In this document: positions 1 to 64,000 of the stretch, piece after piece
Layout of the letters: each line of letters starts with the position of its first letter
Numbering within the stretch: the first letter of the stretch is position 1
Assembly: GCA_949299395.1 (NCBI GenBank)
Contig: CASGAB010000002.1
Location: 23,734 to 87,733, forward strand
Length of the DNA stretch: 64,000 bases
Direction: 5' to 3'
Origin: an uncultured bacterium
Lineage (GTDB): Bacteria; Bacillota_I; Bacilli_A; RFN20; CAG-826
Translations under genes and position numbers: made by a program
Notes under the pieces: model-generated
Seen by the model: the letters and a program-made list of their open reading frames with translations, nothing else
The model's database searches: none
Told to the model about the DNA's origin: nothing

Positions 1-8695: not shown

Positions 8696-10198
8696 ATGGA
8701 CAAAATAGTCATTCTAGACTATGGAAGCCAATATAATGAATTACTCTTAAGAAAATTAAGAGATAATGGCGTCTATAGTCTCTTGTTACCAAAAGATACA
8801 AGTAAAGAAAAAATCGAAGATCTTCATCATGTTAAAGGCATCATCCTTTCAGGTGGACCTGGCGTTATTCAAGATAGCGATGACAAATTATTTGATGAAA
8901 GATTACTTGAACTTAACATTCCAATTTTAGGAATTTGCTATGGCATGGAAGCTTTAGCAAGACATTATGGTGCGAAAATCGAATCAATAAAGGACAGAGA
9001 GTATGATAAACACGTTGTTCGTGTGAATACAAATTGTCCTTTATTTTTAGACATACCTGAAGAAACTGTTGTTTATATGACTAAAAACGACCGTGTACTT
9101 AATTTGGAAGGAGTCGAAGAAATCGCTGAAAGTGCTTCAAGTGGTTTAGTTGGATTCTCTAACGATTATGTTTTTGGACTTTTATTCCATCCTGAACTTG
9201 ATGCAACTGAATATGGCGTAAAAATCTTACAAAACTTCATTAATATCTGTGGATGTAACGGACACTGGACAATCGATTCATTTATTGAAAATAAAATTAA
9301 AGGAATGAAGAAAGTCATTGGTGATAAAAAAGTTATTTTAGGTTTATCAGGTGGTGTTGATAGTGCGGTTACTGCATTACTCTTACATGAAGCTATTGGA
9401 GATAATTTAACTTGCTTATTTGTTGAAACCGGCTTACATAGATATAACGAATATAATGTTATCGTTAAACGTTTTGAAGAAAATTTCAAAATTAAAGTCC
9501 ATGTTGCTGATGAAGGTGAACTTTTCTTAGGTAGACTTAAAGGAGTTGTTGATCCAGAAGAAAAACGTAAAGTTATTTCATCGACATTCGTTGAAGTATT
9601 CAAAAAATATGCTGATAAACTCGGACATTTTGATTTCTTAGCTCAAGGCACACTTTATAGTGATATCAGAGAATCTAAATGGGGTGGTAAGAGCAAGGTT
9701 ATTAAAGATATTCCTTCAGATATTGGCTGGGAAATTATTGAACCAATTAAACAATTAACTAAAGATGAAGTCAGAAGTGTTGGTAAACGTTTAGGATTAG
9801 ATGATTCATTTATTAACCGTCAACCATTCCCTACTCCAGGTCTTGCTATTAGAATTATTGGTGAAGTTACACTTTTAAAACTTGAAATCTTAAGAGAAGC
9901 AAATGAAATTCTTTCTCAAGAAATAAGAAAAGCACATCTTGAAAGAGATATGTATCAATATTTCTGTGTCTTAACTAATATTGATAGTGTTGGTGTTGAA
10001 GGAAATAATAAGATTTATTATCACACTGTTGCTATTAGAGCAGTTACTTCAATTGATGGAATTAATGCTGATTTCTATCACTTCGATATTGAATTCTTAG
10101 CTAGAGTTTCAAGAAGAATTGTTAATGAAGTTGCTGGTGTTAATAGAGTAGTTTATGATATTACTACAAAACCACCATCCACAATTGAATATCAATAA
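8696..10198 (+). CDS. guaA: GMP synthase (glutamine-hydrolysing) homologue, strongly degenerate
   Basis: LDYGSQY, SGGP, GICYG, FHPE, LSGGVDS, DPEEKRK, QGTLY, KDEVR, PFP.PGL, KPPSTIE. Several conserved residues are missing (see findings). Confidence 0.8.
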   Translation: MDKIVILDYGSQYNELLLRKLRDNGVYSLLLPKDTSKEKIEDLHHVKGIILSGGPGVIQDSDDKLFDERLLELNIPILGICYGMEALARHYGAKIESIKDREYDKHVVRVNTNCPLFLDIPEETVVYMTKNDRVLNLEGVEEIAESASSGLVGFSNDYVFGLLFHPELDATEYGVKILQNFINICGCNGHWTIDSFIENKIKGMKKVIGDKKVILGLSGGVDSAVTALLLHEAIGDNLTCLFVETGLHRYNEYNVIVKRFEENFKIKVHVADEGELFLGRLKGVVDPEEKRKVISSTFVEVFKKYADKLGHFDFLAQGTLYSDIRESKWGGKSKVIKDIPSDIGWEIIEPIKQLTKDEVRSVGKRLGLDDSFINRQPFPTPGLAIRIIGEVTLLKLEILREANEILSQEIRKAHLERDMYQYFCVLTNIDSVGVEGNNKIYYHTVAIRAVTSIDGINADFYHFDIEFLARVSRRIVNEVAGVNRVVYDITTKPPSTIEYQ

Positions 10199-10210
10199 TA
10201 TCTATTAGAT

Positions 10211-10238
10211 AAAAGGGAAGATTATTCTTCCCTTTTTT
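10211..10238 (+). terminator. Intrinsic terminator
   Basis: AAAAGGGAAGA-ttat-TCTTCCCTTTTTT. Confidence 0.8.
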
Positions 10239-10346
10239 AGTTAAAGAATAACTTTGTCATATATTTTAATTTCTAAACTTGACTAGTGAGTTTTATTGAT
10301 TAATATTTTAAGTAATCGGATTTAAAAATAATAAGAGGAAAAGGAC

Positions 10347-11249
10347 ATGCTATTTTCATCAAATAATAAACTTGTATTAATTGGCGGTAGTAACGTCGAT
10401 TTTATTGCAACTAGTTTAAAACCAATAATTAACGGAACATCAAATATTGGTAAACTTAAAATCTCATTTGGTGGAGTCATGAAAAATGTTGCTTATGATT
10501 TAAAGATCTTAAATGACAATTTTATATTTTTAACTGCAATTGGAAATGATTTATATGGAAAAGAATTAAAAGAAGAACTTAAAAATGCTTCAATTAATTT
10601 TATTTTTCCTAAATCAAATAGAATTTCTTCAACTTATTTAGCAATTAATAATGAGAAAAATGATTTATATGTTTCAGTTTGTGATAATCAAATTATTGAT
10701 TGTATTTCGCCATTTTTCTTATCAAAAAACCAAAAAATCTTAGAAAACAGTGAATATATTTGTTTAGATGCGAATTTAAGTGATGAAACAATTAAATATA
10801 TTTTTACTAACTTTTCTCATAAAAAAATTATGGTTGAAGGAGTTTCAATTCCTAAAATAATTAAATTTAAACCATATTTAGATAAGATCCATGTTTTAAA
10901 GTGCAATGTTGGTGAAGCAAAAGCTTTAGTAAATTATGGTGTTAAAGATGAAGATTTACCTCAAAAGTTAGTAGAAACTGGTGTTAAAAAATTCATCGTT
11001 TCTAATAAAGAAGCTGATGTTATCGCTTATGATGGTTCTCACGTGGAAAAATTTTTAGTAGATAAGTTAGAAAATATCGTAAATTCAAATGGAGCAGGAG
11101 ACGCTTTGTTTGCAGGGTTTACCCATGTTTACACAAAAAATGAAGACTTTGAAGGAGCAATAAAATTTGGAATTAAACTTGCTAGATACGTCCTTCAAAG
11201 TGAAGAAGCATACTCTTTAGAGTCAAAAGAACTCGTTTTAGGTAAATAA
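10347..11249 (+). CDS. PfkB-family kinase, probable pseudouridine kinase
   Basis: IGGSNVD, GGVMKNVA, IGNDLYG, LDANL, NSNGAGDALFAG. psuG lies 4.7 kb upstream. Confidence 0.7.
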   Translation: MLFSSNNKLVLIGGSNVDFIATSLKPIINGTSNIGKLKISFGGVMKNVAYDLKILNDNFIFLTAIGNDLYGKELKEELKNASINFIFPKSNRISSTYLAINNEKNDLYVSVCDNQIIDCISPFFLSKNQKILENSEYICLDANLSDETIKYIFTNFSHKKIMVEGVSIPKIIKFKPYLDKIHVLKCNVGEAKALVNYGVKDEDLPQKLVETGVKKFIVSNKEADVIAYDGSHVEKFLVDKLENIVNSNGAGDALFAGFTHVYTKNEDFEGAIKFGIKLARYVLQSEEAYSLESKELVLGK

Positions 11250-11390
11250 TTTTAAAAATTTTTAAAAAAATGAGAGGATTTTTCAAATTCCAGCATTCTT
11301 GTATATAGAGGGGGTTAAAATTTCTTTACTTTAAGGGTTGATTCTTTTATACTTATTAAGCACTTTTATATAGTTTACTATATAGGGTCG

Positions 11391-11439
11391 CTTCTCTGCT
11401 TATTTGAAAAATTAATAAGCCAGATGTCCAAAGGGAGGT
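11391..11439 (+). promoter_or_regulatory. Probable S6:S18 autoregulatory rpsF leader RNA
   Basis: CTTCTCT can pair with the SD AGGGAGG; inner stem GCTTATT/AATAAGC followed by CCA (CCR motif); directly upstream of rpsF. Confidence 0.6.
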
Positions 11440-11736
11440 ATGAAAGATATGAAAAAGTACGAAATCATGTACATTCTCAAATCAACCCTTGAAGAAGCTG
11501 ATAGAAAAGCTGAAATCGAAAAATTAGCAAAATTATTAACAAATAATGGTGCTAAGGTTACAAAAACCAACGAATGGGGCGCAAGAGACCTTGCTTATGA
11601 AATCAAAAAAGAAAAGAAAGGTTACTATGTTGTCTTAAAGGTTGAAGCTGAACCTGCTGCTTTAAAGGAATTTGATCGTCTCACAAAGTTCGATAGCAAT
11701 GTATTAAGATACTTAATTACTGTCGACCACGAATAA
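11440..11736 (+). CDS. rpsF: 30S ribosomal protein S6
   Basis: KYEIMYIL, WGARDLAYEIKK, GYYVV, VLRYL. Confidence 0.97.
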   Translation: MKDMKKYEIMYILKSTLEEADRKAEIEKLAKLLTNNGAKVTKTNEWGARDLAYEIKKEKKGYYVVLKVEAEPAALKEFDRLTKFDSNVLRYLITVDHE

Positions 11737-11751
11737 AAAGGAGATAGAAAA

Positions 11752-12210
11752 ATGATTAATCGTGTAGTTTTAGTAGGTCGTATCACTAAAGAATTAGAAA
11801 TCAGAAGAGGTGTTAGCGGAGTTGGCGTTTTACCATTTACTCTTGCTATTGATTCTGTAAGAAAAGATGCTCAAGGAAATAGAATGACAAATTTTATTCC
11901 ATGTAGAGCAATTGGAAATACCGCAGAAATTATGGAAAGATATTGCACTAAAGGAAGTTTGGTTGCAGTTGATGGCTATATTCAATCTTCTAGATATGAA
12001 AAACGTGATGGAACAAGTGCTACTTCAATTGAAGTCGTTGTTCAATCAATGACACTTTGTGATAACCGAAAAAGCGCACAAAAAATGGAAGATAACTCAT
12101 TTAGTCAAGTTGATGGAAATACTTCCGGCTATCAAAGCGATATTAATAATAATGTCGATGATACCGATTATTCCCAAATGGATTTAGCTGATGATGATCT
12201 CCCATTCTAA
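11752..12210 (+). CDS. ssb: Single-stranded DNA-binding protein
   Basis: MINRVVLVGRIT, KGSLVAVDG, C-terminal DDDLPF; rpsF-ssb-rpsR synteny. Confidence 0.97.
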   Translation: MINRVVLVGRITKELEIRRGVSGVGVLPFTLAIDSVRKDAQGNRMTNFIPCRAIGNTAEIMERYCTKGSLVAVDGYIQSSRYEKRDGTSATSIEVVVQSMTLCDNRKSAQKMEDNSFSQVDGNTSGYQSDINNNVDDTDYSQMDLADDDLPF

Positions 12211-12245
12211 AATCTAATTTTAAAGATTAAAGAAAGGAGAAGAGA

Positions 12246-12473
12246 ATGGCATATATCAAGAAAAGAAGTAAGAAAAAAGTTTGTTACTTCACAAAAAATA
12301 AAATCAAATTCATCGATTATAAAGATGTTGATTTATTAAAGAAATTTATTTCTTCATCCGGAAGAATTTCTCCAAGAAGAATTACCGGTACAAGTGCTAA
12401 ATATCAAAGAGAATTAGCAAGAGCTATTAAAAATGCTCGTTATATGGCTCTTTTACCATATATTGAAGATTAA
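12246..12473 (+). CDS. rpsR: 30S ribosomal protein S18
   Basis: [38 protein letters not shown]. Confidence 0.98.
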
Positions 12474-12498
12474 TTTCTTATTTAGATTATCGTATATT

Positions 12499-12522
12499 AA
12501 AGTCACCTTCGTGGTGACTTTT
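12499..12522 (+). terminator. Intrinsic terminator
   Basis: AAAGTCACC-ttcgt-GGTGACTTTT. Confidence 0.8.
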
Positions 12523-12606
12523 ATTATGAGTTTTATTAATTAATTAATAAAACATAATGAATTAATGTATAATTATAAAAGTATTTTAGTAAAGAAAAGA
12601 TAAATT

Positions 12607-14643
12607 ATGAGAAAAGTATTAAAAGTTATCCATTTAGTTTCACTTCTTATTTCAATCTTTGAAATATTAGTTTTTGGTATTTTTATTTCTTTATATATTT
12701 TAAATATTTGGGATTTACAAACCCATATGGGTGTTGAAGGAATCGGATATTTAACAATCGGTATCATTCTTTTTGATGTTATTGCTTTTTCAACATTTGT
12801 TTTAATTATTTCTCATAATAAATATCGTAATGATTTATCAACAAAAGAAGCTTTAGGAAAAGAAATTTATCAAGCATTCGGATTTGGTGAAATAGGATTC
12901 TGTGTTTTTGATAATGAAAATAAAATTGTCTGGGCTAGTGAATTATTCTCAATTAGAGGTGTTGATGTTGTTGGCCAAGATATCTTTGAATGGCAAGAAG
13001 GCTTAAAGAAATTTTTAGTTGAAGATGAAGATTATACTGAAACTTTCCAAATTGGTGATTATTTTTATGAAGTTAAATTTTTAAAGAGCAATAATTTATT
13101 CCTTTTTAAAGATGTTACTGAATATGAAAATACTGTTGCTTTATATCAAAGAAACTCAGTGGTTTTAGGTATTATCATGATCGATAACTATGCTGAAATT
13201 GTTCAAAACAATGAAGATAGTAACGATATAATTCCTCAAATTAAGAATGCAATTGCAAATTATGCAAAAACATATCACTTCATTATTAGAAGTTTTAAGA
13301 GTGATTCATTCTTTGTTGTTACCCGTGTTGAAGATTTAGAAAACTTAAAGAAAGATAATTTCTCAATCTTAAATCAGGTTAGAGCAATTGGTAAAAAAGA
13401 AGATGTTAATACAACATTATCAGTTTCTTTTGCTTATGATTTCTCTTCAATTTCACAAAATAATGAAATGGCTTCAACCGCTTTAAGTATTGCAATGAGT
13501 AGAGGTGGCGACCAAGTCGTTATTGCTCAAATGAATCATGAACTTGTTTTCTATGGCGGAAATAGTGAAGCTGGAGAAAGCAGAAATAAGGTTAAAGTTA
13601 AGAGTGATGCAAATGCACTTTTAAATCATATTGAAAACTTTAAAGATAAAAAAATCTTTATTATGGGCCATAGAGAAATGGATATGGATGCTTTAGGTTC
13701 TGCTTTAGGAATTTATGCTATTTGTAGACATAAAAAATGCCATGATTTCCATATTGTTTTTGATCATGCTTCAACTGAAAAGAAAACAAGATATGCTTTT
13801 ATGACATCTTTCCCAAAAGCACAATTTGATAGCATGACAATAAGTCCTAAAAAAGCTCTTGATGAATGTGATCCAAGTTCACTCCTCATTATTGTTGATG
13901 TTAACAGTGCTGGCCAATCTATTTGTGAAGATTTATTTGATAAAACTGAAAAATATATTGTTATTGATCACCATAGACAAACTGGAAAAGTTATCGAAAA
14001 TCCTTTATTAAAGATTATCGATACTTCTGCTTCAAGTGCTTCAGAATTGGTTAGTGAACTTATTAAATATGGTTCAACTTTCCCACCAATTCCCCTTGAA
14101 CCTAAGTTTGCAACTATTATGCTTGCAGGTATTTTCTTAGATACTCAATTTTATAAAACAAAAACAACTGGAATTAGAACTTTTGAATCTTCAATGTTAT
14201 TAAAAGAATACGGAGCAGATAACCATGAAGCTGACGAATTTTTAAAAGATGAAATTCAAGAATACGGTGCAGTTATTAGTATTGTTCAAACGATGAAAAC
14301 CCCTTATTCAGGAGTTGTTTATTGTACATGTAAAGATGATGAAGTATTAGATGGTGCAACTTTAGCAAAAGCAGCAAATCAATGTCTCCAAATTAAAGGA
14401 AATAATGCTTCATTTGTTATTGCTAGAGTTGGTGAAAATGAAGTTAAAATCTCAGCTCGAAGTGATGGAAAAATTAATGTTCAATTAATTTGTGAAAAAC
14501 TTGGCGGCGGCGGACATTTAAATTCTGCTGCAACTTCTATGTTTGATATTAGTGTTGAAGATGCTGAAAAGAGACTTTTAGAAGTATTAAATTCTGCTCT
14601 TGATGAGGCAAGAAAGAATTTGGAAGGTGAAGAAGGAGAATAA
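12607..14643 (+). CDS. gdpP: c-di-AMP phosphodiesterase, GdpP family (TM-PAS-degenerate GGDEF-DHH-DHHA1)
   Basis: Two N-terminal TM helices, IDNY, SRGGDQVV, MGHREMDMDALGS, IDHHR, LGGGGH; upstream of rplI-dnaB as in Firmicutes. Confidence 0.92.
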   Translation: MRKVLKVIHLVSLLISIFEILVFGIFISLYILNIWDLQTHMGVEGIGYLTIGIILFDVIAFSTFVLIISHNKYRNDLSTKEALGKEIYQAFGFGEIGFCVFDNENKIVWASELFSIRGVDVVGQDIFEWQEGLKKFLVEDEDYTETFQIGDYFYEVKFLKSNNLFLFKDVTEYENTVALYQRNSVVLGIIMIDNYAEIVQNNEDSNDIIPQIKNAIANYAKTYHFIIRSFKSDSFFVVTRVEDLENLKKDNFSILNQVRAIGKKEDVNTTLSVSFAYDFSSISQNNEMASTALSIAMSRGGDQVVIAQMNHELVFYGGNSEAGESRNKVKVKSDANALLNHIENFKDKKIFIMGHREMDMDALGSALGIYAICRHKKCHDFHIVFDHASTEKKTRYAFMTSFPKAQFDSMTISPKKALDECDPSSLLIIVDVNSAGQSICEDLFDKTEKYIVIDHHRQTGKVIENPLLKIIDTSASSASELVSELIKYGSTFPPIPLEPKFATIMLAGIFLDTQFYKTKTTGIRTFESSMLLKEYGADNHEADEFLKDEIQEYGAVISIVQTMKTPYSGVVYCTCKDDEVLDGATLAKAANQCLQIKGNNASFVIARVGENEVKISARSDGKINVQLICEKLGGGGHLNSAATSMFDISVEDAEKRLLEVLNSALDEARKNLEGEEGE

Positions 14644-14649
14644 TAAGTT

Positions 14650-15099
14650 ATGGAAGTAATTTTACTTAAAGACGTTAAAGGTGTTGGTAAAAAAGGCGAA
14701 ACCAAAACTGTTAGTGATGGTTATGGAAATAACTATTTAATTAAAAATAAATTAGCAGTTAGAAAAACCGAAGGTTCTGTAGTCTTTTTAGAAAAAGAAA
14801 AAGCTGCACAAGCTGAAAAAGAAGAACAATTACGTTTAGAAGCTATAAAGAATAAAGAAAAATTAGAAACTATTACTTTAGAATTTAAAGCTAAAGCTCA
14901 AGGAACTGGTAATATGGCAGGAACTATTTCAACTAAAGAAGTTGAAGAAAGATTAAAAAAAGAATACGGAATTATAATCGACAAAAGAAAATTTAAAGAA
15001 AAATATCCAATTAATGCATTTGGATATACAAATTTAAAAATCGAATTATATAAAGGTGTTGTTGGAACAATTAGAGTTCACGTTAGTGAAGATAAATAG
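14650..15099 (+). CDS. rplI: 50S ribosomal protein L9
   Basis: MEVILLKDVKGVGKKGE..TVSDGYGNNYLI. Confidence 0.97.
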   Translation: MEVILLKDVKGVGKKGETKTVSDGYGNNYLIKNKLAVRKTEGSVVFLEKEKAAQAEKEEQLRLEAIKNKEKLETITLEFKAKAQGTGNMAGTISTKEVEERLKKEYGIIIDKRKFKEKYPINAFGYTNLKIELYKGVVGTIRVHVSEDK

Positions 15100-15102
15100 T
15101 TT

Positions 15103-16548
15103 ATGGATTTAACTTTTTTACACGATGATGAATTAGAAGCGATAGTTTTAGGAGCTATGCTTACTGACAAAAGATGTGCTTTAGAAGGTGTTTCTATTTT
15201 AGAAATAGCTGATTTTTTTAGTGCAAACGTTGGTCATCGTGAAGTTTTTAAAGCTATGGTTCAACTCGATATTGCTGATAGTTCGATTGATGTTAGTAAT
15301 GTAACCGCTCAATTAAAACAAAATAAGGTTTATGACGATATCGGTGGATTCGATTTTTTAGCTTCTTTAATGGAAACAGTTACTGTTTATCAAAACTTTG
15401 ATGAATATGTAAAAAAATTACAAGAATTTAAATTATTAAGAAAACTAGTTGATGTTTGCGAGGAAACAATAGATAAAGCAACTACAAAAAGTATCGAATC
15501 AATCGGTAATTTCTTAGCAGTCACTGAAAAAAATATTGGTGAAGTCACTTCAAAAAGAAAGATTTCAGAATTCCAAAAAGCTGAGGATGTTGCAAAAATT
15601 GTTGGAAGTTTAATTCAAAAAGGAAAACAAGGAATCGAAGGTTTAGTTACTGGTTTTTCTGATTTAGATACTCAAATGGGCGGTATCGGAAATGGCCAAC
15701 TTATCGTTGTTGCTGCTCGTCCTGGTATGGGTAAATCAATGCTTGCTTTAAATATTTGCTATAACATTGCAAGAAGAGTTAATAGCCCAATTGCTTATTT
15801 CTCTAACGAAATGAGTAATGAAGAATTAATGAGAAGACTTTTTGCTGTTGCTAGCGGTATTCCTCAATGGAAAATTAATAAAAATATTTTAAGTAATTCT
15901 GAAAGATTACTTATTAGTGATGCTGAAAATGAAATATCAAAAACTAATCTTTATTTTGAAGAATCAACAGCGATAACTATTGATGATATTTGTTTAAAAT
16001 GTCGTAAATTAAAAGAGCAAAGAGAAGATTTAGCTTTAATTGTTATCGACCACTTAGCAAATATCCAAGAAGGTAATCATCGTTTTACTTCCGATCAAGA
16101 AAAAATCGCATATTGTTCAAGAACATTAAAAACTTTAGCTCTTGAACTCAATGTTCCTATTATTATTGTTGCTCATATTAATAGAAATGCAGAAAAGAAA
16201 GAAAATCGTATACCTGAATTAAGTGAACTTAGAGGAAGTGGTGCGATTGAAAACGACTGCGATAAAGCTTTACTTTTATATCGTCAAGGATACTATTCAA
16301 GACAAGGTATTGCTGTTAAAGAAAAGAAAGGTTTTGGTAACGCTCCATTAAATAATAATGGTGAAGAAAATCCTGTCGAAGTTAATGAAGACGATAATAA
16401 AGGCGAAAAAATGGATATTATCGTTGCTAAAAATAGACAAGGTGGAACTGGAAAAGTTTCATTATTATTCTTCCCAGCAATTGGTCGATTCTCAAGTGTT
16501 AGCGATATTAAATACGACGATAGCGAATTCTATTACGAGGATAACTAA
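15103..16548 (+). CDS. dnaB: Replicative DNA helicase
   Basis: Walker A AARPGMGKS, FSNEMS, IVIDHL, LSELRGSGAIENDCD, IVAKNRQG. Confidence 0.95.
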   Translation: MDLTFLHDDELEAIVLGAMLTDKRCALEGVSILEIADFFSANVGHREVFKAMVQLDIADSSIDVSNVTAQLKQNKVYDDIGGFDFLASLMETVTVYQNFDEYVKKLQEFKLLRKLVDVCEETIDKATTKSIESIGNFLAVTEKNIGEVTSKRKISEFQKAEDVAKIVGSLIQKGKQGIEGLVTGFSDLDTQMGGIGNGQLIVVAARPGMGKSMLALNICYNIARRVNSPIAYFSNEMSNEELMRRLFAVASGIPQWKINKNILSNSERLLISDAENEISKTNLYFEESTAITIDDICLKCRKLKEQREDLALIVIDHLANIQEGNHRFTSDQEKIAYCSRTLKTLALELNVPIIIVAHINRNAEKKENRIPELSELRGSGAIENDCDKALLLYRQGYYSRQGIAVKEKKGFGNAPLNNNGEENPVEVNEDDNKGEKMDIIVAKNRQGGTGKVSLLFFPAIGRFSSVSDIKYDDSEFYYEDN

Positions 16549-16552
16549 TTAA

Positions 16553-17299
16553 GTGGAATTTATAAATATTGTAAGCGGTTCTAAAGGCAATGGTTCTATG
16601 CTTATTGAAGGAAGAACCATTATTTTAATTGATGCCGGTTGTGGAATAAGGAAATTAAAAAATGAACTTAAAGAAAGAGGCTTAACTATCGAAGATATTA
16701 GCTATATTTTATTAACTCATAATCACAATGATCATATTAAAACTTTAGATAAATTTCCTTTAGAAAAAGTTTATTGTTTAAGAAAAGTAGTTAGTTTAAA
16801 AAATAAAAAGCACTATTTAGAGTTTGATAAAAACTATGATTTTGGTGATTTTAAAGTTGAACTTTTAAGAACTAGCCACGATAGTGAAGCTTATTGTGGA
16901 TTCCTTTTTATAGATAAAGTAACTAACGAGAAACTTGGTTTTGTTACAGATACTGGTTATATCGAACTAGATACTTTAGAAAAAATTAGGAATTTAGATT
17001 ATTACTATTTTGAAAGTAACCACGATTTAGAACTTTTAATTTCTTCTGCTAGAAGTGATCTTTTAAAAGCTCGAATTGCTTCTTATAAGGGTCACCTATC
17101 TAATGAACAAGCCGCTATATATTTATCTTATATAATAGGAGAAAATACTAAAAAAATTCTTCTAGCTCATTTAAGTGAAGAATGTAATTCACCATTTTTA
17201 GCTTTAAAAACCGTTTATGAAATCTTTAAAGATAAAAATATCGATTATGATAAATACGATATTCGCTGTTTATCTCAACGTGAGGTTACAAAGTTATGA
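16553..17299 (+). CDS. walJ: MBL-fold metallo-hydrolase, YycJ/WalJ family
   Basis: SGSKGN, LIDAG, THNHNDH, TSHD, TDTG, ESNHD, GHLSN, LAHLSEECN; GTG start. Confidence 0.85.
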   Translation: MEFINIVSGSKGNGSMLIEGRTIILIDAGCGIRKLKNELKERGLTIEDISYILLTHNHNDHIKTLDKFPLEKVYCLRKVVSLKNKKHYLEFDKNYDFGDFKVELLRTSHDSEAYCGFLFIDKVTNEKLGFVTDTGYIELDTLEKIRNLDYYYFESNHDLELLISSARSDLLKARIASYKGHLSNEQAAIYLSYIIGENTKKILLAHLSEECNSPFLALKTVYEIFKDKNIDYDKYDIRCLSQREVTKL

Positions 17300-17769
17300 T
17301 AAAAATAAATATTTATGCAGTTGGTTCAATAAAAGAAAAGTTTTTTAAAGATGCAATTAATGAATATTCAAAAAGACTTTCTAAATATTGTAAATTAAAC
17401 ATCGTTGAAATTAATGAAGTAAAACTTCAATCAAGTGATGATCCTTCTAAAATAAAAGAAAAAGAAGGAGAAGAAATCTTAAAAAGAGTTAAAAGTAGTG
17501 AATATTTAATTGCTTTAGATCTTAATAAAAAAGAATATTCTTCTGAAGAATTATCTAACCATTTATCTTCATTAATTGATAATGGAAAAGGCGAAATTGC
17601 TTTTATTATTGGAGGAACAATCGGTTTAGGAGATAACATAAAAGCAAAAGTTAATGAATCAATTACTTTTTCTAAACTTACTTTCCCTCATCAACTTATA
17701 AGAATATTTTTACTAGAACAAATCTATCGCTCTTTTAAAATTATGAAAAATGAAAGTTATCACCATTAA
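17296..17769 (+). CDS. rlmH: 23S rRNA pseudouridine-1915 N3-methyltransferase
   Basis: VGSIKEK, YSKRL, FIIGG, FSKLTFPHQLIR, EQIYR, C-terminal YHH. Confidence 0.95.
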   Translation: MIKINIYAVGSIKEKFFKDAINEYSKRLSKYCKLNIVEINEVKLQSSDDPSKIKEKEGEEILKRVKSSEYLIALDLNKKEYSSEELSNHLSSLIDNGKGEIAFIIGGTIGLGDNIKAKVNESITFSKLTFPHQLIRIFLLEQIYRSFKIMKNESYHH

Positions 17770-18163
17770 AAGTTTTATTGCAAAATATTTAGGAGTTAAA
17801 AAAAAAAAACAAAATATGGAATTTAAAGAATTTGATCACTTAACTAAAAACGTTGATAAAGTATATGATGCATTTGTTCCTTCTTATATATTAGAAGATG
17901 GTTCAATTTTATATGTCGAACCTAATTTTTATACTCAACTTATTAATTTAAAATTACATTTTGATAAAGAATTTGAGACTGTCTTAAATTCAATTTTTGA
18001 AATCACTAGAAAAAATAAAAAAGTTATCTTTACTGCAGATTTTGATTCGCCATTAATCCTTGATAAAGAGGACTTTATTTATAGAGATATTAACGATGTT
18101 TTAGCATATAATCATCTTTCAATTGATGTCAAAATTAATCCAGAAAGTGATTGGAAAGACTAA
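17750..18163 (+). CDS. Hypothetical protein (start uncertain: 17750 or 17816)
   Basis: Open frame between rlmH and a terminator; no motif recognised; contains an A12 tract near the 5' end. Confidence 0.6.
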   Translation: MKVITIKSFIAKYLGVKKKKQNMEFKEFDHLTKNVDKVYDAFVPSYILEDGSILYVEPNFYTQLINLKLHFDKEFETVLNSIFEITRKNKKVIFTADFDSPLILDKEDFIYRDINDVLAYNHLSIDVKINPESDWKD

Positions 18164-18220
18164 AATAAGTAAAATGTAAGTGCTTACATAATTATTAATA
18201 CTTTCTTAATATTTAAAGAT

Positions 18221-18245
18221 ACGCCGATAACCATCGGTGTTTTTT
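18221..18245 (+). terminator. Intrinsic terminator
   Basis: ACGCCGAT-aacc-ATCGGTGT followed by a T run. Confidence 0.8.
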
Positions 18246-18287
18246 ATATTAGTAGTTATATAGTATGTTTATTTTAATAATCAATTT

Positions 18288-18325
18288 TGATATTATACGT
18301 GCAATGTTAAAGATATATCTTTAAC
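18288..18325 (+). promoter_or_regulatory. Candidate extended -10 promoter and perfect 20-bp palindrome
   Basis: TGaTATTAT at 18288-18296; GTTAAAGATATATCTTTAAC at 18306-18325 is its own reverse complement. Confidence 0.45.
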
Positions 18326-18338
18326 GGATTACTAAATA

Positions 18339-18504
18339 GGGTATATCGATGCAAAATGGTGCATCACTTCCAGCCTGAAGCCAAAGTTTAGGGGCTACCC
18401 ACATATATTATTAAAATTAGATAAAAAGATTAGTTTCTAACTTATATATCTGAAATATTAGTGTGGGATGGATTAGGACAGTTAAAAGATAGCCACACTT
18501 TTTT
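18339..18504 (+). ncRNA. Purine-riboswitch-fold aptamer variant with terminator/antiterminator platform
   Basis: P1 GGGUA/UACCC, P2 GAUGCA/UGCAUC with loop AAAUGG, J2/3 ACUUCCAG, P3 CCUGAA/UUUAGG with loop GCCAAAG, J3/1 GGC. Downstream GTGTGG...CCACAC followed by a T run. Lies upstream of a nucleoside ABC importer. Confidence 0.65.
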
Positions 18505-18531
18505 CTTTATATAAGGAGGAAATTATTAAAT

Positions 18532-19644
18532 ATGAAGAAAAATACTTTATTTGTTGCTCTCGGAGCATTAGGTTTAGTCTTAGGCGTTGCTTCTTGTGGT
18601 AACTCAACTTATGAATACGCTTTAGTTACAGACGTCGGTGATATTGATGATGAATCATTCAACCAAACTTCATGGGAAGCTTTAAAAGATTTCGCAGAAA
18701 AAAATGACAAAACATATCAATACTACAGACCAACAGAAGATTCAACAAATGCTAGATTAGCTGCAATCGATCAAGCTGTTCAAAGAGGTGCAAAAATTAT
18801 TGTTTGCCCAGGCTTCTTATTCGAAGACGCAGTTTATGAAGCTCAAACAAAATATCCAGATGTTAAATTTGTTTTATTAGATGGTAAACCACATACAGCT
18901 GACAATTCTACATATGAAACAAAAGAAAATACAGTTTCAATCATTTATCAAGAAGAAATTTCAGGCTTCTTAGCAGGTTATGCTGCAGTTATGGATGGTA
19001 AAAAATCATTAGGTTTCTGTGGTGGTATGGCTGTTCCGGCTGTCCAAAGATTCGGTAGTGGTTTCGTCCAAGGTGCTAACGTTGCTGCTAATGAATTAGG
19101 CATCGTTGACGAAGTTACAGTTAAATACTACTATGCTGGTGCTTTCCAAGCTACAGATGAAGCTACAGCAAAAATGAAAACATGGTACACTGGTGGTGTC
19201 GAAACAGTCTTCGCATCTGGTGGTAAAGTTTATCAATCAGTCCTTGAAGGTTGTAAAACAGGCGGTGCTGACGCTACATGGATTGGTGTTGACGTTGACC
19301 AATCAGGTGTTGATCCAAAAGTTTTAACTTCAGCTGTTAAAGGTTTATACGAATCAGTTCAATCAGCATTAGAAATTTATTATAACGATGCATGGTCTGA
19401 AATCGGTGGTGAAGACTACAATTTAGGCTTAAATGCTGAATTCGGTAGCGTTGCTGCTAAAGATTATGTTGGTCTTCCAACAACTGACGAAGCATGGAGA
19501 TTTGAATCTTTCACAAAAGATCAATACAATGCACTTCTCAACGAAATTAAATCTGGTAATATCGAAATTGATAACAGCGATACAACAGCTCCAACTGTTG
19601 ATATCGATGTTACTTATGAATCACCATTCGCAAACGCAGAATAA
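18532..19644 (+). CDS. BMP-family nucleoside-binding lipoprotein (PnrA/NupN-like)
   Basis: Lipobox VASC; TDVGDIDDESFNQ, PGFLF, GFLAGY, WIGVDVDQ, SAVK. Confidence 0.9.
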   Translation: MKKNTLFVALGALGLVLGVASCGNSTYEYALVTDVGDIDDESFNQTSWEALKDFAEKNDKTYQYYRPTEDSTNARLAAIDQAVQRGAKIIVCPGFLFEDAVYEAQTKYPDVKFVLLDGKPHTADNSTYETKENTVSIIYQEEISGFLAGYAAVMDGKKSLGFCGGMAVPAVQRFGSGFVQGANVAANELGIVDEVTVKYYYAGAFQATDEATAKMKTWYTGGVETVFASGGKVYQSVLEGCKTGGADATWIGVDVDQSGVDPKVLTSAVKGLYESVQSALEIYYNDAWSEIGGEDYNLGLNAEFGSVAAKDYVGLPTTDEAWRFESFTKDQYNALLNEIKSGNIEIDNSDTTAPTVDIDVTYESPFANAE

Positions 19645-19664
19645 TTTTGATAATTTATAATTTG

Positions 19665-19702
19665 AGGGCAGGCAGCGTAAATTACCCTGCCGCCCTTTTT
19701 TT
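19665..19702 (+). terminator. Intra-operon terminator/stabilising hairpin
   Basis: AGGGC-a-GGCAG...CTGCC-GCCCT followed by a T run, between the binding protein and ATPase genes. Confidence 0.7.
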
Positions 19703-19728
19703 AATTAATATAAGATGAGGTAATTTAT

Positions 19729-21300
19729 ATGGACGATAATTATGTTATAGAAATGGAACATATTTCTAAGTCCTTTCCAGGTATCAAAGCAAACGATGAT
19801 ATTACAATTCGTTTAAAAAAAGGTGAAATTCATGCTCTTTTAGGTGAAAATGGAGCTGGAAAATCCACTTTGATGTCAATTTTATTTGGTTTTTATCAAC
19901 CAGATGAAGGCGTAATCAAAATTAACGGACAAGAAGTAGAAATTAAAGATCCAAACCAAGCAAACGATTTAGGTATTGGCATGGTTCACCAACACTTCAA
20001 ATTAGTTGAAGTTTTTACAGTTTTGGAAAATATTATTTTAGGTGTCGAACCAACAAAATATAAACTTTTTTTAACTAAGAAAGAAGCAAGACAAAAAGTC
20101 TTAGATTTAGCTGAAAAATATGGCTTAGAAGTTGATGTCGACGCTAAAATTGAAGATATAACTGTTGGTATGCAACAAAAAACGGAAATTTTAAAGATGC
20201 TTTATAAAGATAATGACATCTTAATTTTCGATGAACCAACAGCAGTTTTAACTCCACAAGAAATTCAAGAATTACTTATAATCATGAAAAACCTTGCTAA
20301 AGAAGGCAAGTCTATTCTTTTTATTTCTCATAAATTAGATGAAATCATGGATGTAAGCGATACTTGTTCAGTTTTAAGAAAAGGTAAATTAGTTGCTACT
20401 AAGAAAATTAGTGAAACTAATAAAGAAGAATTATCAAGATTAATGGTAGGAAGAGATGTTTCTTTTTCTGTTAATAAAAAAGACCCAGAAGTTGGAGATA
20501 CAGTTTTAAAAGTTAGAGACCTTGTTATGGCGGATAAGATCCATAAAGGTGTTGATATTGTTAATGGCGTCTCATTTGATGTTAAAAAGGGCGAAATCGT
20601 CTCCATTGCTGGTATCGATGGTAACGGTCAATCTGAATTAGTTTTTGGAATCACAGGTTTAGAAAAAGTTAAAGGAGGAAGTATATCTTTTAACGAAGTT
20701 GATATTACAAATGAATCAATTTTTAAAAGAAATAATTTAGGTATTGCTCATATTCCTGAAGATAGACATAAACATGGCTTAGTTCTCGATTATCCTTTAG
20801 ATTACAACGCTGTTTTAGAAAATTATTGGAAACCAGATTTTACAAAAATTAAATTCTTATTAGATAAGAAAAAAATTAGAGACTATTCTGATTCATTAAT
20901 TGAAAAATATGATATTAGAAGTGCTGAAGGCAGCAAAACAATAGTTAGAAGTATGTCTGGTGGTAACCAACAAAAAATTATTGTTGCTAGAGAAATTGAT
21001 CGTGATCCAGAATTATTAATTGCTGTTCAACCAACTAGAGGACTCGACGTTGGAGCAATTGAAAATATTCATAAACAAATTGTTGCTGAACGTGATGCTG
21101 GTAACGCTGTTTTATTAGTATCTTTTGAACTTGATGAAGTTATGGATTTATCAGACAGAATTTTAGTTATGTTTAACGGAAAAATTGTTGGTGAATTCAA
21201 TCCAAAAGAAACGACACCAGAAGAGTTAGGTCTCTATATGGCTGGTGCAAAATCTAATTATGAATTTAATGAGGAGGTAGCAACAAATGAAGAAAACTAA
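19729..21300 (+). CDS. Nucleoside/sugar ABC transporter ATP-binding protein (two NBDs)
   Basis: GENGAGKST, MVHQHF, FDEPT, MSGGNQQK, QPTRGLD. Confidence 0.93.
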   Translation: MDDNYVIEMEHISKSFPGIKANDDITIRLKKGEIHALLGENGAGKSTLMSILFGFYQPDEGVIKINGQEVEIKDPNQANDLGIGMVHQHFKLVEVFTVLENIILGVEPTKYKLFLTKKEARQKVLDLAEKYGLEVDVDAKIEDITVGMQQKTEILKMLYKDNDILIFDEPTAVLTPQEIQELLIIMKNLAKEGKSILFISHKLDEIMDVSDTCSVLRKGKLVATKKISETNKEELSRLMVGRDVSFSVNKKDPEVGDTVLKVRDLVMADKIHKGVDIVNGVSFDVKKGEIVSIAGIDGNGQSELVFGITGLEKVKGGSISFNEVDITNESIFKRNNLGIAHIPEDRHKHGLVLDYPLDYNAVLENYWKPDFTKIKFLLDKKKIRDYSDSLIEKYDIRSAEGSKTIVRSMSGGNQQKIIVAREIDRDPELLIAVQPTRGLDVGAIENIHKQIVAERDAGNAVLLVSFELDEVMDLSDRILVMFNGKIVGEFNPKETTPEELGLYMAGAKSNYEFNEEVATNEEN

Positions 21301-22522
21301 TTTTTCATGGAAAGAATTAGGAACAAGAAGTGTTACTGTTTTAAAATCTCAACCTGCACTTAAAACTTATTCCTCTTTACTTTGTATCTTTGTCTCATTA
21401 ATTATCGGTTTAATATTCCTTTTAACAATGGATGCTGCAAACGCATTCTCTGAATTTATAAATATGTTAACCGGTGGTTTACAATATGGAAGTTCAAACT
21501 TCTTTGCTATTTTAGCAAAAACTGCCCCATTATTATGCTGTGGTCTTTCAATTGTTTTTGCTAATAAAACTGGTATGTTTAATATTGGTGTTGCAGGACA
21601 ATACACTATTGGTATTCTCGGTAGTTTAATGTTTGCACTCCAATTTAATTGTCCTTGGTATGTTTGTATTTTAATGGCTATAGTCTTCGGTGCTATATGG
21701 GCTTCAATTCCTGGCTTATTAAAAGCTTTCTGTAATGTTAATGAAGTTATTTCTGGCATTATGTTGAACTGGATTGCTCTTTTCTTTACAAACTATTCGT
21801 TCCAAACATATTTAAATGGATGTGTTGATATTTCAAAAGGCTCAAAGACATTTGCCTTAGCAATGAAAAATCCAAGTGCATTAATCCCAGACTTTGGTTT
21901 AGGATCATCCACAGGTGGCTACTTTACAATTTCTATTTTCATTGCTATTCTCGCAGCTATATTAGTTTGGTTTATTATGTCTCATACAACTTTAGGTTTC
22001 CAACTTAAGGCAAGCGGTCTTAATAAACACGCTACTAAATATGCTGGTATTAAAGAAAAGAGAAATATTATTATTTCTATGGCAATAAGTGGTGCTTTAG
22101 CTGCTTTAGGTGCTTCATTATTCTATTTAGCTGGTTTAGAAGAATGGTCTGTTCAAGCATCATCAGCTTTACCTCAAGTTCCGTGGAATGGTATCGTTGT
22201 TGCATTCGTTGGACAATTATCACCTATCGGAACAATCTTTGCTTCAGTATTTACAACTTTAATTTCTCATGGTGCTAGATTTATGTTACAAACATCATTC
22301 CCTGCAGAAATTGGTGACTTTATTACTGGTTTAATCGTTTACTTATCAGGTTTGACTAATTTAGCAGTTATTCTTGTTAATAAATATTTAAGAAACAAGA
22401 AAGAAAAACAAGAGTTGGCATTAGCTGGTGCTAGTGGTGAAACAGTAACCACAGAAGAAGTTTCTGCAGAAGAAAATAGCGAAACTCTTGAAGAAAACTC
22501 TGACAAAGGAGGTAATGAATAA
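21287..22522 (+). CDS. Nucleoside ABC transporter permease 1
   Basis: GMFNIGVAGQ, NEVISGIMLNWI, GFQLKASGLNKHATKYAG; multiple TM helices. Confidence 0.9.
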   Translation: MKKTNFSWKELGTRSVTVLKSQPALKTYSSLLCIFVSLIIGLIFLLTMDAANAFSEFINMLTGGLQYGSSNFFAILAKTAPLLCCGLSIVFANKTGMFNIGVAGQYTIGILGSLMFALQFNCPWYVCILMAIVFGAIWASIPGLLKAFCNVNEVISGIMLNWIALFFTNYSFQTYLNGCVDISKGSKTFALAMKNPSALIPDFGLGSSTGGYFTISIFIAILAAILVWFIMSHTTLGFQLKASGLNKHATKYAGIKEKRNIIISMAISGALAALGASLFYLAGLEEWSVQASSALPQVPWNGIVVAFVGQLSPIGTIFASVFTTLISHGARFMLQTSFPAEIGDFITGLIVYLSGLTNLAVILVNKYLRNKKEKQELALAGASGETVTTEEVSAEENSETLEENSDKGGNE

Positions 22523-23481
22523 TGGCTGATCAATTCTTACTTTTATTATCATATATGTTAATTTTTGCCGCTGCGCTTTCCTTTGTTGCTTTAGGCGGTA
22601 TGTTCTCAGAAAGAAGTGGTATCATCAACATTGGTCTTGAAGGTATCATGGTCATCGGTGGATTCTGTGGACTTTTAACTTTAAATGCTTTAGCAGGTGC
22701 AGGAGTCAATCCATTCTTAGTTGTTGTTATTACAATTTTAGTTTCTATCGCTGCTGGTATGGCTTATTCACTATTGCTAGCAGTAGTTGCTATTCAATTT
22801 GGTGCTGATCAAACATTAACTGGTACAGCATTAAATTTATTAGCTACAGCTATTTCACTTATCTTTGCTAAAAGATTAAGTGGCGGTGTCTCAACTTCAA
22901 TTAACTTCTCAAATGATTACTTTGTTTATGATTTAGGACATTCCTTCTCAATTAACCTTTTCTTAGTTCTTGCAATCGTTGTCTTAGTTATTGCAATTAT
23001 AGTTTTGTATAAAACTAGATTTGGTTTAAGATTAAGATCTTGTGGTGAAAATCCAGCTGCTGCAGATAGCGTTGGTATTAATGTTAAAAAATATCGATAT
23101 GCTGGCGTCTTAATTTCAGGTGCTTTAGGTGGAATCGGAGCATTGGCTTACATTCTTCCAACAGCTTCATTCTGGAATTCATCAACCGGTGTTGCTGGTT
23201 TCGGTTTCTTAGCTTTAGCTATTATGATCTTTGGTCAATGGAAACCATTAAGAATTGGAATTATTTCATTATTATTCTCATTCTTCTTATCATTATCTTA
23301 TGTTTATTCAGGTATTTTCGAAGCAATCTTCGGATTCACATTAACTGCAAAAGATGGTGTTACATCTGAATTATTTAGAATGTTACCGTTTATCGCTTCA
23401 CTTATTCTTCTTGCCTTTACCTCTAAAAACAGTAGAGCTCCAAAAGCAGAAGGTATACCTTACGATAAATCTAGAAGATAA
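22522..23481 (+). CDS. Nucleoside ABC transporter permease 2
   Basis: SERSGIINIGLEG, GLRLRSCGENPAAADSVG, GFLALAIMIFGQW, C-terminal AP.AEG.PY. Confidence 0.9.
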   Translation: MADQFLLLLSYMLIFAAALSFVALGGMFSERSGIINIGLEGIMVIGGFCGLLTLNALAGAGVNPFLVVVITILVSIAAGMAYSLLLAVVAIQFGADQTLTGTALNLLATAISLIFAKRLSGGVSTSINFSNDYFVYDLGHSFSINLFLVLAIVVLVIAIIVLYKTRFGLRLRSCGENPAAADSVGINVKKYRYAGVLISGALGGIGALAYILPTASFWNSSTGVAGFGFLALAIMIFGQWKPLRIGIISLLFSFFLSLSYVYSGIFEAIFGFTLTAKDGVTSELFRMLPFIASLILLAFTSKNSRAPKAEGIPYDKSRR

Positions 23482-23503
23482 AATTTATAATTTAAAGCAA
23501 TTT

Positions 23504-23535
23504 AAAACCCCGTTTCTAATCGAAATGGGGTTTTT
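23504..23535 (+). terminator. Intrinsic terminator
   Basis: AAAACCCCGTTTC-taatc-GAAATGGGGTTTTT. Confidence 0.85.
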
Positions 23536-23536
23536 G

Positions 23537-23569
23537 TTATCCACAAAGTTTTCAACAAAGTTATCAACT
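23537..23569 (+). promoter_or_regulatory. Three tandem DnaA-box-like 9-mers at 12-bp period
   Basis: TTATCCACA (perfect, 23537), TTTTCAACA (23549), TTATCAACT (23561), each separated by AAG. Confidence 0.45.
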
Positions 23570-23723
23570 TTTTATTAAATTTATATTAATTTTACATAAA
23601 AAGTGAATAAAAATCGAGACTCGTAGCATTCTTGCTTGTAAAGGCATCGCAAGGGAGTGGCGATGAACCTTTATATAATAAGCATTAGAATTGACCCAAT
23701 TCTAATGCTTAAATAGGAGTTTT

Positions 23724-24209
23724 TTATTTATTTTCTTCTACTTGAGGATTATTTTCTTTTTTATCTTTTAAAACTCTTAATCTAATACAAACAAGTGCTG
23801 AAATAAATGCTATTCCTAAAACAACGTGTCCAATTCCTGCTAAACCTGAAATCATAGCGTCCATTCCATTAGTTAATTCTGTTCCTAATACTTGAAGTGT
23901 TCCTCTTACAAGCATCATAACTCCAGCGATATTTAATCCAACATGATAGCAAATTAATCCATGTTTAAACCCAGTAGCAATTTTATCTTTATTTTCTTTA
24001 TCAAACATTTTAAATTTTGCATCTAAAAGTAAGAAAAGAAGGAAGAAGATTACACCTAAAACTAAATAGTGGGAATGAACAACTCCTAAAGTAGTGTTAT
24101 TAGCAACTGTGTCATATTCCATAAATTTAGTGAATTCACGATAAAATACTCCACTTGCTGCGCCAATACAAGCATAAATTAAAGCTGAATTAATTAAGAA
24201 TTTTTTCAT
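23724..24209 (-). CDS. DUF2871-family membrane protein
   Basis: GAASGVFYREFTK, TTLGVVHSHYLVLG, SGLAGIGH. Confidence 0.75.
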   Translation of the reverse strand: MKKFLINSALIYACIGAASGVFYREFTKFMEYDTVANNTTLGVVHSHYLVLGVIFFLLFLLLDAKFKMFDKENKDKIATGFKHGLICYHVGLNIAGVMMLVRGTLQVLGTELTNGMDAMISGLAGIGHVVLGIAFISALVCIRLRVLKDKKENNPQVEENK

Positions 24210-24291
24210 TTTTATTACTCCTTTGACTTATAAGTAATATTATTTGTTCTTAAATTTATTAATATTCCTAAGAATAATGTTACAAATCGTA

Positions 24292-25506
24292 TTAATTATT
24301 TATCTTTTTTAAACCCAAAATTGATAAATAATTAATTAATTCCTTAACGTTTTCGTCATCGCTATAAAAAACCATATGATGATTTCCTAAAGGCTTTGTT
24401 AAGAAATAATTAATATCTTCGATTGAATTTAATCTAATTCGTATCTGAGTTCTACATAAATTGAATTTGTTTAAGTTTTCTTCAATATTGCCTTTAAGTA
24501 AAACATAACTATCAAGTAAAGACGAAATTCTAAAAATATAAATAGTTTTAGAAGTATCAAGTTCGCCTTTAATTCCAATACCAATGTTTGATTCAAAATG
24601 AGTATTAAATTTATAAGAGGTAGTCATTTTTAAAGGAATTGTACAATGAGCTAAAACTAATTCATTATTTTTAAAGTTTAAATAAGATGGATTCGCCATA
24701 AATGATGGTTTATGAAGTATTTTTCTAATTAAAAACATCGAAATTAATGCTCCGATATCACCTTCACATCCACCAATTATCCCTTCATCGTTTAATAAAG
24801 CTAGTGCTAAACACGAAGTGGATTTAACTGTATCTAAAAGATCAAAACATCTAATAGTTAAACCTTTTAACGAATATTTATTTACTAAATTTCTTAGAGC
24901 GAGATAAATGTGATATGCTTTTTTAAGTTCTTCATAATCAAATGTAGCATTAAAAAGTTCTGGAGCTAAGTCCTCATTATGTTTTTTATATTCATCAATC
25001 AATTCTTTAGTGGAGATATTAACTAGTTCAATATTAAATTTATCTTTTAAAATTTTGTTATCAACAGAGCTAGAAGAGATTAACCAATCTGATGGTTTTC
25101 CAATAACTCCTAAATAAGATGGTTTAGTTTCGTTATTACAGATTTCAATAATTCTTTTAGCGATATAATCATTTTCCCCATGTAAAATCTCACCTTTTAG
25201 GCTGTTATTTTGCAAATAAGTAAGAATTTCTAAAGCAGCAGGTAAAGAATTATTGTGTGAATAGGTTAAAAAACGATATGGAGCTTTAAAATATTTAAAG
25301 TTTTTCAAAAATTCGTTTTCACTTCCTCCACTCTCAATCAAGATAAGTGATAAATCTGCATCATTGTAGAATTTAGTTACATCTTCAACATAATTAAACA
25401 CATAATTAGTTAAATCTTTTAAAGATAATAAAAGTTTTTCGCGTTCTGAGCGAATATATTCTTCGTCATGAAGTGAAGATTTTATAGCATATATATTAAT
25501 TTTCAT
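24292..25506 (-). CDS. L-fucose/L-arabinose isomerase-like protein
   Basis: CFDLL, GCEGDIG, AHCTIP, CRTQ, LGNHH C-terminal motifs. Confidence 0.6.
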   Translation of the reverse strand: MKINIYAIKSSLHDEEYIRSEREKLLLSLKDLTNYVFNYVEDVTKFYNDADLSLILIESGGSENEFLKNFKYFKAPYRFLTYSHNNSLPAALEILTYLQNNSLKGEILHGENDYIAKRIIEICNNETKPSYLGVIGKPSDWLISSSSVDNKILKDKFNIELVNISTKELIDEYKKHNEDLAPELFNATFDYEELKKAYHIYLALRNLVNKYSLKGLTIRCFDLLDTVKSTSCLALALLNDEGIIGGCEGDIGALISMFLIRKILHKPSFMANPSYLNFKNNELVLAHCTIPLKMTTSYKFNTHFESNIGIGIKGELDTSKTIYIFRISSLLDSYVLLKGNIEENLNKFNLCRTQIRIRLNSIEDINYFLTKPLGNHHMVFYSDDENVKELINYLSILGLKKINN

Positions 25507-25599
25507 ACCTAATTTTAATCTTTATTTATCTTAAATATAAATACAAATTTGATTGTGATTACTATTTTCACCGATTTTTTGATAATATATTGAACGTTT

Positions 25600-27510
25600 A
25601 TGGCAATTTTATCTTTTTCAAATGTTTCTAAAGTATTTGATAATGAGGTGATTTTAGATCACGTCACTTTTCAAATTAATAAAAATGAAAAAGTTGCTTT
25701 AATCGGTTCAAATGGAACTGGTAAAACAACCATAATGAAATTAATTTTAAGAGAAATTGAACCTACTTTAATGAAAAAAGAAGATAAGGTTGGAGAAATT
25801 TCTCTTTTAAAAGACATTAAAGTTGGCTATTTAGACCAAAACGCTATTAAAAATATCAATAACACCGTTAAAGAGGAGTTAGAAGAAGTTTTCGCTTCTT
25901 ATAAATTACTCGAAAAGAAATTAAACGATATCACTGCTAAACTTTCTGACGAACAAAGTAATGAAGAATTGTTAAAAAAATATAATGATATTATAGAAAA
26001 TCCTGAATATGCAGATAATTTTGACTACGAAAACAAAATTAAGACACTTGTTTCTAAATTTTCTTTTCCTTTATCAATATTAGATAAACAAATCTCATCA
26101 TTAAGTGGTGGTGAAAGAATGAAAATTGCCTTTATAAAATTACTTTTAGCAAGATTTGATCTTTTACTTTTAGATGAACCTACAAACCACTTAGATATTT
26201 CTACCATTGAATGGTTAGAAAATTATTTGAAAGATTATGAAGGAACAATTTTTTTCATTTCTCATGATAGATATTTTATTGAAAAACTATCGAATAAAAT
26301 TATCGAACTCGAAAGAGCAAAAGTTACAACTTATAACACAACTTATGAGAATTACTTAGTCGAAAAAGAGAATAAATATAAGGAATTAGTTGAGCGTTAT
26401 AAAAAAGAAGAAGAGATAATGGCCCATTATAAAAAATTTATCGAATATTATCGTTATAAACCACGTTTTGTTGGAAGAGTAAAAGATAGAATAAAAAAGC
26501 TCGAACGAATTGAAGAAAATCATATCGCTGAACCAAAAAAAGAAAATAAAAATATTAAGATTAATTTAAGCGGTGGCAATTTAAAAAATAAGGAATTATT
26601 AGAAGTAAAAAACTTATTTATTGGTTATCAAAATGAAGATGAAACTGGTGAAGTCTCTCTTTTAAATAACCCAATTTCATTTTCTATTTATGGAAAAGAC
26701 CGCTTAGCAGTTATTGGAGATAACGGAATTGGAAAAACAACTCTAGTTAAAACTATTTTAGGTCAAATTCCTGCAATTAATGGCGAGATTATTCAAAAAA
26801 GAAGTTTAAATATCGGTTATATTAAACAAAATGACCACACTTTTAAAAAAGGTGAAGATATCTTAACTCATTTAAAAAATATTAATACTTTAAAAAGCGA
26901 AAGAGAATTAAGAACTGCTTTAGGAAGATTCCTCTTTAAAAAGGAAGAGGTTTTTAAAGATGTTTCCTTTTTATCAAATGGGGAAAAGATGAGAGTTAAT
27001 CTTTGTGAACTTATGCTTTCTAGCTACGATCTTTTAATATTAGATGAACCTACAAACCATTTAGATATGATTACTAAAGAATGTTTAATCGAAGGTTTAA
27101 AAGACTATGAAGGAGCGATAATTTTTATTTCTCATGACCGTTATTTTATTAATGAAATTGCGGATTTTATCCTTTATTTATCAAAAGATATGGTTGAATA
27201 TTTTGAAGGAAATTATGATGAACTCAAACTCTCTTTAGATAATGAAATTTCTATTAATGAAACAAAAGAAACAATTAAGGAAGAGAAAAAAGAAGAACTA
27301 ATTTACGATAAAAGAGATGTAAAAGAAAAATTATCGAAAAATATGATTAATGAACTTACTAAAAGAATGGAAGAAATCGAACAAGATTTAGCGACCATTG
27401 ATACTCTTTTAGAAGAAGATTTTAGCGATTATAAAAAAATTGAAGAACTTCAAGACAATAAAGAAGCTTTAGAAAAAGAATATTTAGAGATATTAAAAAA
27501 ACTTAATTAA
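25600..27510 (+). CDS. ABC-F family ribosome-associated ATPase
   Basis: Two NBDs (GSNGTGKTT, LSGGE, LDEPTNHLD; GDNGIGKTT, LSNGE, LDEPTNHLD), no TM domain, C-terminal coiled coil. Confidence 0.93.
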   Translation: MAILSFSNVSKVFDNEVILDHVTFQINKNEKVALIGSNGTGKTTIMKLILREIEPTLMKKEDKVGEISLLKDIKVGYLDQNAIKNINNTVKEELEEVFASYKLLEKKLNDITAKLSDEQSNEELLKKYNDIIENPEYADNFDYENKIKTLVSKFSFPLSILDKQISSLSGGERMKIAFIKLLLARFDLLLLDEPTNHLDISTIEWLENYLKDYEGTIFFISHDRYFIEKLSNKIIELERAKVTTYNTTYENYLVEKENKYKELVERYKKEEEIMAHYKKFIEYYRYKPRFVGRVKDRIKKLERIEENHIAEPKKENKNIKINLSGGNLKNKELLEVKNLFIGYQNEDETGEVSLLNNPISFSIYGKDRLAVIGDNGIGKTTLVKTILGQIPAINGEIIQKRSLNIGYIKQNDHTFKKGEDILTHLKNINTLKSERELRTALGRFLFKKEEVFKDVSFLSNGEKMRVNLCELMLSSYDLLILDEPTNHLDMITKECLIEGLKDYEGAIIFISHDRYFINEIADFILYLSKDMVEYFEGNYDELKLSLDNEISINETKETIKEEKKEELIYDKRDVKEKLSKNMINELTKRMEEIEQDLATIDTLLEEDFSDYKKIEELQDNKEALEKEYLEILKKLN

Positions 27511-27525
27511 TTCTATAATTAAGGT

Positions 27526-27930
27526 ATGTTAAATATCACAACGATAAAAAAATATATCAAAGGAATCGAAGATAATAAGAAAAAAGTTGTTACGGTTTCT
27601 ATTCTTTCAAAAACGATTGGAATTAAAGAAGAAATTATTAAAGAAGATTTAATTACGCTTATTCCTTTAATTAATTTTGATGACTCCCTTAATTTAAGAG
27701 ACTATCTCTCTGATTTAAAAAAAGAAGAAGAAAAAATTGAAGAAGGAAGAATAGTTAAAAAAAGAATTGTTAAAAATCATGAAGCGGAAGAATATGAAGG
27801 AATTATAGATTATATTTATAAAAACGCTTGTGTTGAAGGGGGAGTTTTAGATCTAGGTTATACTTTAACTCCTAAAGATCTATCAATTATTTCAAAATTA
27901 CTAACTGAAGAGAAGAAAAAACGGAAATAA
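27526..27930 (+). CDS. Hypothetical protein with possible Rex-like N-terminal winged HTH
   Basis: KKYIKGIE..KKKVVTVSILSKTIGIKEEIIKEDL weakly resembles the Rex DNA-binding domain. Confidence 0.4.
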   Translation: MLNITTIKKYIKGIEDNKKKVVTVSILSKTIGIKEEIIKEDLITLIPLINFDDSLNLRDYLSDLKKEEEKIEEGRIVKKRIVKNHEAEEYEGIIDYIYKNACVEGGVLDLGYTLTPKDLSIISKLLTEEKKKRK

Positions 27931-27942
27931 TTCCGTTTTTTT
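27916..27942 (+). terminator. Intrinsic terminator overlapping the stop codon
   Basis: AAAAAACGGAA-ataa-TTCCGTTTTTTT. Confidence 0.75.
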
Positions 27943-28051
27943 ATTAATTTTGAGTCGTAAAAATAATAATTAATTTTTCTTAATAACTAATGGAAATTGA
28001 TAATTTAAAAATATATAATATTTTTGTTTAGAAAAATAAGGAGAAATTACA

Positions 28052-31000
28052 ATGGCAGAAATTAAAAAGACAATGCTTAGTGTTGATGGTAATACCGCTG
28101 CTGCTTTAATGAGCTATAATTTCACTGAAGTCGCTGGTATTTTCCCAATTACTCCATCTTCACCAATGGCAAACTATGTCGACATTTATGCTTCACAAGG
28201 TAAGAAAAACTTTTTTGGAAGCACTGTAAAAGTTTGCGAAATGCAATCTGAAGGTGGTGCTTCTGGTGCAGTCCATGGTGCTTTACAAGGTGGTGCTTTC
28301 TCAACAACTTATACAGCATCTCAAGGATTACTTTTAATGATTCCAAACATCTATAAATGGTGTGGTGAATTACTTCCTGCAGTTTTACATGTTTCAGCAA
28401 GAAGCTTAGCTACAAGAGCTCTTTCAATCTTTGGTGATCACCAAGACGTTTATTCAATTAGACAAAGTGGAATCGCTCTTTTATGTTCAGATAGCGTTCA
28501 AGAAGTCGCTGATTTAGCTAGTGTTGCTCACTTAATCGCAATCGATGCTGAATATCCAGTCTGTCACTTCTTTGATGGTTTCAGAACATCACACGAAATC
28601 CAAAACGTTGAATTCTTAGCAGACGAAGAATGGAAAAAATTAGTTCCATGGGATAAAGTTGCTAAATTCAAAGCAAGAGCATTAAATCCACACGGACATG
28701 CTGTCACAAGAGGCGGTGCTGAAAATGACGATATCTACTTCCAAGGTAGAGAAGCACAAAATAAACATTTCGAAAATGTTTTACCAATTGCTAAAAAATA
28801 TTTTGAAAAAGTTAGCGAAATGACTGGAAGAACATATGCTCCATTTGTTTATGAAGGTGCTAGCGATGCTACTAAAGTTATCATTGCTATGGGTAGTGTT
28901 AACGAAACAGCTCATGAAGTTGTTGAAGATTTAACTAAAAAAGGTGAAAAAGTTGGTTTAATTAGAGTTCACCTCTATAGACCATTCTCAGCTGAAGATT
29001 TAGTTGCTGTTATTCCTTTAACATGTAAAGAATTAGCCGTTTTAGATAGAACAAAAGAATTAGGTAGTGTTGGTGAAGCTCTTTATGAAGATGTCTGCTC
29101 AGCATTATTATTACAAGATAAAACAGACCTTAAAGTTATCGGTGGAAGATATGGTTTATCTTCAAAAGATACTCAACCAAAACACATCAAATCAGTTTAT
29201 GATTGGATGTTAAGTGGTAATGAACACCATAACTTTACAGTTGGTATCAATGATGATGTTACACATCTTTCAGTCCCAGTTGATGAAAATTATGAAATCG
29301 CACATACATATACATCATGCTTATTCTATGGTTTAGGTAGTGATGGTACAGTCGGTGCTAATAAATCATCAGTTAAAATTATCGGTGATGCTACACACCA
29401 ATATGCTCAAGCTTACTTCGCATATGACTCAAGAAAATCAGGTGGTATCACACGTTCACACTTAAGATTTGGTAAAGAACCAATTCATTCAACATATTAC
29501 GTTGAACACGCAGACTTCATCTCATCATCAGTTGATACATACGTTTTAAAACTCGATATGTTAAAGAATTTAAAGAATGGCGGTACATTCTTACTCAACA
29601 CTGATATGGATGATGAAACATTAATCGGATCATTACCAGATAGAGTTAAATATCAACTCGCAACAAAGAATGCAAAATTCTATGTTATCGATGCTAATAA
29701 GATTGCTCTTGAAATTGGTATGGGTAGACACACCAATACAATTCTCCAAAGTGCATTCTTCTACTTAAATCCACAAATTATGCCTTATGAAGATGCTAAT
29801 AAATGGATGAAGAAATTAGCAGAAAAAACATATGGTAGAAAAGGTCAAGAAGTCGTCGAACTCAACTATAAAGCAATTGATAGTGGTACAGAAGGATTAA
29901 GAGAAGTTAAAGTTGACCCAGCATGGAAAGATTTAGACTTCAAACGTGTCAGAACTGAAACAGGTGATGACTATTTTGATTCATATGTTGATCACATCGG
30001 TACACTTGATGGTTACGATCTCCCAGTTTCAAAATTCACAGAATATGAATTATTAGATGGAACAATGAGAGAAGATGTTTCTTTCAAAGAAGCAAGAAGT
30101 ATTGCTGATAGAGTTCCAGTTTGGAATAAAGACGCTTGTGTCCAATGTAACAACTGTGCATTCGTCTGTCCTCACGCAACAATTAGACCATTCTTATTAA
30201 CTGAAGAAGAAGTCGCTAAAGGACCAGAAGGTTTAGCAGAATTAACAAAAGATGCAGTTGGTCCAACAGTCCAAGGCTATAAATTCATTATCCAAGTCTC
30301 ACCAAAAAACTGTGTCGGTTGTGGACTTTGCGTTAAAGAATGTTTAGCTAATAAAACAGCTCAAAAACTTGGAAACGACAAATTCGCTCTTAAGATGGTT
30401 GAAGCTAAATCACAATTCGAAAATGAAAAATATGCACAATATTTATTCAAAAATGTCGAATATAAAGCTGATAAATTCCCACTCAACACAGTTAAAGGTG
30501 TTGCATTCTTAATGCCATATATGGAAATTAGTGGTGCTTGTGCTGGCTGTGGCGAAACTCCTTATTATGAATTATTATCAAGATTATTCGGTAAAGACTT
30601 AATGATTGGTAACGCAACTGGTTGTTCATCAATCTATTCTGGTTCAACTCCAGTTACACCATTCGTTAATGATAAAAACCATAATGGTGTTGCATGGTCT
30701 AACTCCTTATTCGAAGACAATGCTGAATTCGGTTATGGTATGAGACTTGCTACCGACTATAAACTCGCATTAATTTCAACAATCCTCACATCTGCAAAAG
30801 AAAGAGGTGTTGAACCTGAATTAGCAGATTTAATCGATAGATATCTCGCAAATATCAAGAATAAAGATGAAGCAAGAAAAATTGCTCCAGAATTAATTAA
30901 AGCTGTTGAAGCTAGTAAAGATGAAGAAGTCAAAGCTATCCTCAACTTAAAAGAAGACTTAGTTGATAAATCTGTCTGGATCATCGGTGGTGATGGTTGG

Positions 31001-31615
31001 GCATATGATATTGGTTACGGCGGACTTGATCACGTTTTAGCAAGTGAAGATGATATCAATGTTATGGTCCTTGATACTGAAGTTTATTCAAATACTGGTG
31101 GTCAATCATCAAAATCATCTCAAGCAGGTTCAATTGCTCAATTTACCGCTAGTGGTAAGAGACAAAATAAGAAGAACTTAGCATTAATGGCTATGAGCTA
31201 TGGTAATGTCTATGTTGCTCAAGTTGCTTTAGGTGCAAACCCAATGGCTGCAATTAAAGCATTCAAAGAAGCTGAAAGTTATAATGGACCATCCTTAATT
31301 ATCTGTTATGCTCCATGTATTAACCAAGGTATTAAAGGTGGCTTATCTAACTCAATTGAAACTGAAAGAGCAGCAGTTGAATGTGGTTACTTCACAACAT
31401 TCAGATATGATCCACGTTTAGCAGAAGAAGGTAAGGCTCCATTACAACTCGATTGTAAAGAACCAGACTTCACTAAGGTTCGTGAATTCATTATGAAAGA
31501 AACAAGATATAACCAATTACCAAAAATCAACCCAGATCATTACGAAGAATTATTCGCTAAAAACGAAAAAGCTTGTAAAGATAGATGGGAAAGAATTAAA
31601 AAATTCGGTTTATAA
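28052..31615 (+). CDS. nifJ: Pyruvate:ferredoxin (flavodoxin) oxidoreductase, single chain
   Basis: FPITPSS, MQSEGGA, FDGFRTSHE, GLGSDGTVGANK, two CxxCxxCxxxC ferredoxin motifs, GACAGCGE, GGDGWAYDIG, LDTEVYSNTGGQ. Confidence 0.97.
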   Translation: MAEIKKTMLSVDGNTAAALMSYNFTEVAGIFPITPSSPMANYVDIYASQGKKNFFGSTVKVCEMQSEGGASGAVHGALQGGAFSTTYTASQGLLLMIPNIYKWCGELLPAVLHVSARSLATRALSIFGDHQDVYSIRQSGIALLCSDSVQEVADLASVAHLIAIDAEYPVCHFFDGFRTSHEIQNVEFLADEEWKKLVPWDKVAKFKARALNPHGHAVTRGGAENDDIYFQGREAQNKHFENVLPIAKKYFEKVSEMTGRTYAPFVYEGASDATKVIIAMGSVNETAHEVVEDLTKKGEKVGLIRVHLYRPFSAEDLVAVIPLTCKELAVLDRTKELGSVGEALYEDVCSALLLQDKTDLKVIGGRYGLSSKDTQPKHIKSVYDWMLSGNEHHNFTVGINDDVTHLSVPVDENYEIAHTYTSCLFYGLGSDGTVGANKSSVKIIGDATHQYAQAYFAYDSRKSGGITRSHLRFGKEPIHSTYYVEHADFISSSVDTYVLKLDMLKNLKNGGTFLLNTDMDDETLIGSLPDRVKYQLATKNAKFYVIDANKIALEIGMGRHTNTILQSAFFYLNPQIMPYEDANKWMKKLAEKTYGRKGQEVVELNYKAIDSGTEGLREVKVDPAWKDLDFKRVRTETGDDYFDSYVDHIGTLDGYDLPVSKFTEYELLDGTMREDVSFKEARSIADRVPVWNKDACVQCNNCAFVCPHATIRPFLLTEEEVAKGPEGLAELTKDAVGPTVQGYKFIIQVSPKNCVGCGLCVKECLANKTAQKLGNDKFALKMVEAKSQFENEKYAQYLFKNVEYKADKFPLNTVKGVAFLMPYMEISGACAGCGETPYYELLSRLFGKDLMIGNATGCSSIYSGSTPVTPFVNDKNHNGVAWSNSLFEDNAEFGYGMRLATDYKLALISTILTSAKERGVEPELADLIDRYLANIKNKDEARKIAPELIKAVEASKDEEVKAILNLKEDLVDKSVWIIGGDGWAYDIGYGGLDHVLASEDDINVMVLDTEVYSNTGGQSSKSSQAGSIAQFTASGKRQNKKNLALMAMSYGNVYVAQVALGANPMAAIKAFKEAESYNGPSLIICYAPCINQGIKGGLSNSIETERAAVECGYFTTFRYDPRLAEEGKAPLQLDCKEPDFTKVREFIMKETRYNQLPKINPDHYEELFAKNEKACKDRWERIKKFGL

Positions 31616-31635
31616 TCTAAGTTTCTAGACACACT

Positions 31636-31662
31636 AAAAGGCCCATGAAATTGGGCCTTTTT
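31636..31662 (+). terminator. Intrinsic terminator
   Basis: AAAAGGCCCA-tgaaat-TGGGCCTTTTT. Confidence 0.85.
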
Positions 31663-31730
31663 ATATTTTTCTATTATAAAATTTATTATTAGTTATAATT
31701 AATATATAAGATTTAAATGAGGAAAAAATA

Positions 31731-32246
31731 ATGGAATTAAATGAAGCAATTTTAAAAAGAAGAAGTAGAAGATCATATTTAACTAAAGAAGTTGAGGAAG
31801 AAAAGATTGAAAAGATTTTATTTGCTGGAATGCATGCTCCAATTGCTAATGGCAAATATGATAATTTAGTTATTAAAGTTTATAAGGGTGAAAAATTAAA
31901 AAATATTCAAAATAAATTATTAAAATTAATTGGTAATGATAATTTTTATAATGCTCCTTTAGCAATCTTTATTTATCATAAAGGAAATAATGTTGATCTA
32001 GCTAATTTAGATAGTGGTGCAGTTATTGAAAATATGTTGCTTGAAGCAACTTCTTTAGATTTAGGAAGTTTATTTATCTATTCTTTTGTAAGAATTTCTA
32101 AAGCAAGGGAAGAATTAAAAGAATATTTTTCATTTAATAGAGGCGAAGATGAATTTATTTTAAGAAGTGTTGTTTCTATTGGTTATATTGATGATCTATC
32201 TTTACATGAAGTTCCTCATAAAATTGAAGTTATTAAAGAATATTAA
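31731..32246 (+). CDS. Nitroreductase-family flavoprotein
   Basis: AILKRRSRRSY, HAP.ANG, FYNAP, D.GAVIENMLLEATSLDLGS. Confidence 0.85.
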   Translation: MELNEAILKRRSRRSYLTKEVEEEKIEKILFAGMHAPIANGKYDNLVIKVYKGEKLKNIQNKLLKLIGNDNFYNAPLAIFIYHKGNNVDLANLDSGAVIENMLLEATSLDLGSLFIYSFVRISKAREELKEYFSFNRGEDEFILRSVVSIGYIDDLSLHEVPHKIEVIKEY

Positions 32247-32262
32247 TCATTATTTATATATT

Positions 32263-32304
32263 AAAAAGAGAAAATCACATCACTTTAGATGTGATTTTTC
32301 TTTT
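32263..32304 (+). terminator. Intrinsic terminator
   Basis: AAAATCACATC-acttta-GATGTGATTTT followed by a T-rich tail. Confidence 0.75.
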
Positions 32305-32364
32305 ATTAGTCATAAATATTGTATATAATAGTTTTCAATACTAGATGAGGTATTATTTAAAATT

Positions 32365-33087
32365 ATGAGTGTTAATGAAATTGAATTACCAAATTATCGA
32401 TTAAGACATGAACTATTTAACTCTATTTCACATGGAGCTGGAGTTCTTTTCGGGATTATTATTTTTATTTTAATGATGTTAAAAATAAACGGAGTTTTCA
32501 TTCCTAATGAACTTCATTTAAAAGATAATATCGATGTAATATATGCAAATATATCGGTAGTTATCTACTTTTTAGGTGTTTTGACTTGTATGACGATGTC
32601 AACAATTTATCACGCTTTAAAAAAGAATAATGGTAAAAGAGTTTTCAGAGTATTAGATCATTCTTTTATATTTTTACTTGTTTTTGGAACTTATGTTCCT
32701 TATTCTTTAATAACTTTAAGGGAAGTAGATGTATTTTCGATTCCTAATACCCCTTATACTGGATGGATTTTATTAACTTTAGTATTTATTTTATGTACTT
32801 CAGGAATAGTTTTTAATTCTATAAATATTAAAAAGTTTGCAGCCTTTAGTATGGTTATGTATATTGTTGGTGGTTGGTCAATTTTATTTTTTGTTCACGA
32901 AATATTTACTTCATTAGATTTTAATGGTTTTATGCTTCTTCTTTTTGGAGGAATTTCTTTTTCTATTGGTGCAGTATTATATGGAATTGGTTCTAAAAAG
33001 AGTGTTTGGTGGCATACAGTTTTCCATTTTTTCGTACTTTTTGGAGTTATTTTACAAGGCTTATCAATTTATCTATATGTTTTATAA
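32365..33087 (+). CDS. PAQR/hemolysin III-family membrane protein
   Basis: ELFNSISHG, STIYH, VLDHSFIFLLVFGTYVPY, HTVFHFFVL; about seven TM helices. Confidence 0.9.
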   Translation: MSVNEIELPNYRLRHELFNSISHGAGVLFGIIIFILMMLKINGVFIPNELHLKDNIDVIYANISVVIYFLGVLTCMTMSTIYHALKKNNGKRVFRVLDHSFIFLLVFGTYVPYSLITLREVDVFSIPNTPYTGWILLTLVFILCTSGIVFNSINIKKFAAFSMVMYIVGGWSILFFVHEIFTSLDFNGFMLLLFGGISFSIGAVLYGIGSKKSVWWHTVFHFFVLFGVILQGLSIYLYVL

Positions 33088-33120
33088 CAATTCGATAAAT
33101 TTTTACTCGAATTTTATCGT

Positions 33121-33161
33121 AAAAAAGTTAAGAAAAATCGTTTTGAGTTCTTAACTTTTTT
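33121..33161 (+). terminator. Intrinsic terminator
   Basis: AAAAAAGTTAAGAA...TTCTTAACTTTTTT. Confidence 0.65.
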
Positions 33162-33206
33162 TATTGTTTTTAATATAATTTAAGAGTCATTTTGAGGAGA
33201 AAAATT

Positions 33207-34049
33207 ATGTACAAAATTGTAAGAAAACATGTTTTTAATCCAACAGAAACCTTATTCGAAATCGAAGCACCTGAAATTGCAAAAAAAGCTCAGCCAGGCC
33301 AATTCGTTATTCTTAGAGGCGATGAAAATGCAGAAAGAATTCCTCTTACAATCGGAGGTTTTGACAAAGAAAAAGGCACTGTCACTGTCATTTTCCAAAT
33401 TGTTGGAGCAGGTACTTTTAAGCTTAATCAACTTAATGAAGGCGATTCATTACACGATTTCGTTGGACCTTTAGGTAGACCAACAGAAATTACCGGTGAA
33501 AAAGTTTGTGTCGTTGGTGGTGGATTAGGATGTGCTATTGCTTATCCAATTGCTAAAGCTTTCCACGATGCAGGTAAAGATGTTACATCTATCGCTGGAT
33601 TTAGAACCAAAGATTTAGTTATCTTAGCTGATGAATTCGAAGCTAATTCTACTAAATTTATTCCATGTTCTGATGATGGAACTTATGGAACAAAAGGTGT
33701 TGTTACTGGACCTTTAGAAGAAATGCTTAAAAATGGTGAAAAATTTGATAAAGTTATCACTATTGGTCCTGTTATCATGATGAAATTTGTTACAGAAGTT
33801 TGTAGAAAATATAATGTTCCAGAATGTGTTTGTTCAATGAACCCAATCATGATTGATGGAACAGGTATGTGTGGTTGCTGCCGTTTAACAGTTGGTGGCA
33901 AAACAAAATTTGCTTGTGTCGACGGCCCAGATTTCGATGCTTATGAAGTTGACTTTGAAGAAGCAATGAATAGAGGAAGATTCTATAAAGCATTTGAAAA
34001 GAAAGCATATGAAGATGCATGCAATTTATTCAAAAAGGAAGGTAAATAG
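33207..34049 (+). CDS. nfnA: Electron-bifurcating transhydrogenase small subunit (NfnA/SudB-like)
   Basis: PGQFVILR, RIPLTI, GPLG, GGGLG, GPVIMM, CGCC, CVDGPDF. ATG 33207 follows GAGGAG and is preferred to the track's TTG. Confidence 0.85.
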   Translation: MYKIVRKHVFNPTETLFEIEAPEIAKKAQPGQFVILRGDENAERIPLTIGGFDKEKGTVTVIFQIVGAGTFKLNQLNEGDSLHDFVGPLGRPTEITGEKVCVVGGGLGCAIAYPIAKAFHDAGKDVTSIAGFRTKDLVILADEFEANSTKFIPCSDDGTYGTKGVVTGPLEEMLKNGEKFDKVITIGPVIMMKFVTEVCRKYNVPECVCSMNPIMIDGTGMCGCCRLTVGGKTKFACVDGPDFDAYEVDFEEAMNRGRFYKAFEKKAYEDACNLFKKEGK

Positions 34050-34051
34050 GT

Positions 34052-35461
34052 ATGTTTAGCGAATACAAAATGAATCCAAGAAAAGATAAAAATCCAATGC
34101 CTTCTCAAGATCCTCAAGTTAGAGCCCACAATTTTGAAGAAGTTGCTACAGGATATACAGCTGAAATGGCAATTGATGAAGCTAAAAGATGTATCGGCTG
34201 TCCAAATAAACCATGTGTTGAACATTGTCCTGTTAATATTAATATTCCTGATTTTATTCATGAAGTTGCTTTAGGAAATTTCGAAAAAGCATATGAAATT
34301 ATTTCAGAATCAAGCTCATTACCAGCTGTTTGTGGTAGAGTTTGTCCTCAAGAAACTCAATGTGAAATGAAATGTACAAGAGGTATCGCTCCAGGAAGTG
34401 AACCTGTTGCTATTGGTAGACTTGAAAGATTTGTTGCTGATTACCACAATGCTCATGCAACAGATGCTGAAGTTAATATTGTTAAAAACGGTCATAAAGT
34501 TGCTGTTATCGGTTCAGGTCCATCTGGTTTAACTTGTGCTGGTGATTTAGCTAAAAAAGGTTATGATGTTACAGTTTTTGAAGCTTTACACTTAGCTGGT
34601 GGCGTTTTAGTTTATGGTATTCCAGAATTCAGATTACCAAAAGCTATCGTTCAAAAAGAAGTTGAAGGCTTAAAGAAACTTGGTGTTAAAATCGAAACAA
34701 ATATGGTTATTGGTAGAGTCATTACTATTGATGAACTTCAAAAAGAATATGGTTTTGAAGCTATCTTCATCGGAAGTGGCGCTGGTTTACCAAACTTCTT
34801 AGGAATTCCTGGTGAAAACTTAAATGGTGTTTATAGTGCTAATGAATTCTTAACAAGAACTAACTTAATGAAAGCATATTTACCAGATTCAAATACTCCA
34901 ATTGAACATGCAAAACGTGTTGCTGTTGTTGGTGGTGGTAACGTTGCAATGGATGCAGCTAGATGTGCTCTTAGACTTGGTGCTGAACATGTCTATGTTG
35001 TTTATAGAAGAAGTATGGAAGAACTTCCTGCTAGAGCTGAAGAAGTTCACCATGCTATGGAAGAAGGAATCGACTTTACAACTTTACTTAAAAACCCAGT
35101 TGAAATCTATGGTGATGAAAACGGTTTAGTTAAAGGAATGAAAGTTGAAGTTATGGAACTTGGAGAACCTGATGCAAGTGGTAGAAGAAGACCGGTTGGT
35201 ACAGGAAAATATGAAGATTTAGATGTTGATTGTGTCATTATCTCAATTGGTACATCTCCAAACCCATTAATTAAACATACTACCGAAGGATTAGAAACAA
35301 ATAATCACGGTTGTATTATTACTAAAAATGAAAGTGGCTTAACATCTCGTGAACATGTTTATGCGGGCGGAGATGCAGTTACTGGAGCTGCTACTGTTAT
35401 CTTAGCTATGGGAGCAGGAAAACATGCTGCTAAAGCTATTGATGAAGAATTATCTAAATAA
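34052..35461 (+). CDS. nfnB: Electron-bifurcating transhydrogenase large subunit (NfnB/SudA-like)
   Basis: RC..C....C...CP, CGRVCPQE.QC, GSGPSGL, YGIPEFRLP, GGGNVAMDAAR, GGDAVTG. Paired with nfnA; no gltB nearby. Confidence 0.85.
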   Translation: MFSEYKMNPRKDKNPMPSQDPQVRAHNFEEVATGYTAEMAIDEAKRCIGCPNKPCVEHCPVNINIPDFIHEVALGNFEKAYEIISESSSLPAVCGRVCPQETQCEMKCTRGIAPGSEPVAIGRLERFVADYHNAHATDAEVNIVKNGHKVAVIGSGPSGLTCAGDLAKKGYDVTVFEALHLAGGVLVYGIPEFRLPKAIVQKEVEGLKKLGVKIETNMVIGRVITIDELQKEYGFEAIFIGSGAGLPNFLGIPGENLNGVYSANEFLTRTNLMKAYLPDSNTPIEHAKRVAVVGGGNVAMDAARCALRLGAEHVYVVYRRSMEELPARAEEVHHAMEEGIDFTTLLKNPVEIYGDENGLVKGMKVEVMELGEPDASGRRRPVGTGKYEDLDVDCVIISIGTSPNPLIKHTTEGLETNNHGCIITKNESGLTSREHVYAGGDAVTGAATVILAMGAGKHAAKAIDEELSK

Positions 35462-35476
35462 TTAATTATTGATATT

Positions 35477-35512
35477 AAAAAAGAGCAAATTCGTTGATAA
35501 TTTGCTCTTTTT
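35477..35512. terminator. Bidirectional terminator between convergent nfnB and asnA
   Basis: AAAAAAGAGCAAATT-cgttgat-AATTTGCTCTTTTT. Confidence 0.85.
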
Positions 35513-35521
35513 ATATTGTTT

Positions 35522-36523
35522 TTACAATAAATGAATATTGTTTTCTTTACAATAAATCAAGGTTTCATCATCCCAAATAGATGCTTCTACCTCCCCAATA
35601 TGAACTTTATTTAACATAACTAAACACATTCTTGATTGACCAATTCCTCCGCCAATTGATAAAGGGAGTTTATCGTTTAAAAGAAGTTTATGCCAGAAAA
35701 GTTCTGTTCTATTTAATGCATTAGCAATTTTCAATTGTTCGAGTAATGTTTTTTTATCAACTCTTATTCCCATACTAGAAAGTTCAACAACATCATCAAG
35801 TGGAGGATAATATAAAATTATATCGCCATTAAGTGACCAATCATCATAATCAGGAGCTCTTAAATCATGAGCTTTTTTATTATTTAACTTTTTACCAATT
35901 CCAATAACAAAAATAGCATGATTATGGGTTTTTGCGTATTCTTTCTCTCTTTCTTTACTAGTAAAATCTGGATAAAGTTTAAGCAATTTTTTACTTGTAA
36001 CAAATTCAATATTTTGAGGAAAGTAATTAACTAATTGTGGAAATTTTTTAATAGTTTTAGCATTTATTTTTTTAATAACGGAATATATTTCTCTAACAGT
36101 TTTCTTTAAATATTTTAAAGTACGGTCTTCTTTATTTATTACTTTTTCCCAATCCCATTGATCAACATAAATTGAATGAATATTATCCATATCTTCATCA
36201 CGACGAATAGCATTCATATCGGTGTAAATTCCTTTATGAAGAGGGATGTCATATCTTGCTAAAGCTAAACGTTTCCATTTAGCAAGAGAGTGAACAACAA
36301 CTGCTTCTTTATTTGGAATTGATTTAATATCAAAACTAACTGGTCTTTCAATACCATTTAAATCATCATTAATTCCACTATCTTGATAAGTAAAAAGAGG
36401 GGCACTAACTCTTATTAAATCTAGTTTTTTAGCTAATTCATTTTCAAAATTATCTTTAATAAATTTAATAGCAATTTCAGTATCTAGTTCTTTTAAAATT
36501 GATGTGTAATTTGTTACTTTCAT
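35522..36523 (-). CDS. asnA: Aspartate-ammonia ligase
   Basis: NDDLNGIERPV, VVHSLAKWKR, YVDQWDWEK, RAPDYDDW, SIGGGIGQSR, HIGEV. Confidence 0.96.
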   Translation of the reverse strand: MKVTNYTSILKELDTEIAIKFIKDNFENELAKKLDLIRVSAPLFTYQDSGINDDLNGIERPVSFDIKSIPNKEAVVVHSLAKWKRLALARYDIPLHKGIYTDMNAIRRDEDMDNIHSIYVDQWDWEKVINKEDRTLKYLKKTVREIYSVIKKINAKTIKKFPQLVNYFPQNIEFVTSKKLLKLYPDFTSKEREKEYAKTHNHAIFVIGIGKKLNNKKAHDLRAPDYDDWSLNGDIILYYPPLDDVVELSSMGIRVDKKTLLEQLKIANALNRTELFWHKLLLNDKLPLSIGGGIGQSRMCLVMLNKVHIGEVEASIWDDETLIYCKENNIHLL

Positions 36524-36624
36524 AAATAACCCTCTTTTAACAACAGGTTAATTTTACACTAGGTATATTTTTTTAAAAGATAAATTATTTATAATTTATC
36601 ATTTAGGCTTATAATTTAAGTGTT

Positions 36625-38133
36625 ATGAATTATTGTTTATCTGCTAGCGAGATGAAAGAAGTTGATAATTATACGATTGCTAATTTTTCTTCATCTTTAG
36701 ATTTAATGGAAAATGCCGGAAGAAGCATTTATGAATTTTTAATTAAAAACTTTTCAAGAGGTTTTTATTATTTAGTATTAACTGGAAGTGGAAATAATGG
36801 TGGAGATGGCTTTGTTATTGCCCGTTATTTGTTAGAAAATGGATATCAAGTTGACGTTTTTGAAGTAAGCGAAGCAAAATCAAACGATGCTTTATTTAAT
36901 AAAAGAAGATATTTAAAAAATACAGTTAAAGAATTAAATATTAATAGAAATACGATAATTATCGATGCTATTTTTGGTTATGGATTAAATAAGGAAGTAG
37001 AAGAGCCATATCTTTCTATTTTTAAAAAAGTAAATGAAGCTGAAAAATATAAAGTAATTAGTGTTGATATAGCTAGTGGAATCTCTTCATCAAATGGTAA
37101 AAAGATGGGTGCAGCAATAAAAGCTGATATTACTCTTGCTTTAGGTGAATATAAACTTGGTCATTTTTTAAATGATGGAAAAGATTATAATAAGCTTTCT
37201 TTAAGACTTGATATTGGAATAAAACTTAATAAAAGCGATTATATTCGTCGTTTAGATAAAGAAGATTTCAAAGATTTATTTGTTGAAAGAAAAGAAAATT
37301 CAAATAAAGGAACTTATGGAAAAGTTACTCTTTTAGGAGGGATGAAAAATACTCCAGGAGCTTTAATTTTAGCTTATAAAGCTTATTCATCGCTTAGACT
37401 TGGAGTTGGTTATAGTGAACTCGCTTTCCCTTCATCTTTAAAATTTATCTATTCATCTTTAACTCCAGAAATCATTTATCATCCATTAAAAGATAAAAAA
37501 GATGGAACTTTAAAATTTAACAAAAAAGATTTAGAGAGTTTACTTTCTTCAAAAGTAATTACTTTAGGTATGGGAATTGGCGTAAGTAAGGCAATTTATA
37601 AAATAATTAAATATTTATTAGAAAACTATAAAGAAACTTTAATTATCGATGCCGATGGACTTAACACTTTAGCAAAATATGGTGTAGAAGTCTTAAAAAA
37701 TACGAGAAATTGCGATGTTATTTTAACTCCTCACATAAAAGAATTTTCTAGACTTTCATCATTAAGTGTGGATGAAATAAAGAGTAAAAGAATCAAATAT
37801 GTTAAAGAATTTTCCTATAAATATAATATAATCATTGTTTTAAAAGATAATTCGACAATTATTTGCAATAAAAACGATTGCTATATCAACACAAACGGAA
37901 ATAATGGTTTAGCAAAGGGCGGAAGCGGAGATCTTTTAAGTGGATTTATCGCTGGATGTATTTCTTTAAATCAAAATAAAGAAGATTTATTAAGAAAAGT
38001 CGCATTAGGTCCGTATATTTTAGGAAGATGTGCAGATATTTTAAAACTTCATGAAAAAGTAAATGAATATTCAATGATTGCTTCAGATATTGTTGGAGTA
38101 ACTAATAAAGTTATAAATGAAATAATTATTTAG
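36625..38133 (+). CDS. nnr: Bifunctional NAD(P)H-hydrate epimerase/dehydratase
   Basis: LMENAG, GNNGGDG, DAIFG, DIASG, NKGTYG, IDADGL, LTPHIKEF, LAKGGSGD. Confidence 0.93.
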   Translation: MNYCLSASEMKEVDNYTIANFSSSLDLMENAGRSIYEFLIKNFSRGFYYLVLTGSGNNGGDGFVIARYLLENGYQVDVFEVSEAKSNDALFNKRRYLKNTVKELNINRNTIIIDAIFGYGLNKEVEEPYLSIFKKVNEAEKYKVISVDIASGISSSNGKKMGAAIKADITLALGEYKLGHFLNDGKDYNKLSLRLDIGIKLNKSDYIRRLDKEDFKDLFVERKENSNKGTYGKVTLLGGMKNTPGALILAYKAYSSLRLGVGYSELAFPSSLKFIYSSLTPEIIYHPLKDKKDGTLKFNKKDLESLLSSKVITLGMGIGVSKAIYKIIKYLLENYKETLIIDADGLNTLAKYGVEVLKNTRNCDVILTPHIKEFSRLSSLSVDEIKSKRIKYVKEFSYKYNIIIVLKDNSTIICNKNDCYINTNGNNGLAKGGSGDLLSGFIAGCISLNQNKEDLLRKVALGPYILGRCADILKLHEKVNEYSMIASDIVGVTNKVINEIII

Positions 38134-38145
38134 GGGCTAACTTTT

Positions 38146-41100
38146 ATGGAAAAAGAAGAAAAAATAATTAATGAAACAAAAAAAGATAAAGTCGGTTGGA
38201 GAATGCGGCTTATCTTTATTTTAGTTGGCTTCACTGGCCAACTTGCATGGAATGTTGAAAATATGTATCTCAATAAATTCATATTTTCTTTTGGTGCAAC
38301 CAACTATTCTTTAATGATTACAATAACTGTTGCAGTTAGTGCAATTGTTGCGTGTTTATCGACTATTTTTATGGGTGCATTAAGTGATAAAGTTAGAAAA
38401 AGAAAAATGTTTATCGCTTTTGGCTATATTTTATGGGGTCTAGCAACAGCAAGTTTTGGTCTAATCAGTGTTGAAAATGTTCAAATATTATTTCCTACAT
38501 TAACTGCTGCAACTGTTGCATCAATTTTTGTAATTGTTATTGATGCGATTATGACTTTTATAGGAAGTTTAGCTAATGATGCAGCGTTTAATGCTTATGT
38601 TACTGAAAATGTTAGTGATAAAAATAGAGGAAAAGTAGAAGGAGTTCTTTCAATTTTGCCTCTTGTTGCAATCATGGTAATTATTGTTGGGTTAGATAGT
38701 TTAACAACTAATGGCCATTGGGATTTATTTTTCTATATTATTGGTGGAATTGCCTTTATTATCGGTATTATTTCTTTATTTTTAATTCCAAAAGAAACAA
38801 TTAAAGAAACTTTACCTGAAAGAAAATATCTTAGAAGCATTGCTGATGGATTTAGAATCAAAACTGTTAAAGAAAATAAGGGATTATATTTAATTCTTTT
38901 AAGCTATTTAGTTTTTGGCATTGCTACACAAATTTTCTTCCCATATTTAATTATTTATTTCCAATATTCATTAGGATTTGAAGGGTTAGAATTCATGATT
39001 TGTTTAGGGGTTGTCCTTGTTATTGGATCAATTCTTACTGTTTTGGTTTCAATTTTAATGGATAAACTAGGAAGAGATAGGTTATTAATACCAGTCATGA
39101 TAGTTGCAATTATTGGTTTAGTTTTAGTTTATTTTGTTGGTAAAGGTCAATTAATATTTGCAATAATTGCCGGAATTATCATGCTTTTTGGATATATTTG
39201 TGGTGGATCAGTATTAAATGCGATTGTTAGAGCTCATGTTCCAGAAGGGCAAGAAGGAACTTTTATGGGCGTAAGAATGATTTTTGCTGTTACTTTACCA
39301 ATGGTTAGTGGTCCTTATATTGCCCAAGTTATTGTTGATAATTTTGCGACTGAACAATACGAAAATGAATATCATACACTTCAGAATTTACCTCCTGCTT
39401 TAATTTGGATAGTCGCTGCAGCTGTTTTACTTTTAGTATTTATCCCTATTTTCTTCTATTTAAGAAATGAGAAAAAAGAAAGATTAAATAGAGAAAGAAC
39501 TGAATGTGGAAAAACAAATAATGGAATAAGTTATGAAATTAAAGATGAAGATAAAGAAACTCACGATGATTCATACATTCCTTTAAATGAACATCCAAAT
39601 CCTTTAAATAAAAGAAACCATTTTTTAGTTTTAAACGGTTATTGGGATTTTAAAATTGCAAAAGAAGATGTTATTCCGACTGAATTTGATAGAAAGATTT
39701 TAGTTCCTTATGCTCCAGAATCGCCTTTAAGCGAAGTTAACGAAATGATTCTTCCAGATGATATTCTTTATTATCATAAGACTATTTATTTAAGTGAAGA
39801 AATGACGAAAGAACATCTTTTTATCCACTTTTTAGGTGTTGATCAAACTTGTTCATTGTATGTAAACGGAATGTTAATTATGCATAATAATTCCGGATAT
39901 ACTGGATTTTCTTATGATATTAGACCTTTAATTAAAGGGGATAAAAAACTAGAAATATTATTAAAAGTAAGAGATGTTAGTGACACTTCATATTTTTCTA
40001 GAGGAAAACAAACTCTTAATAGAGGTCAAATTCGGTACACAACAACAAGTGGTATTTATCAACCGGTTTATTTGGAAAGTGCTCCAAAAGATTTTATTAA
40101 ATCTTTTAAATTGTTTGCTGATTATAAAACAAGTTCTTTAAAAGGTGTTGTAGAAACTAATATTGATGGAAATATATCGATAACCATCGGAGATAATGTC
40201 TATAATGTTGAAGCAAATAAGGATTTTGATATTAAAATTGATAACCTTCATCCATGGAGCGTTGAAGATCCTTATTTATACGATGTAAAACTTAAATTTA
40301 ATGAAGATGAAGTTTCAACTTATGTTGGATTTAGATTTATTGAAGTTAAAAAGAAAAATAAGAAAAATAGATTATTTTTAAATGATAAAGAAATAATTTT
40401 AAAAGGATTATTAGATCAAGGTTATTATTTCGGAGGAAATTTAACTCCAAAAAAATATAGTGATTATTTTAATGAAATTAAAAAAATCAAAGAACTTGGT
40501 TTTAATACAATTAGAAAACATATTAAAATCGAAATTCCACTTTTTTATTATTATTGCGATAAACTAGGTGTTTTATTAATTCAAGATATCGTAAATGGTG
40601 GAGGAATTTATGATAAATGGACTATTTCTTCACCTTTAGTTTTAGGAAGTCATAAATTAGATATAGATAAAGACTATAAAAAGTTTAAAAGAGAAGATGA
40701 AAAAGGAAGAAAAGAATACGAAGATGTTTTAAATTACACTTTAAATTTATTAAATAATTCTCCTTCTAATATCATCATCACTTTATTTAATGAAGGTTGG
40801 GGTCAATTTGATGCATCTTATTATTATCATTATGTAAAACCAAAAATTGATAATAAGTTAATAGACAGTGCCAGCGGATGGTATGATACCCCAAATAGTG
40901 ATTTTAATTCAAAACACATCTATTTCTTACCTATTAAAAACTATAAACAAAAAGATAATCGAGCATATTTATTAAGTGAATTTGGTGGTTATTCTTTATA
41001 TTTAAAAGATAATTTTTATGGAAGTAAGCCATATGGTTATAAACAATATAAAAATAGTGAAAAATTAACTAAAGGCTATAAAAAGTTAATGAAAAAGCTG

Positions 41101-41262
41101 TATAAACCTCTTAAAAAAGACATGGTTGGTTTTATTTATACTCAAGTTAGCGATGTTGAAGATGAAGTAAATGGTTTATTCACTTTTGATCGTAAAGTTT
41201 TAAAAATAAAAGAAGAAACAATTAAAGAAATTAATAGAAAAATCGATAGTCTTATCGAATAG
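38146..41262 (+). CDS. MFS transporter fused to a GH2 glycoside hydrolase
   Basis: Residues about 1-440: ~12 TM MFS (GALSDKVRKRK, MDKLGRDR). From about 39580: GH2 (LNGYWDF, GLLDQGY, RKHIK, FNEGWGQF acid/base, SEFGG nucleophile). One uninterrupted frame. Confidence 0.85.
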   Translation: MEKEEKIINETKKDKVGWRMRLIFILVGFTGQLAWNVENMYLNKFIFSFGATNYSLMITITVAVSAIVACLSTIFMGALSDKVRKRKMFIAFGYILWGLATASFGLISVENVQILFPTLTAATVASIFVIVIDAIMTFIGSLANDAAFNAYVTENVSDKNRGKVEGVLSILPLVAIMVIIVGLDSLTTNGHWDLFFYIIGGIAFIIGIISLFLIPKETIKETLPERKYLRSIADGFRIKTVKENKGLYLILLSYLVFGIATQIFFPYLIIYFQYSLGFEGLEFMICLGVVLVIGSILTVLVSILMDKLGRDRLLIPVMIVAIIGLVLVYFVGKGQLIFAIIAGIIMLFGYICGGSVLNAIVRAHVPEGQEGTFMGVRMIFAVTLPMVSGPYIAQVIVDNFATEQYENEYHTLQNLPPALIWIVAAAVLLLVFIPIFFYLRNEKKERLNRERTECGKTNNGISYEIKDEDKETHDDSYIPLNEHPNPLNKRNHFLVLNGYWDFKIAKEDVIPTEFDRKILVPYAPESPLSEVNEMILPDDILYYHKTIYLSEEMTKEHLFIHFLGVDQTCSLYVNGMLIMHNNSGYTGFSYDIRPLIKGDKKLEILLKVRDVSDTSYFSRGKQTLNRGQIRYTTTSGIYQPVYLESAPKDFIKSFKLFADYKTSSLKGVVETNIDGNISITIGDNVYNVEANKDFDIKIDNLHPWSVEDPYLYDVKLKFNEDEVSTYVGFRFIEVKKKNKKNRLFLNDKEIILKGLLDQGYYFGGNLTPKKYSDYFNEIKKIKELGFNTIRKHIKIEIPLFYYYCDKLGVLLIQDIVNGGGIYDKWTISSPLVLGSHKLDIDKDYKKFKREDEKGRKEYEDVLNYTLNLLNNSPSNIIITLFNEGWGQFDASYYYHYVKPKIDNKLIDSASGWYDTPNSDFNSKHIYFLPIKNYKQKDNRAYLLSEFGGYSLYLKDNFYGSKPYGYKQYKNSEKLTKGYKKLMKKLYKPLKKDMVGFIYTQVSDVEDEVNGLFTFDRKVLKIKEETIKEINRKIDSLIE

Positions 41263-41342
41263 TCTAATTTTCTTATCTGTAATCTTAAATTATTAGAAAT
41301 AATACATTAAATCACTATTTATTTGTGGTATAATTTTTCTCG

Positions 41343-41433
41343 TATTTGGGGAGTAGCTTTTAAGTTATTTTCGACAGCACGATTTGTTAGAAAAATCCGG
41401 GAATAACAAGATATTTCTTAGCAAGACTAAATA
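41343..41433 (+). ncRNA. yybP-ykoY (Mn2+) riboswitch
   Basis: TATTTGGGGAGTAGC...TCGACAGCACG...CCGG...GCAAGACTAAATA matches the class pattern; upstream of a P-type ATPase. Confidence 0.85.
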
Positions 41434-41454
41434 TTAGATGTTTAGGAGATAAAT

Positions 41455-44217
41455 ATGGAAAACAATGAAAACCGTACTGTTGCCTATGAAACATTATCTA
41501 GTAATGATACAGTAACATATCTTTCTAGTGATGTTGAAAAAGGTTTAAGCAGTGAAGAGGCTAAAGCTAGATTAGAGAAGTATGGTCCTAATAAACTAGC
41601 TGAAAAGAAGAAAAAATCTATTTTAATGATTTTCCTTTCTCAACTTGCTGATCCAATGATTTACGTTCTTTTCGCCGCAGTTATCGTTACAATCATCATT
41701 TCAATTATTGATATGATGCAAGGTAAAGAAGGCGATTGGGCTGATGTAATCATTATCTTAGTTGTTGTTTTACTTAACGCAATTATCGGTACAGTTCAAG
41801 AAAAGAAAGCCGAAACTTCATTAGAAGCCTTAAAGAAAATGTCTTCTCCAGAATCGACGGTTCTTAGAGATGGCAAAAGATTTAAAGTTAAGAGTGAAGA
41901 ATTAGTTCCTGGCGATATCGTTATCCTAGAAGAAGGCGATACAATCGGTGCTGATTTAAGACTTATTGAAGCTGTTAACTTAAAAGCAAATGAATCATCA
42001 TTAACTGGAGAATCCGTTCCTGTTGATAAAAAGAGTGATATTGTATTCTCTCAATCAGTCGCATTGGGTGACCAAGTTAATATGGCATTCATGTCTACCC
42101 CTGTTACTTATGGTAGAGGTAAAGGTATTGTTACAAATACCGGTATGAATACCCAAATCGGCAAAATTGCCGGTGCTTTAGATAGTGAAGAAGAAACAGA
42201 AACTCCACTTCAAAAGAAACTTGCTCAATTATCAAAGATTTTAGGTATTTTAACCCTGATCATTATTGTTGTTGTTTTAATTGCAGATATTATTTGGCTC
42301 GCTATTGGTGGTCATATTGATTCTGTTGATGGATGGATGGATGCAATTCTTTCTTCAATTGCTCTTGCAGTTGCTGCTATTCCTGAAGGTTTACCAGCAG
42401 TTGTTACTATTGTTTTAGCAATTGGTGTTAGAAAGATGGTCAAAGTCAATACTATCGTTAGAAAACTTCCTTCTGTTGAAACTTTAGGCGCTGTTAAAGT
42501 TGTTTGTAGTGATAAAACTGGTACATTAACTCAAAACAAGATGACTGTTGTCGAATCTTATTTACCAGGTAAATATTATAAAGAAGAAGAATTTACTTCT
42601 GAAAATAACCCTGCTGAATTAAATCTTTTAGCAAAAGGTATGTCATTATGTTCAAATGCAACAGTTGATGAAGGATTATATGGTGATCCTACTGAAATCG
42701 CTTTAGTTGCATTTGCTAATGTCTTTGATTGGCATAAAAAAGATTTAGAAGCAGCAGAAAAAAGAATTGATGAACTTCCATTTGATAGTGTTAGAAAAAT
42801 GATGTCTACACTTCACGAAAGAGCTGATGGAAGCAAAATCCAATATACAAAAGGTGCTTTAGATTCAATTCTTGCATATACAAAATATATTCAAATTGGA
42901 AATGAAGTAAGAGAAATTACAAAAGAAGATTTAGATGAAATTGAAAAAGCAAATTCATATTTCTCATCAAAAGCATTAAGATCTCTTGCTTTAGCTTATA
43001 AAAATACAAATGAAATTGGTGAAACTGAATTAACATTTGTTGGCTTAGTTGCTATGATTGACCCACCTCGTCCAGAAGCAAAAGGTGCTGTTGCTAACTT
43101 TAAAGGTGCTGGTATTACAACTGTTATGATTACTGGTGACCATAAAGATACAGCATTTGCTATTGCTAAAGACTTAGGTATTGTTCAAAATATCGAACAA
43201 TGTAGAACTGGTAAGGAAATCGATGATTTAAGCGAAGAAGAACTCCAAGAATTAGTTAAAACTGTTAGAGTCTTCGCTCGTGTTTCTCCAGAAAATAAGG
43301 TTAGTATTGTTAAAGCATTTAAAGCTAATGGAAATATCGTTGCTATGACTGGTGATGGTGTTAATGATGCTCCATCTCTTAAAGCTGGGGATATCGGTAT
43401 TGCTATGGGTATTACTGGTACTGACGTTGCTAAATCAGCAGCTGATATGGTTTTAACTGACGATAACTTTGCATCAATTGAAAAAGCAGTTGAAGAAGGC
43501 AGAGGAATCTACTCTAACATTAAAAAGACTGTTGTCTTCTTACTTTCTTGTAATATGGGTGAAGTCTTCTCAATGTTCTTTATGATTTGTTTAGGTTTCC
43601 CTGCACCATTAATTGCTATTCACCTTTTATGGGTTAACTTAATTACTGACTCACTTCCTGCAATTTCATTAGGTATGGATCCAAAAGATCCACTTAACAT
43701 GAAAGATAAACCACGTGATCCAGATGAATCAATCTTTGCTCATGGCGGATACTTTGCTACATTTGGTTATGGTTTAGTCGTTGCTATTATTACAATAGCT
43801 GGCTTTATGTTAACTGCACTCCATTTAAATGATTGGAGTTTAACATATACTGAATTAACTCAACTTAGCGGTGATACCTTACATCAATGTCAAACTGTTG
43901 CGTTTACTGTTTTAGCGGTTTCTCAACTCTTCCATATGTTAGGTATGTCAAATATTAGAAGATCATTCATTCACGTTTTCACAAATAAAAACTGGATGAT
44001 GTTACTTGCTTTTGTTGTAGGTTTAGGTTTACAACTCTTAGTCGTTGAAGTTCCTGTATTTAATAGTGTTTTCTCAACACATAACTTTGATGGATTTGAA
44101 TGGATTATAGTTTGCTGTTTAGCACTCGTTCCATTAATCGTTCACGAAATTTCTGTCTTTATTATGTGGATTGTTAAAAAAGTAAAAAACAATAAAAAAG
44201 AAGAAGTTATTGAATAA
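41455..44217 (+). CDS. P2-type cation-translocating ATPase (probable Mn2+/Ca2+ exporter)
   Basis: TGES, IPEGLP, DKTGTLT, KGA, TGD, GDGVNDAP, NLITD. Confidence 0.93.
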   Translation: MENNENRTVAYETLSSNDTVTYLSSDVEKGLSSEEAKARLEKYGPNKLAEKKKKSILMIFLSQLADPMIYVLFAAVIVTIIISIIDMMQGKEGDWADVIIILVVVLLNAIIGTVQEKKAETSLEALKKMSSPESTVLRDGKRFKVKSEELVPGDIVILEEGDTIGADLRLIEAVNLKANESSLTGESVPVDKKSDIVFSQSVALGDQVNMAFMSTPVTYGRGKGIVTNTGMNTQIGKIAGALDSEEETETPLQKKLAQLSKILGILTLIIIVVVLIADIIWLAIGGHIDSVDGWMDAILSSIALAVAAIPEGLPAVVTIVLAIGVRKMVKVNTIVRKLPSVETLGAVKVVCSDKTGTLTQNKMTVVESYLPGKYYKEEEFTSENNPAELNLLAKGMSLCSNATVDEGLYGDPTEIALVAFANVFDWHKKDLEAAEKRIDELPFDSVRKMMSTLHERADGSKIQYTKGALDSILAYTKYIQIGNEVREITKEDLDEIEKANSYFSSKALRSLALAYKNTNEIGETELTFVGLVAMIDPPRPEAKGAVANFKGAGITTVMITGDHKDTAFAIAKDLGIVQNIEQCRTGKEIDDLSEEELQELVKTVRVFARVSPENKVSIVKAFKANGNIVAMTGDGVNDAPSLKAGDIGIAMGITGTDVAKSAADMVLTDDNFASIEKAVEEGRGIYSNIKKTVVFLLSCNMGEVFSMFFMICLGFPAPLIAIHLLWVNLITDSLPAISLGMDPKDPLNMKDKPRDPDESIFAHGGYFATFGYGLVVAIITIAGFMLTALHLNDWSLTYTELTQLSGDTLHQCQTVAFTVLAVSQLFHMLGMSNIRRSFIHVFTNKNWMMLLAFVVGLGLQLLVVEVPVFNSVFSTHNFDGFEWIIVCCLALVPLIVHEISVFIMWIVKKVKNNKKEEVIE

Positions 44218-44240
44218 TATTTAAATCGATTTATTAAAAT

Positions 44241-44273
44241 AAAAGCCTATCACTTAATATGGTAGGCTTTTTT
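44241..44273 (+). terminator. Intrinsic terminator
   Basis: AAAAGCCTATCA-cttaata-TGGTAGGCTTTTTT. The track's GNAT start (44259) falls inside it. Confidence 0.75.
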
Positions 44274-44297
44274 AATTCACCTATATATAATAAAGAT

Positions 44298-44858
44298 ATG
44301 AATTTTAAAGGCACAAAAGAACTTTTTACAGATAGATTAATTTTAAGAAAATTTAATATTAATGATTTAAAAGATTTTAATGAATATGCTTCTCAACCTG
44401 AAGTTGCTCGCTTTTTAACGTGGTATCCACATAAAGATTTAGAAGAATCTAAAGAAATCTTAGAAAATAAGTTTTTAGTTTATAATAACGATACCTTTAG
44501 ATGGGCGATTGAAGTTAAAGAAGAAAATAAATTGATTGGGGCAATCGATGTTTGTCGTTATAATTTTGATTCTCAAATATTCGAAATTGGATATTGTATA
44601 AATAAAAATTATTGGGGTAAGGGTTACGTTAGTGAAGCTTTAAATGCCGTCACTGAATATCTTTTTAAACAAGTTTTACCTTCAGAAATTAGAATATTCT
44701 GTGATATAGAAAATCCAGGTTCATATCACGTAATGAAAAAATGTGGTTATAAAGATAGACCAGATTTAATAAAAGTTATTGATTTAAAAAATGAAAAGAG
44801 GACCCTTAGAGGAACCTCTTTATCACGATTTGAATATACTTATAAAGTTAGATATTGA
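44298..44858 (+). CDS. GNAT acetyltransferase, RimJ/RimL family
   Basis: LFTDRLILRKF, EIGYCINKNYWGKGYVSEA, ENPGSYHVMKKCG. Start moved to ATG 44298. Confidence 0.85.
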   Translation: MNFKGTKELFTDRLILRKFNINDLKDFNEYASQPEVARFLTWYPHKDLEESKEILENKFLVYNNDTFRWAIEVKEENKLIGAIDVCRYNFDSQIFEIGYCINKNYWGKGYVSEALNAVTEYLFKQVLPSEIRIFCDIENPGSYHVMKKCGYKDRPDLIKVIDLKNEKRTLRGTSLSRFEYTYKVRY

Positions 44859-46785
44859 CGTTTTTATTAACAATTTGATCTTCGTATTGATCGATTTGTT
44901 CACCAATATTTAATTCTTTGAATTGGTTAGTATAAAGTTTATTATAGTAACCCTTCTTTTCCATTAAAGTTTTATGGTTTCCATCTTCAACAACAACACC
45001 ATCTTTCATAACTAAAATACGATCAGCATCAACGATTGTAGATAAACGGTGAGCAATAATTAATGAAGTTCTTCCGACTAACATTTTATTTATTGCACCT
45101 TGGATTTCGTGTTCTGTTTCAGTATCAATAGAAGAAGTTGCTTCATCTAAAATTAAGATTTTAGGATCTCTAACGATTGCTCTAGCAAAAGAAATAAGTT
45201 GTTTTTGACCTTGAGATAATTCGTTTCCACCATCTTTAAGATAAGTGTTATATCCGTCTTTTAAACTCATAATAAAATTATGAATGTCAAGATCTTTACA
45301 GACTTTAATGATTTCTTCATCAGTAGCATCAAGTTTTCCATAACGAATGTTATCGTTAATAGTTCCTTTAAATATAAATGGAGTTTGTTGAACAAATCCA
45401 ATATTACTTCTTAACCAGCCAACACTACGATCTTTATAATCGACATCATCAATTAAAACTCTTCCTTTTGAAGGTTCATAGAATCTACAAAGAAGGTTTA
45501 CGGTCGTAGATTTTCCACTTCCGGTTTCTCCAACGATAGCTAAAGAAGTTCCTTTTTCGATATGTAAATTTAAATCATGAATAACTTCGATTCCTTCATT
45601 ATAAGAAAAAGAAACGTGATCAAATTTAATATCACCATTTAATTCTTCGAAATTTTCTTTTTTGTTATTAAAGATTGAACCATATTTTTCGATAACTTCA
45701 GGAGTATCAACAAGAGTTGGTTTGGTATCGATTAACATAAATAGTTTTTCAACACTTGCTTGAGTTCCCATTAAATCAGCAAAGATTTCAGCAAATTGTC
45801 TAATTGGATTATAAATATGGGCAACGAAGTTAATAAATAAAACAAGCATTGCTGCATTAACGACTTTTTCGCCATCAATTTCAAACATTGGAGCAACTAA
45901 AACAATTAATGCAGTTGTAATATAACTTAAAAAATCAACACAAGGCCAGAAGAAGCCGCTAGTTCTTTGAGTTTTAAGTCTTTTCTTTCTAACATCATCA
46001 GTAATTTCTTGGCATTCTTCCTTAATTGTTTCTTCAATAGCCATCGTTTTAATAGTTTTATTACCATTAATTGATTCAGCAAGCCATCCAACAAAATATG
46101 AATAAGCACTACGAGCGATTCTACTATAATTTAAAATTAATCTTTCAAAAATCATAACAACAACGAAGATTAATGGAGTTGTTGCTAAAATAACTAATGA
46201 AAGTTGCCACGATTGAGTAAACATTGTGACTAGTGTAAAGATAAGTGAGAAGGTAATTTGGAAAATTCTTAAAACAGAATAAGATAAAACTTCGCCAATT
46301 GAAGCGGCATCGTTATTTAATCTAGCAATAAGCCAGCCAGATGGAGTTTTATCAAAATATGAGAATGATAATTCTTGAATTCTTTTAAATGCATCTCTTC
46401 TTAATGAAATCATAATCTCCATTTCAACGTAGTTCATTGAGAAGAATAAACCAAACATCGCTACAGATCTTAAAACAACTAAAACAACTGATAAAATAAG
46501 ATAATCTCTAAACGTAATATCAAAAGGTATACCTAAAATATTAAATTTTAAGATAACTTCCCAAATATTTGCCCCAAGTAATACGCCGTTTTCTTCAAAA
46601 GCATTGATTAAAGCAGCATTAGCAACTGGGATAAATGAAGAGTCATAGAAAGCTTGGAAAAGCATACAGAAAAGTAAGATTATGATAACTGGCCATAATC
46701 TTTTGACATACTTCCCTGTTTTAAACCAAATAGAGAAGTTAAGCTTATTTGAAACTACACTTTCTTCTACGTATGCGCTTGCCAT
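44848..46785 (-). CDS. ABC exporter subunit (TMD-NBD)
   Basis: GETGSGKST, LSQGQKQ, LDEATSS, IAHRLST. Confidence 0.92.
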   Translation of the reverse strand: MASAYVEESVVSNKLNFSIWFKTGKYVKRLWPVIIILLFCMLFQAFYDSSFIPVANAALINAFEENGVLLGANIWEVILKFNILGIPFDITFRDYLILSVVLVVLRSVAMFGLFFSMNYVEMEIMISLRRDAFKRIQELSFSYFDKTPSGWLIARLNNDAASIGEVLSYSVLRIFQITFSLIFTLVTMFTQSWQLSLVILATTPLIFVVVMIFERLILNYSRIARSAYSYFVGWLAESINGNKTIKTMAIEETIKEECQEITDDVRKKRLKTQRTSGFFWPCVDFLSYITTALIVLVAPMFEIDGEKVVNAAMLVLFINFVAHIYNPIRQFAEIFADLMGTQASVEKLFMLIDTKPTLVDTPEVIEKYGSIFNNKKENFEELNGDIKFDHVSFSYNEGIEVIHDLNLHIEKGTSLAIVGETGSGKSTTVNLLCRFYEPSKGRVLIDDVDYKDRSVGWLRSNIGFVQQTPFIFKGTINDNIRYGKLDATDEEIIKVCKDLDIHNFIMSLKDGYNTYLKDGGNELSQGQKQLISFARAIVRDPKILILDEATSSIDTETEHEIQGAINKMLVGRTSLIIAHRLSTIVDADRILVMKDGVVVEDGNHKTLMEKKGYYNKLYTNQFKELNIGEQIDQYEDQIVNKNVNI

Positions 46786-46788
46786 TTT

Positions 46789-48597
46789 TTACTCCATCTT
46801 TGTTTGAATCTTATAGATTCTTGAATATAATCCTTCTTTATTAACTAAATCATCATGTTTACCCATTGCTTCGATTTTTCCATTATTTAAAACGATGATT
46901 AAATCGGCATCTTTCGCAGTTGCAATTCTATGAGTAATGATAAAAGTAGTGGACTTTGTATCACGATTTTTTAAAGCTTGTCTAATGTTATAATCGGTTT
47001 CTGTATCAACAGCACTTAAAGAGTCATCGAAAATTAAAACTGGACTACCTAAAATTAAACTTCTAGCGATGGCAACTCTTTGTTTTTGCCCACCACTTAA
47101 AGTGGTTCCTCTTTCTCCAACCGGAGTGTCATAACCAAATTGGAATTTATTGATTGAATCATGAATTTGAGATATTTTTGTAGCTTTTTTAATATCTTCT
47201 TCACTAACATCCTTATTTCCAATTGTTAAATTATCTTTAACAGTTTTAGAGAATAAGAATGGTTCTTGTAAAATTAAAGCAATATGTTTTCTTAACCATG
47301 ATTTTTCAATTTTTTGTATATTTAAACCATCGATAATAATTTCACCACTTTGATAGTCATATAATCTATTTAATAAATAAGCTAAAGTAGATTTTCCACT
47401 TCCAGTTTTGCCCATAATTGCAATTGTTTCTCCAGCATTAACTTTAAAAGAGATATTTTCAATTGCGTGTTTTGTTGGTTCATCAGAGAAAGCAAAAGAA
47501 ACATTTTTAAATTCAATATTTCCTTTAATTTCTGGTTTTTCACCAGTATATATATCTTCATTTGGTGAATCTAATAAAATATTAATTCTTTCAACAGCTG
47601 CAAAAGCTCTAGCGACATTAGAAAGAATGGTAGCTAAATCTCTAATTGGCCAAACGATTGTATCAGCATAAGTAAATGCGATAACCATCGTACCAACAGT
47701 AATTCCGGCTGGATTTAATGGCTCGGTTGCATGAATATAACAAAGATAAAAACCAAAAACGGTTGTTAATAAGATTTGACCAAAAATGAAAATATCACTT
47801 GAAGAGAAGAAGAAAGCACTCATTTTTCTCCAATGAATGAATTTTTTCTTATAATCATCAATATAATTTTCAAAGTCGTTAATTTCATAAGCCTCATTAT
47901 TAAAAGCTTTAACAACTCTAACTGCAGAAAGATTTTCTTCAACTTTAGCAGTCATCTCGCCTTCACTATCATCGGTTTTACGATATCTTTTTCTAACTTC
48001 TTTTATTAAAAAGAAAGAATAGACGAACATAAAAGGCATTAAAGCTAAAGTGACTAAAGTAATCCAAACATTAGTAATAAAAAGAATAATAACAGCGATA
48101 AGGACAATAAAAACTGAATAGAAGATTGAGTACATGTGATCGGTTAAAAATCTTCTAAAAACATCTTCATCACGAGTACAGGTTTGTAAAATATCGCCGT
48201 TTTTCATACCTTTAATTTGAGAATAAGGAAGTCTTTCAACCTTATAAAAAACAGCGTCTTGAAGTTGTTTACCCATTTGAGTAGAGGTTTTAGCTCTATA
48301 AACGAATCTGAAAGCAGCCATACCACCACTTAATAGAGCAAAAATTATTAAAATTATTGAGAAGACCCAGATGTTTTCGGTTAATAATTCATATCCACCA
48401 AAACAATTGAAAAAAGCTTTTTCTAAAAAGTCCATCGCTTCATAAGGCTCTTTATTAATCGCGTCAATTAAAGCTTTTGTTGTATATGTTCCAAGCATAT
48501 AAAACATAAGCGAAATAAAAAGAAGGACAAAGTAGAAATAGTATCTAAATCTTACGCCTTTAAGCATGATATTTTTAGCCTTAGTTATCTTACTCAT
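46789..48597 (-). CDS. ABC exporter subunit (TMD-NBD), heterodimer partner
   Basis: GKTGSGKST, LSGGQKQR, FDDSLSAVD, ITHR. Confidence 0.92.
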   Translation of the reverse strand: MSKITKAKNIMLKGVRFRYYFYFVLLFISLMFYMLGTYTTKALIDAINKEPYEAMDFLEKAFFNCFGGYELLTENIWVFSIILIIFALLSGGMAAFRFVYRAKTSTQMGKQLQDAVFYKVERLPYSQIKGMKNGDILQTCTRDEDVFRRFLTDHMYSIFYSVFIVLIAVIILFITNVWITLVTLALMPFMFVYSFFLIKEVRKRYRKTDDSEGEMTAKVEENLSAVRVVKAFNNEAYEINDFENYIDDYKKKFIHWRKMSAFFFSSSDIFIFGQILLTTVFGFYLCYIHATEPLNPAGITVGTMVIAFTYADTIVWPIRDLATILSNVARAFAAVERINILLDSPNEDIYTGEKPEIKGNIEFKNVSFAFSDEPTKHAIENISFKVNAGETIAIMGKTGSGKSTLAYLLNRLYDYQSGEIIIDGLNIQKIEKSWLRKHIALILQEPFLFSKTVKDNLTIGNKDVSEEDIKKATKISQIHDSINKFQFGYDTPVGERGTTLSGGQKQRVAIARSLILGSPVLIFDDSLSAVDTETDYNIRQALKNRDTKSTTFIITHRIATAKDADLIIVLNNGKIEAMGKHDDLVNKEGLYSRIYKIQTKME

Positions 48598-48641
48598 AGT
48601 CGCTATTATATACCAATTTTAAAGAAATAACATAATAAAAT

Positions 48642-50108
48642 ATGTTATACTTTTTGTGTATGCAAGAAATTGAAAAAGTAGTCAACGATAAGCAAGAAAA
48701 TAGTGAAATAAAAGAAGATGTTTCTAGTGAAGAAAATAAAGAAAACGTTTCTGAAACTAGCGAAAATAAAAACGAGAAAATAAAAGATGAAGCCGAAGAA
48801 AAAAAGGCTAAAAAGAAAAATAAATGGAAATATTTCGTCTATTTACTCGTTGTTTTAATTATCACTGGATTTGTTTTATGGCTTAACTTAGCTTCGCCAG
48901 TTCAAGGAGAAGAGGGAAAATTAGTTTATGAAATGATTCCTTATTTTATTGGCGAAATGAATTATGGTTTTTTAACTTTATTTTTAGCCGTTGTTTTCTT
49001 TATATTTGTTTTAAATGCATTTATGATGTTTTTATATGCAAGACTTTATCAAAGACATTATAAATATCATCAGTCTTTAGCTGCTCAAGCAATTGATAAT
49101 TTCTATAGTTCAATTACTCCTGGAGCATATGGTGGAGAAATAGCGAAGGTTTATATTTTTAATAAACAAGGCGTTGCTCTTTCTAATGCTGCATCTTTAA
49201 TGGTTATGAATTTTATTGTTTATCAATCTTGTTTAATTTTCATTGGTTTAGTTTCTTTATGTGTGAATTTTACCGCTATTTTAGAAATTCCAGCATTCCC
49301 AATTTCAATTACAATTAATGGTCAACCTTTACCTGATATTCCTTTTTATATCTTCATTATTTTAGGTTTTGTTTTAAATCTTTTAACAATGGGATTTATT
49401 ATTTTGATGTCTTCATCAAGAGCAATTCATAACTTTGTTTTAAATACATTAATGAATTTTTTAGCAAAGTTAAGATTAATTAAAAATGTCGAAGAAAAAA
49501 GAGAATCAGTTAGATTACAAATTGAAAATTATCGAATTGAGTTAAGAAGACTTCGTTCAAATATTCCATTTACTGCAATGATGTTTATTTTAACTTTAGT
49601 TTCAATTGGTGTTTCAAATCTTTATCCTTTATTAAGTGGATTAACTTTAAACGGATTTGAAGGAATGGCTGATGTTAACTATTTTAAAAAAGTAGTTGAT
49701 TGTATTTCTTTTTCAAATTTCCATCAAATGGTTACTGGTTTAATTCCTATTCCTGGAACTGCAGGGATTTCAGAATACGTTTTTGATAGACTTTTTGGTG
49801 CTAATTCTTCATTTTTCTCAGAAAGTTTCTATAATTTAGGGGGTGCTAACCTTGTTTTACTTTTATGGAGAATGGTTACCTTCTATTTACAATTCTTAGT
49901 TTGTGGAATTGTTAGTGCAACTTATAAAACTAGAGGTGTTCCTCTTGAAGATAGACTCGTTCCAGTTCCAAATAGAAAGACTGCTTTAACTCTGCAAATT
50001 GAAACAATTGATGAAAGAAAACTTGATTTAATTGAAACTCAAAAAGAAAGAGAAAATAAGAAAAAGCAAGCATATAGAAAGAAAAAAGATGATCGAATTA
50101 ATAAGTAA
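48642..50108 (+). CDS. Lysylphosphatidylglycerol-synthase TM domain (UPF0104/flippase-like) protein
   Basis: ITPGAYGG, IPIPGTAGISE, LLWRMVTFY; multiple TM helices; acidic N-terminal tail. Confidence 0.8.
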   Translation: MLYFLCMQEIEKVVNDKQENSEIKEDVSSEENKENVSETSENKNEKIKDEAEEKKAKKKNKWKYFVYLLVVLIITGFVLWLNLASPVQGEEGKLVYEMIPYFIGEMNYGFLTLFLAVVFFIFVLNAFMMFLYARLYQRHYKYHQSLAAQAIDNFYSSITPGAYGGEIAKVYIFNKQGVALSNAASLMVMNFIVYQSCLIFIGLVSLCVNFTAILEIPAFPISITINGQPLPDIPFYIFIILGFVLNLLTMGFIILMSSSRAIHNFVLNTLMNFLAKLRLIKNVEEKRESVRLQIENYRIELRRLRSNIPFTAMMFILTLVSIGVSNLYPLLSGLTLNGFEGMADVNYFKKVVDCISFSNFHQMVTGLIPIPGTAGISEYVFDRLFGANSSFFSESFYNLGGANLVLLLWRMVTFYLQFLVCGIVSATYKTRGVPLEDRLVPVPNRKTALTLQIETIDERKLDLIETQKERENKKKQAYRKKKDDRINK

Positions 50109-50114
50109 AAAAAT

Positions 50115-51287
50115 ATGAATATTGCGATATTTTCCGATACATTTTATCCAGAAGTTAATGGAGTTGCTACCTCAGTCAACTCTCTTTTTACTTTATTAAA
50201 TCAACGTGGGCATAACTGTTATGTGATTACAACTACATCTTCAAAATATGTTACGTATAAAGATAAAGTTATTGGAATTCCAGGTATTGAATTAAAACAA
50301 TTATATGGATATAGAGCCGCTTTTATTTATAATAGTGATGCTTTTAAACTTATAAAATCACTTAATCTTGATATTGTTCACGTTAATACTGAATTTGGTA
50401 TTGGACAATTTGGTTTTATTGTTGCTAAAAAGTTAAATATTGCTTCCGTTTATACTTATCATACGATGTATGAAGATTATACATATTACGCAACAAAAGG
50501 TTATTTTGATCGTTTTTCTAAATGGGCAATTAGAGAATTTGCTAGAGCTTGTATGACTAGAGCTAGTGAAATTATTTCCCCAAGTGAAAAAACCGAAGTT
50601 TATCTTAGAAGTATTGGCTTAGAAAAAATGATAAATATCGTTCCTACTGGTTTTGATTTTTCCAAATTCGAAGTTACAAATAAAGAAGAGGTCGAAGAAT
50701 TAAAAATAAAATATGGATTAAATAATTACGATAAAATCCTTCTTTGTTTAGGAAGAATCGCCCAAGAAAAGAGTTTTGATGTTATTATTAATGGATATAA
50801 AGGTTATTTAGATAAATATGGAGATTCTAAATTTAAAACTATTTTAATATTTGTTGGAGCTGGTCCTGATGAACAAGCTTTAATTAAACTAACTAAAGAA
50901 TTAAAAATTGATGATCACGTCATGTTTTTAGGTAAAGTTAATTTAGAAAAAGTTCCTTTATATTATGCGATGGCTGATTTATTTTTAAATGCTTCAATCA
51001 GCGAAACTCAAGGCTTAACATTTATGGAATCAATGGCTGCACATATTCCAATTTTATGCCGTTATGATAACAATTTGGTTGATGTTATCACTAATAAAGT
51101 TACTGGTTTCTTCTTTGAAGATGTTTATGATTTTAAAGATAAACTTGATGAAGTTTTATCAATGAAAAAAGAAGATTTAAATGAAGTAACAATTAAAGCA
51201 TATGACTCAATTGAAAAATTCTCAGATAACACTTTTTATAAAAATATAATGGAGGTATATAAGCGTGCAATTAGGAAAAACTGGTAA
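50115..51287 (+). CDS. GT4 glycosyltransferase, diacylglycerol glucosyltransferase-like
   Basis: FSDTFYPEVNGVATS, HVNTEFG.G, TYHTMYEDY, SETQGLTFMESMA. Confidence 0.85.
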   Translation: MNIAIFSDTFYPEVNGVATSVNSLFTLLNQRGHNCYVITTTSSKYVTYKDKVIGIPGIELKQLYGYRAAFIYNSDAFKLIKSLNLDIVHVNTEFGIGQFGFIVAKKLNIASVYTYHTMYEDYTYYATKGYFDRFSKWAIREFARACMTRASEIISPSEKTEVYLRSIGLEKMINIVPTGFDFSKFEVTNKEEVEELKIKYGLNNYDKILLCLGRIAQEKSFDVIINGYKGYLDKYGDSKFKTILIFVGAGPDEQALIKLTKELKIDDHVMFLGKVNLEKVPLYYAMADLFLNASISETQGLTFMESMAAHIPILCRYDNNLVDVITNKVTGFFFEDVYDFKDKLDEVLSMKKEDLNEVTIKAYDSIEKFSDNTFYKNIMEVYKRAIRKNW

Positions 51288-52101
51288 TGAATATATAAAA
51301 GTTACAAAAATTAAAGTAAAAGATACCAAAATTTATATTGAATACGAAGAAGAAGGTAAGAGCGAAAAGGTAAAAATTTCTTATCAAACTTATGAAGATC
51401 ACTTCATTAAGGAAGGCGATATTTTAAAAGAGGATTTTTTAGAAATATTAAAAGAAGATAAGAAAAACGATATTAAAAAATATATTTCTCAGCTTTTAAT
51501 TAAAAAACCTTATTCTAAAAAAGATTTAACCGCTAAAGCTTTAGATAAGTTTAAAAATGATGGAGTTTTAGTTCATTTTGTAATTAGAGATTTAGAAAAA
51601 AGCAAAATCATCGATGATCACGAATATGTTTTAACATATATGGAATATTTTACTTCCTCTTTATATGGTCAATATTATGTTACAAACTTTTTTAGAGAAA
51701 AAGAAATTGCTTCTGAAATTATTGAATCGCTTGAGTTTAATGATGAAGAAGAACTTAAAAAAGCAAAAAAATATTTTGAATTGATTAAAAATAAATATGT
51801 TTCAGGGAATTTTGCAAAACAAAAAAAGAAAATTTCTGAAACAATGCTTAAAAGAGGCTTCGATGTCGAAATTATCAACGAAGTTTTAAAATCGTTACAT
51901 ATTAATAAGGATATAGAACTTAAAAAATTAACTAAAGAATACTTAAAAATTAAAGAAAAAGTATTAAAAAATAGTGAAAAAGAAGACAAATCTTATCAAA
52001 AAGAAAAGGTTATTTCTTATTTAGTTTCTAAAGGTTATAAATTTGAAGAGATTGAAGAATTAATTGCTAAAGACACGAAAGGAGAGTTAAACGATGATTA
52101 A
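51265..52101 (+). CDS. recX: RecX-family regulatory protein
   Basis: Three-helix repeats: IDDHEY, KISETMLKRGF, KVISYLVSKGY; GTG start preceded by GGAGG. Confidence 0.7.
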   Translation: MQLGKTGNEYIKVTKIKVKDTKIYIEYEEEGKSEKVKISYQTYEDHFIKEGDILKEDFLEILKEDKKNDIKKYISQLLIKKPYSKKDLTAKALDKFKNDGVLVHFVIRDLEKSKIIDDHEYVLTYMEYFTSSLYGQYYVTNFFREKEIASEIIESLEFNDEEELKKAKKYFELIKNKYVSGNFAKQKKKISETMLKRGFDVEIINEVLKSLHINKDIELKKLTKEYLKIKEKVLKNSEKEDKSYQKEKVISYLVSKGYKFEEIEELIAKDTKGELNDD

Positions 52102-53032
52102 AGATTTTTTAGATGGAAGCAGTGCAAGCGGATTTTATATCGTCAAAAGTTGTCAAAAAGGCGTAACTACTCAAGGTTTAACTTACTTAACAATCGTTCT
52201 TCAAGATGCTAGTGGAACAATTGAAGCTAAAAAACGGCAAGTAAGAGAAGATGATTTAATTACTTTCACACCAGGAAATGTAGTTTATGTTGATGGTGAA
52301 GTTATTGAATATAAAGATAAATTACAAGTTAAAATCTTTGAAGGAAACGAAGTTAATAAAGAACATGCTGATTTTGATGCATTAATTCCTGCTTCAAAAA
52401 TAGATAAAGATATTTTAATTAACAAATTAAAAGGCTTTATTTCTTCTATCGAAAATGAAAAATATAGAAAAATTGTCAATGATATTATCACTCTTTATAA
52501 AGATAAATTCCTAACTTATCCAGCAGCAACCACAAATCATCATGATTTTTTAAGTGGATTATTAGAACATACCGTTTCAATGTGTGAACTTGCTAGAATG
52601 GTTGCAGCTCATTATGAATCAGTTAATTATGATTTATTAATTAGCGGCTGCTTACTCCATGATATCGGAAAATGTGAGGAATTAAGCGGTGTTATTGCTA
52701 CTTCATATACTAAAGAAGGAACTTTAGTAGGTCATTTAGTTATTGGAGCAATTTTAGTTGATGAAGCTGCAAAAAGATTAAAAATAGAAGGAGAAGAAGT
52801 TACTCTTTTAAAACATTTAATCGTTTCTCATCATGGAAAAATGGAATTTGGCTCTCCAGTTGTTCCATTAACTCGAGAAGCATTAATTTTATCCTTAATA
52901 GATGATATGGACGCTAAAATGATGGCTATTGATAAAGCATTTAAAGATGTTGAACCAGGTGAATTCTCTCAACGTATCTTCCCTCTTGAAAATAGAGCAT
53001 TTTATAAATTAAAAAGCGAAAAAGATAAATAA
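52094..53032 (+). CDS. yhaM: 3'-5' exoribonuclease YhaM (OB + HD domains)
   Basis: LQDASGTIEAK, PAATTNHH, GLLEHT, LLHDIGK, GHLV.G, SHHG, EA.ILS.ID. Confidence 0.92.
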   Translation: MIKDFLDGSSASGFYIVKSCQKGVTTQGLTYLTIVLQDASGTIEAKKRQVREDDLITFTPGNVVYVDGEVIEYKDKLQVKIFEGNEVNKEHADFDALIPASKIDKDILINKLKGFISSIENEKYRKIVNDIITLYKDKFLTYPAATTNHHDFLSGLLEHTVSMCELARMVAAHYESVNYDLLISGCLLHDIGKCEELSGVIATSYTKEGTLVGHLVIGAILVDEAAKRLKIEGEEVTLLKHLIVSHHGKMEFGSPVVPLTREALILSLIDDMDAKMMAIDKAFKDVEPGEFSQRIFPLENRAFYKLKSEKDK

Positions 53033-53050
53033 TTATTAAAAAATAAACAA

Positions 53051-53106
53051 AATAAAAAGTCTATTATTTATCGAGAATTATCGATGTTTATAGACTTTTT
53101 TATTTT
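53051..53106. terminator. Bidirectional terminator between convergent yhaM and hit
   Basis: AATAAAAAGTCTAT...ATAGACTTTTTTATT. Confidence 0.7.
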
Positions 53107-53108
53107 AT

Positions 53109-53528
53109 TTATAATCGATCTTTAAATTTTTCTAAGACGCTTGGAAGATTAATGTCTCTTTTTGGATTATGTTCAATTTTTAAGCCATCAGCACTATCAT
53201 AACGAGGGACAACATGAACATGGAAATGAGGAACAAGTTGACCAGCTGCTGGATAACAATTCGAAATAATATTAACTCCTTTTGCACCTAAAACTTCCAT
53301 ATCGATTTGACCAATTCTTTGAGCAACATTCATTACTTGATTCATGATATGTTTTGGAGTTGATAAAAATGAATCATAATGTCTTTTAGGAACAACTAAA
53401 GCATGTCCATAAGTTAAAGGAGCAGTATCTAAAAAGGCTACAACTTCATCGTCTTCATATATTTTTGATGAAGGAATGACGCCATCAACAATTTTACAAA
53501 ATACACAATTTGGATCAAATTCTTTCAT
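53109..53528 (-). CDS. hit: HIT-family nucleotide hydrolase
   Basis: CVFCKI, GHALVVPKRH, GQLVPHFHVHVVPR. Confidence 0.93.
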   Translation of the reverse strand: MKEFDPNCVFCKIVDGVIPSSKIYEDDEVVAFLDTAPLTYGHALVVPKRHYDSFLSTPKHIMNQVMNVAQRIGQIDMEVLGAKGVNIISNCYPAAGQLVPHFHVHVVPRYDSADGLKIEHNPKRDINLPSVLEKFKDRL

Positions 53529-53661
53529 ATTTTATTTTTAATATCCTTTCTTTATTTATATATAAATATTTTAATACGAATTAGGTGAAAATTAAGTAAG
53601 AAAAATAAAAACTTGCCTACATTTTTGCAGACAAGTTTATTTTAAATTTTAGTTAGATTTA

Positions 53662-55464
53662 TTATTCAAATAAATCTGGGAATTCACTTTCGAAATATTC
53701 TTTAACATCTTCATCATAGTAATTGATGTTAGATTGTTCAAGATAATATAAAAGTGCGTTATTTGTATAAGTTGTACCGCTAGCAACAGTATAACCGATT
53801 TCTCTAGCATAGTTTTCAACTGATTCTTTTTCTTCAGCAGTAGCATCGCTACTTAAAGCTAAAGTATCTAATGAAACTTGATCAACAATTTCAACGATAT
53901 AATATTTATCTTCATTGTTCCATAAGATGGAATCGACATCACTTGTATAAGTGTTGTTTTTTAAGAAGACTGGGCCACCGACTTGGAATTGTTTAACATA
54001 ATATCCATCGACGGTGTAATTAATATCTGGAGATGTTGCTCTTTCAAATTCAGTAGCAAGACCATATGAGAAAAGGTTAGTAATCATTTCAGTTCCACCT
54101 AAATCAAATGAAGAAGAAGTTCCCCAATCATTTGTTACATATTTAGATGTTGATAAGTTTTCAACTTGAATATCAAATCCTTCTTGTGGTTCATATGGAG
54201 TACCATCAATTGTTGTAAATGATGTATATAATGTTGAATCGTTTGAAGTAGGATTATTTGATAATTCAGAGTAGTTTTTAACGATATCACCATAAAGCGA
54301 TCCATTATAATAAGGTAAATCTTCACCTTTTCTACCATCAATATATGAATAGAATCCACTATTGATTTTTGTTGATTCAGTTCCATAAGTAGCAGTTGCT
54401 AATTCTTTAGCAGCGCTATCTTCTTTTAAGACTTCTGGATCAGCTTCCCAAGCATTGATTAATGTTGAGAAATCAACATCTCTATCTTTAACATTTCTTA
54501 AAGTTGTGTTGATGTAGTTCCTCATTAATGGTTGAGCCATTTTCATTGTTGTATCTGTAACACTAATGAAATTAAGTTTTCTAGCTTGAGTTCTACCAAT
54601 TGATTGATATTGTCTTTCAAAAATATAAGATTCAGTTAATAAATTTGAAAGAATATCTGGGATTAATGCAACGTTAATATAATCAACGTAGTGATAAAGG
54701 TGTAATAATTGAGTTTCACCTTCAATGATAGCTTTATAATCTTTTGCAGGATTATATTCTCTAGTAACTAATTTACCAGTTGTAAAGCCAGCATTTCTAA
54801 TATCAACGTTATCTGGTGCAGCAATTTCATCTTCTGGATTTTTATATGTTGGTTCCATATAAAGAATTTCAGGAGCAACGCTTGTACCATCTTCTGCATA
54901 GACTGTATATAACATTTCATAAACGTGTCTCGCATATAAAGATTCATAGAAGCGGTTATTGTTCATATAAGTAACAACAACAGCTTGATTATATAAAGTT
55001 TTAACAATTTCTTTTTGAACGAGTTCAATATAAGCTTCAAGTCTTGCTTTATAATCGCTTACATTAGCTTCACTTGGTTCTTCTTCATAAGTAACAGATG
55101 TAGAAGTAGATTCCCAGTTCCAATAGAATTTGTGAGCTTTGACAAATTCCATAATGGATGAATTGCTATTTAAATCTAAACCATCGATATAGACTTTACC
55201 GTCTTTATCAACTTTATAATCACCAACATATGCTTTAGCGATTGATTCGCTTAACATATCTTTAATGCTTGAAGCATAGTTATCGCCGTTTTTAATTGAA
55301 TCGAAAATTTGTTTAATTTCGTTATTTTCAACTTCAACAGCAGCGCCATCTTTATTAACAACGATTGGATCGTCTGGATTTTTTAATTCAGCACTAACTT
55401 TAGAACAACCAGTGACTAATAAAGCTGCTGATAAAAGTAATAATGCGGTTTTTGCTTTTTTCAT
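53662..55464 (-). CDS. Large lipoprotein, possibly a highly diverged PrsA/SurA-like foldase
   Basis: Lipobox LLVTGC; no clear catalytic motif; tandem with a parvulin-bearing lipoprotein. Confidence 0.55.
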   Translation of the reverse strand: MKKAKTALLLLSAALLVTGCSKVSAELKNPDDPIVVNKDGAAVEVENNEIKQIFDSIKNGDNYASSIKDMLSESIAKAYVGDYKVDKDGKVYIDGLDLNSNSSIMEFVKAHKFYWNWESTSTSVTYEEEPSEANVSDYKARLEAYIELVQKEIVKTLYNQAVVVTYMNNNRFYESLYARHVYEMLYTVYAEDGTSVAPEILYMEPTYKNPEDEIAAPDNVDIRNAGFTTGKLVTREYNPAKDYKAIIEGETQLLHLYHYVDYINVALIPDILSNLLTESYIFERQYQSIGRTQARKLNFISVTDTTMKMAQPLMRNYINTTLRNVKDRDVDFSTLINAWEADPEVLKEDSAAKELATATYGTESTKINSGFYSYIDGRKGEDLPYYNGSLYGDIVKNYSELSNNPTSNDSTLYTSFTTIDGTPYEPQEGFDIQVENLSTSKYVTNDWGTSSSFDLGGTEMITNLFSYGLATEFERATSPDINYTVDGYYVKQFQVGGPVFLKNNTYTSDVDSILWNNEDKYYIVEIVDQVSLDTLALSSDATAEEKESVENYAREIGYTVASGTTYTNNALLYYLEQSNINYYDEDVKEYFESEFPDLFE

Positions 55465-55479
55465 ATACTTTATTTCCTC

Positions 55480-57441
55480 CTAGTTGTTTCCATTTCCTGG
55501 ATTTGTATTTAATGAAGTGGAGTAGTAACAAAGTTTGCCTTCGCCATAATATTCCATTTCACCAAAGTGAATAGCACAAGTTTCTGGAATTAAACCAATT
55601 TTTCTATTCTTTTCTTGTTCGACTAAGGTTGTGTCATAAGAATTCCAAGCATCGATTAAGCTTTGAGTATTAGTTGATTCAACACTTAACATTTTTTGAG
55701 TGATGTATTGATCAACTTTAGCTTGAATTACATCATCTTGTGCTTTGAAATTACCTTCTGTAACCCATTGGAATAATTGGAAATCTTTTTGTGTACCAGT
55801 GTAAGTTTCATATTTTTCACCAATACCTGTAATTCCTGAATCGCTATTTCCATAGATTCTTTCGTTATATCCTTCAACAGTTGTATTAATTGAATTAACG
55901 TATGTTTGAAGAGGTAAGTTATCTGAACCTTTAGGGAAATCTGGGTTGTAATATTTATTACCGTTAGCATCTTGACCGTTTTGTTCAAGAGGGTTAACCG
56001 GAGCATAATATTCATTTAATTTAACTTCAGCTGTTGCTTGATCTTCTAATGGAGATTTTTCAATAACAACAAAGTGAATTCCAGCATTACCTGTTTCTGA
56101 TCTAGAAACGACAATTGGATTTCCTTTTTCATCACATAAAACAGGATATTCTAAACCTTCAATCTTTTGGAAGTGAGCTGCTTCAGATGAACCTTCTGGC
56201 CAATAAGCTTCAGCTCCGAGTTTATAATTTCCTTCTTCATCTAAGTCGGATTTAACAACTGTTCCAGTATCAGTCATTGTATATTCGTGTTCTGGATCAC
56301 TTGAATCAACTTTTGTATTGACGATGAAGTTGATGTTGTGTGAATTGAAGTATTTATTAAAGATAATATTTCTTGGATAGTAAGATTGATTACCTTCGTT
56401 AACTGTTAAGTCTTGACCAGTTGTAGGATCTTTATAAGAATCAACGTCTTTGTATTCGTTTAATTTTACAACTGCTTCATAAGGAATATATTGTGGACCA
56501 ACAGCTTTTAAGTCTTCTTCAACATCAGTAGGCATATTGAATTTTTCAACGAGGTTTTCAAATTCTTGATTACTTCTTAATTCTTCATTATATAAAGCAT
56601 CGTAAGTATATAAACCAAGTTTAAATTCATTAATGAATGATGTATCTAAATCCATTAAATGTTCGCCGTAATTTTTAGCACTTGCTGAATCATCAGTTAA
56701 TCTTTTTGCGATGTCTGCATAAGTATTTGTGTTTGTATCTGATTTAACTAATGCTTCAAAAAGATTATAAAGCTGTTCAGCGTCTTCACTAGAAATTTGT
56801 CCAGTTGAATAGTTAGCAGCATCAGCATCGACTTGAATAAGAATGTCTCTAACGTGATATGGTAATTTAGTTTTAATATAGCCATTTTCACCATAGACCA
56901 TGTTAAATTCATTAACTTCGTCTTCGCTTGCTTCATCTTTATCTGGATTCCATTGGTTGAATGTATTGTAGAATTCATCACCAACAATTTCTTTCATGGC
57001 TGTAACTTCGCATTGTAAATAATATTGATGTTCTCTATCCTCAACACTCATATCGCCAACAATACCTAAAGTATCTTTTAAATAATCTTCCCATGAAGTA
57101 CCTGCAGTATCTGCAGCATCTTTTGCTTCATCAACTGCTCTATTTGCATCGCTTTGAGCGTCGCTTAATCTATCCTTAAATCTGCCGTTAGTGAAAACTT
57201 CTCTAAGAGCAACCTCATAAATAGCATTGTAATAAGCTTCTGTTGCTGTAGCACCATTATTTGTTAAATAACGATCTAAAACATCTTGAGCGGTGATTTC
57301 TTGTGTAACGGAAGTTCCGTTAGCTGTTTCATAAGTGAAATCGATTACGAAATCTTCTTTTTGGGAAATTCCGCAACCACTTAATGCTATTGTGGAAAAG
57401 GCTGATAAAGCTAAAATCAATGATTTAGTACTTTTTTTCAT
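55480..57441 (-). CDS. Large lipoprotein with interrupted parvulin (PrsA-like PPIase) domain
   Basis: Lipobox LSGC; YHVRDILIQ, YADIAKRLTDDSASAKNYGE, FINEF, AGIHFVVI; near hit and yhaM, like prsA in Firmicutes. Confidence 0.6.
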   Translation of the reverse strand: MKKSTKSLILALSAFSTIALSGCGISQKEDFVIDFTYETANGTSVTQEITAQDVLDRYLTNNGATATEAYYNAIYEVALREVFTNGRFKDRLSDAQSDANRAVDEAKDAADTAGTSWEDYLKDTLGIVGDMSVEDREHQYYLQCEVTAMKEIVGDEFYNTFNQWNPDKDEASEDEVNEFNMVYGENGYIKTKLPYHVRDILIQVDADAANYSTGQISSEDAEQLYNLFEALVKSDTNTNTYADIAKRLTDDSASAKNYGEHLMDLDTSFINEFKLGLYTYDALYNEELRSNQEFENLVEKFNMPTDVEEDLKAVGPQYIPYEAVVKLNEYKDVDSYKDPTTGQDLTVNEGNQSYYPRNIIFNKYFNSHNINFIVNTKVDSSDPEHEYTMTDTGTVVKSDLDEEGNYKLGAEAYWPEGSSEAAHFQKIEGLEYPVLCDEKGNPIVVSRSETGNAGIHFVVIEKSPLEDQATAEVKLNEYYAPVNPLEQNGQDANGNKYYNPDFPKGSDNLPLQTYVNSINTTVEGYNERIYGNSDSGITGIGEKYETYTGTQKDFQLFQWVTEGNFKAQDDVIQAKVDQYITQKMLSVESTNTQSLIDAWNSYDTTLVEQEKNRKIGLIPETCAIHFGEMEYYGEGKLCYYSTSLNTNPGNGNN

Positions 57442-57622
57442 ATCTTTTTCCTTCCATAAATAAAATTGCTATTCGTTCAAATAGCGTTTTTAATTTTATA
57501 CTATAAGTATAAAAGTTTCAACAAGATAAATTGTTATCTTTTATCGCGAAATTTGAGAATATAATTTGAGAGAGAAATGATATTGTTATAGAATATTTAC
57601 GCAAAAAATAGGGTGATTAGAA

Positions 57623-58456
57623 ATGAAAAGTTTAGAAATTAGGAATTTACACGCTGAAGTCGAAGGAAAAGAGATATTAAAAGGTGTCGATTTAACTCTT
57701 AATGAAGGAGAGATTTTAGCTCTTTTAGGGCCAAATGGTCATGGTAAATCAACTCTTTTAGCTGCGATTATGGGAAATCCTCGTTATCTCGTTACTGAAG
57801 GCGAGATTATTTTTGATGGGAAAGACGTCTTAAGTATGAGTGTTGATGAAAGAAGTAAGGCAGGTTTATTTTTGGCTTTCCAAAATCCTAGTGAAATTCC
57901 TGGTGTTGTTTCTGCAGACTTTTTTAAAGGAGCAATTAATGCTCATAGAAATAACAAAGTTAAATTATTTGAATTCTATCGCTCTTTAGAAAATGCATGT
58001 AAAGAAGTTAATTTACCTTTTGATATGGTAAATAGAAATTTAAATGATGGATTTAGTGGCGGAGAAAAGAAAAGAAACGAAATTTTACAAATGATCTTAT
58101 TAAATCCAAACATTGCAATGTTAGACGAAATCGATTCAGGGCTTGATGTTGATGCTATCAACACTGTTTCTCAATCAATTGTTAAACAATTTAGGGAAAA
58201 AAATACCGGATTCTTAGTGATTTCTCACTATGCTCGTTTATTTGATTTAATCCATCCTACAAAAACTGCAATTATGATTAATGGAAGAATTATCACAGTT
58301 GGTGATGCTTCTTTAATTAAAAAGATTGATAGCGAAGGTTACGAATGGATTGAAAAAGAATTTGGAATCTCTACCAAAAAAGAAGATGATAACCAAATGA
58401 ATAAAGTTTCAATTGGTGTTTGTGCAACGAAAGAAGTATTAAAAAATGTTAAATAA
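57623..58456 (+). CDS. sufC: Fe-S assembly ATPase
   Basis: GPNGHGKST, FLAFQNP.EIPGV, GFSGGEKKRNEILQ, LDEIDSGLD. Confidence 0.96.
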   Translation: MKSLEIRNLHAEVEGKEILKGVDLTLNEGEILALLGPNGHGKSTLLAAIMGNPRYLVTEGEIIFDGKDVLSMSVDERSKAGLFLAFQNPSEIPGVVSADFFKGAINAHRNNKVKLFEFYRSLENACKEVNLPFDMVNRNLNDGFSGGEKKRNEILQMILLNPNIAMLDEIDSGLDVDAINTVSQSIVKQFREKNTGFLVISHYARLFDLIHPTKTAIMINGRIITVGDASLIKKIDSEGYEWIEKEFGISTKKEDDNQMNKVSIGVCATKEVLKNVK

Positions 58457-59228
58457 GGTTACTAATTATTTTTATGAGGGATTAAGTGAAGCAACTGTTT
58501 CTTTAAAATTTGAAGATGCAGTAACTTTTTTAGTCCAAGATAATAGTAATGTTACTTTAGATATTTCAGAATTTAATAAAAATAACGAAGTTGTCATCGT
58601 TTTAGGCCAAAACTCAATATTTAATTTAAGATTATTAGTTTTAGATAATTTAAAAGATTTTAATGTTAAAGTAAATGTTCCACGTGGAAGTAAATTTGAT
58701 TTGGTAATTGCAGATTTTTCTAAAGATGTTGAGACATTTAATGCTTTAGTAAATTTAGAAGGAGAAAGTGCTGAATCAAATATTCATTTGGCAGCTTTAT
58801 CAAAAGAAAACGAAAAGAAAAAATATTCATTATCATTTGATCATAAGGTTGGTAAAACAAAGTCATTAATTGATGCTTATGGAGTTAGTAAAGATTCATC
58901 ATTATTTAAAATTGATGGTATTTCTCATGTTTATCCAAACGCATCAAAATCAGACGCAACCCAAAAAGCAAGAGTTATCCTTTTTGATAAAGAAAGTGAA
59001 GCTATCGCAAACCCAATTTTAAAGATTGATAACAATGATATTAAAGCTCAACACGCTTGTGCAATCGGTTCATTAAAAGAAGAACATTTATATTATCTTT
59101 TATCTAGAGGAATTGAGTTAAAAGAAGCTAGAAATTTAATCACTTTAGGCTATCTTTTACCAATTTCTAAATATTTTAATGAAAAAGACGAAGAAAAAAT
59201 CAAAGAGATTATTGGAGGTAATTTTTAA
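58446..59228 (+). CDS. sufD: Fe-S assembly protein SufD (short)
   Basis: NPILKIDNNDIKAQHACAIG, YYLLSRGI; position in the suf operon. Confidence 0.88.
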   Translation: MLNKVTNYFYEGLSEATVSLKFEDAVTFLVQDNSNVTLDISEFNKNNEVVIVLGQNSIFNLRLLVLDNLKDFNVKVNVPRGSKFDLVIADFSKDVETFNALVNLEGESAESNIHLAALSKENEKKKYSLSFDHKVGKTKSLIDAYGVSKDSSLFKIDGISHVYPNASKSDATQKARVILFDKESEAIANPILKIDNNDIKAQHACAIGSLKEEHLYYLLSRGIELKEARNLITLGYLLPISKYFNEKDEEKIKEIIGGNF

Positions 59229-59230
59229 TT

Positions 59231-60460
59231 ATGTTAGATGTTAAAAAGATTAAAAAAGATTTTCCAATTTTTGCTAATCATGAAAACGATAAAAAACCTC
59301 TAGTTTATCTAGATAATGCTGCAACAACTTTTAAACCAAAAGCAGTTATTGATGCTTGTTCTAGATATTATGAAATGGATGGAGCAAATGCTCATAGAGG
59401 CGATTATGATTTGGCATTCAATGTTGATAAAGAAGTTGAAAATTGCCGCAAACATCTTGCAAATTTCTTAAACGCTTTACCAAGAGAAGTTGTTTTCACT
59501 AGCGGAACCTCAATGTCGATGAACTTAGTTGCTTATGGCTATGGAATTAAATTTTTAACTGAAAATGATGAAATTTTATTAACTGAAGCTGAACACGCAT
59601 CTAATGTTTTACCTTGGTTTAAGGTTGCTGAAACAACTAAAGCAAAAATTAAATATATTCCTTTAGATGAAGATGGAAGGTGCACTCCAGAAAATTTAAG
59701 AAAAGTAATTACTAAAAACACAAAAGTTGTTTCAATTGCTCAAGTTACTAATGTTTTAGGATTTAAAATTGATATTAAGGAAATGGCTAAAATAGCTCAT
59801 GAATATGGCGCAATTTTAGTTTGCGATGGTGCTCAAAGTGCACCTCATATGAAGATTGATGTTAAAGATTTAGATTGCGATTTCTTCTGTTTAAGTGCTC
59901 ATAAATTACTCGGCCCAACAGGAATCGGTGCTTTATATGGAAAGTTCGAACTTTTAGAAAAAATGGATCCGTTTATGATGGGTGGCGGAGATAATGCTCG
60001 TTTTGATATGTGTGGAAATGTTGCATATTTAAAACCACCAGCAAAATTTGAAGCGGGAACTATAAACATTTCTTCAATTTATGGATTTGATGCTGCTTTA
60101 ACTTATTTAGAAAATATTGGCTTAGAAAATATTGAAAAACACGAAGAAGAATTGAGAAAATACGCAATTTCAAAGTTAAAAACTCTCGATAACGTTATTA
60201 TTTATAATGAAAAAGCTGATGCTGGAATCATTACTATGAATGTTAAAAATGTATTCCCTCAAGATGAAGTTTCTTTTTTAAATAGTAAAGGAATTTGTGT
60301 TAGAAGCGGTGAACACTGTGCCAAATTATTAAAAGATAGATTAAAAACTGTCGGAACTATTCGTGTCTCGTTCTATTTATATAATGATAAAGATGATGTT
60401 GATGCATTATACGACGCTTTAAAAAATGGAGGTGACTTTTTAGATGCTTACTTTAACTAA
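59231..60460 (+). CDS. sufS: Cysteine desulfurase
   Basis: YLDNAATT, DGAQS, SAHKLLGP, FEAGT, RSGEHCA. Confidence 0.95.
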   Translation: MLDVKKIKKDFPIFANHENDKKPLVYLDNAATTFKPKAVIDACSRYYEMDGANAHRGDYDLAFNVDKEVENCRKHLANFLNALPREVVFTSGTSMSMNLVAYGYGIKFLTENDEILLTEAEHASNVLPWFKVAETTKAKIKYIPLDEDGRCTPENLRKVITKNTKVVSIAQVTNVLGFKIDIKEMAKIAHEYGAILVCDGAQSAPHMKIDVKDLDCDFFCLSAHKLLGPTGIGALYGKFELLEKMDPFMMGGGDNARFDMCGNVAYLKPPAKFEAGTINISSIYGFDAALTYLENIGLENIEKHEEELRKYAISKLKTLDNVIIYNEKADAGIITMNVKNVFPQDEVSFLNSKGICVRSGEHCAKLLKDRLKTVGTIRVSFYLYNDKDDVDALYDALKNGGDFLDAYFN

Positions 60461-60899
60461 TGAAATGAAAAGAGAGATTATTATGGAGCATTACAACTCT
60501 CCAAATAATAAAGTAGAAGATATTACCTCAATTAGTGGCTATGAAAACTTCAAAAAAATTAGAATGGATAGCGATTCTTGTGTTGATGACATCACAATTT
60601 ATCTAGGAATTGATGAATCAAAAAATATTAAAGAAGCATATTTTTGTGGTGTAGCTTGTGCTATTTCTACTGCTTCAACCGATATTTTATGCGATATGGT
60701 TAAAGGAAAAAGCGAAGAAGATGCACTTTATATCATTAAACAATATGAAAATATGCTTTATGAAAAAGAATATGATAGTGAAGTTTTAGAAGAATTAAAT
60801 GCTTTTAGTGAAACTCATAAACAAGCCGCAAGAATTAAATGTGCAACTTTAGGAGCAACTGGTATTGAAATGATAATTAATGGAGAAGAAGATGAGTAA
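60444..60899 (+). CDS. sufU: SufU sulfur-transfer/scaffold protein
   Basis: [29 protein letters not shown]. Confidence 0.9.
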
Positions 60900-62295
60900 A
60901 AAGTTTGAAGAAATAAACTTAGATACCAAAAAATACGATTTTAAGGATGATATTTCCTCAATTTTTACAACTGGAAAAGGAATCAATGAAGAAGTTGTTC
61001 GTACAATTTCCAAAGCAAAAGGCGAACCAGAATGGATGCTCGAATTTAGACTCGATGCTTATCGCAAATTTGTTAAAATGCCTTTCCCTAATTTTGGTCC
61101 AGATGTTTCTTTTTTAGACTTCGATTCTTTTACTTACTTCAATAGATATTCTTCAAAAGAAGGAAAAAGTTGGGACGAAGTTCCTGATCAAATTAAAGAT
61201 ACTTTTAATAAACTTGGTATCCCAGAAGCTGAGCAAAAATATTTAGCAGGCGCTTCAACACAATATGAAAGTGAGATGGTTTACCATAATATGCTTAAAG
61301 AAGTCGAAGAAAAAGGCGTTATTTTCCTTTCGACTGATATGGCTTTAAAACTTTATCCTGATTTAGTTAAAAAATATTTTGGCCAAATTGTTAATGTTGC
61401 AGATAACAAATTTTCAGCATTAAATGGCGCAGTTTGGAGTGGCGGAAGTTTTATTTATGTTCCTAAAGGGGTAAAACTTGAAAAGCCATTACAATCATAT
61501 TTTAGAATTAATAACGAAAAAACTGGTCAATTTGAAAGAACCTTAATTATTGTTGATGAAGGTGCTGATGTTCATTACGTTGAAGGATGTACAGCTCCAA
61601 TTTATTCAAAAGAATCTTTACACGCTGCAGTTGTTGAAATTTTTGTTCATAAAAACGGTAAATGTCGTTATTCAACAGTTCAAAATTGGTCAAATAATAT
61701 TGTTAATATGGTTACAAAAAGAGCGGTTTGCTATGAAAATGCAACCATGGAATGGATTGATGGAAATATCGGTAGTCAAATCAATATGAAATACCCAGCT
61801 TGTGTTTTAAGAGGCGAAGGTGCAAAAGGCCTTTGTATTTCAATTGCTGTTGCTGGAAAAAGGCAATATCAAGATGCTGGAGCTAGGATGATTCATGAAG
61901 CAAAAAATACCTCATCATCGATAATTTCTAAATCTATTGTTAAAGATGGTGGTGTTTCAAATTATAGAGGAACAGCAAGAATTAAAAAGGATGCAATCAA
62001 TAGTAAAACACACATTGAATGTGATACTTTGATTTTAGATGATATTTCAAAATCAGATACAATCCCAAAGAATGAAGTTCATAATAATTCATCTTATTTA
62101 GAACATGAAGCAACTGTTTCAAAAATCGACGAAGATCAATTATTTTATTTAATGAGTAAAGGAATTTCTAAAAAAGATGCTACTCAAATGATTGTTTTAG
62201 GATTTATTGAACCATTCTCAAAAGAATTACCTATGGAATATGCTGTTGAATTAAATCAACTTATTAAATTAGACATGGACGGAAGCGTTGGTTAA
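60892..62295 (+). CDS. sufB: Fe-S assembly protein SufB
   Basis: AQYESE-like [42 protein letters not shown] 60892 follows GGAG and is preferred to 60880. Confidence 0.96.
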
Positions 62296-62298
62296 TAA

Positions 62299-64000
62299 AT
62301 GTTAAACGAAAATATATTAGATAGTTACGATGTTATTGTTGTAGGTGCTGGTCATGCTGGAAATGAAGCCGCATTAGCAGTAGCTAGAATGAATAAAAGA
62401 GTTTTACTTATAACTCTTAATTTTAAGATGGCTTCTAATATGCCTTGTAATCCTTCAATTGGAGGAAGTGCAAAAGGTATTGTTGTTAGAGAAATTGATG
62501 CTTTAGGCGGATTCATGGGTAAATGTGCTGATCAAGAATATTTACAGATGAAAATGTTAAACACTAAAAAAGGCCCGGGTGTTCAATGTTTAAGAGCTCA
62601 AGCAGATAAAAAAAGATATCCTGCAAATATGCAAAAACACCTTTTATCTGTAAATAATTTAGATATTTTAGAGGATGAAGTTACTGGATTATTAAATGAT
62701 GAAAATACTGTTTTTGGTATAACAACAAGAAACGGGAGATCAATAAAATCAAAAGCTGTTATTTTAGCAACCGGAACATATATGGATTCCGAAATTTTAA
62801 AAGGACACCATAAAGAAAGCGCTGGACCTGATGGAGAAAAACCTTCAATTGGTTTATCAGAGCACTTGAAGAAAATGGGTTTAAAGATTCAAAGACTTAA
62901 AACCGGAACTCCTCAAAGAATCGCAAAAGAATCAATCGATTTTTCTAAGGGCGAAATTCAATATGGAAACGTCGAAGATGAAGGTTTTTCTTATGAAACA
63001 AATGAATTTATTCCTTTAAGCGAACAAATTCCTTGTTATTTAATTTATACAACTCCTGAAACTCATAAAATTATTAATGAACATTTATTAGATTCTGCAA
63101 TGTATGGAGGAATTGTAACTGGTGTTGGTCCAAGATATTGTCCATCTATTGAAGATAAAATTGTTCGTTTTAAAGATAAACCAAGACATCAATTGTTTTT
63201 AGAACCTGAAAGTTATGATACAAATTCAATTTATGTTCAAGGTTTTTCAACTTCAATGCCTGAAGAAGTTCAAGACGAAATGGTTCGTTCACTTCCAGGA
63301 ATGAAAAATGCAAAAATTTTAAAATATGCCTACGCTATTGAATACGATGCTTTAGATCCCCTTGAATTTGATAACACATTAATGGTTAAAAAATATAAAG
63401 GACTCTTTATTTCTGGTCAAATTTGTGGAACAAGTGGTTATGAAGAAGCTGCTGGCTTAGGGTTAATGGCTGGAGTTAATGCTTGTCTATATATTGATCA
63501 AAAACCTCCGTTTATTTTAAGAAGAGATGAAGCTTATATTGGCGTTATGATTGATGATTTAATCACAAAAGGAACCAATGAACCTTATAGATTATTATCT
63601 TCAAGAGCTGAATATCGTTTACTTTTAAGACATGACAATGCAGATTATAGATTAAGTAAAAAAGCCCATGAATTAGGTTTAATTTCAGATGTAAGATATC
63701 AAAAATTTGTTGATAAAAAAGAAAGACAAAAGAAACTTTTAGAATTGCTTGATAATACATTCTTTGGTGCAAAATCATCTGTTAATGATTATTTAGAGTC
63801 CTTAGGTTATGAAAAATTAACTTATGGAGTTAGTGCAAAAGAAGTTTTAAAAAGAAACGAAGTTACTTTTAAAGATTTAGAAAAATATTTAGATATCCCT
63901 GAAGAATTAAAAATTGATGATTTAGCTAAAAAACAATTAGAAATCTATGTTAAATACGAAGGATATATCAAAAATCAAATGAAGGAAGCAGAAAAACTTC
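62299..64000 (+). CDS. mnmG: tRNA U34 carboxymethylaminomethyl modification enzyme MnmG/GidA (partial, runs off the right edge of the window)
   Basis: Not in the ORF track. Read by hand: YDVIVVGAGHAG, MPCNPSIGGSAKG, KGPGV..LRAQAD, RLKTGTP, GPRYCPSIEDK, GQICGTSGYEEAAGLG. Confidence 0.96.
   Translation, partial: MLNENILDSYDVIVVGAGHAGNEAALAVARMNKRVLLITLNFKMASNMPCNPSIGGSAKGIVVREIDALGGFMGKCADQEYLQMKMLNTKKGPGVQCLRAQADKKRYPANMQKHLLSVNNLDILEDEVTGLLNDENTVFGITTRNGRSIKSKAVILATGTYMDSEILKGHHKESAGPDGEKPSIGLSEHLKKMGLKIQRLKTGTPQRIAKESIDFSKGEIQYGNVEDEGFSYETNEFIPLSEQIPCYLIYTTPETHKIINEHLLDSAMYGGIVTGVGPRYCPSIEDKIVRFKDKPRHQLFLEPESYDTNSIYVQGFSTSMPEEVQDEMVRSLPGMKNAKILKYAYAIEYDALDPLEFDNTLMVKKYKGLFISGQICGTSGYEEAAGLGLMAGVNACLYIDQKPPFILRRDEAYIGVMIDDLITKGTNEPYRLLSSRAEYRLLLRHDNADYRLSKKAHELGLISDVRYQKFVDKKERQKKLLELLDNTFFGAKSSVNDYLESLGYEKLTYGVSAKEVLKRNEVTFKDLEKYLDIPEELKIDDLAKKQLEIYVKYEGYIKNQMKEAEKL

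What the first reader, a model, noticed from the sequence alone, without database searches (positions are those of the whole stretch)
8696..10198. GuaA homologue with the HHN loop deleted and substrate-binding residues eroded
Seen: full length and no frameshift. Compared with canonical GMP synthase motifs as recalled: IKSHHNVGGLP becomes IKDIP (about 6-residue deletion), GICYGMQ becomes GICYGME, WMSHGD becomes YMTKND, GVMGDxRxY becomes GVEGNNKIY, DFMTA/DGMTA becomes DGINA, PGPGL becomes PTPGL, and the terminal IEWE becomes IEYQ. The Cys-His-Glu triad and PP-loop (SGGVDS) are retained. Known: the HHN loop and C-terminal residues are implicated in XMP binding and adenylation. Inference: a neofunctionalised amidotransferase/adenylase with a different substrate, or a non-catalytic paralogue maintained by selection. 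I saw no purine riboswitch upstream.
Basis: partly seen in the sequence, partly recalled or inferred. Interest (0 to 1): 0.65.

Follow-up and report, generated by a model that had tools for sequence, protein, structure and literature searches.

The report
Lid-less GMP synthase paralogue under selection
An uncultured gut Bacilli lineage keeps, beside its normal GMP synthase, a second copy that has lost the enzyme's "invariant" catalytic lid yet is strongly conserved, so it probably does a new, still unknown job in nucleotide salvage.

Summary
ORF 8696-10198 (+) encodes a full-length, three-domain GuaA-like protein. It lacks the six lid residues SHHNVG. It also carries GVEGNNK for GVMGDxR, DGINA for D(G/F)MTA, P-T-P for P-G-P and a terminal Q for E.

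This is not private decay. The same changes are fixed in a clade of at least 15 metagenomic sequences (60-90% identity). dN/dS is 0.06-0.15 for close pairs, as low as for the lineage's canonical guaA.

It is a paralogue. Two relatives carry a canonical guaA with IKSHHNVGG, one in tandem and one on another contig of the same MAG. A canonical guaA (P0027) lies in the same sequencing run as the window's contig, at similar depth and matching divergence.

A PsuK-like PfkB kinase was duplicated as well. One kinase copy stays next to each guaA copy.

The PP-loop, the DxxES catalytic pair, the direct XMP-contact residues and (in 13 of 15) the glutaminase Cys are kept.

Best reading (about 0.4): a neofunctionalised PP-loop amidotransferase acting on a nucleoside monophosphate other than XMP, supplied by its partner kinase. 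Rivals are a non-catalytic nucleotide-binding partner and a lid-independent GMP synthase.

The parts
4717..5628 (+). psuG-like gene (pseudouridine-5'-phosphate glycosidase family, Pfam Indigoidine_A). It lies immediately upstream of guaA* in all relatives.
   Evidence: Pfam PF04227 on the identical gene of L001. Orthologues are 80-92% identical and syntenic in L003, L005, L009 and L012-L015.
5733..8466 (+). Strain-specific three-gene insertion between psuG and guaA*: a PRiA4_ORF3-like protein, a 463-aa Zn-ribbon plus PP-loop WbuX-like protein, and an EFR1-type ferredoxin. It is not part of the conserved module.
   Evidence: Family hits. The insertion is absent from the 90%-identical relatives L012 and L013 and from L005, L009 and L015.
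8558..8586 (+). Promoter-like site of guaA* (TGGTCA-17-TACAAT).
   Evidence: Consensus scan. The -35/-10 block is conserved in the alignment of upstream regions of seven loci.
8627..8692 (+). Conserved 5'-UTR element. GGACUCA can pair with GAGUC beside the Shine-Dalgarno sequence, and there is an inner hairpin at 8636-8658.
   Evidence: Alignment A3 shows conservation and compensatory changes in L003 and L014. The fold is, but its energy is not significant against shuffles. There is only a weak gltS RNA hit.
8696..10198 (+). guaA*: the lid-less GMP-synthase paralogue (500 aa).
   Evidence: AlphaFold2 model with pLDDT 83 and Foldseek TM 0.85 to 7sbc and 1gpm.
8696..9265 (+). Class-I glutamine amidotransferase domain, with C81 (8936-8938), H165 (9188-9190) and E167 (9194-9196). 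Clade-specific changes are S57V, G104D and H130K.
   Evidence: PF00117 covers residues 5-182. Residue checks and clade tallies.
9347..9364 (+). PP-loop SGGVDS (residues 218-223), invariant in 15 of 15 clade members.
9704..9709 (+). Junction K337|D338, where six residues (SHHNVG of the invariant IK(T/S)HHN lid motif) are missing.
   Evidence: Alignments. The role of the lid motif is taken from PMC10526850.
9830..9838 (+). P379-T380-P381, replacing the P-G-P that surrounds the xanthine base. Thirteen of 15 clade members have Phe at position 380.
   Evidence: Mapping onto T. thermophilus Pro382-Gly383-Pro384 through the alignment and PMC11448925.
9992..10012 (+). GVEGNNK (433-439), replacing the invariant GV(M)GDxR loop whose Arg clamps the XMP phosphate of the neighbouring subunit.
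   Evidence: The loop's role is taken from PMC10526850 section 5.1.
10055..10069 (+). DGINA (454-458), replacing D(G/F)MTA.
10184..10195 (+). C-terminal IEYQ. I497 and E498 are kept, and the last residue is Q instead of E in 15 of 15 clade members.
10211..10242 (+). Intrinsic-terminator-like hairpin plus U-tract directly after guaA*.
   Evidence: Fold energy -16.3 kcal/mol, z = -2.8.
10347..11249 (+). PfkB' kinase (PsuK-like), the co-duplicated partner that stays next to guaA*.
   Evidence: PF00294. Best NCBIfam hit is pseudouridine kinase at 127 bits, far below the 540 cut-off. The tree shows a clade of guaA*-linked kinases (100/98) and a clade of canonical-guaA-linked kinases (100/99).

Best explanation
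guaA* is a lineage-specific paralogue of glutamine-hydrolysing GMP synthase, found in a narrow lineage of uncultured, low-GC gut 'Bacilli bacterium' MAGs.

Shown:
- In the ancestor of this lineage a two-gene unit was duplicated: a PsuK-like PfkB nucleoside kinase plus guaA.
- One pair stayed canonical (PfkB-guaA, with the IKSHHNVGG lid).
- In the other pair (guaA*-PfkB', next to psuG) the synthetase lost the catalytic half of the lid. It also fixed new residues in the base surround (G380F/T), in the neighbouring-subunit phosphate clamp (D437N, R439K), in DGMTA (now DGINA), at D244E, G295S and D403N, at the C-terminal residue (E500Q), and around the glutamine pocket (S57V, G104D, H130K).
- Since then the copy has evolved under purifying selection as strong as that on the canonical copy.
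- It retains the ATP-binding elements (the PP-loop, K356, R375), the catalytic Asp/Glu of DxxES, the ribose-5'-phosphate contacts, the purine O6/N7-binding Arg, the interdomain coupling motifs and, in most members, the glutaminase triad.

Inferred:
- It is still a PP-loop, adenylate-forming amidotransferase.
- It acts on a nucleoside 5'-monophosphate other than XMP, or on an XMP analogue, made by its partner kinase PfkB'.
- It uses glutamine-derived ammonia, or free ammonia in the members that lost Cys81.

The identity of the substrate is not known.
For: Paralogy:
- L009 and L015 carry psuG-guaA*-PfkB-PfkB-canonical guaA in tandem.
- The MAG CASEST01 carries guaA* (L014) and a canonical guaA (L018).
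- Run ERR10610672 holds both the window-identical guaA* contig (L002) and a 16,969-bp contig (L094) with canonical P0027. Depths are about 209 and 182. Divergence from the L014/L018 genome matches: dS 0.77 against 0.70, and nucleotide identity about 82% for both.
- In the ML tree the guaA* clade (100/100) and the lineage's canonical clade (100/100) are sisters (99/97). Their stems are similar in length, 0.41 and 0.45.

Selection:
- dN/dS is 0.06-0.15 for close pairs and 0.22-0.35 for distant pairs. All three domains are constrained.
- guaA* orthologues are 69-77% identical where DnaB is 50-57% and GdpP 53-57%.

Remodelling rather than erosion:
- At positions at least 93% conserved in 88 canonical sequences plus two canonical copies from the lineage's own loci, guaA* carries a new residue fixed in 12-15 of 15 members.
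- The PP-loop, D323, E326, R291, Q421, K356, K492, I497, E498 and R484 are 15 of 15.

Expected loss of the canonical reaction: in P. falciparum GMPS the lid mutants K386L and H389A abolish adenyl-XMP formation, and N390A is inactive (PMC10526850). The Lys equivalent (K337) is not even conserved in the clade, at 9 of 15.

Kinase link: guaA*-linked and canonical-linked PfkBs form separate starred clades.

Fold: the model is intact, with a disordered lid as in canonical enzymes.
Against: - No biochemical data exist and no substrate can be named.
- Two clade members have lost the glutaminase Cys (P0009 has G, P0013 has S and also H165L), so amide transfer from glutamine is dispensable at least there.
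- The possible sister lineage P0015/L010 has lost the PP-loop Asp and the DxxES Asp. This hints that non-catalytic roles are possible in this paralogue family.
- The Arg that reads xanthine O6/N7 is retained, which argues against a radically different base.
- The linkage to psuG and PfkB' lies within a region that is syntenic throughout. It could therefore reflect descent rather than function, although the two-clade kinase tree argues otherwise.
Confidence: 0.4

Rival explanations
1. GuaA* is a non-catalytic pseudoenzyme. It still binds ATP and/or a nucleotide and acts as a sensor or regulator. One possible form is a heterodimer with canonical GuaA through the highly conserved dimerisation domain. 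Each GMPS active site uses a loop from the partner subunit, so a GuaA*/GuaA heterodimer would have altered sites.
For: - The catalytic lid residues are gone, and the lid Lys is not conserved (9 of 15).
- The glutaminase Cys is lost in 2 of 15 members.
- The possible sister P0015 lacks the PP-loop Asp and the DxxES Asp.
- The dimerisation domain is the best conserved part between distant members: 86% identity against 60% for the GATase domain.
- A canonical GuaA partner coexists.
- Other degenerate GuaA-like lineages exist among the 50% representatives.
- From my own knowledge, animal GMPS has a non-enzymatic role as a USP7 cofactor.
Against: - Within the clade proper the PP-loop, D323, E326, K356 and R484 are 15 of 15, R375 is 14 of 15, and the triad His and Glu are 14 and 15 of 15.
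- The GATase domain is still under purifying selection, with dN/dS 0.13-0.35.
- The interdomain coupling motifs RKLRD, DIRES and KDEVR are kept.
- A co-duplicated kinase stays linked, which suggests a metabolic two-step.
Confidence: 0.28
2. GuaA* is still a GMP synthase, a second isozyme. Its shortened lid, with new K328, W329 and K332, does the work of the HHN motif. It might have different regulation, ammonia dependence or inhibitor sensitivity.
For: - The whole protein passes the NCBIfam equivalog cut-off (581 against 400) and the C-terminal domain model (384 against 339).
- All direct XMP contacts and the ATP contacts outside the lid are retained.
- New basic residues, invariant in the clade, flank the shortened lid.
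Against: - The IK(T/S)HHN motif is described as invariant. H389A and K386L abolish adenyl-XMP formation and N390A abolishes GMP synthesis in PfGMPS.
- The invariant Gly243-Glu250 clamp loop and the P-G-P base surround are also changed.
- A canonical copy coexists, and both copies have been kept under selection over a divergence of dS above 1. That is unexpected for redundant isozymes.
- The N-terminal domain model TIGR00888 falls below its cut-off (163 against 172).
Confidence: 0.14
3. The gene is a decaying duplicate or an assembly artefact: strain-private erosion of a redundant guaA copy.
For: It is a duplicate of a gene whose canonical copy is retained.
Against: - The identical protein occurs in independent assemblies (L001 from ENA, L002 from Logan, and the window).
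- The deletion and substitutions are shared by at least 15 sequences down to 60% identity.
- dN/dS is 0.06-0.15.
- No frameshifts or stops occur in any member.
Confidence: 0.02

Closest known systems
Glutamine-hydrolysing GMP synthase GuaA (EC 6.3.5.2), for example E. coli 1GPM, A. baumannii 7SBC and T. thermophilus 2YWB/2YWC
   Same: - The same three-domain architecture (class-I GATase, PP-loop ATP pyrophosphatase, GMP_synt_C dimerisation domain).
- 38-42% identity and TM 0.85.
- The Cys-His-Glu triad, SGGVDS, DxxES, the Arg for O6/N7, the Gln for ribose and the Lys/Ile/Glu for phosphate are all present.
   Different: - It lacks the SHHNVG part of the invariant lid motif.
- The clamp loop is GVEGNNK instead of GVxGDxR.
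- P-T/F-P replaces P-G-P, DGINA replaces D(G/F)MTA, and D244E, G295S, D403N and E500Q are fixed.
- It is a paralogue that coexists with a canonical guaA.
The lineage's own canonical guaA (P0021-P0029 group; P0027 on L094, P0025 on L009)
   Same: - It is the sister clade in the tree (99/97).
- It shares the lineage traits GICYGME and a C-terminal IEY-.
- It is also linked to a PsuK-like PfkB kinase.
   Different: The canonical copy keeps IKSHHNVGG, PFPGPGL, GVMGDNRTY, DGMTAD and a terminal E. The two copies are only 48-52% identical.
Other N-type PP-loop ATP pyrophosphatase amidotransferases (NAD+ synthetase NadE, asparagine synthetase B, tRNA thiolases such as TtuA/MnmA)
   Same: They share the SGGxDS PP-loop and the logic of adenylating a carbonyl before attack by a nucleophile. 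There are weak family hits to NAD synthase and tRNA_Me_trans.
   Different: These hits cover only the PP-loop region (about 40-50 residues). The overall fold and the C-terminal NMP-binding domain are those of GMPS.
Degenerate GuaA-like proteins elsewhere (P0015/L010; the 50%-cluster representatives P0298, P0310, P0351, P0363, P0386, P0387, P0393, P0406)
   Same: They are GuaA-length proteins without the HHN motif.
   Different: Those proteins have also lost the catalytic Cys, and several have lost the PP-loop or the clamp loop. guaA* keeps all of these. They are separate 50% clusters. No tree was built for them, except for P0015, which is a weakly supported sister (93/77).

Membership tests
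Glutamine-hydrolysing GMP synthase (GuaA, EC 6.3.5.2) | Three-domain architecture: GATase, ATP pyrophosphatase and GMP_synt_C | tested here: met
   PF00117 (residues 5-182), PF02540 (PP-loop region) and PF00958 (408-499). AlphaFold2 model with Foldseek TM 0.85 to 7sbc and 1gpm.
Glutamine-hydrolysing GMP synthase (GuaA, EC 6.3.5.2) | Score above the curated equivalog cut-offs | tested here: inconclusive
   NF000848 scores 581 against a cut-off of 400, and TIGR00884 scores 384 against 339; both pass. The N-terminal model TIGR00888 scores 163 against 172 and fails.
Glutamine-hydrolysing GMP synthase (GuaA, EC 6.3.5.2) | Glutaminase triad Cys-His-Glu | tested here: met
   C81, H165 and E167 are present in the window's protein. 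Across the clade the counts are C 13/15, H 14/15 and E 15/15.
Glutamine-hydrolysing GMP synthase (GuaA, EC 6.3.5.2) | PP-loop SGGxDS and catalytic DxxES | tested here: met
   SGGVDS 218-223, D323 and E326, all 15 of 15 in the clade.
Glutamine-hydrolysing GMP synthase (GuaA, EC 6.3.5.2) | Invariant lid motif IK(T/S)HHN (needed for adenyl-XMP formation and amination) | tested here: not met
   SHHNVG is deleted between K337 and D338. The motif's role comes from PMC10526850.
Glutamine-hydrolysing GMP synthase (GuaA, EC 6.3.5.2) | Invariant GVxGDxR loop whose Arg clamps the XMP phosphate of the partner subunit | tested here: not met
   The loop is GVEGNNK. D437N and R439K are each found in 14 of 15 members. 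The loop is described as invariant in PMC10526850.
Glutamine-hydrolysing GMP synthase (GuaA, EC 6.3.5.2) | P-G-P surround of the xanthine base | tested here: not met
   P-T-P in the window and P-F-P in 13 of 15 members. Mapped to T. thermophilus Pro382-Gly383-Pro384.
Glutamine-hydrolysing GMP synthase (GuaA, EC 6.3.5.2) | Direct XMP contacts: Arg (O6/N7), Gln (ribose), Lys and Ile/Glu backbone (phosphate), and the Arg that holds the C-terminal loop | tested here: met
   R291, Q421, K492, I497, E498 and R484 are all 15 of 15. Mapping.
Glutamine-hydrolysing GMP synthase (GuaA, EC 6.3.5.2) | Orthology with the organism's guaA (the gene that supplies GMP) | tested here: not met
   It is the sister paralogue of a canonical copy that coexists with it.
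Glutamine-hydrolysing GMP synthase (GuaA, EC 6.3.5.2) | Catalyses XMP + ATP + Gln -> GMP + AMP + PPi + Glu | not testable with these tools
   This needs an enzyme assay or complementation.
N-type PP-loop ATP pyrophosphatase superfamily | SGGxDS pyrophosphate-binding loop on a Rossmann-like five-stranded core | tested here: met
   The motif is present. The core strands and helices are predicted with pLDDT of about 84-94 for residues 190-310.

The most novel reading that the evidence does not exclude
GuaA* plus its co-duplicated kinase PfkB' form a previously unknown two-step salvage route. The kinase would phosphorylate a nucleoside and GuaA* would then aminate a ring carbonyl directly at the monophosphate level.

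Candidate reactions:
- IMP to AMP, or UMP to CMP, without the usual adenylosuccinate or CTP-synthase routes.
- Amination of pseudouridine 5'-phosphate or another RNA-derived modified nucleotide, given the conserved position next to psuG.

Any of these would be a new enzymatic reaction built on the GMP synthase scaffold.
Probability: 0.12. Interest if true: 0.85.

Novelty: new variant of a known kind. Interest (0 to 1): 0.55.

Why it matters
The IK(T/S)HHN lid and the GVxGDxR clamp loop are treated in the literature as invariant and essential parts of every GMP synthase. Here nature has removed one and rewritten the other, then kept the result under purifying selection comparable to that on the canonical enzyme, alongside a normal copy and a dedicated kinase.

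This gives a defined, clonable pair of proteins (GuaA* and canonical P0027, about 52% identical) for two questions. What is the lid really needed for? Can the GMPS scaffold aminate other nucleotides?

It also warns annotation pipelines. This protein passes the NCBIfam 'equivalog' threshold for GMP synthase and would be named guaA. Metabolic reconstructions of these uncultured gut Bacilli may therefore miscount their purine capabilities.

Tried and rejected
The window's whole genome could not be searched for guaA, guaB, xpt, purA/B or pyrG.
The absence of a canonical guaA hit for MAGs CALVYH01 and CASEKC01 (L012, L013) therefore proves nothing.
- tblastn found no second GuaA-like gene in the 64-kb window.
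- Rfam found no purine or other riboswitch at gathering score in the window. Upstream there was only a weak gltS RNA hit (E = 0.18).
- No RNA-seq run holds the gene, so expression could not be checked.
- Read laying on the window failed once on a filter. At 95% likeness or more it then gave zero depth over 8300-11255. The depth of the window's contig was instead taken from the contig that carried the window's loose ends.
- Literature searches for lid-less or second GuaA paralogues found nothing relevant.
- PADLOC gave no hit for the inserted three-gene cassette.
- Pfam on 20 further ORFs between 23.7 and 64 kb of the window found no purine-metabolism gene.

Readings rejected:
- Sole, merely divergent guaA orthologue: rejected because a canonical copy coexists.
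- Strain-private decay: rejected because of dN/dS and the clade.
- Assembly artefact: rejected because the protein is identical in independent assemblies.
- Recent gene conversion between the two copies: rejected because the two copies are only 23-68% identical in sliding windows with no highly similar block.
Full report
**1. The observation**

The ORF at 8696-10198 (+) is intact: 500 aa with no internal stop. It is a three-domain GuaA-like protein:
- PF00117 GATase, a PP-loop region and PF00958 GMP_synt_C.
- NF000848 at 581 bits (cut-off 400) and TIGR00884 at 384 bits (cut-off 339). The N-terminal model TIGR00888 scores 163, below its cut-off of 172.

Alignments to five solved GMP synthases all show a gap that removes the (K)SHHN(VG) part of the lid. 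An AlphaFold2 model is confident (pLDDT 83, pTM 0.78). It superposes on 7sbc and 1gpm at TM 0.85. Only the shortened lid (320-341) and the last six residues are disordered.

**2. Not private decay: a clade under purifying selection**

The protein search shows a sharp step. Twelve cluster representatives of 497-506 aa are 60-90% identical to the query, and then identity drops to 53%. All of that group share the deletion and the same substitutions.

I compared 15 clade members with 88 canonical sequences plus two canonical copies from the lineage's own loci (L018, L015). I looked at positions at least 93% conserved in the canonical set. At these positions the clade carries a different residue that is itself fixed:
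- S57V, G104D, H130K
- D244E, G295S
- the lid deletion
- G380F (T in the window)
- D403N, D437N, R439K
- M456I, T457N, E500Q

- The E of GICYGME and the Y of IEY- also occur in the lineage's canonical copies.
- The M of GVMGD and the W of WQYF vary among solved enzymes.

dN/dS is 0.06-0.15 for close pairs (dS 0.42-0.77) and 0.22-0.35 for distant pairs. The lineage's canonical guaA gives 0.14-0.21. All three domains are constrained. Against relatives whose DnaB is 50-57% and GdpP 53-57% identical, guaA* is 69-77% identical. The identical protein occurs in independent ENA and Logan assemblies.

**3. It is a paralogue**

- Scaffold L009 (and the species-representative MAG L015) carries psuG - guaA* - PfkB - PfkB - canonical guaA (IKSHHNVGG) - rpsF in one row.
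- MAG CASEST01 carries guaA* on one contig (L014) and a canonical guaA on another (L018).

The indirect test ran as follows. Two runs of one sample hold all sampled words of the window's gene. I laid their contigs on L018's canonical guaA. This recovered a 16,969-bp contig at depth 182, about 82% identical, with no gap at the lid. The contig that carries the window's own flanking letters has depth about 209.

A partial translation of the recovered contig matched P0027. P0027 was then found on L094 = logan:ERR10610672_10872. That is the same run that yields the window-identical contig L002. P0027 is fully canonical.

Divergence from the L014/L018 genome is the same for both genes:
- guaA*: 81.8% nucleotide identity, dS 0.77.
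- Canonical guaA: about 82% nucleotide identity, dS 0.70.

I therefore put about 85% on the window's organism having P0027, at a locus proS - MFS - 883-aa gene - PfkB - guaA.

In the ML tree the guaA* clade (100/100) and the lineage's canonical clade (100/100) are sisters (99/97). Their stems are equally long, 0.41 and 0.45. The paralogue is therefore not globally 'eroded'. It is changed at specific sites.

In a library of 1.84 billion 50%-identity representatives, the clade collapses to a single cluster (1008 bits; the next hit scores 598 bits). NCBI titles call the carriers 'uncultured Bacilli bacterium' MAGs. One run that holds part of the gene is labelled gut metagenome.

**4. A kinase was duplicated with it**

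Every guaA copy in the lineage has a PsuK-like PfkB kinase beside it. In a tree the kinases next to guaA* form one starred clade (100/98). Those next to canonical guaA form another (100/99). Pre-duplication relatives (L010, L011) fall outside both.

All these kinases best match the pseudouridine-kinase model, but at only 65-144 bits against a cut-off of 540. Their specificity is therefore open. A distant Bacilli MAG (L011) also has PfkB next to canonical guaA. This suggests that this kinase subfamily works with GMP synthase.

guaA* always lies just downstream of a psuG-like gene. The whole region is syntenic, however, so this adjacency alone is weak evidence for a link to pseudouridine. The three genes between psuG and guaA* in the window are a strain-specific insertion.

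In the window, guaA* has its own conserved promoter-like site, a conserved 5' UTR and a terminator-like hairpin.

**5. What the changes mean**

From the literature:
- The lid motif IK(T/S)HHN is described as invariant. In P. falciparum GMPS, K386L and H389A abolish adenyl-XMP formation, H388A slows it and N390A abolishes GMP synthesis (PMC10526850).
- The loop Gly243-Glu250 of the M. jannaschii enzyme (GVxGDxR) is invariant. Its Arg reaches into the partner subunit to clamp the XMP phosphate.
- Pro382-Gly383-Pro384 of the T. thermophilus enzyme surround the xanthine base. Arg288 reads O6/N7, Gln424 binds the ribose, and Lys495, Ile500 and Glu501 bind the phosphate. Lys359 and Arg378 bind the ATP phosphates (PMC11448925).

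Mapped through the alignment:
- guaA* keeps R291, Q421, K492, I497, E498, R484 and K356 in 15 of 15 members, and R375 in 14 of 15.
- It keeps the PP-loop and D323/E326 in 15 of 15 members.
- It keeps the interdomain motifs RKLRD, DIRES and KDEVR.
- It has lost the HHN residues.
- Its lid Lys is not conserved (9 of 15).
- Its clamp loop and its base surround are rewritten.

This is the pattern of a remodelled active site that still binds ATP and a ribonucleoside 5'-phosphate. It is not the pattern of a dead gene.

**6. Explanations**

*Best (about 0.4).* GuaA* is a neofunctionalised PP-loop amidotransferase that acts on a nucleoside monophosphate other than XMP, supplied by PfkB'.

*Rival 1 (about 0.28).* It is a non-catalytic nucleotide-binding protein, possibly a heterodimer partner of canonical GuaA. 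Points in favour:
- Loss of the glutaminase Cys in P0009 and P0013.
- The more degenerate possible sister P0015 (no PP-loop Asp, no DxxES Asp).
- The very high conservation of the dimerisation domain.

*Rival 2 (about 0.14).* It is a lid-independent GMP synthase isozyme.

*Decay or artefact* is excluded.

Shown: paralogy, the clade, selection, the retained and the changed residues, and the kinase co-duplication. Inferred: catalysis, the change of substrate, and the functional link to the kinase.

**7. Comparison and novelty**

By fold and domain order this works like, and descends from, GMP synthase. As a member of the functional family it fails three tested defining features (lid motif, clamp loop, P-G-P) and the orthology test. 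It should therefore not be annotated as guaA, even though it passes the NCBIfam equivalog score.

I found no paper describing a lid-less GuaA paralogue. Other degenerate GuaA-like proteins do exist among the representatives searched, but they have lost the catalytic Cys, and several have lost the PP-loop too.

I rate it a new variant of a known kind, with interest 0.55. It is a clean natural experiment on an 'invariant' catalytic element and comes with a testable two-gene module. It has no known substrate and a narrow distribution.

Noticed in passing
window 5733-8466: A three-gene cassette sits between psuG and guaA* only in this strain: a PRiA4_ORF3-like protein, a 463-aa Zn-ribbon plus PP-loop WbuX-like protein, and an EFR1-type ferredoxin. 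It is absent from the 90%-identical relatives L012 and L013. There are no PADLOC hits. An EFR1/flavodoxin-like gene also lies about 3 kb from the canonical guaA on L093/L094.
   Followed up: partly
window 8474-8487: The palindromic motif TTTACACGTGGAAA (CACGTG core) lies upstream of the guaA* promoter. It is conserved in L012-L014 even though the upstream gene differs. It may be a regulator binding site.
   Followed up: no
window 8627-8692: A conserved 5'-UTR element. GGACUCA can pair with GAGUC beside the Shine-Dalgarno sequence. The inner hairpin (8636-8658) shows compensatory changes in L003 and L014. The only Rfam hit is a weak one to gltS RNA (24 bits, E = 0.18), and the fold energy is not significant.
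   Followed up: partly
window 11264-11302: A 39-nt stretch between PfkB' and rpsF is a branch point of the Logan contigs, at about twice the depth of its neighbours (357 against 169-233). It is probably a short repeat present at a second locus.
   Followed up: no
window 8300-11255 in runs X1/X2: read laying at 95% likeness or more gave zero depth over a stretch whose sampled words these runs were reported to hold completely. This is probably a tool filter and not biology.
   Followed up: no
L010 6453-7958 (P0015): A further GuaA-like protein, 53% identical, has a different degenerate lid (LVDNLDYG). Its PP-loop is SGGAAS, the DxxES Asp is lost and the clamp loop is rewritten, but it keeps IEWE. 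It lies in psuG-PfkB-DEAD helicase-guaA'. It may be a sister of the guaA* clade (93/77).
   Followed up: partly
proteins P0298, P0310, P0351, P0363, P0386, P0387, P0393, P0406: Several 50%-cluster representatives of GuaA length lack HHN and the catalytic Cys, and some lack the PP-loop or clamp loop. Degenerate GuaA-like paralogues seem to recur in unrelated lineages.
   Followed up: no
P0009 and P0013 (clade members): The glutaminase Cys81 is replaced by Gly in P0009. In P0013 it is replaced by Ser, with His165 also changed to Leu. The ATPPase residues remain intact in both.
   Followed up: partly
L011 9055-11530; L018, L092, L093, L094: A PsuK-like PfkB kinase lies immediately upstream of canonical guaA in this lineage and in a distant Bacilli MAG. 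The subfamily may be a purine (xanthosine/inosine/guanosine) nucleoside kinase rather than a pseudouridine kinase.
   Followed up: partly
window 18339-18400: An earlier agent reported a guanine-riboswitch variant before the Bmp/ABC nucleoside importer (18532-23481). Rfam at gathering score finds nothing in the window, which is consistent with a variant below threshold.
   Followed up: no

Follow-up and report, generated by a model that had tools for sequence, protein, structure and literature searches.

The window analysed here is a 64,000-nucleotide stretch of DNA from an uncultured bacterium, the forward strand of which carries a gene for a BMP/PnrA-like lipoprotein, followed by genes for a double ABC ATPase and two permeases (Table 1). 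These four genes constitute a putatively regulated operon, and their Pfam matches bear out a preliminary description of this DNA, which had located a purine-type aptamer upstream of a BMP nucleoside importer. The aptamer is situated upstream of the BMP gene and downstream of the terminator (18221-18240) that ends the preceding operon, and it forms a GC island (0.39-0.48) within an intergenic spacer of 0.22-0.26 GC. Neither a second copy of the aptamer, searched for with covariance model R1 (see below), nor a second BMP gene or an abhydrolase gene was found in the window.

Several further genes surround the aptamer. A small open reading frame between rlmH and the riboswitch (17750-18163, + strand) is without Pfam or NCBIfam match, and a syntenic reading frame of 114-124 amino acids is found in loci L001, L013, L014-L016, L017 and L029. 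Genes of nucleoside or nucleotide metabolism at 4717-5628, 8696-10198 and 10347-11249 code for a pseudouridine-5'-phosphate glycosidase-like protein (Indigoidine_A), a GMP synthase and a PfkB kinase. The closest NCBIfam model for the latter is pseudouridine kinase, with a score far under the cutoff. A 27-amino acid antisense reading frame across the aptamer was rejected as coding, since the 1-nt indel in J2/3 of the homologues would break the frame, and the substitutions are stem-compensatory.

The transcript putatively starts at approximately 18302-18305, as judged from the position of the predicted -10 box. Leaders L013, L025 and L029 have a TGnTATTAT/TATAC box at equal spacing ahead of their 5' hairpin; a consensus promoter scan of the window did not report the -10 box listed in Table 1. 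The hairpin termed P0 has a counterpart at the same position in most leaders, the arms of which differ and are still complementary (GUAAAC/GUUUAC, GUAAGAA/UUCUUAC), and it may serve as a 5' stabiliser of the transcript.

Table 1. Features of the variant leader and the downstream operon, in window coordinates
Feature	Position	Strand	Basis and remarks
Promoter, putative extended -10 (TG-A-TATTAT)	18288..18296	+	predicted by sequence reading
P0 hairpin, GUUAAAG-AUAUAU-CUUUAAC	18306..18325	+	leader MFE fold; 5'-terminal, directly upstream of aptamer
Variant aptamer	18339..18400	+	sequence, RNAfold, alignment, covariance model; position homologous to Rfam Purine matches in related leaders
P1	18339-18343/18396-18400	+	5 bp
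J1/2, UAU	18344-18346	+	
C25 opposite A45	18347, 18366	+	C.A mismatch
P2	18348-18353/18360-18365	+	
L2, AAAUGG	18354-18359	+	
J2/3, CUUCCAG	18367-18373	+	C51 = 18371, A52 = 18372
P3	18374-18379/18387-18392	+	
L3, GCCAAAG	18380-18386	+	
J3/1, GGC	18393-18395	+	C74 = 18395
Antiterminator strand candidate, CCCACAU	18398..18404	+	P1 3' strand and flank; complementary to GUGUGGG 18461-18467
Spacer hairpin, AAG-AUUAGUUUCUAA-CUU	18426..18443	+	in most leaders
Intrinsic-terminator-like hairpin, AGUGUGG...CCACACU, and UUUUUUC	18460..18505	+	7-bp stem, large loop with GGAUUAGG
Shine-Dalgarno sequence of BMP gene (ATG 18532), AAGGAGG	18513..18519	+	sequence; kept in all leaders
BMP/PnrA-like lipoprotein gene	18532-19644	+	Pfam PF02608; lipobox LGVASC in translation
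Double ABC ATPase gene	19729-21300	+	Pfam PF00005 x2
Two permease genes	21287-22522 and 22522-23481	+	Pfam PF02653 x2
Operon of BMP, ABC ATPase and two permease genes (putatively regulated)	18532..23481	+	Pfam

Fold and ligand pocket of the aptamer

Read from 5' to 3', the aptamer comprises GGGUA (P1), UAUC, GAUGCA, AAAUGG and UGCAUC (P2 with its loop), ACUUCCAG, CCUGAA, GCCAAAG and UUUAGG (P3 with its loop), GGC and finally UACCC (P1). The preliminary description's three-way junction is exact in sequence, and RNAfold reproduces its P1 and P2. The program yields a register-shifted P3, with a minimum free energy of -18.0 kcal/mol versus -16.4 kcal/mol for the fold described earlier, and this alternative stem buries G53 and C74.

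The segment spanning P3, L3 and J3/1 (CCAGCCUGAAGCCAAAGUUUAGGGGCUA, window 18370-18397) is the same in all versions of the motif except L014, where an uncompensated change from CC to AU is found. The segment stays constant next to covarying P1 and P2 stems and across BMP proteins of as little as 38% identity, and the letters of the P3 stem were left free in the search pattern. Since the shifted P3 is more stable by 1.6 kcal/mol, a dual-structure constraint is possible. On this folding model, the lack of variation in P3 and J3/1 may stem from a second conformation, register-shifted and adopted without ligand.

Comparison with canonical relatives (described below) favours a revised register of J2/3 in guanine-I numbering, namely C46-U-U-C50-C51-A52-G53, where A18366 takes position 45 and faces C25. 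In this register, two of the substitutions proposed earlier disappear: U47 is retained rather than replaced by C, and the G46-C53 pair, universally conserved in the purine family (PMC6847200), is not exchanged for A.G but flipped to a C46-G53 Watson-Crick pair. The J2/3 of the window comprises 7 nt; other members have 8 nt (CUUUCCAG, CUCUCCAG) and thus match the canonical length exactly.

The diagnostic changes of the variant are U51C, a J3/1 of GGC instead of AC, the flipped 46-53 pair, a conserved C.A mismatch at positions 25 and 45, and a 6-nt L2, along with a 47-49 stretch that is variable and 2-3 nt long. U51C, the additional G in J3/1 and the 6-nt L2 had already been recognised, and with the fold conserved they uphold the notion of a purine-riboswitch fold with an altered pocket. 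By analogy with A24.U75 of the 2'-dG-II riboswitch (PMC6847200), the extra J3/1 G may pair with C25 or U24; the columns of C25, U24 and the extra G show no variation across versions. U24 also occurs in the canonical relative L010 and is not diagnostic. Likewise, the “shifted” L3 listed before as a change is a trait of the lineage, where a 7-nt L3 with CC at positions 2-3 is also found in canonical leaders (e.g., ACCAAAA in L007), and therefore L3 is not part of the rewiring.

The alignment with the canonical relatives agrees with the positions originally named as conserved: U20-A76, A21-U75, U22-A52, C50 and C74 are retained, as is the potential of L2 GG to pair with L3 CC. The GG/CC combination is present in 11/11 versions, but since the L3 GCC was fixed in both search patterns and the L2 GG in the later one, the independent evidence amounts to the five versions retrieved through proteins.

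Homologues, distribution and covariation

Leaders were gathered first through relatives of the BMP protein and hence blind to the RNA. The same variant motif is found upstream of P0001, P0002, P0003, P0005 and P0006, which are 75-100% identical to the BMP protein of the window. A canonical guanine riboswitch, with GU(C/U)UCUAC as J2/3 and AC as J3/1, occupies the same position at P0004, P0007, P0009, P0012, P0021 and P0036 (66-76% identity). Five of these six canonical leaders score 42-53 bits with Rfam Purine (RF00167; gathering threshold 37 bits), and the sixth, L038 of P0009, is canonical in sequence, yet scores under the threshold. The U-tract and Shine-Dalgarno region (UUUUCUUUA(U/A)UUAGGAGG) is common to variant and canonical leaders.

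A third type of leader precedes P0076 on human-gut contigs (L040, approximately 1040-1110; L041, same region). It reads ...UGCAUAG UAAAUCCAUCUGUGGUUUAC GUAUUCUAC UUAAUAAGUAA AAC UAUGCA..., with a J2/3 similar to the canonical GUUUCUAC, a P3 of only about 3 bp and no clear L2-L3 GG/CC. Rfam and model R1 gave no match for this leader, which may represent either a degenerate aptamer or yet another variant.

When a sequence pattern was run against a single genome for each GTDB species, it returned 12 true matches and two chance matches, the latter (L024 and L028, in high-GC genomes) being discarded. The true matches stem from Candidatus Onthovivens sp., from several MAGs labelled “uncultured Bacilli” and one labelled “Staphylococcaceae”, from three “uncultured bacterium” bins and from two contigs of 26-27% GC in Phocaeicola dorei bins. 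The Phocaeicola-binned contigs (L020, CAVGUB010000078.1; L026, CAVFIT010000040.1) carry a Bacilli-type BMP locus, and their species label is probably due to binning contamination. In the JGI metagenome collection the pattern scan found one copy, the same as in Onthovivens, and the eight matches in IMG/VR were all due to chance, none of them being scored by the covariance model. Altogether, 11 distinct versions of the motif occur at approximately 20 loci of uncultured gut Bacilli, including Candidatus Onthovivens, and the variant class is rare and narrowly distributed. The scan patterns fixed the letters TATATC, AC, CCAG, GCC and GGCTA, and therefore the invariance of the junctions in scan-derived copies is partly given by construction; the unbiased sample consists of the five protein-derived copies, among which the junctions are identical.

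At every locus with a readable open reading frame the gene downstream of the variant codes for a BMP protein, which comprises either approximately 370 or 431-439 amino acids and is 38-100% identical to that of the window. This gene is followed by an ABC ATPase gene in L029 and, according to their gene calls, in L001 and L014-L017, and a complete ABC operon is seen in the window. An Rfam scan of the 8-kb flanks of the variant loci detected no Purine match. In a tree of the BMP proteins (L001-L038), the canonical-leader protein of L004, an abhydrolase-BMP locus, nests among variant-leader proteins from rlmH-BMP loci, a position that suggests an exchange of leaders or, alternatively, a pair of paralogous operons in each genome.

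Alignment A1 of the 11 distinct versions has standard pairs in 95.9% of the cells and features seven pair changes on both sides, three in P1 and four in P2; one of the three P1 changes concerns an optional sixth pair that is formed in 3/11 versions only. Seven double-sided changes were reached by 0/500 shuffles, and slid controls gave 0-1. The covariation expected for all three stems is thus seen in P1 and P2. The near-invariant P3 shows none among the 11 versions, and because it lacks variation this stem rests solely on homology to the canonical P3/L3 (CCUUAA, ACCAAAA and UUAAGG in L007).

With model R1, the covariance model built from A1, variants reach 88-96 bits as opposed to 16-25 bits for canonical leaders, and no score falls in between, which implies that the two types are homologous yet discrete. 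Moreover, the canonical aptamer holds the same leader position in related BMP operons, and it follows that the variant is a derivative of a guanine-I aptamer.

At the gathering threshold Rfam matched no family anywhere in the window, nor was the variant matched at 13 other variant loci, the scans at this threshold having covered the window and 20 loci. At E<=10 the Purine, MFR and 2dG-II models gave nothing on slices of 411 and 91 nt from the window, nor on a homologue with an 8-nt J2/3; weak matches at this cutoff to a snoRNA, S774 and an S4 leader were put down to chance. The preliminary description had anticipated that standard purine models might miss the aptamer, as is the case, and also that a sub-threshold or partial match might turn up, which it did not with any of these three models.

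Expression platform and candidate ligand

The terminator-like hairpin of the window, which spans 18460-18499 ahead of its U-tract, has a 26-nt loop on its 7-bp stem and is weak for an intrinsic terminator. An equivalent hairpin with a covarying stem, followed directly by a tract of UUUU(U)CUUU and then by the Shine-Dalgarno sequence, is found in 13 of 14 leaders, with L019 showing no clear terminator. The duplex of CCCACAU with GUGUGGG amounts to -11.9 kcal/mol, and this pairing emerges in folding when the 5' strand of P1 is held unpaired. In a permutation test on nine distinct leaders (p = 0.008), the 3' region of P1 favoured the terminator arm of the same leader over the arms of the others; the pairing is strong in five of them, but weak in the remaining four (L014, L020, L023 and L026). 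This complementarity in several leaders predicts an OFF switch that acts on transcription, in line with what is typical of guanine-I (PMC9295807). We regard a terminator-based OFF switch as likely, with the sequence complementarity backing a putative antiterminator in about half of the leaders.

The stem of the spacer hairpin changes from AAG/CUU to AGG/CCU in L019 and is UAAAG/CUUUA in L014. An AGAUUAG/GGAUUAGG motif recurs in its loop (18426-18443) and in the terminator loop (18468-18478). Most leaders keep the motif, which is similar to the 3' strand of P3, GUUUAGG; inspection by eye and folding revealed no convincing conserved partner for it in the aptamer.

According to the proposed mechanism, the ligand would pair with C74 and stabilise the short, 5-bp P1, the formation of which would sequester CCC(ACAU). 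The free downstream hairpin and its U-tract would then terminate transcription ahead of the BMP Shine-Dalgarno sequence, and the switch would be OFF. In the absence of ligand, the P1 3' strand would instead bind the 5' arm of the terminator and the operon would be read through. With a guanine nucleoside as ligand, nucleoside import would come under feedback control by its own substrate.

As to the nature of this ligand, the invariance of C74 argues for a guanine Watson-Crick face. C51 is a determinant for 2'-deoxyguanosine in both 2'-dG-I and 2'-dG-II (PMC6847200), and a guanine-I riboswitch with the U51C change binds guanine with a Kd of 42 uM versus 9 uM for 2'-deoxyguanosine (PMC12445698). 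However, guanine-II with the equivalent change (U38C) still prefers guanine (PMC12445698), and therefore C51 alone is no proof of nucleoside specificity. Considering C74 and C51 along with the predicted OFF logic and the association of the variant with nucleoside importers only, our best guess is a guanine nucleoside (2'-deoxyguanosine and/or guanosine), a tentative assignment by analogy that falls slightly short of an even chance.

Alternatively, the RNA might still sense the nucleobase guanine (or hypoxanthine), such that the changes remodel merely the periphery of the pocket, as in guanine-II, and the aptamer functions as the canonical guanine-I leaders of related BMP operons do. This is a less probable, though sizeable, possibility. 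It accords with the use of canonical guanine-I by related BMP operons, with the retention of U22, A52, C50 and C74, and with precedents in related classes: guanine-II, apart from the preference of its U38C mutant, also has a G before the specificity C (PMC12445698), and 2'-dG-III has similar affinities for guanine and nucleosides (PMC9295807). It is difficult to reconcile with the weak guanine binding of the guanine-I U51C mutant, and a fixed, discrete set of pocket changes without intermediates is the usual look of an altered specificity. The 47-49 stretch, strict in guanine-I, moreover varies in length and sequence in the variant.

It is commonly accepted that importers of the PnrA type transport several purine nucleosides, which counts in favour of another purine-derived ligand, for instance inosine or xanthosine, a guanine nucleoside in oxidised or modified form, or a guanine nucleotide, with the C74 contact being either reused or replaced. 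A single junction change, or a few of them, has retuned the scaffold to xanthine and 8-oxoguanine (PMC9295807, PMC10556655), and some members of the variant share a 7-nt J2/3 with 8-oxoguanine aptamers, where it results from the loss of U47 (PMC10556655). Yet, the invariant C74 points to a guanine face, the genes linked to the variant are solely nucleoside importers and include no catabolic or repair genes, and J2/3 comprises either 7 or 8 nt within the class, as opposed to the fixed deletion of the 8-oxoguanine riboswitch; we consider such a ligand rather improbable. We give even less weight to the view that the RNA is a decayed guanine aptamer without metabolite binding, kept as a structural leader for RNA stability, as a protein site or as a constitutive attenuator. 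The sequence invariance of P3, L3 and J3/1 would fit a protein or another sequence-specific partner, and the downstream AGAUUAG/GGAUUAGG repeats as well as the burial of C74 in the competing fold point in the same direction. Nevertheless, the ligand-contact and pocket-floor positions are all either retained or altered in one fixed way, the covariation of P1 and P2 preserves the junction geometry, and L2 GG and L3 CC occur in all copies. Decay predicts heterogeneous junctions, and not a single type across BMP proteins that are 38-100% identical.

In summary, the variant is very probably a functional cis-regulatory aptamer derived from guanine-I, and the complete proposal, a guanine-I-derived cis-acting OFF switch that senses a guanine nucleoside, we judge to be evenly poised. 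The variant may work alongside guanine-I in uncultured gut Bacilli. The guanine three-way junction is a textbook scaffold that has been retuned to many ligands, and a variant invisible to Rfam would represent a novel answer to the question of specificity, given by C51, a closing pair in flipped orientation and an insertion of one nucleotide in J3/1. Its existence would furthermore demonstrate that surveys relying on models overlook relatives outside the score range of the parent family, and the variant would indicate which purine signal governs nucleoside uptake in uncultured gut Bacilli. Lineages with canonical and variant leaders may also differ in salvage, i.e., in their nucleoside versus nucleobase pools.

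Comparison with known riboswitch classes

In agreement with the preliminary description, the variant fits none of the existing classes, be it the adenine, 2'-dG-I, 2'-dG-II, 2'-dG-III, xanthine-II, guanine-II or 8-oxoguanine riboswitch. A full-text literature search retrieved no account of the variant or of a BMP/PnrA-linked riboswitch, though the supplements of Weinberg et al. 2017 or Kim et al. 2007 may contain it as an unnamed entry, and the variant of the guanine riboswitch is apparently undescribed.

The 8-oxoguanine riboswitch has lost U47 in an otherwise guanine-I core and is associated with 8-oxoguanine deaminase genes (PMC10556655), whereas the variant has a J2/3 of 7 or 8 nt, several more core changes and a different gene context. 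Guanine-II and xanthine-II of Paenibacillus resemble the variant in the G directly ahead of the specificity C in J3/1 and in a remodelled junction periphery. However, these RNAs harbour insertions of 1-2 nt in J2/3 and of 3-4 nt in J3/1 along with U51 or G51, and they are ON switches upstream of PRT or purine-catabolism genes (PMC9295807, PMC12445698); the variant features C51, a 7-8 nt J2/3 without insertion and one extra nucleotide in J3/1.

Like the variant, 2'-dG-III of Bacillus sp. VT712 is a guanine-I-derived three-way junction, in its case tuned to guanine nucleosides. It differs in its J2/3 (C46-A47-A48-U49) and its 2-nt J3/1 (A72-C73), and it is an ON switch found only before purine nucleoside hydrolase genes (PMC12282948, PMC9295807), in contrast to the BMP importers and the predicted OFF logic of the variant. 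2'-dG-I of Mesoplasma florum (Rfam MFR) likewise is derived from guanine-I and has a C at position 51 in a nucleoside-tuned junction, but its C22-G52, truncated L3 and ribonucleotide reductase genes (PMC6847200, PMC12282948) contrast with U22-A52, the 7-nt L3 and the BMP importer of the variant, which gives no MFR match. The 2'-dG-II riboswitch (Rfam 2dG-II), known from the env1 structure, has the core C47/C48-U49-C50-C51-A52 and a J3/1 insertion that pairs with J1/2 (PMC6847200). It shares with the variant C51 in conjunction with C50, A52, U22 and the specificity C, as well as a pyrimidine-rich 47-49 stretch and an insertion in J3/1 that could pair with J1/2. Yet, this insertion comprises 2 nt with an invariant U first, as opposed to the single G of the variant, and the junction-proximal pair is G21-C79 rather than A-U (PMC6847200). 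Furthermore, its 46-53 pair is oriented G46-C53 and not flipped, and the variant is not matched by the Rfam 2dG-II model.

Guanine-I (Purine, RF00167) shares with the variant the three-way junction architecture, here evident from the covariation of P1 and P2, from the homology of P3 and from L2-L3 GG/CC, as well as the position before related BMP operons and a predicted OFF terminator platform. The guanine-I pocket as a set (U22, U47, U51, C74, A73 and G46-C53) is not found in the variant, which keeps U22 and C74. It is set apart by C51, by GGC instead of AC in J3/1, by the flipped C-G pair at 46-53, by C25.A45 and by the 6-nt L2, and the strict conservation of positions 47-49 in guanine-I gives way to a stretch that varies in length and sequence. 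We put forward, with a little less than even confidence, that the variant is a new guanine-I-derived class, either a fourth 2'-dG/guanosine-type riboswitch or a sensor of another nucleoside, which would achieve its specificity through C51, the flipped 46-53 pair and the single-G insertion in J3/1, and which, in one group of uncultured gut Bacilli, would stand where guanine-I is found ahead of related BMP importer operons.

Follow-up and report, generated by a model that had tools for sequence, protein, structure and literature searches.

Is a transporter that carries a glycoside hydrolase in the same polypeptide a genuine protein, and what would such a protein do for the cell? The question is raised by a gene in the window, the stretch of 64,000 nucleotides analyzed here, in which a single open reading frame encodes a 12-TM MFS permease, a charged linker of 42 amino acids, and a complete three-domain GH2 enzyme (Table 1). 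A first-pass annotation had proposed that this frame is a natural permease-glycosidase fusion. The public annotation of the protein reads "MFS transporter" only.

Reading frame and linker

The proposed natural origin of the 1038-aa frame is borne out by more than 120 full-length MFS-GH2 homologs, which have 994-1063 aa and share 35-74% identity, and by reference genomes in which 21 loci encode both domains as a single ORF, so relatives are not always made as two proteins. The identical fusion protein recurs on 5 contigs, which stem from 3 or more samples. At the contig level, two runs (word depths of 226x and 70x) have Logan contigs that span positions 38100-41300 and show 0 differences from the window and 0 gaps. 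The frame across the linker region contains neither a stop nor a frameshift; a third run (X3) contained only fragments of a diverged relative. Split relatives with overlapping stop and start codons exist, from which one indel could yield a fusion, and the ORF might accordingly be read as an assembly or sequencing artefact or as two genes joined by a recent, pseudogene-like read-through. Such an origin is effectively refuted by the identical sequence in independent assemblies and on 5 contigs, by the linker layout, which is kept in fused relatives at 74, 70, 61, and 57% identity, and by the dense invariant positions in both halves.

The charged linker of about 40 residues that had been noted earlier has the predicted character, and the hydrolase indeed lacks an obvious start of its own: in-frame ATG, GTG, or TTG codons are absent between aa 430 and 530, and the first Met beyond M386 is M534, which is already within the GH2 beta-sandwich. 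Linkers vary by clade, and this one carries a clade-conserved N-x-G-[ILY]-x-[YLF] motif (here NNGISYEI). It corresponds to the C-terminal tail of the MFS protein followed by the N-terminal head native to the GH2 enzyme, a match that rules out a newly evolved linker.

The Shine-Dalgarno-like element in front of the gene overlaps the TAG stop codon of the upstream nnr gene. The gap between both genes is 12 nt, and the same gap is present in L084, a split ortholog that is syntenic with the window locus and has the order nnr→MFS (451 aa)→GH2 (569 aa)→...→Ca-ATPase; co-transcription of nnr and the fusion gene is therefore likely. The conserved synteny with nnr is limited to this lineage, and nnr is outside the functional module. 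Around the gene, promoter-like sites (29, with 33 expected) and terminator-like sites (1, with 1.1 expected) were no more frequent than by chance, and an Rfam search of the whole window gave no match.

Table 1. Features of the fusion gene and its upstream neighbor (window coordinates)
Feature	Position	Strand	Remarks
NAD(P)HX epimerase/dehydratase gene nnr	36625..38133	+	YjeF_N + Carb_kinase; upstream
Start context	38132..38145	+	AGGGG Shine-Dalgarno-like element, 9 nt upstream of ATG
MFS permease-linker-GH2 furanosidase, single ORF	38146..41262	+	ATG start, 1038 aa
MFS domain	38185..39462	+	aa 14-439, 12 TM helices, both termini cytoplasmic
TM1 polar signature GFTGQLAWNVENMYLN	38227..38274	+	candidate substrate/H+ site (inferred)
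MFS motif A (GALSDKVRKRK)	38374..38406	+	aa 77-87, TM2-TM3 loop; G77, D81 invariant
TM12 PALIWIVAAAVLLLVFIPIFFYL	39394..39462	+	hydropathy, AF2
Cytoplasmic linker RNEKKERLNRERTECGKTNNGISYEIKDEDKETHDDSYIPLN	39463..39588	+	aa 440-481; 9 K/R, 11 D/E
GH2 catalytic module	39589..41259	+	aa 482-1038; Pfam, PDB sequence/fold matches, AF2
K621 (in GKQ) and Y631	40003..40038	+	equivalent to ORF1110 K212, Y228 (O3/O6 of Galf)
RKHIK	40513..40527	+	aa 790-794; H792 equivalent to ORF1110 H401 (O3 ligand)
NEGWGQF	40789..40809	+	aa 882-888; N882 (O2), E883 acid/base = ORF1110 N463/E464
SEFGG	40975..40989	+	aa 944-948; E945 nucleophile = ORF1110 E530
Y965	41038..41040	+	equivalent to ORF1110 Y551 (ring N/O5 ligand)
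YTQ...DVEDEVNG	41137..41175	+	T999; E1007 equivalent to ORF1110 E594

Permease, active site, and probable substrate

The 12 TM helices that had been proposed for the permease were recovered both by hydropathy and in the AF2 model, in which the MFS domain (pLDDT 87.7, pTM 0.86) shows 12 long helices and, at aa 214-244, a central loop on the cytoplasmic side. Membership in the MFS is indicated by a Pfam match to MFS_1 (PF07690; aa 47-390, 119.3 bits, cutoff 33.4), by fold matches solely to MFS structures, and by the presence of motif A. All odd, cytoplasmic loops are rich in K/R, the even loops are free of K/R, and 9 K/R are found among the first 40 residues of the tail beyond TM12. Because of this pattern, the C terminus and the GH2 module are placed in the cytoplasm, as had been assumed in the first-pass annotation. 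In addition, all 62 unfused GH2 enzymes of the clade begin at a Met and are devoid of a signal peptide, and the whole GH2 clade is predicted to be intracellular. A 13th TM helix and an extracellular GH2 module are ruled out by the helix count, the positive-inside pattern, and the signal-peptide-free clade.

A search of the PDB with the sequence of the MFS half gave no meaningful match. Of the GPH family models, Pfam MFS_2 (PF13347; aa 171-438) is matched at 45.8 bits (cutoff 27), whereas the score for the TIGR00792 "gph" profile falls far short of its cutoff (34.9 versus 231 bits). The best fold match is MelB (TM 0.74), with a slight margin over unrelated MFS families. The permease may be described as a distantly GPH/MelB-like secondary transporter, presumably coupled to H+, for which we infer import as the direction of transport. 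G28, G31, Q32, A34, W35, E38, N39, and Y41 of TM1 do not vary among the fused MFS proteins or among the partner MFS proteins that stand alone.

Membership of the second half in GH2 is evident from its domain order, the end-to-end alignment with PDB entry 7SF2, the fold (TM 0.87), and the invariant N882-E883 and E945. The approximate domain limits are about aa 653 for the end of the beta-sandwich and about aa 755 for that of the Ig-like domain, with the TIM barrel starting at about aa 756. Pfam matches were obtained for Glyco_hydro_2_N (aa 530-647, 51.7 bits, cutoff 28) and Glyco_hydro_2 (aa 687-730, 35.1 bits, cutoff 23); the window protein had no Pfam TIM-barrel match at E <= 0.01, and its homologs carry PF02836. 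Both catalytic glutamates and the LDQG (aa 756-759) and RKHIK motifs, which had prompted the suggestion of a complete enzyme resembling beta-galactofuranosidases, were located, and that tentative link has been strengthened by the solved structures. The nearest of these in sequence (E = 5.6e-78) and fold is 7SF2, the uncharacterised GH2 protein BACCELL_01794 of Bacteroides cellulosilyticus, a stand-alone Bacteroidota protein that differs from the window protein in lacking a transporter domain. It is followed by the beta-D-galactofuranosidase ORF1110 of Streptomyces sp. JHA19 (GH2_18; PDB 9J6M/9J6N; E = 6e-64), which has the three-domain fold in common with the window enzyme (TM 0.87, as for 7SF2) but is only about 27-28% identical. 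7XYR (GH2_19) scored E = 8e-43 and the best canonical GUS E = 2e-16. GH2_18 and GH2_19 are the furanosidase subfamilies of GH2 (group III), and fewer than 10% of GH2_19 members are secreted (PMC12243196). These matches assign the GH2 half to the GH2_18/19 furanosidase clade of CAZy.

The ligand-binding residues of ORF1110 are K212, Y228, H401, N463, E464, E530, Y551, and E594, the last of which is a bidentate O5/O6 ligand that tells Galf from Araf (PMC11627007). The window enzyme has the same catalytic pair and agrees with ORF1110 in all eight residues that contact the inhibitor, the numbering offset matching the printed alignment at 8/8 positions; the Galf O5/O6 ligands K212, Y228, Y551, and E594 are present as K621, Y631, Y965, and E1007. 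Both enzymes also have a Thr where other GH2 enzymes have the -1 stacking Trp; this residue, T999 in the window enzyme, was equated with the GUS Trp position by manual motif alignment and is shared by 82 of 83 relatives. The equivalents of the ORF1110 ligands are conserved in 82-83 of the 83 relatives except for Y965, which is Tyr in 77 and His in 5. Essentially all Galf-binding residues are kept, and the GH2 half, predicted to be an intracellular, retaining exo-glycosidase, is most likely a galactofuranosidase (EC 3.2.1.146). ORF1110 differs in having an extra C-terminal AbfB/CBM42-like domain of its own. A signal peptide is present in ORF0643, a close homolog of ORF1110, whereas the window enzyme would be intracellular and membrane-tethered.

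With the same architecture and mechanism, the substrates might be alpha-L-arabinofuranosides, such as arabino-oligosaccharides derived from the arabinan or arabinoxylan of plants; equally, the enzyme might be bifunctional for Araf and Galf. GH2_18/19 hold both Araf-ases and Galf-ases, with specificity determinants that have been called unresolved (PMC12243196), bifunctional Streptomyces and Aspergillus enzymes exist, and the carriers are mostly rumen and gut Firmicutes, whose habitats are rich in Araf-oligosaccharides. However, K621, Y631, and E1007, the ligands of the C6 hydroxymethyl group that Araf lacks, are found unchanged in 83 of 83 relatives, ORF1110 with the same residues is devoid of Araf-ase activity, and the genes fused or adjacent to this clade encode galactokinase rather than enzymes of an arabinose pathway, so we consider an arabinofuranoside substrate rather unlikely. 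Far less probable is a catalytically idle GH2 module with a sensory or regulatory effect on the transporter. The IIA domain of LacS offers a parallel, and the C-terminal MFS fusions described so far are mostly regulatory (CBS, cNMP-binding, UspA, and IIA domains; PMC10710835). However, fused, split, and stand-alone forms show no variation in the two catalytic Glu or in any -1 subsite residue, and many genomes encode the same enzyme as a free protein of the cytoplasm.

The galactokinase link consists of three clusters of GalK-GH2 fusions with the same GH2 clade (P0312, P0388, and P0389) and 3 of 83 loci, with galK directly upstream of the MFS-GH2 pair in one (L030) and nearby in two others (L044 and L068). 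Because galactokinase is fused to or located beside this clade in other genomes, the product of the GH2 half is probably galactose. No galK gene was found in the window. A GHMP kinase near another locus (L089) was rejected as GalK; with 284 aa and adjoining ksgA, it is more likely IspE.

Fused and split forms of the cassette

The 83 GH2 loci comprise 21 fused, 20 split, and 42 stand-alone cases; among the 41 partnered loci, the split ones have the gene order MFS→GH2. About 8 full-length clusters at 50% identity, along with junction-spanning fragments, were detected among 1.84 billion representatives. At the split junctions the GH2 gene has its own Shine-Dalgarno sequence and ATG, often with an ATGA stop/start overlap, and the split pairs are apparently translationally coupled. 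Stand-alone MFS relatives are directly followed by an overlapping GH2 gene in 4 of 5 cases. Neighbor clustering across the 41 loci revealed no conserved neighbor besides the MFS-GH2 pair itself. Given that about half of the partnered relatives are encoded by two genes, the fusion is a recurrent variant of a two-gene cassette; it represents one evolutionary state of a conserved, self-contained MFS→GH2 cassette and not a unique invention.

This conclusion is in line with the phylogeny. Fused and split states are interleaved within a Bacilli clade (bootstrap 100/100), as for the split L086, which groups with the fused L003 (86/100), and there is a fused Clostridia clade (98/100); these bootstrap values are approximate, because the calculation raised a numerical warning for a small number of very distant pairs. 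Fusion or fission has occurred at least 3 times.

The cassette is widespread in gut Firmicutes and apparently undescribed so far. A literature search for MFS-glycosidase or Galf-ase-transporter fusions found none, an earlier mention of the bare architecture being possible, and the words "fused" and "fusion" are absent from a 2026 review of bacterial glycoside transporters.

Proposed route and related systems

The reading that we favor, with moderate confidence, is that the permease imports Galf-glycosides, which are then hydrolyzed by the tethered GH2 furanosidase at the inner face of the membrane. The permease would take up small glycosides or oligosaccharides ending in beta-D-galactofuranose, for which the candidate sources are cell-surface glycans of fungi, protozoa, or bacteria or the head groups of glycolipids, and the tethered enzyme would split off the terminal Galf. 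The freed galactose would relax to the pyranose form and, via galactokinase, enter the Leloir pathway. The fusion would set a 1:1 stoichiometry and position the enzyme at the transporter exit. Galf does not occur in mammals or higher plants, whereas it is widely found in fungi, protozoa, and bacteria. Since the words "intracellular" and "cytoplasm" are absent from a review of Galf-ases, an intracellular import-then-cleave route would be new and would add a further piece to Galf turnover in the microbiome.

Alternatively, the module might recycle Galf envelope glycoconjugates of the cell itself, such as glycolipid or teichoic-acid fragments, in a manner resembling AmpG/NagZ, instead of scavenging nutrients. 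The window locus and most others are situated amid housekeeping genes, without regulatory or sugar-catabolic neighbors; GDPD and nucleotidyl-transferase genes flank one locus, in two loci galK and the GH2 gene are separated by an Lgt-like gene, a GT4 and LPG-synthase-like gene pair is located 7 kb downstream of the fusion gene in the window, and AmpG is among the fold matches of the MFS half. Nevertheless, this context evidence is anecdotal, the AmpG match is no better than generic MFS ones, and the annotated parts of the window yielded neither a UDP-galactopyranose mutase gene nor one for a Galf-transferase. We regard recycling as improbable. It would alter the source of the substrate and leave the mechanism unchanged.

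Compared with known systems, the proposed uptake of galactofuranosides followed by intracellular hydrolysis varies the LacY/LacZ logic and is not a new kind of system. In LacY/LacZ of E. coli, GusB/GusA, and MelB/MelA, an MFS or GPH glycoside:H+ symporter and a cytoplasmic glycosidase are encoded in one operon. As in LacY/LacZ, a permease would import a glycoside that a cytoplasmic GH2 cleaves, and the split relatives are such an adjacent pair; the differences are that here both form one polypeptide with the permease first, that the GH2 is of the furanosidase clade (group III), unlike LacZ and GUS, and that the MFS half belongs to a distinct subfamily without a close solved relative by sequence. 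LplT-Aas is another example of an MFS transporter and a substrate-consuming cytoplasmic enzyme that are encoded by adjacent genes or a fused ORF across bacteria, and the separate LplT and Aas proteins form a complex (PMC11416262, PMC8154325); however, its substrate is a lipid and its enzyme an acyltransferase/acyl-ACP synthetase, not a glycosidase. In fusions of the NanM mutarotase with sialic acid transporters (SiaF and NanZ-NanM of gut Bacteroidota and Verrucomicrobia), an enzyme is covalently joined to a sugar transporter; these fusions are enriched in gut bacteria and arose independently more than once (PMC8461474). Their enzyme is N-terminal, extracytoplasmic, and acts before transport, whereas here it is C-terminal, cytoplasmic, and would act after transport. 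LacS of Streptococcus thermophilus, a GPH/MFS-type glycoside permease, likewise has a C-terminal cytoplasmic domain, and its gene adjoins a GH2 gene, but the fused domain is a regulatory PTS IIA and not a hydrolase.

Substrate channeling or a physical hand-off between the domains is purely conjectural. The full-length AF2 model has a pTM of 0.69, with linker pLDDT values of 72-87, and is as compatible with a fixed interface between the domains as with its absence. That the GH2 module is docked on the cytoplasmic face of the permease as an obligate unit and receives the glycoside directly from the inward-open transporter seems doubtful to us. If it were so, hydrolysis would render uptake effectively irreversible, as a hydrolytic counterpart of group translocation, and repeated independent fusion and the apparent translational coupling of the split forms would reflect selection for this complex. 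The family would then be the first natural secondary transporter-glycosidase machine and would offer a general route to deorphanising transporters via their fused enzymes.

Independently of docking, a self-contained uptake-plus-hydrolysis cassette, probably for galactofuranosides, had apparently not been described in gut and rumen Firmicutes, and its fused and split states in close relatives form a natural experiment on covalent transporter-enzyme coupling in terms of stoichiometry, co-localization, and channeling. The fused enzyme also allows a testable prediction of what is transported by an MFS subfamily whose members bear no more specific name than that of the superfamily. One carrier, Acetatifactor muris DSM 23669, is cultured, which makes the cassette experimentally tractable.

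A permease and a glycosidase in one frame

The first-pass annotation had described a 1038-aa frame in which an MFS permease of about 12 TM helices is joined by a charged linker to a GH2 enzyme, and Pfam, hydropathy and an AF2 model all bear this out, with the motifs NEGWGQF, SEFGG, LDQG and RKHIK lying where they had been placed. Hydropathy, loop charges and the model concur on 12 TM helices. The K/R-rich loops are confined to one side and the segment after TM12 is strongly basic, and the GH2 part is therefore cytoplasmic, as had been proposed; the linker indeed lacks a start codon, since no in-frame ATG, GTG or TTG occurs from aa 430 to 530. Weak NCBIfam matches comprise many GH2 equivalogs and a GPH symporter model. 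This architecture and topology can be regarded as very well established.

Features of the fusion protein and of the surrounding window
Feature	Position	Remark
Fusion gene	38146-41262 (+)	single 1038-aa ORF
MFS_1	aa 47-390	Pfam, 119 bits
MFS_2	aa 171-438	Pfam
Linker	aa 440-481 (nt 39463-39588)	9 K/R, 11 D/E
Glyco_hydro_2_N	aa 530-647	Pfam
GH2 Ig-like domain	aa 687-730	Pfam
NEGWGQF	aa 882-888	
SEFGG	aa 944-948	
404-aa ORF	24292-25506 (-)	sole Pfam match weak, AraA_central, E = 1.6e-4
Extended -10-like element	41325-41340 (+)	TGGTATAAT, within the 192-nt spacer 3' of the fusion gene
P-type Ca-ATPase gene	41455-44217	downstream of the fusion gene
LPG_synthase_TM-like membrane protein, then GT4 glycosyltransferase	48642-51287 (+)	7 kb beyond the fusion gene, on its 3' side
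Adjacent large ORFs	53662-55464 (-), 55480-57441 (-)	600 and 653 aa, no Pfam match at E <= 1e-3

Five contigs, which come from three samples or more, encode the identical protein. Frame integrity was judged at the level of Logan contigs: those of two runs (226x and 70x) cover 38100-41300, linker included, without gaps or differences. Among 5.8 billion proteins searched, at least 120 homologs span the full length (994-1063 aa, 97-100% query coverage, identity from 74% down to 35%); all have both MFS and GH2 Pfam domains, and those named by their source are called only "MFS transporter". Clustering at 50% leaves about 8 full-length representative clusters plus junction-spanning fragments, and in a 37-sequence alignment invariant positions are dense in both halves. 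Given the undisturbed contigs and these homologs, an artefact or a pseudogene as the origin of the ORF is excluded for practical purposes.

Willson et al. reportedly surveyed C-terminal MFS fusions in 2019; in the literature searched, which did not extend to that survey, no description of an MFS-glycosidase fusion or of a transporter-linked galactofuranosidase was found. Transporter-enzyme fusions as such are a recognised phenomenon: LplT and Aas, which form a complex, are encoded by adjacent genes in some bacteria and fused in others (PMC11416262; PMC8154325), and fusions of NanM with sialic acid transporters occur in gut bacteria (PMC8461474). LacY/LacZ and GusB/GusA follow the same functional logic, whereas here permease and GH2 share one chain. 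The MFS-GH2 fusion is thus real, conserved, uncharacterised and experimentally tractable, and built of familiar parts and logic.

Identity of the enzyme and of the permease

Kinship to beta-galactofuranosidases, tentatively raised in the first-pass annotation, was substantiated. The best solved relatives by sequence are 7SF2, an uncharacterised protein of B. cellulosilyticus (E = 5.6e-78), and the galactofuranose (Galf)-specific beta-D-galactofuranosidase ORF1110 of Streptomyces (9J6N, 5.8e-64), followed by 7XYR (7.6e-43), against 2e-16 at best for canonical beta-glucuronidases. The full-length AF2 model (pLDDT 86.6, pTM 0.69, linker pLDDT 72-87) superimposes on 7SF2 and 9J6M with a TM of 0.87. 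In CAZy, 9J6M belongs to GH2_18 and 7XYR to GH2_19, furanosidase activities within GH2 being confined to these two subfamilies, where the -1 stacking Trp is replaced by Thr; less than 10% of GH2_19 is secreted (PMC12243196). An ORF1110-inhibitor complex identified the catalytic pair E464 and E530 and the ligand residues K212, Y228, H401, N463, Y551 and E594, of which K212, Y228 and E594 hold O6, the atom missing from arabinofuranose (Araf) (PMC11627007). These residues map to K621, Y631, H792, N882, E883, E945, Y965 and E1007 of the fusion protein (offset verified at 8/8 positions), and all but Y965, which is His in five, are kept in 82-83 of the 83 relatives, whether fused, split or stand-alone. 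That the GH2 part is a regulatory, non-catalytic domain is very improbable.

None of the 62 unfused relatives, each of which begins at Met, has a signal peptide; the whole GH2 clade is therefore intracellular and requires a transporter upstream. Three clade members encoded outside the window (P0327, P0339, P0359) carry N-terminal regions of ~250-370 aa without a Pfam match and may be further, uncharacterised fusions.

Motif A is present in the MFS half, together with a polar TM1 signature that is strongly conserved (GQxAWxxENMYLN) and further invariant charged residues (D133, D145, E165 and R377); these residues recur in the stand-alone partner MFS proteins. No close solved relative was found by sequence. 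Modelled alone it is a canonical MFS (pLDDT 87.7, pTM 0.86), with MelB as the top fold match (TM 0.74) and many MFS families nearly equal. From its GPH/MFS_2 affinity and the intracellular enzyme, we infer import and H+ coupling.

Fused, split and stand-alone forms

Of 83 GH2 genes, 80 came from scanning the GTDB species representatives, two from metagenomic loci and one from the window; 42 of the 83 stand alone, lacking a cognate MFS at any distance up to 8 kb. Relatives encoded as two genes throughout, together with a stop or frameshift in the linker reads, had been named beforehand as evidence against a natural fusion; two-gene relatives exist, with the cognate MFS gene directly before the GH2 gene at 20 loci, but 21 loci are fused, including that of the cultured Acetatifactor muris DSM 23669. 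Split GH2 genes have their own Shine-Dalgarno and ATG, and their start usually overlaps the MFS stop (ATGA in several), which suggests translational coupling. A related "Bacilli" MAG carries the split state at the orthologous locus (nnr, MFS, GH2, …, Ca-ATPase): the MFS has 451 aa (56% identical), the overlapping GH2 569-573 aa, and the nnr-MFS gap is 12 nt, as in the window. Of the five stand-alone MFS relatives examined (43-56% identical), four are followed by an overlapping GH2 and one is not. No other conserved genes surround the pair across 41 loci; it is a self-contained cassette in unrelated, often housekeeping, contexts.

In a bootstrapped NJ tree of the GH2 parts, fused and split members interleave within the window's "Bacilli" clade (100/100): split L086 pairs with fused L003 (86/100) and fused L002 with split L024 (62/100). 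A large Clostridia clade unites 15 fused loci and one split (98/100), and fused L005 falls, weakly supported, among stand-alone enzymes. As read from this tree, fusion or fission would have had to occur three times or more. Linkers vary by clade (16-24 aa in Clostridia; 27-39 aa, charged, in Bacilli), and in both they contain the free enzyme's native N-terminal head: TPFE/TPWGE in Clostridia, as in MxTPWGExLD…PLP|EYPRPQ of unfused GH2s, and N-x-G-[ILY]-x-[YLF] in Bacilli, as in L024 and L086. The linker is therefore MFS tail plus GH2 head, and its origin as a new element was rejected. Repeated fusion and the apparent coupling in split loci favour the view that 1:1 stoichiometry or proximity has been under selection.

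At one Erysipelotrichaceae locus scored as fused (L021, 524-1802), the MFS part matches in two frames meeting near 775, which points to a frameshift, through assembly error or in a decaying copy. At L090/L091 (6001-10414), two beta-helix proteins of the Cthe_2159 family, and no GH2, come after a partner-subfamily MFS of 472 aa that shares 56% identity with the MFS half of the window protein, so that this permease subfamily is not strictly tied to GH2. Where contigs bear the labels Escherichia coli, Parasutterella and Bacteroides (L048, L045, L034), their Clostridia-type stand-alone GH2 genes of this clade probably reflect MAG binning contamination, not real hosts.

Released sugar and genomic surroundings

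P0312, encoded outside the window, is a previously undescribed fusion of a galactokinase (GalK signature, GHMP N and C domains) to the N-terminus of a GH2 of the same clade, aligned at full length (E = 1e-111) with every ligand residue kept; two further clusters (P0388, P0389; 80% and 59% identity) share this architecture, the three clusters coming from NCBI, ENA and Logan. Such a protein would couple galactose release to its phosphorylation. In L030 a genuine galK precedes the MFS-GH2 pair by 12 nt, and galK also lies near the GH2 genes of L044 (split) and L068 (stand-alone); none was found in the window. Through these Rosetta-stone fusions and neighbourhoods, the evidence, from few loci, favours galactose as the released sugar and hence Galf over arabinose, leaving Araf or dual specificity unlikely. 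We consider it reasonably probable, for the chain as a whole, that small Galf-terminated glycosides would be imported by the MFS half, exo-hydrolysed by GH2 at the inner membrane face, and their galactose fed into the Leloir pathway. The two halves may share a fixed interface or channel the substrate. That the module would recycle Galf glycoconjugates made by the cell itself appears more doubtful still than Araf or dual specificity.

In the unrelated loci L044 (5894-8011) and L068 (5889-7969), galK is separated from (MFS-)GH2 by a gene of the Lgt family (prolipoprotein diacylglyceryl transferase; 251 aa). For a sugar cassette this is an unusual companion, which may point to some connection with glycolipids or lipoproteins. 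In the window, a terminator-like hairpin was not detected past 41262, and the extended -10-like element would give the Ca-ATPase gene its own promoter. The LPG_synthase_TM-like protein and GT4 glycosyltransferase are possibly a membrane glycolipid or lipid-modification pair.
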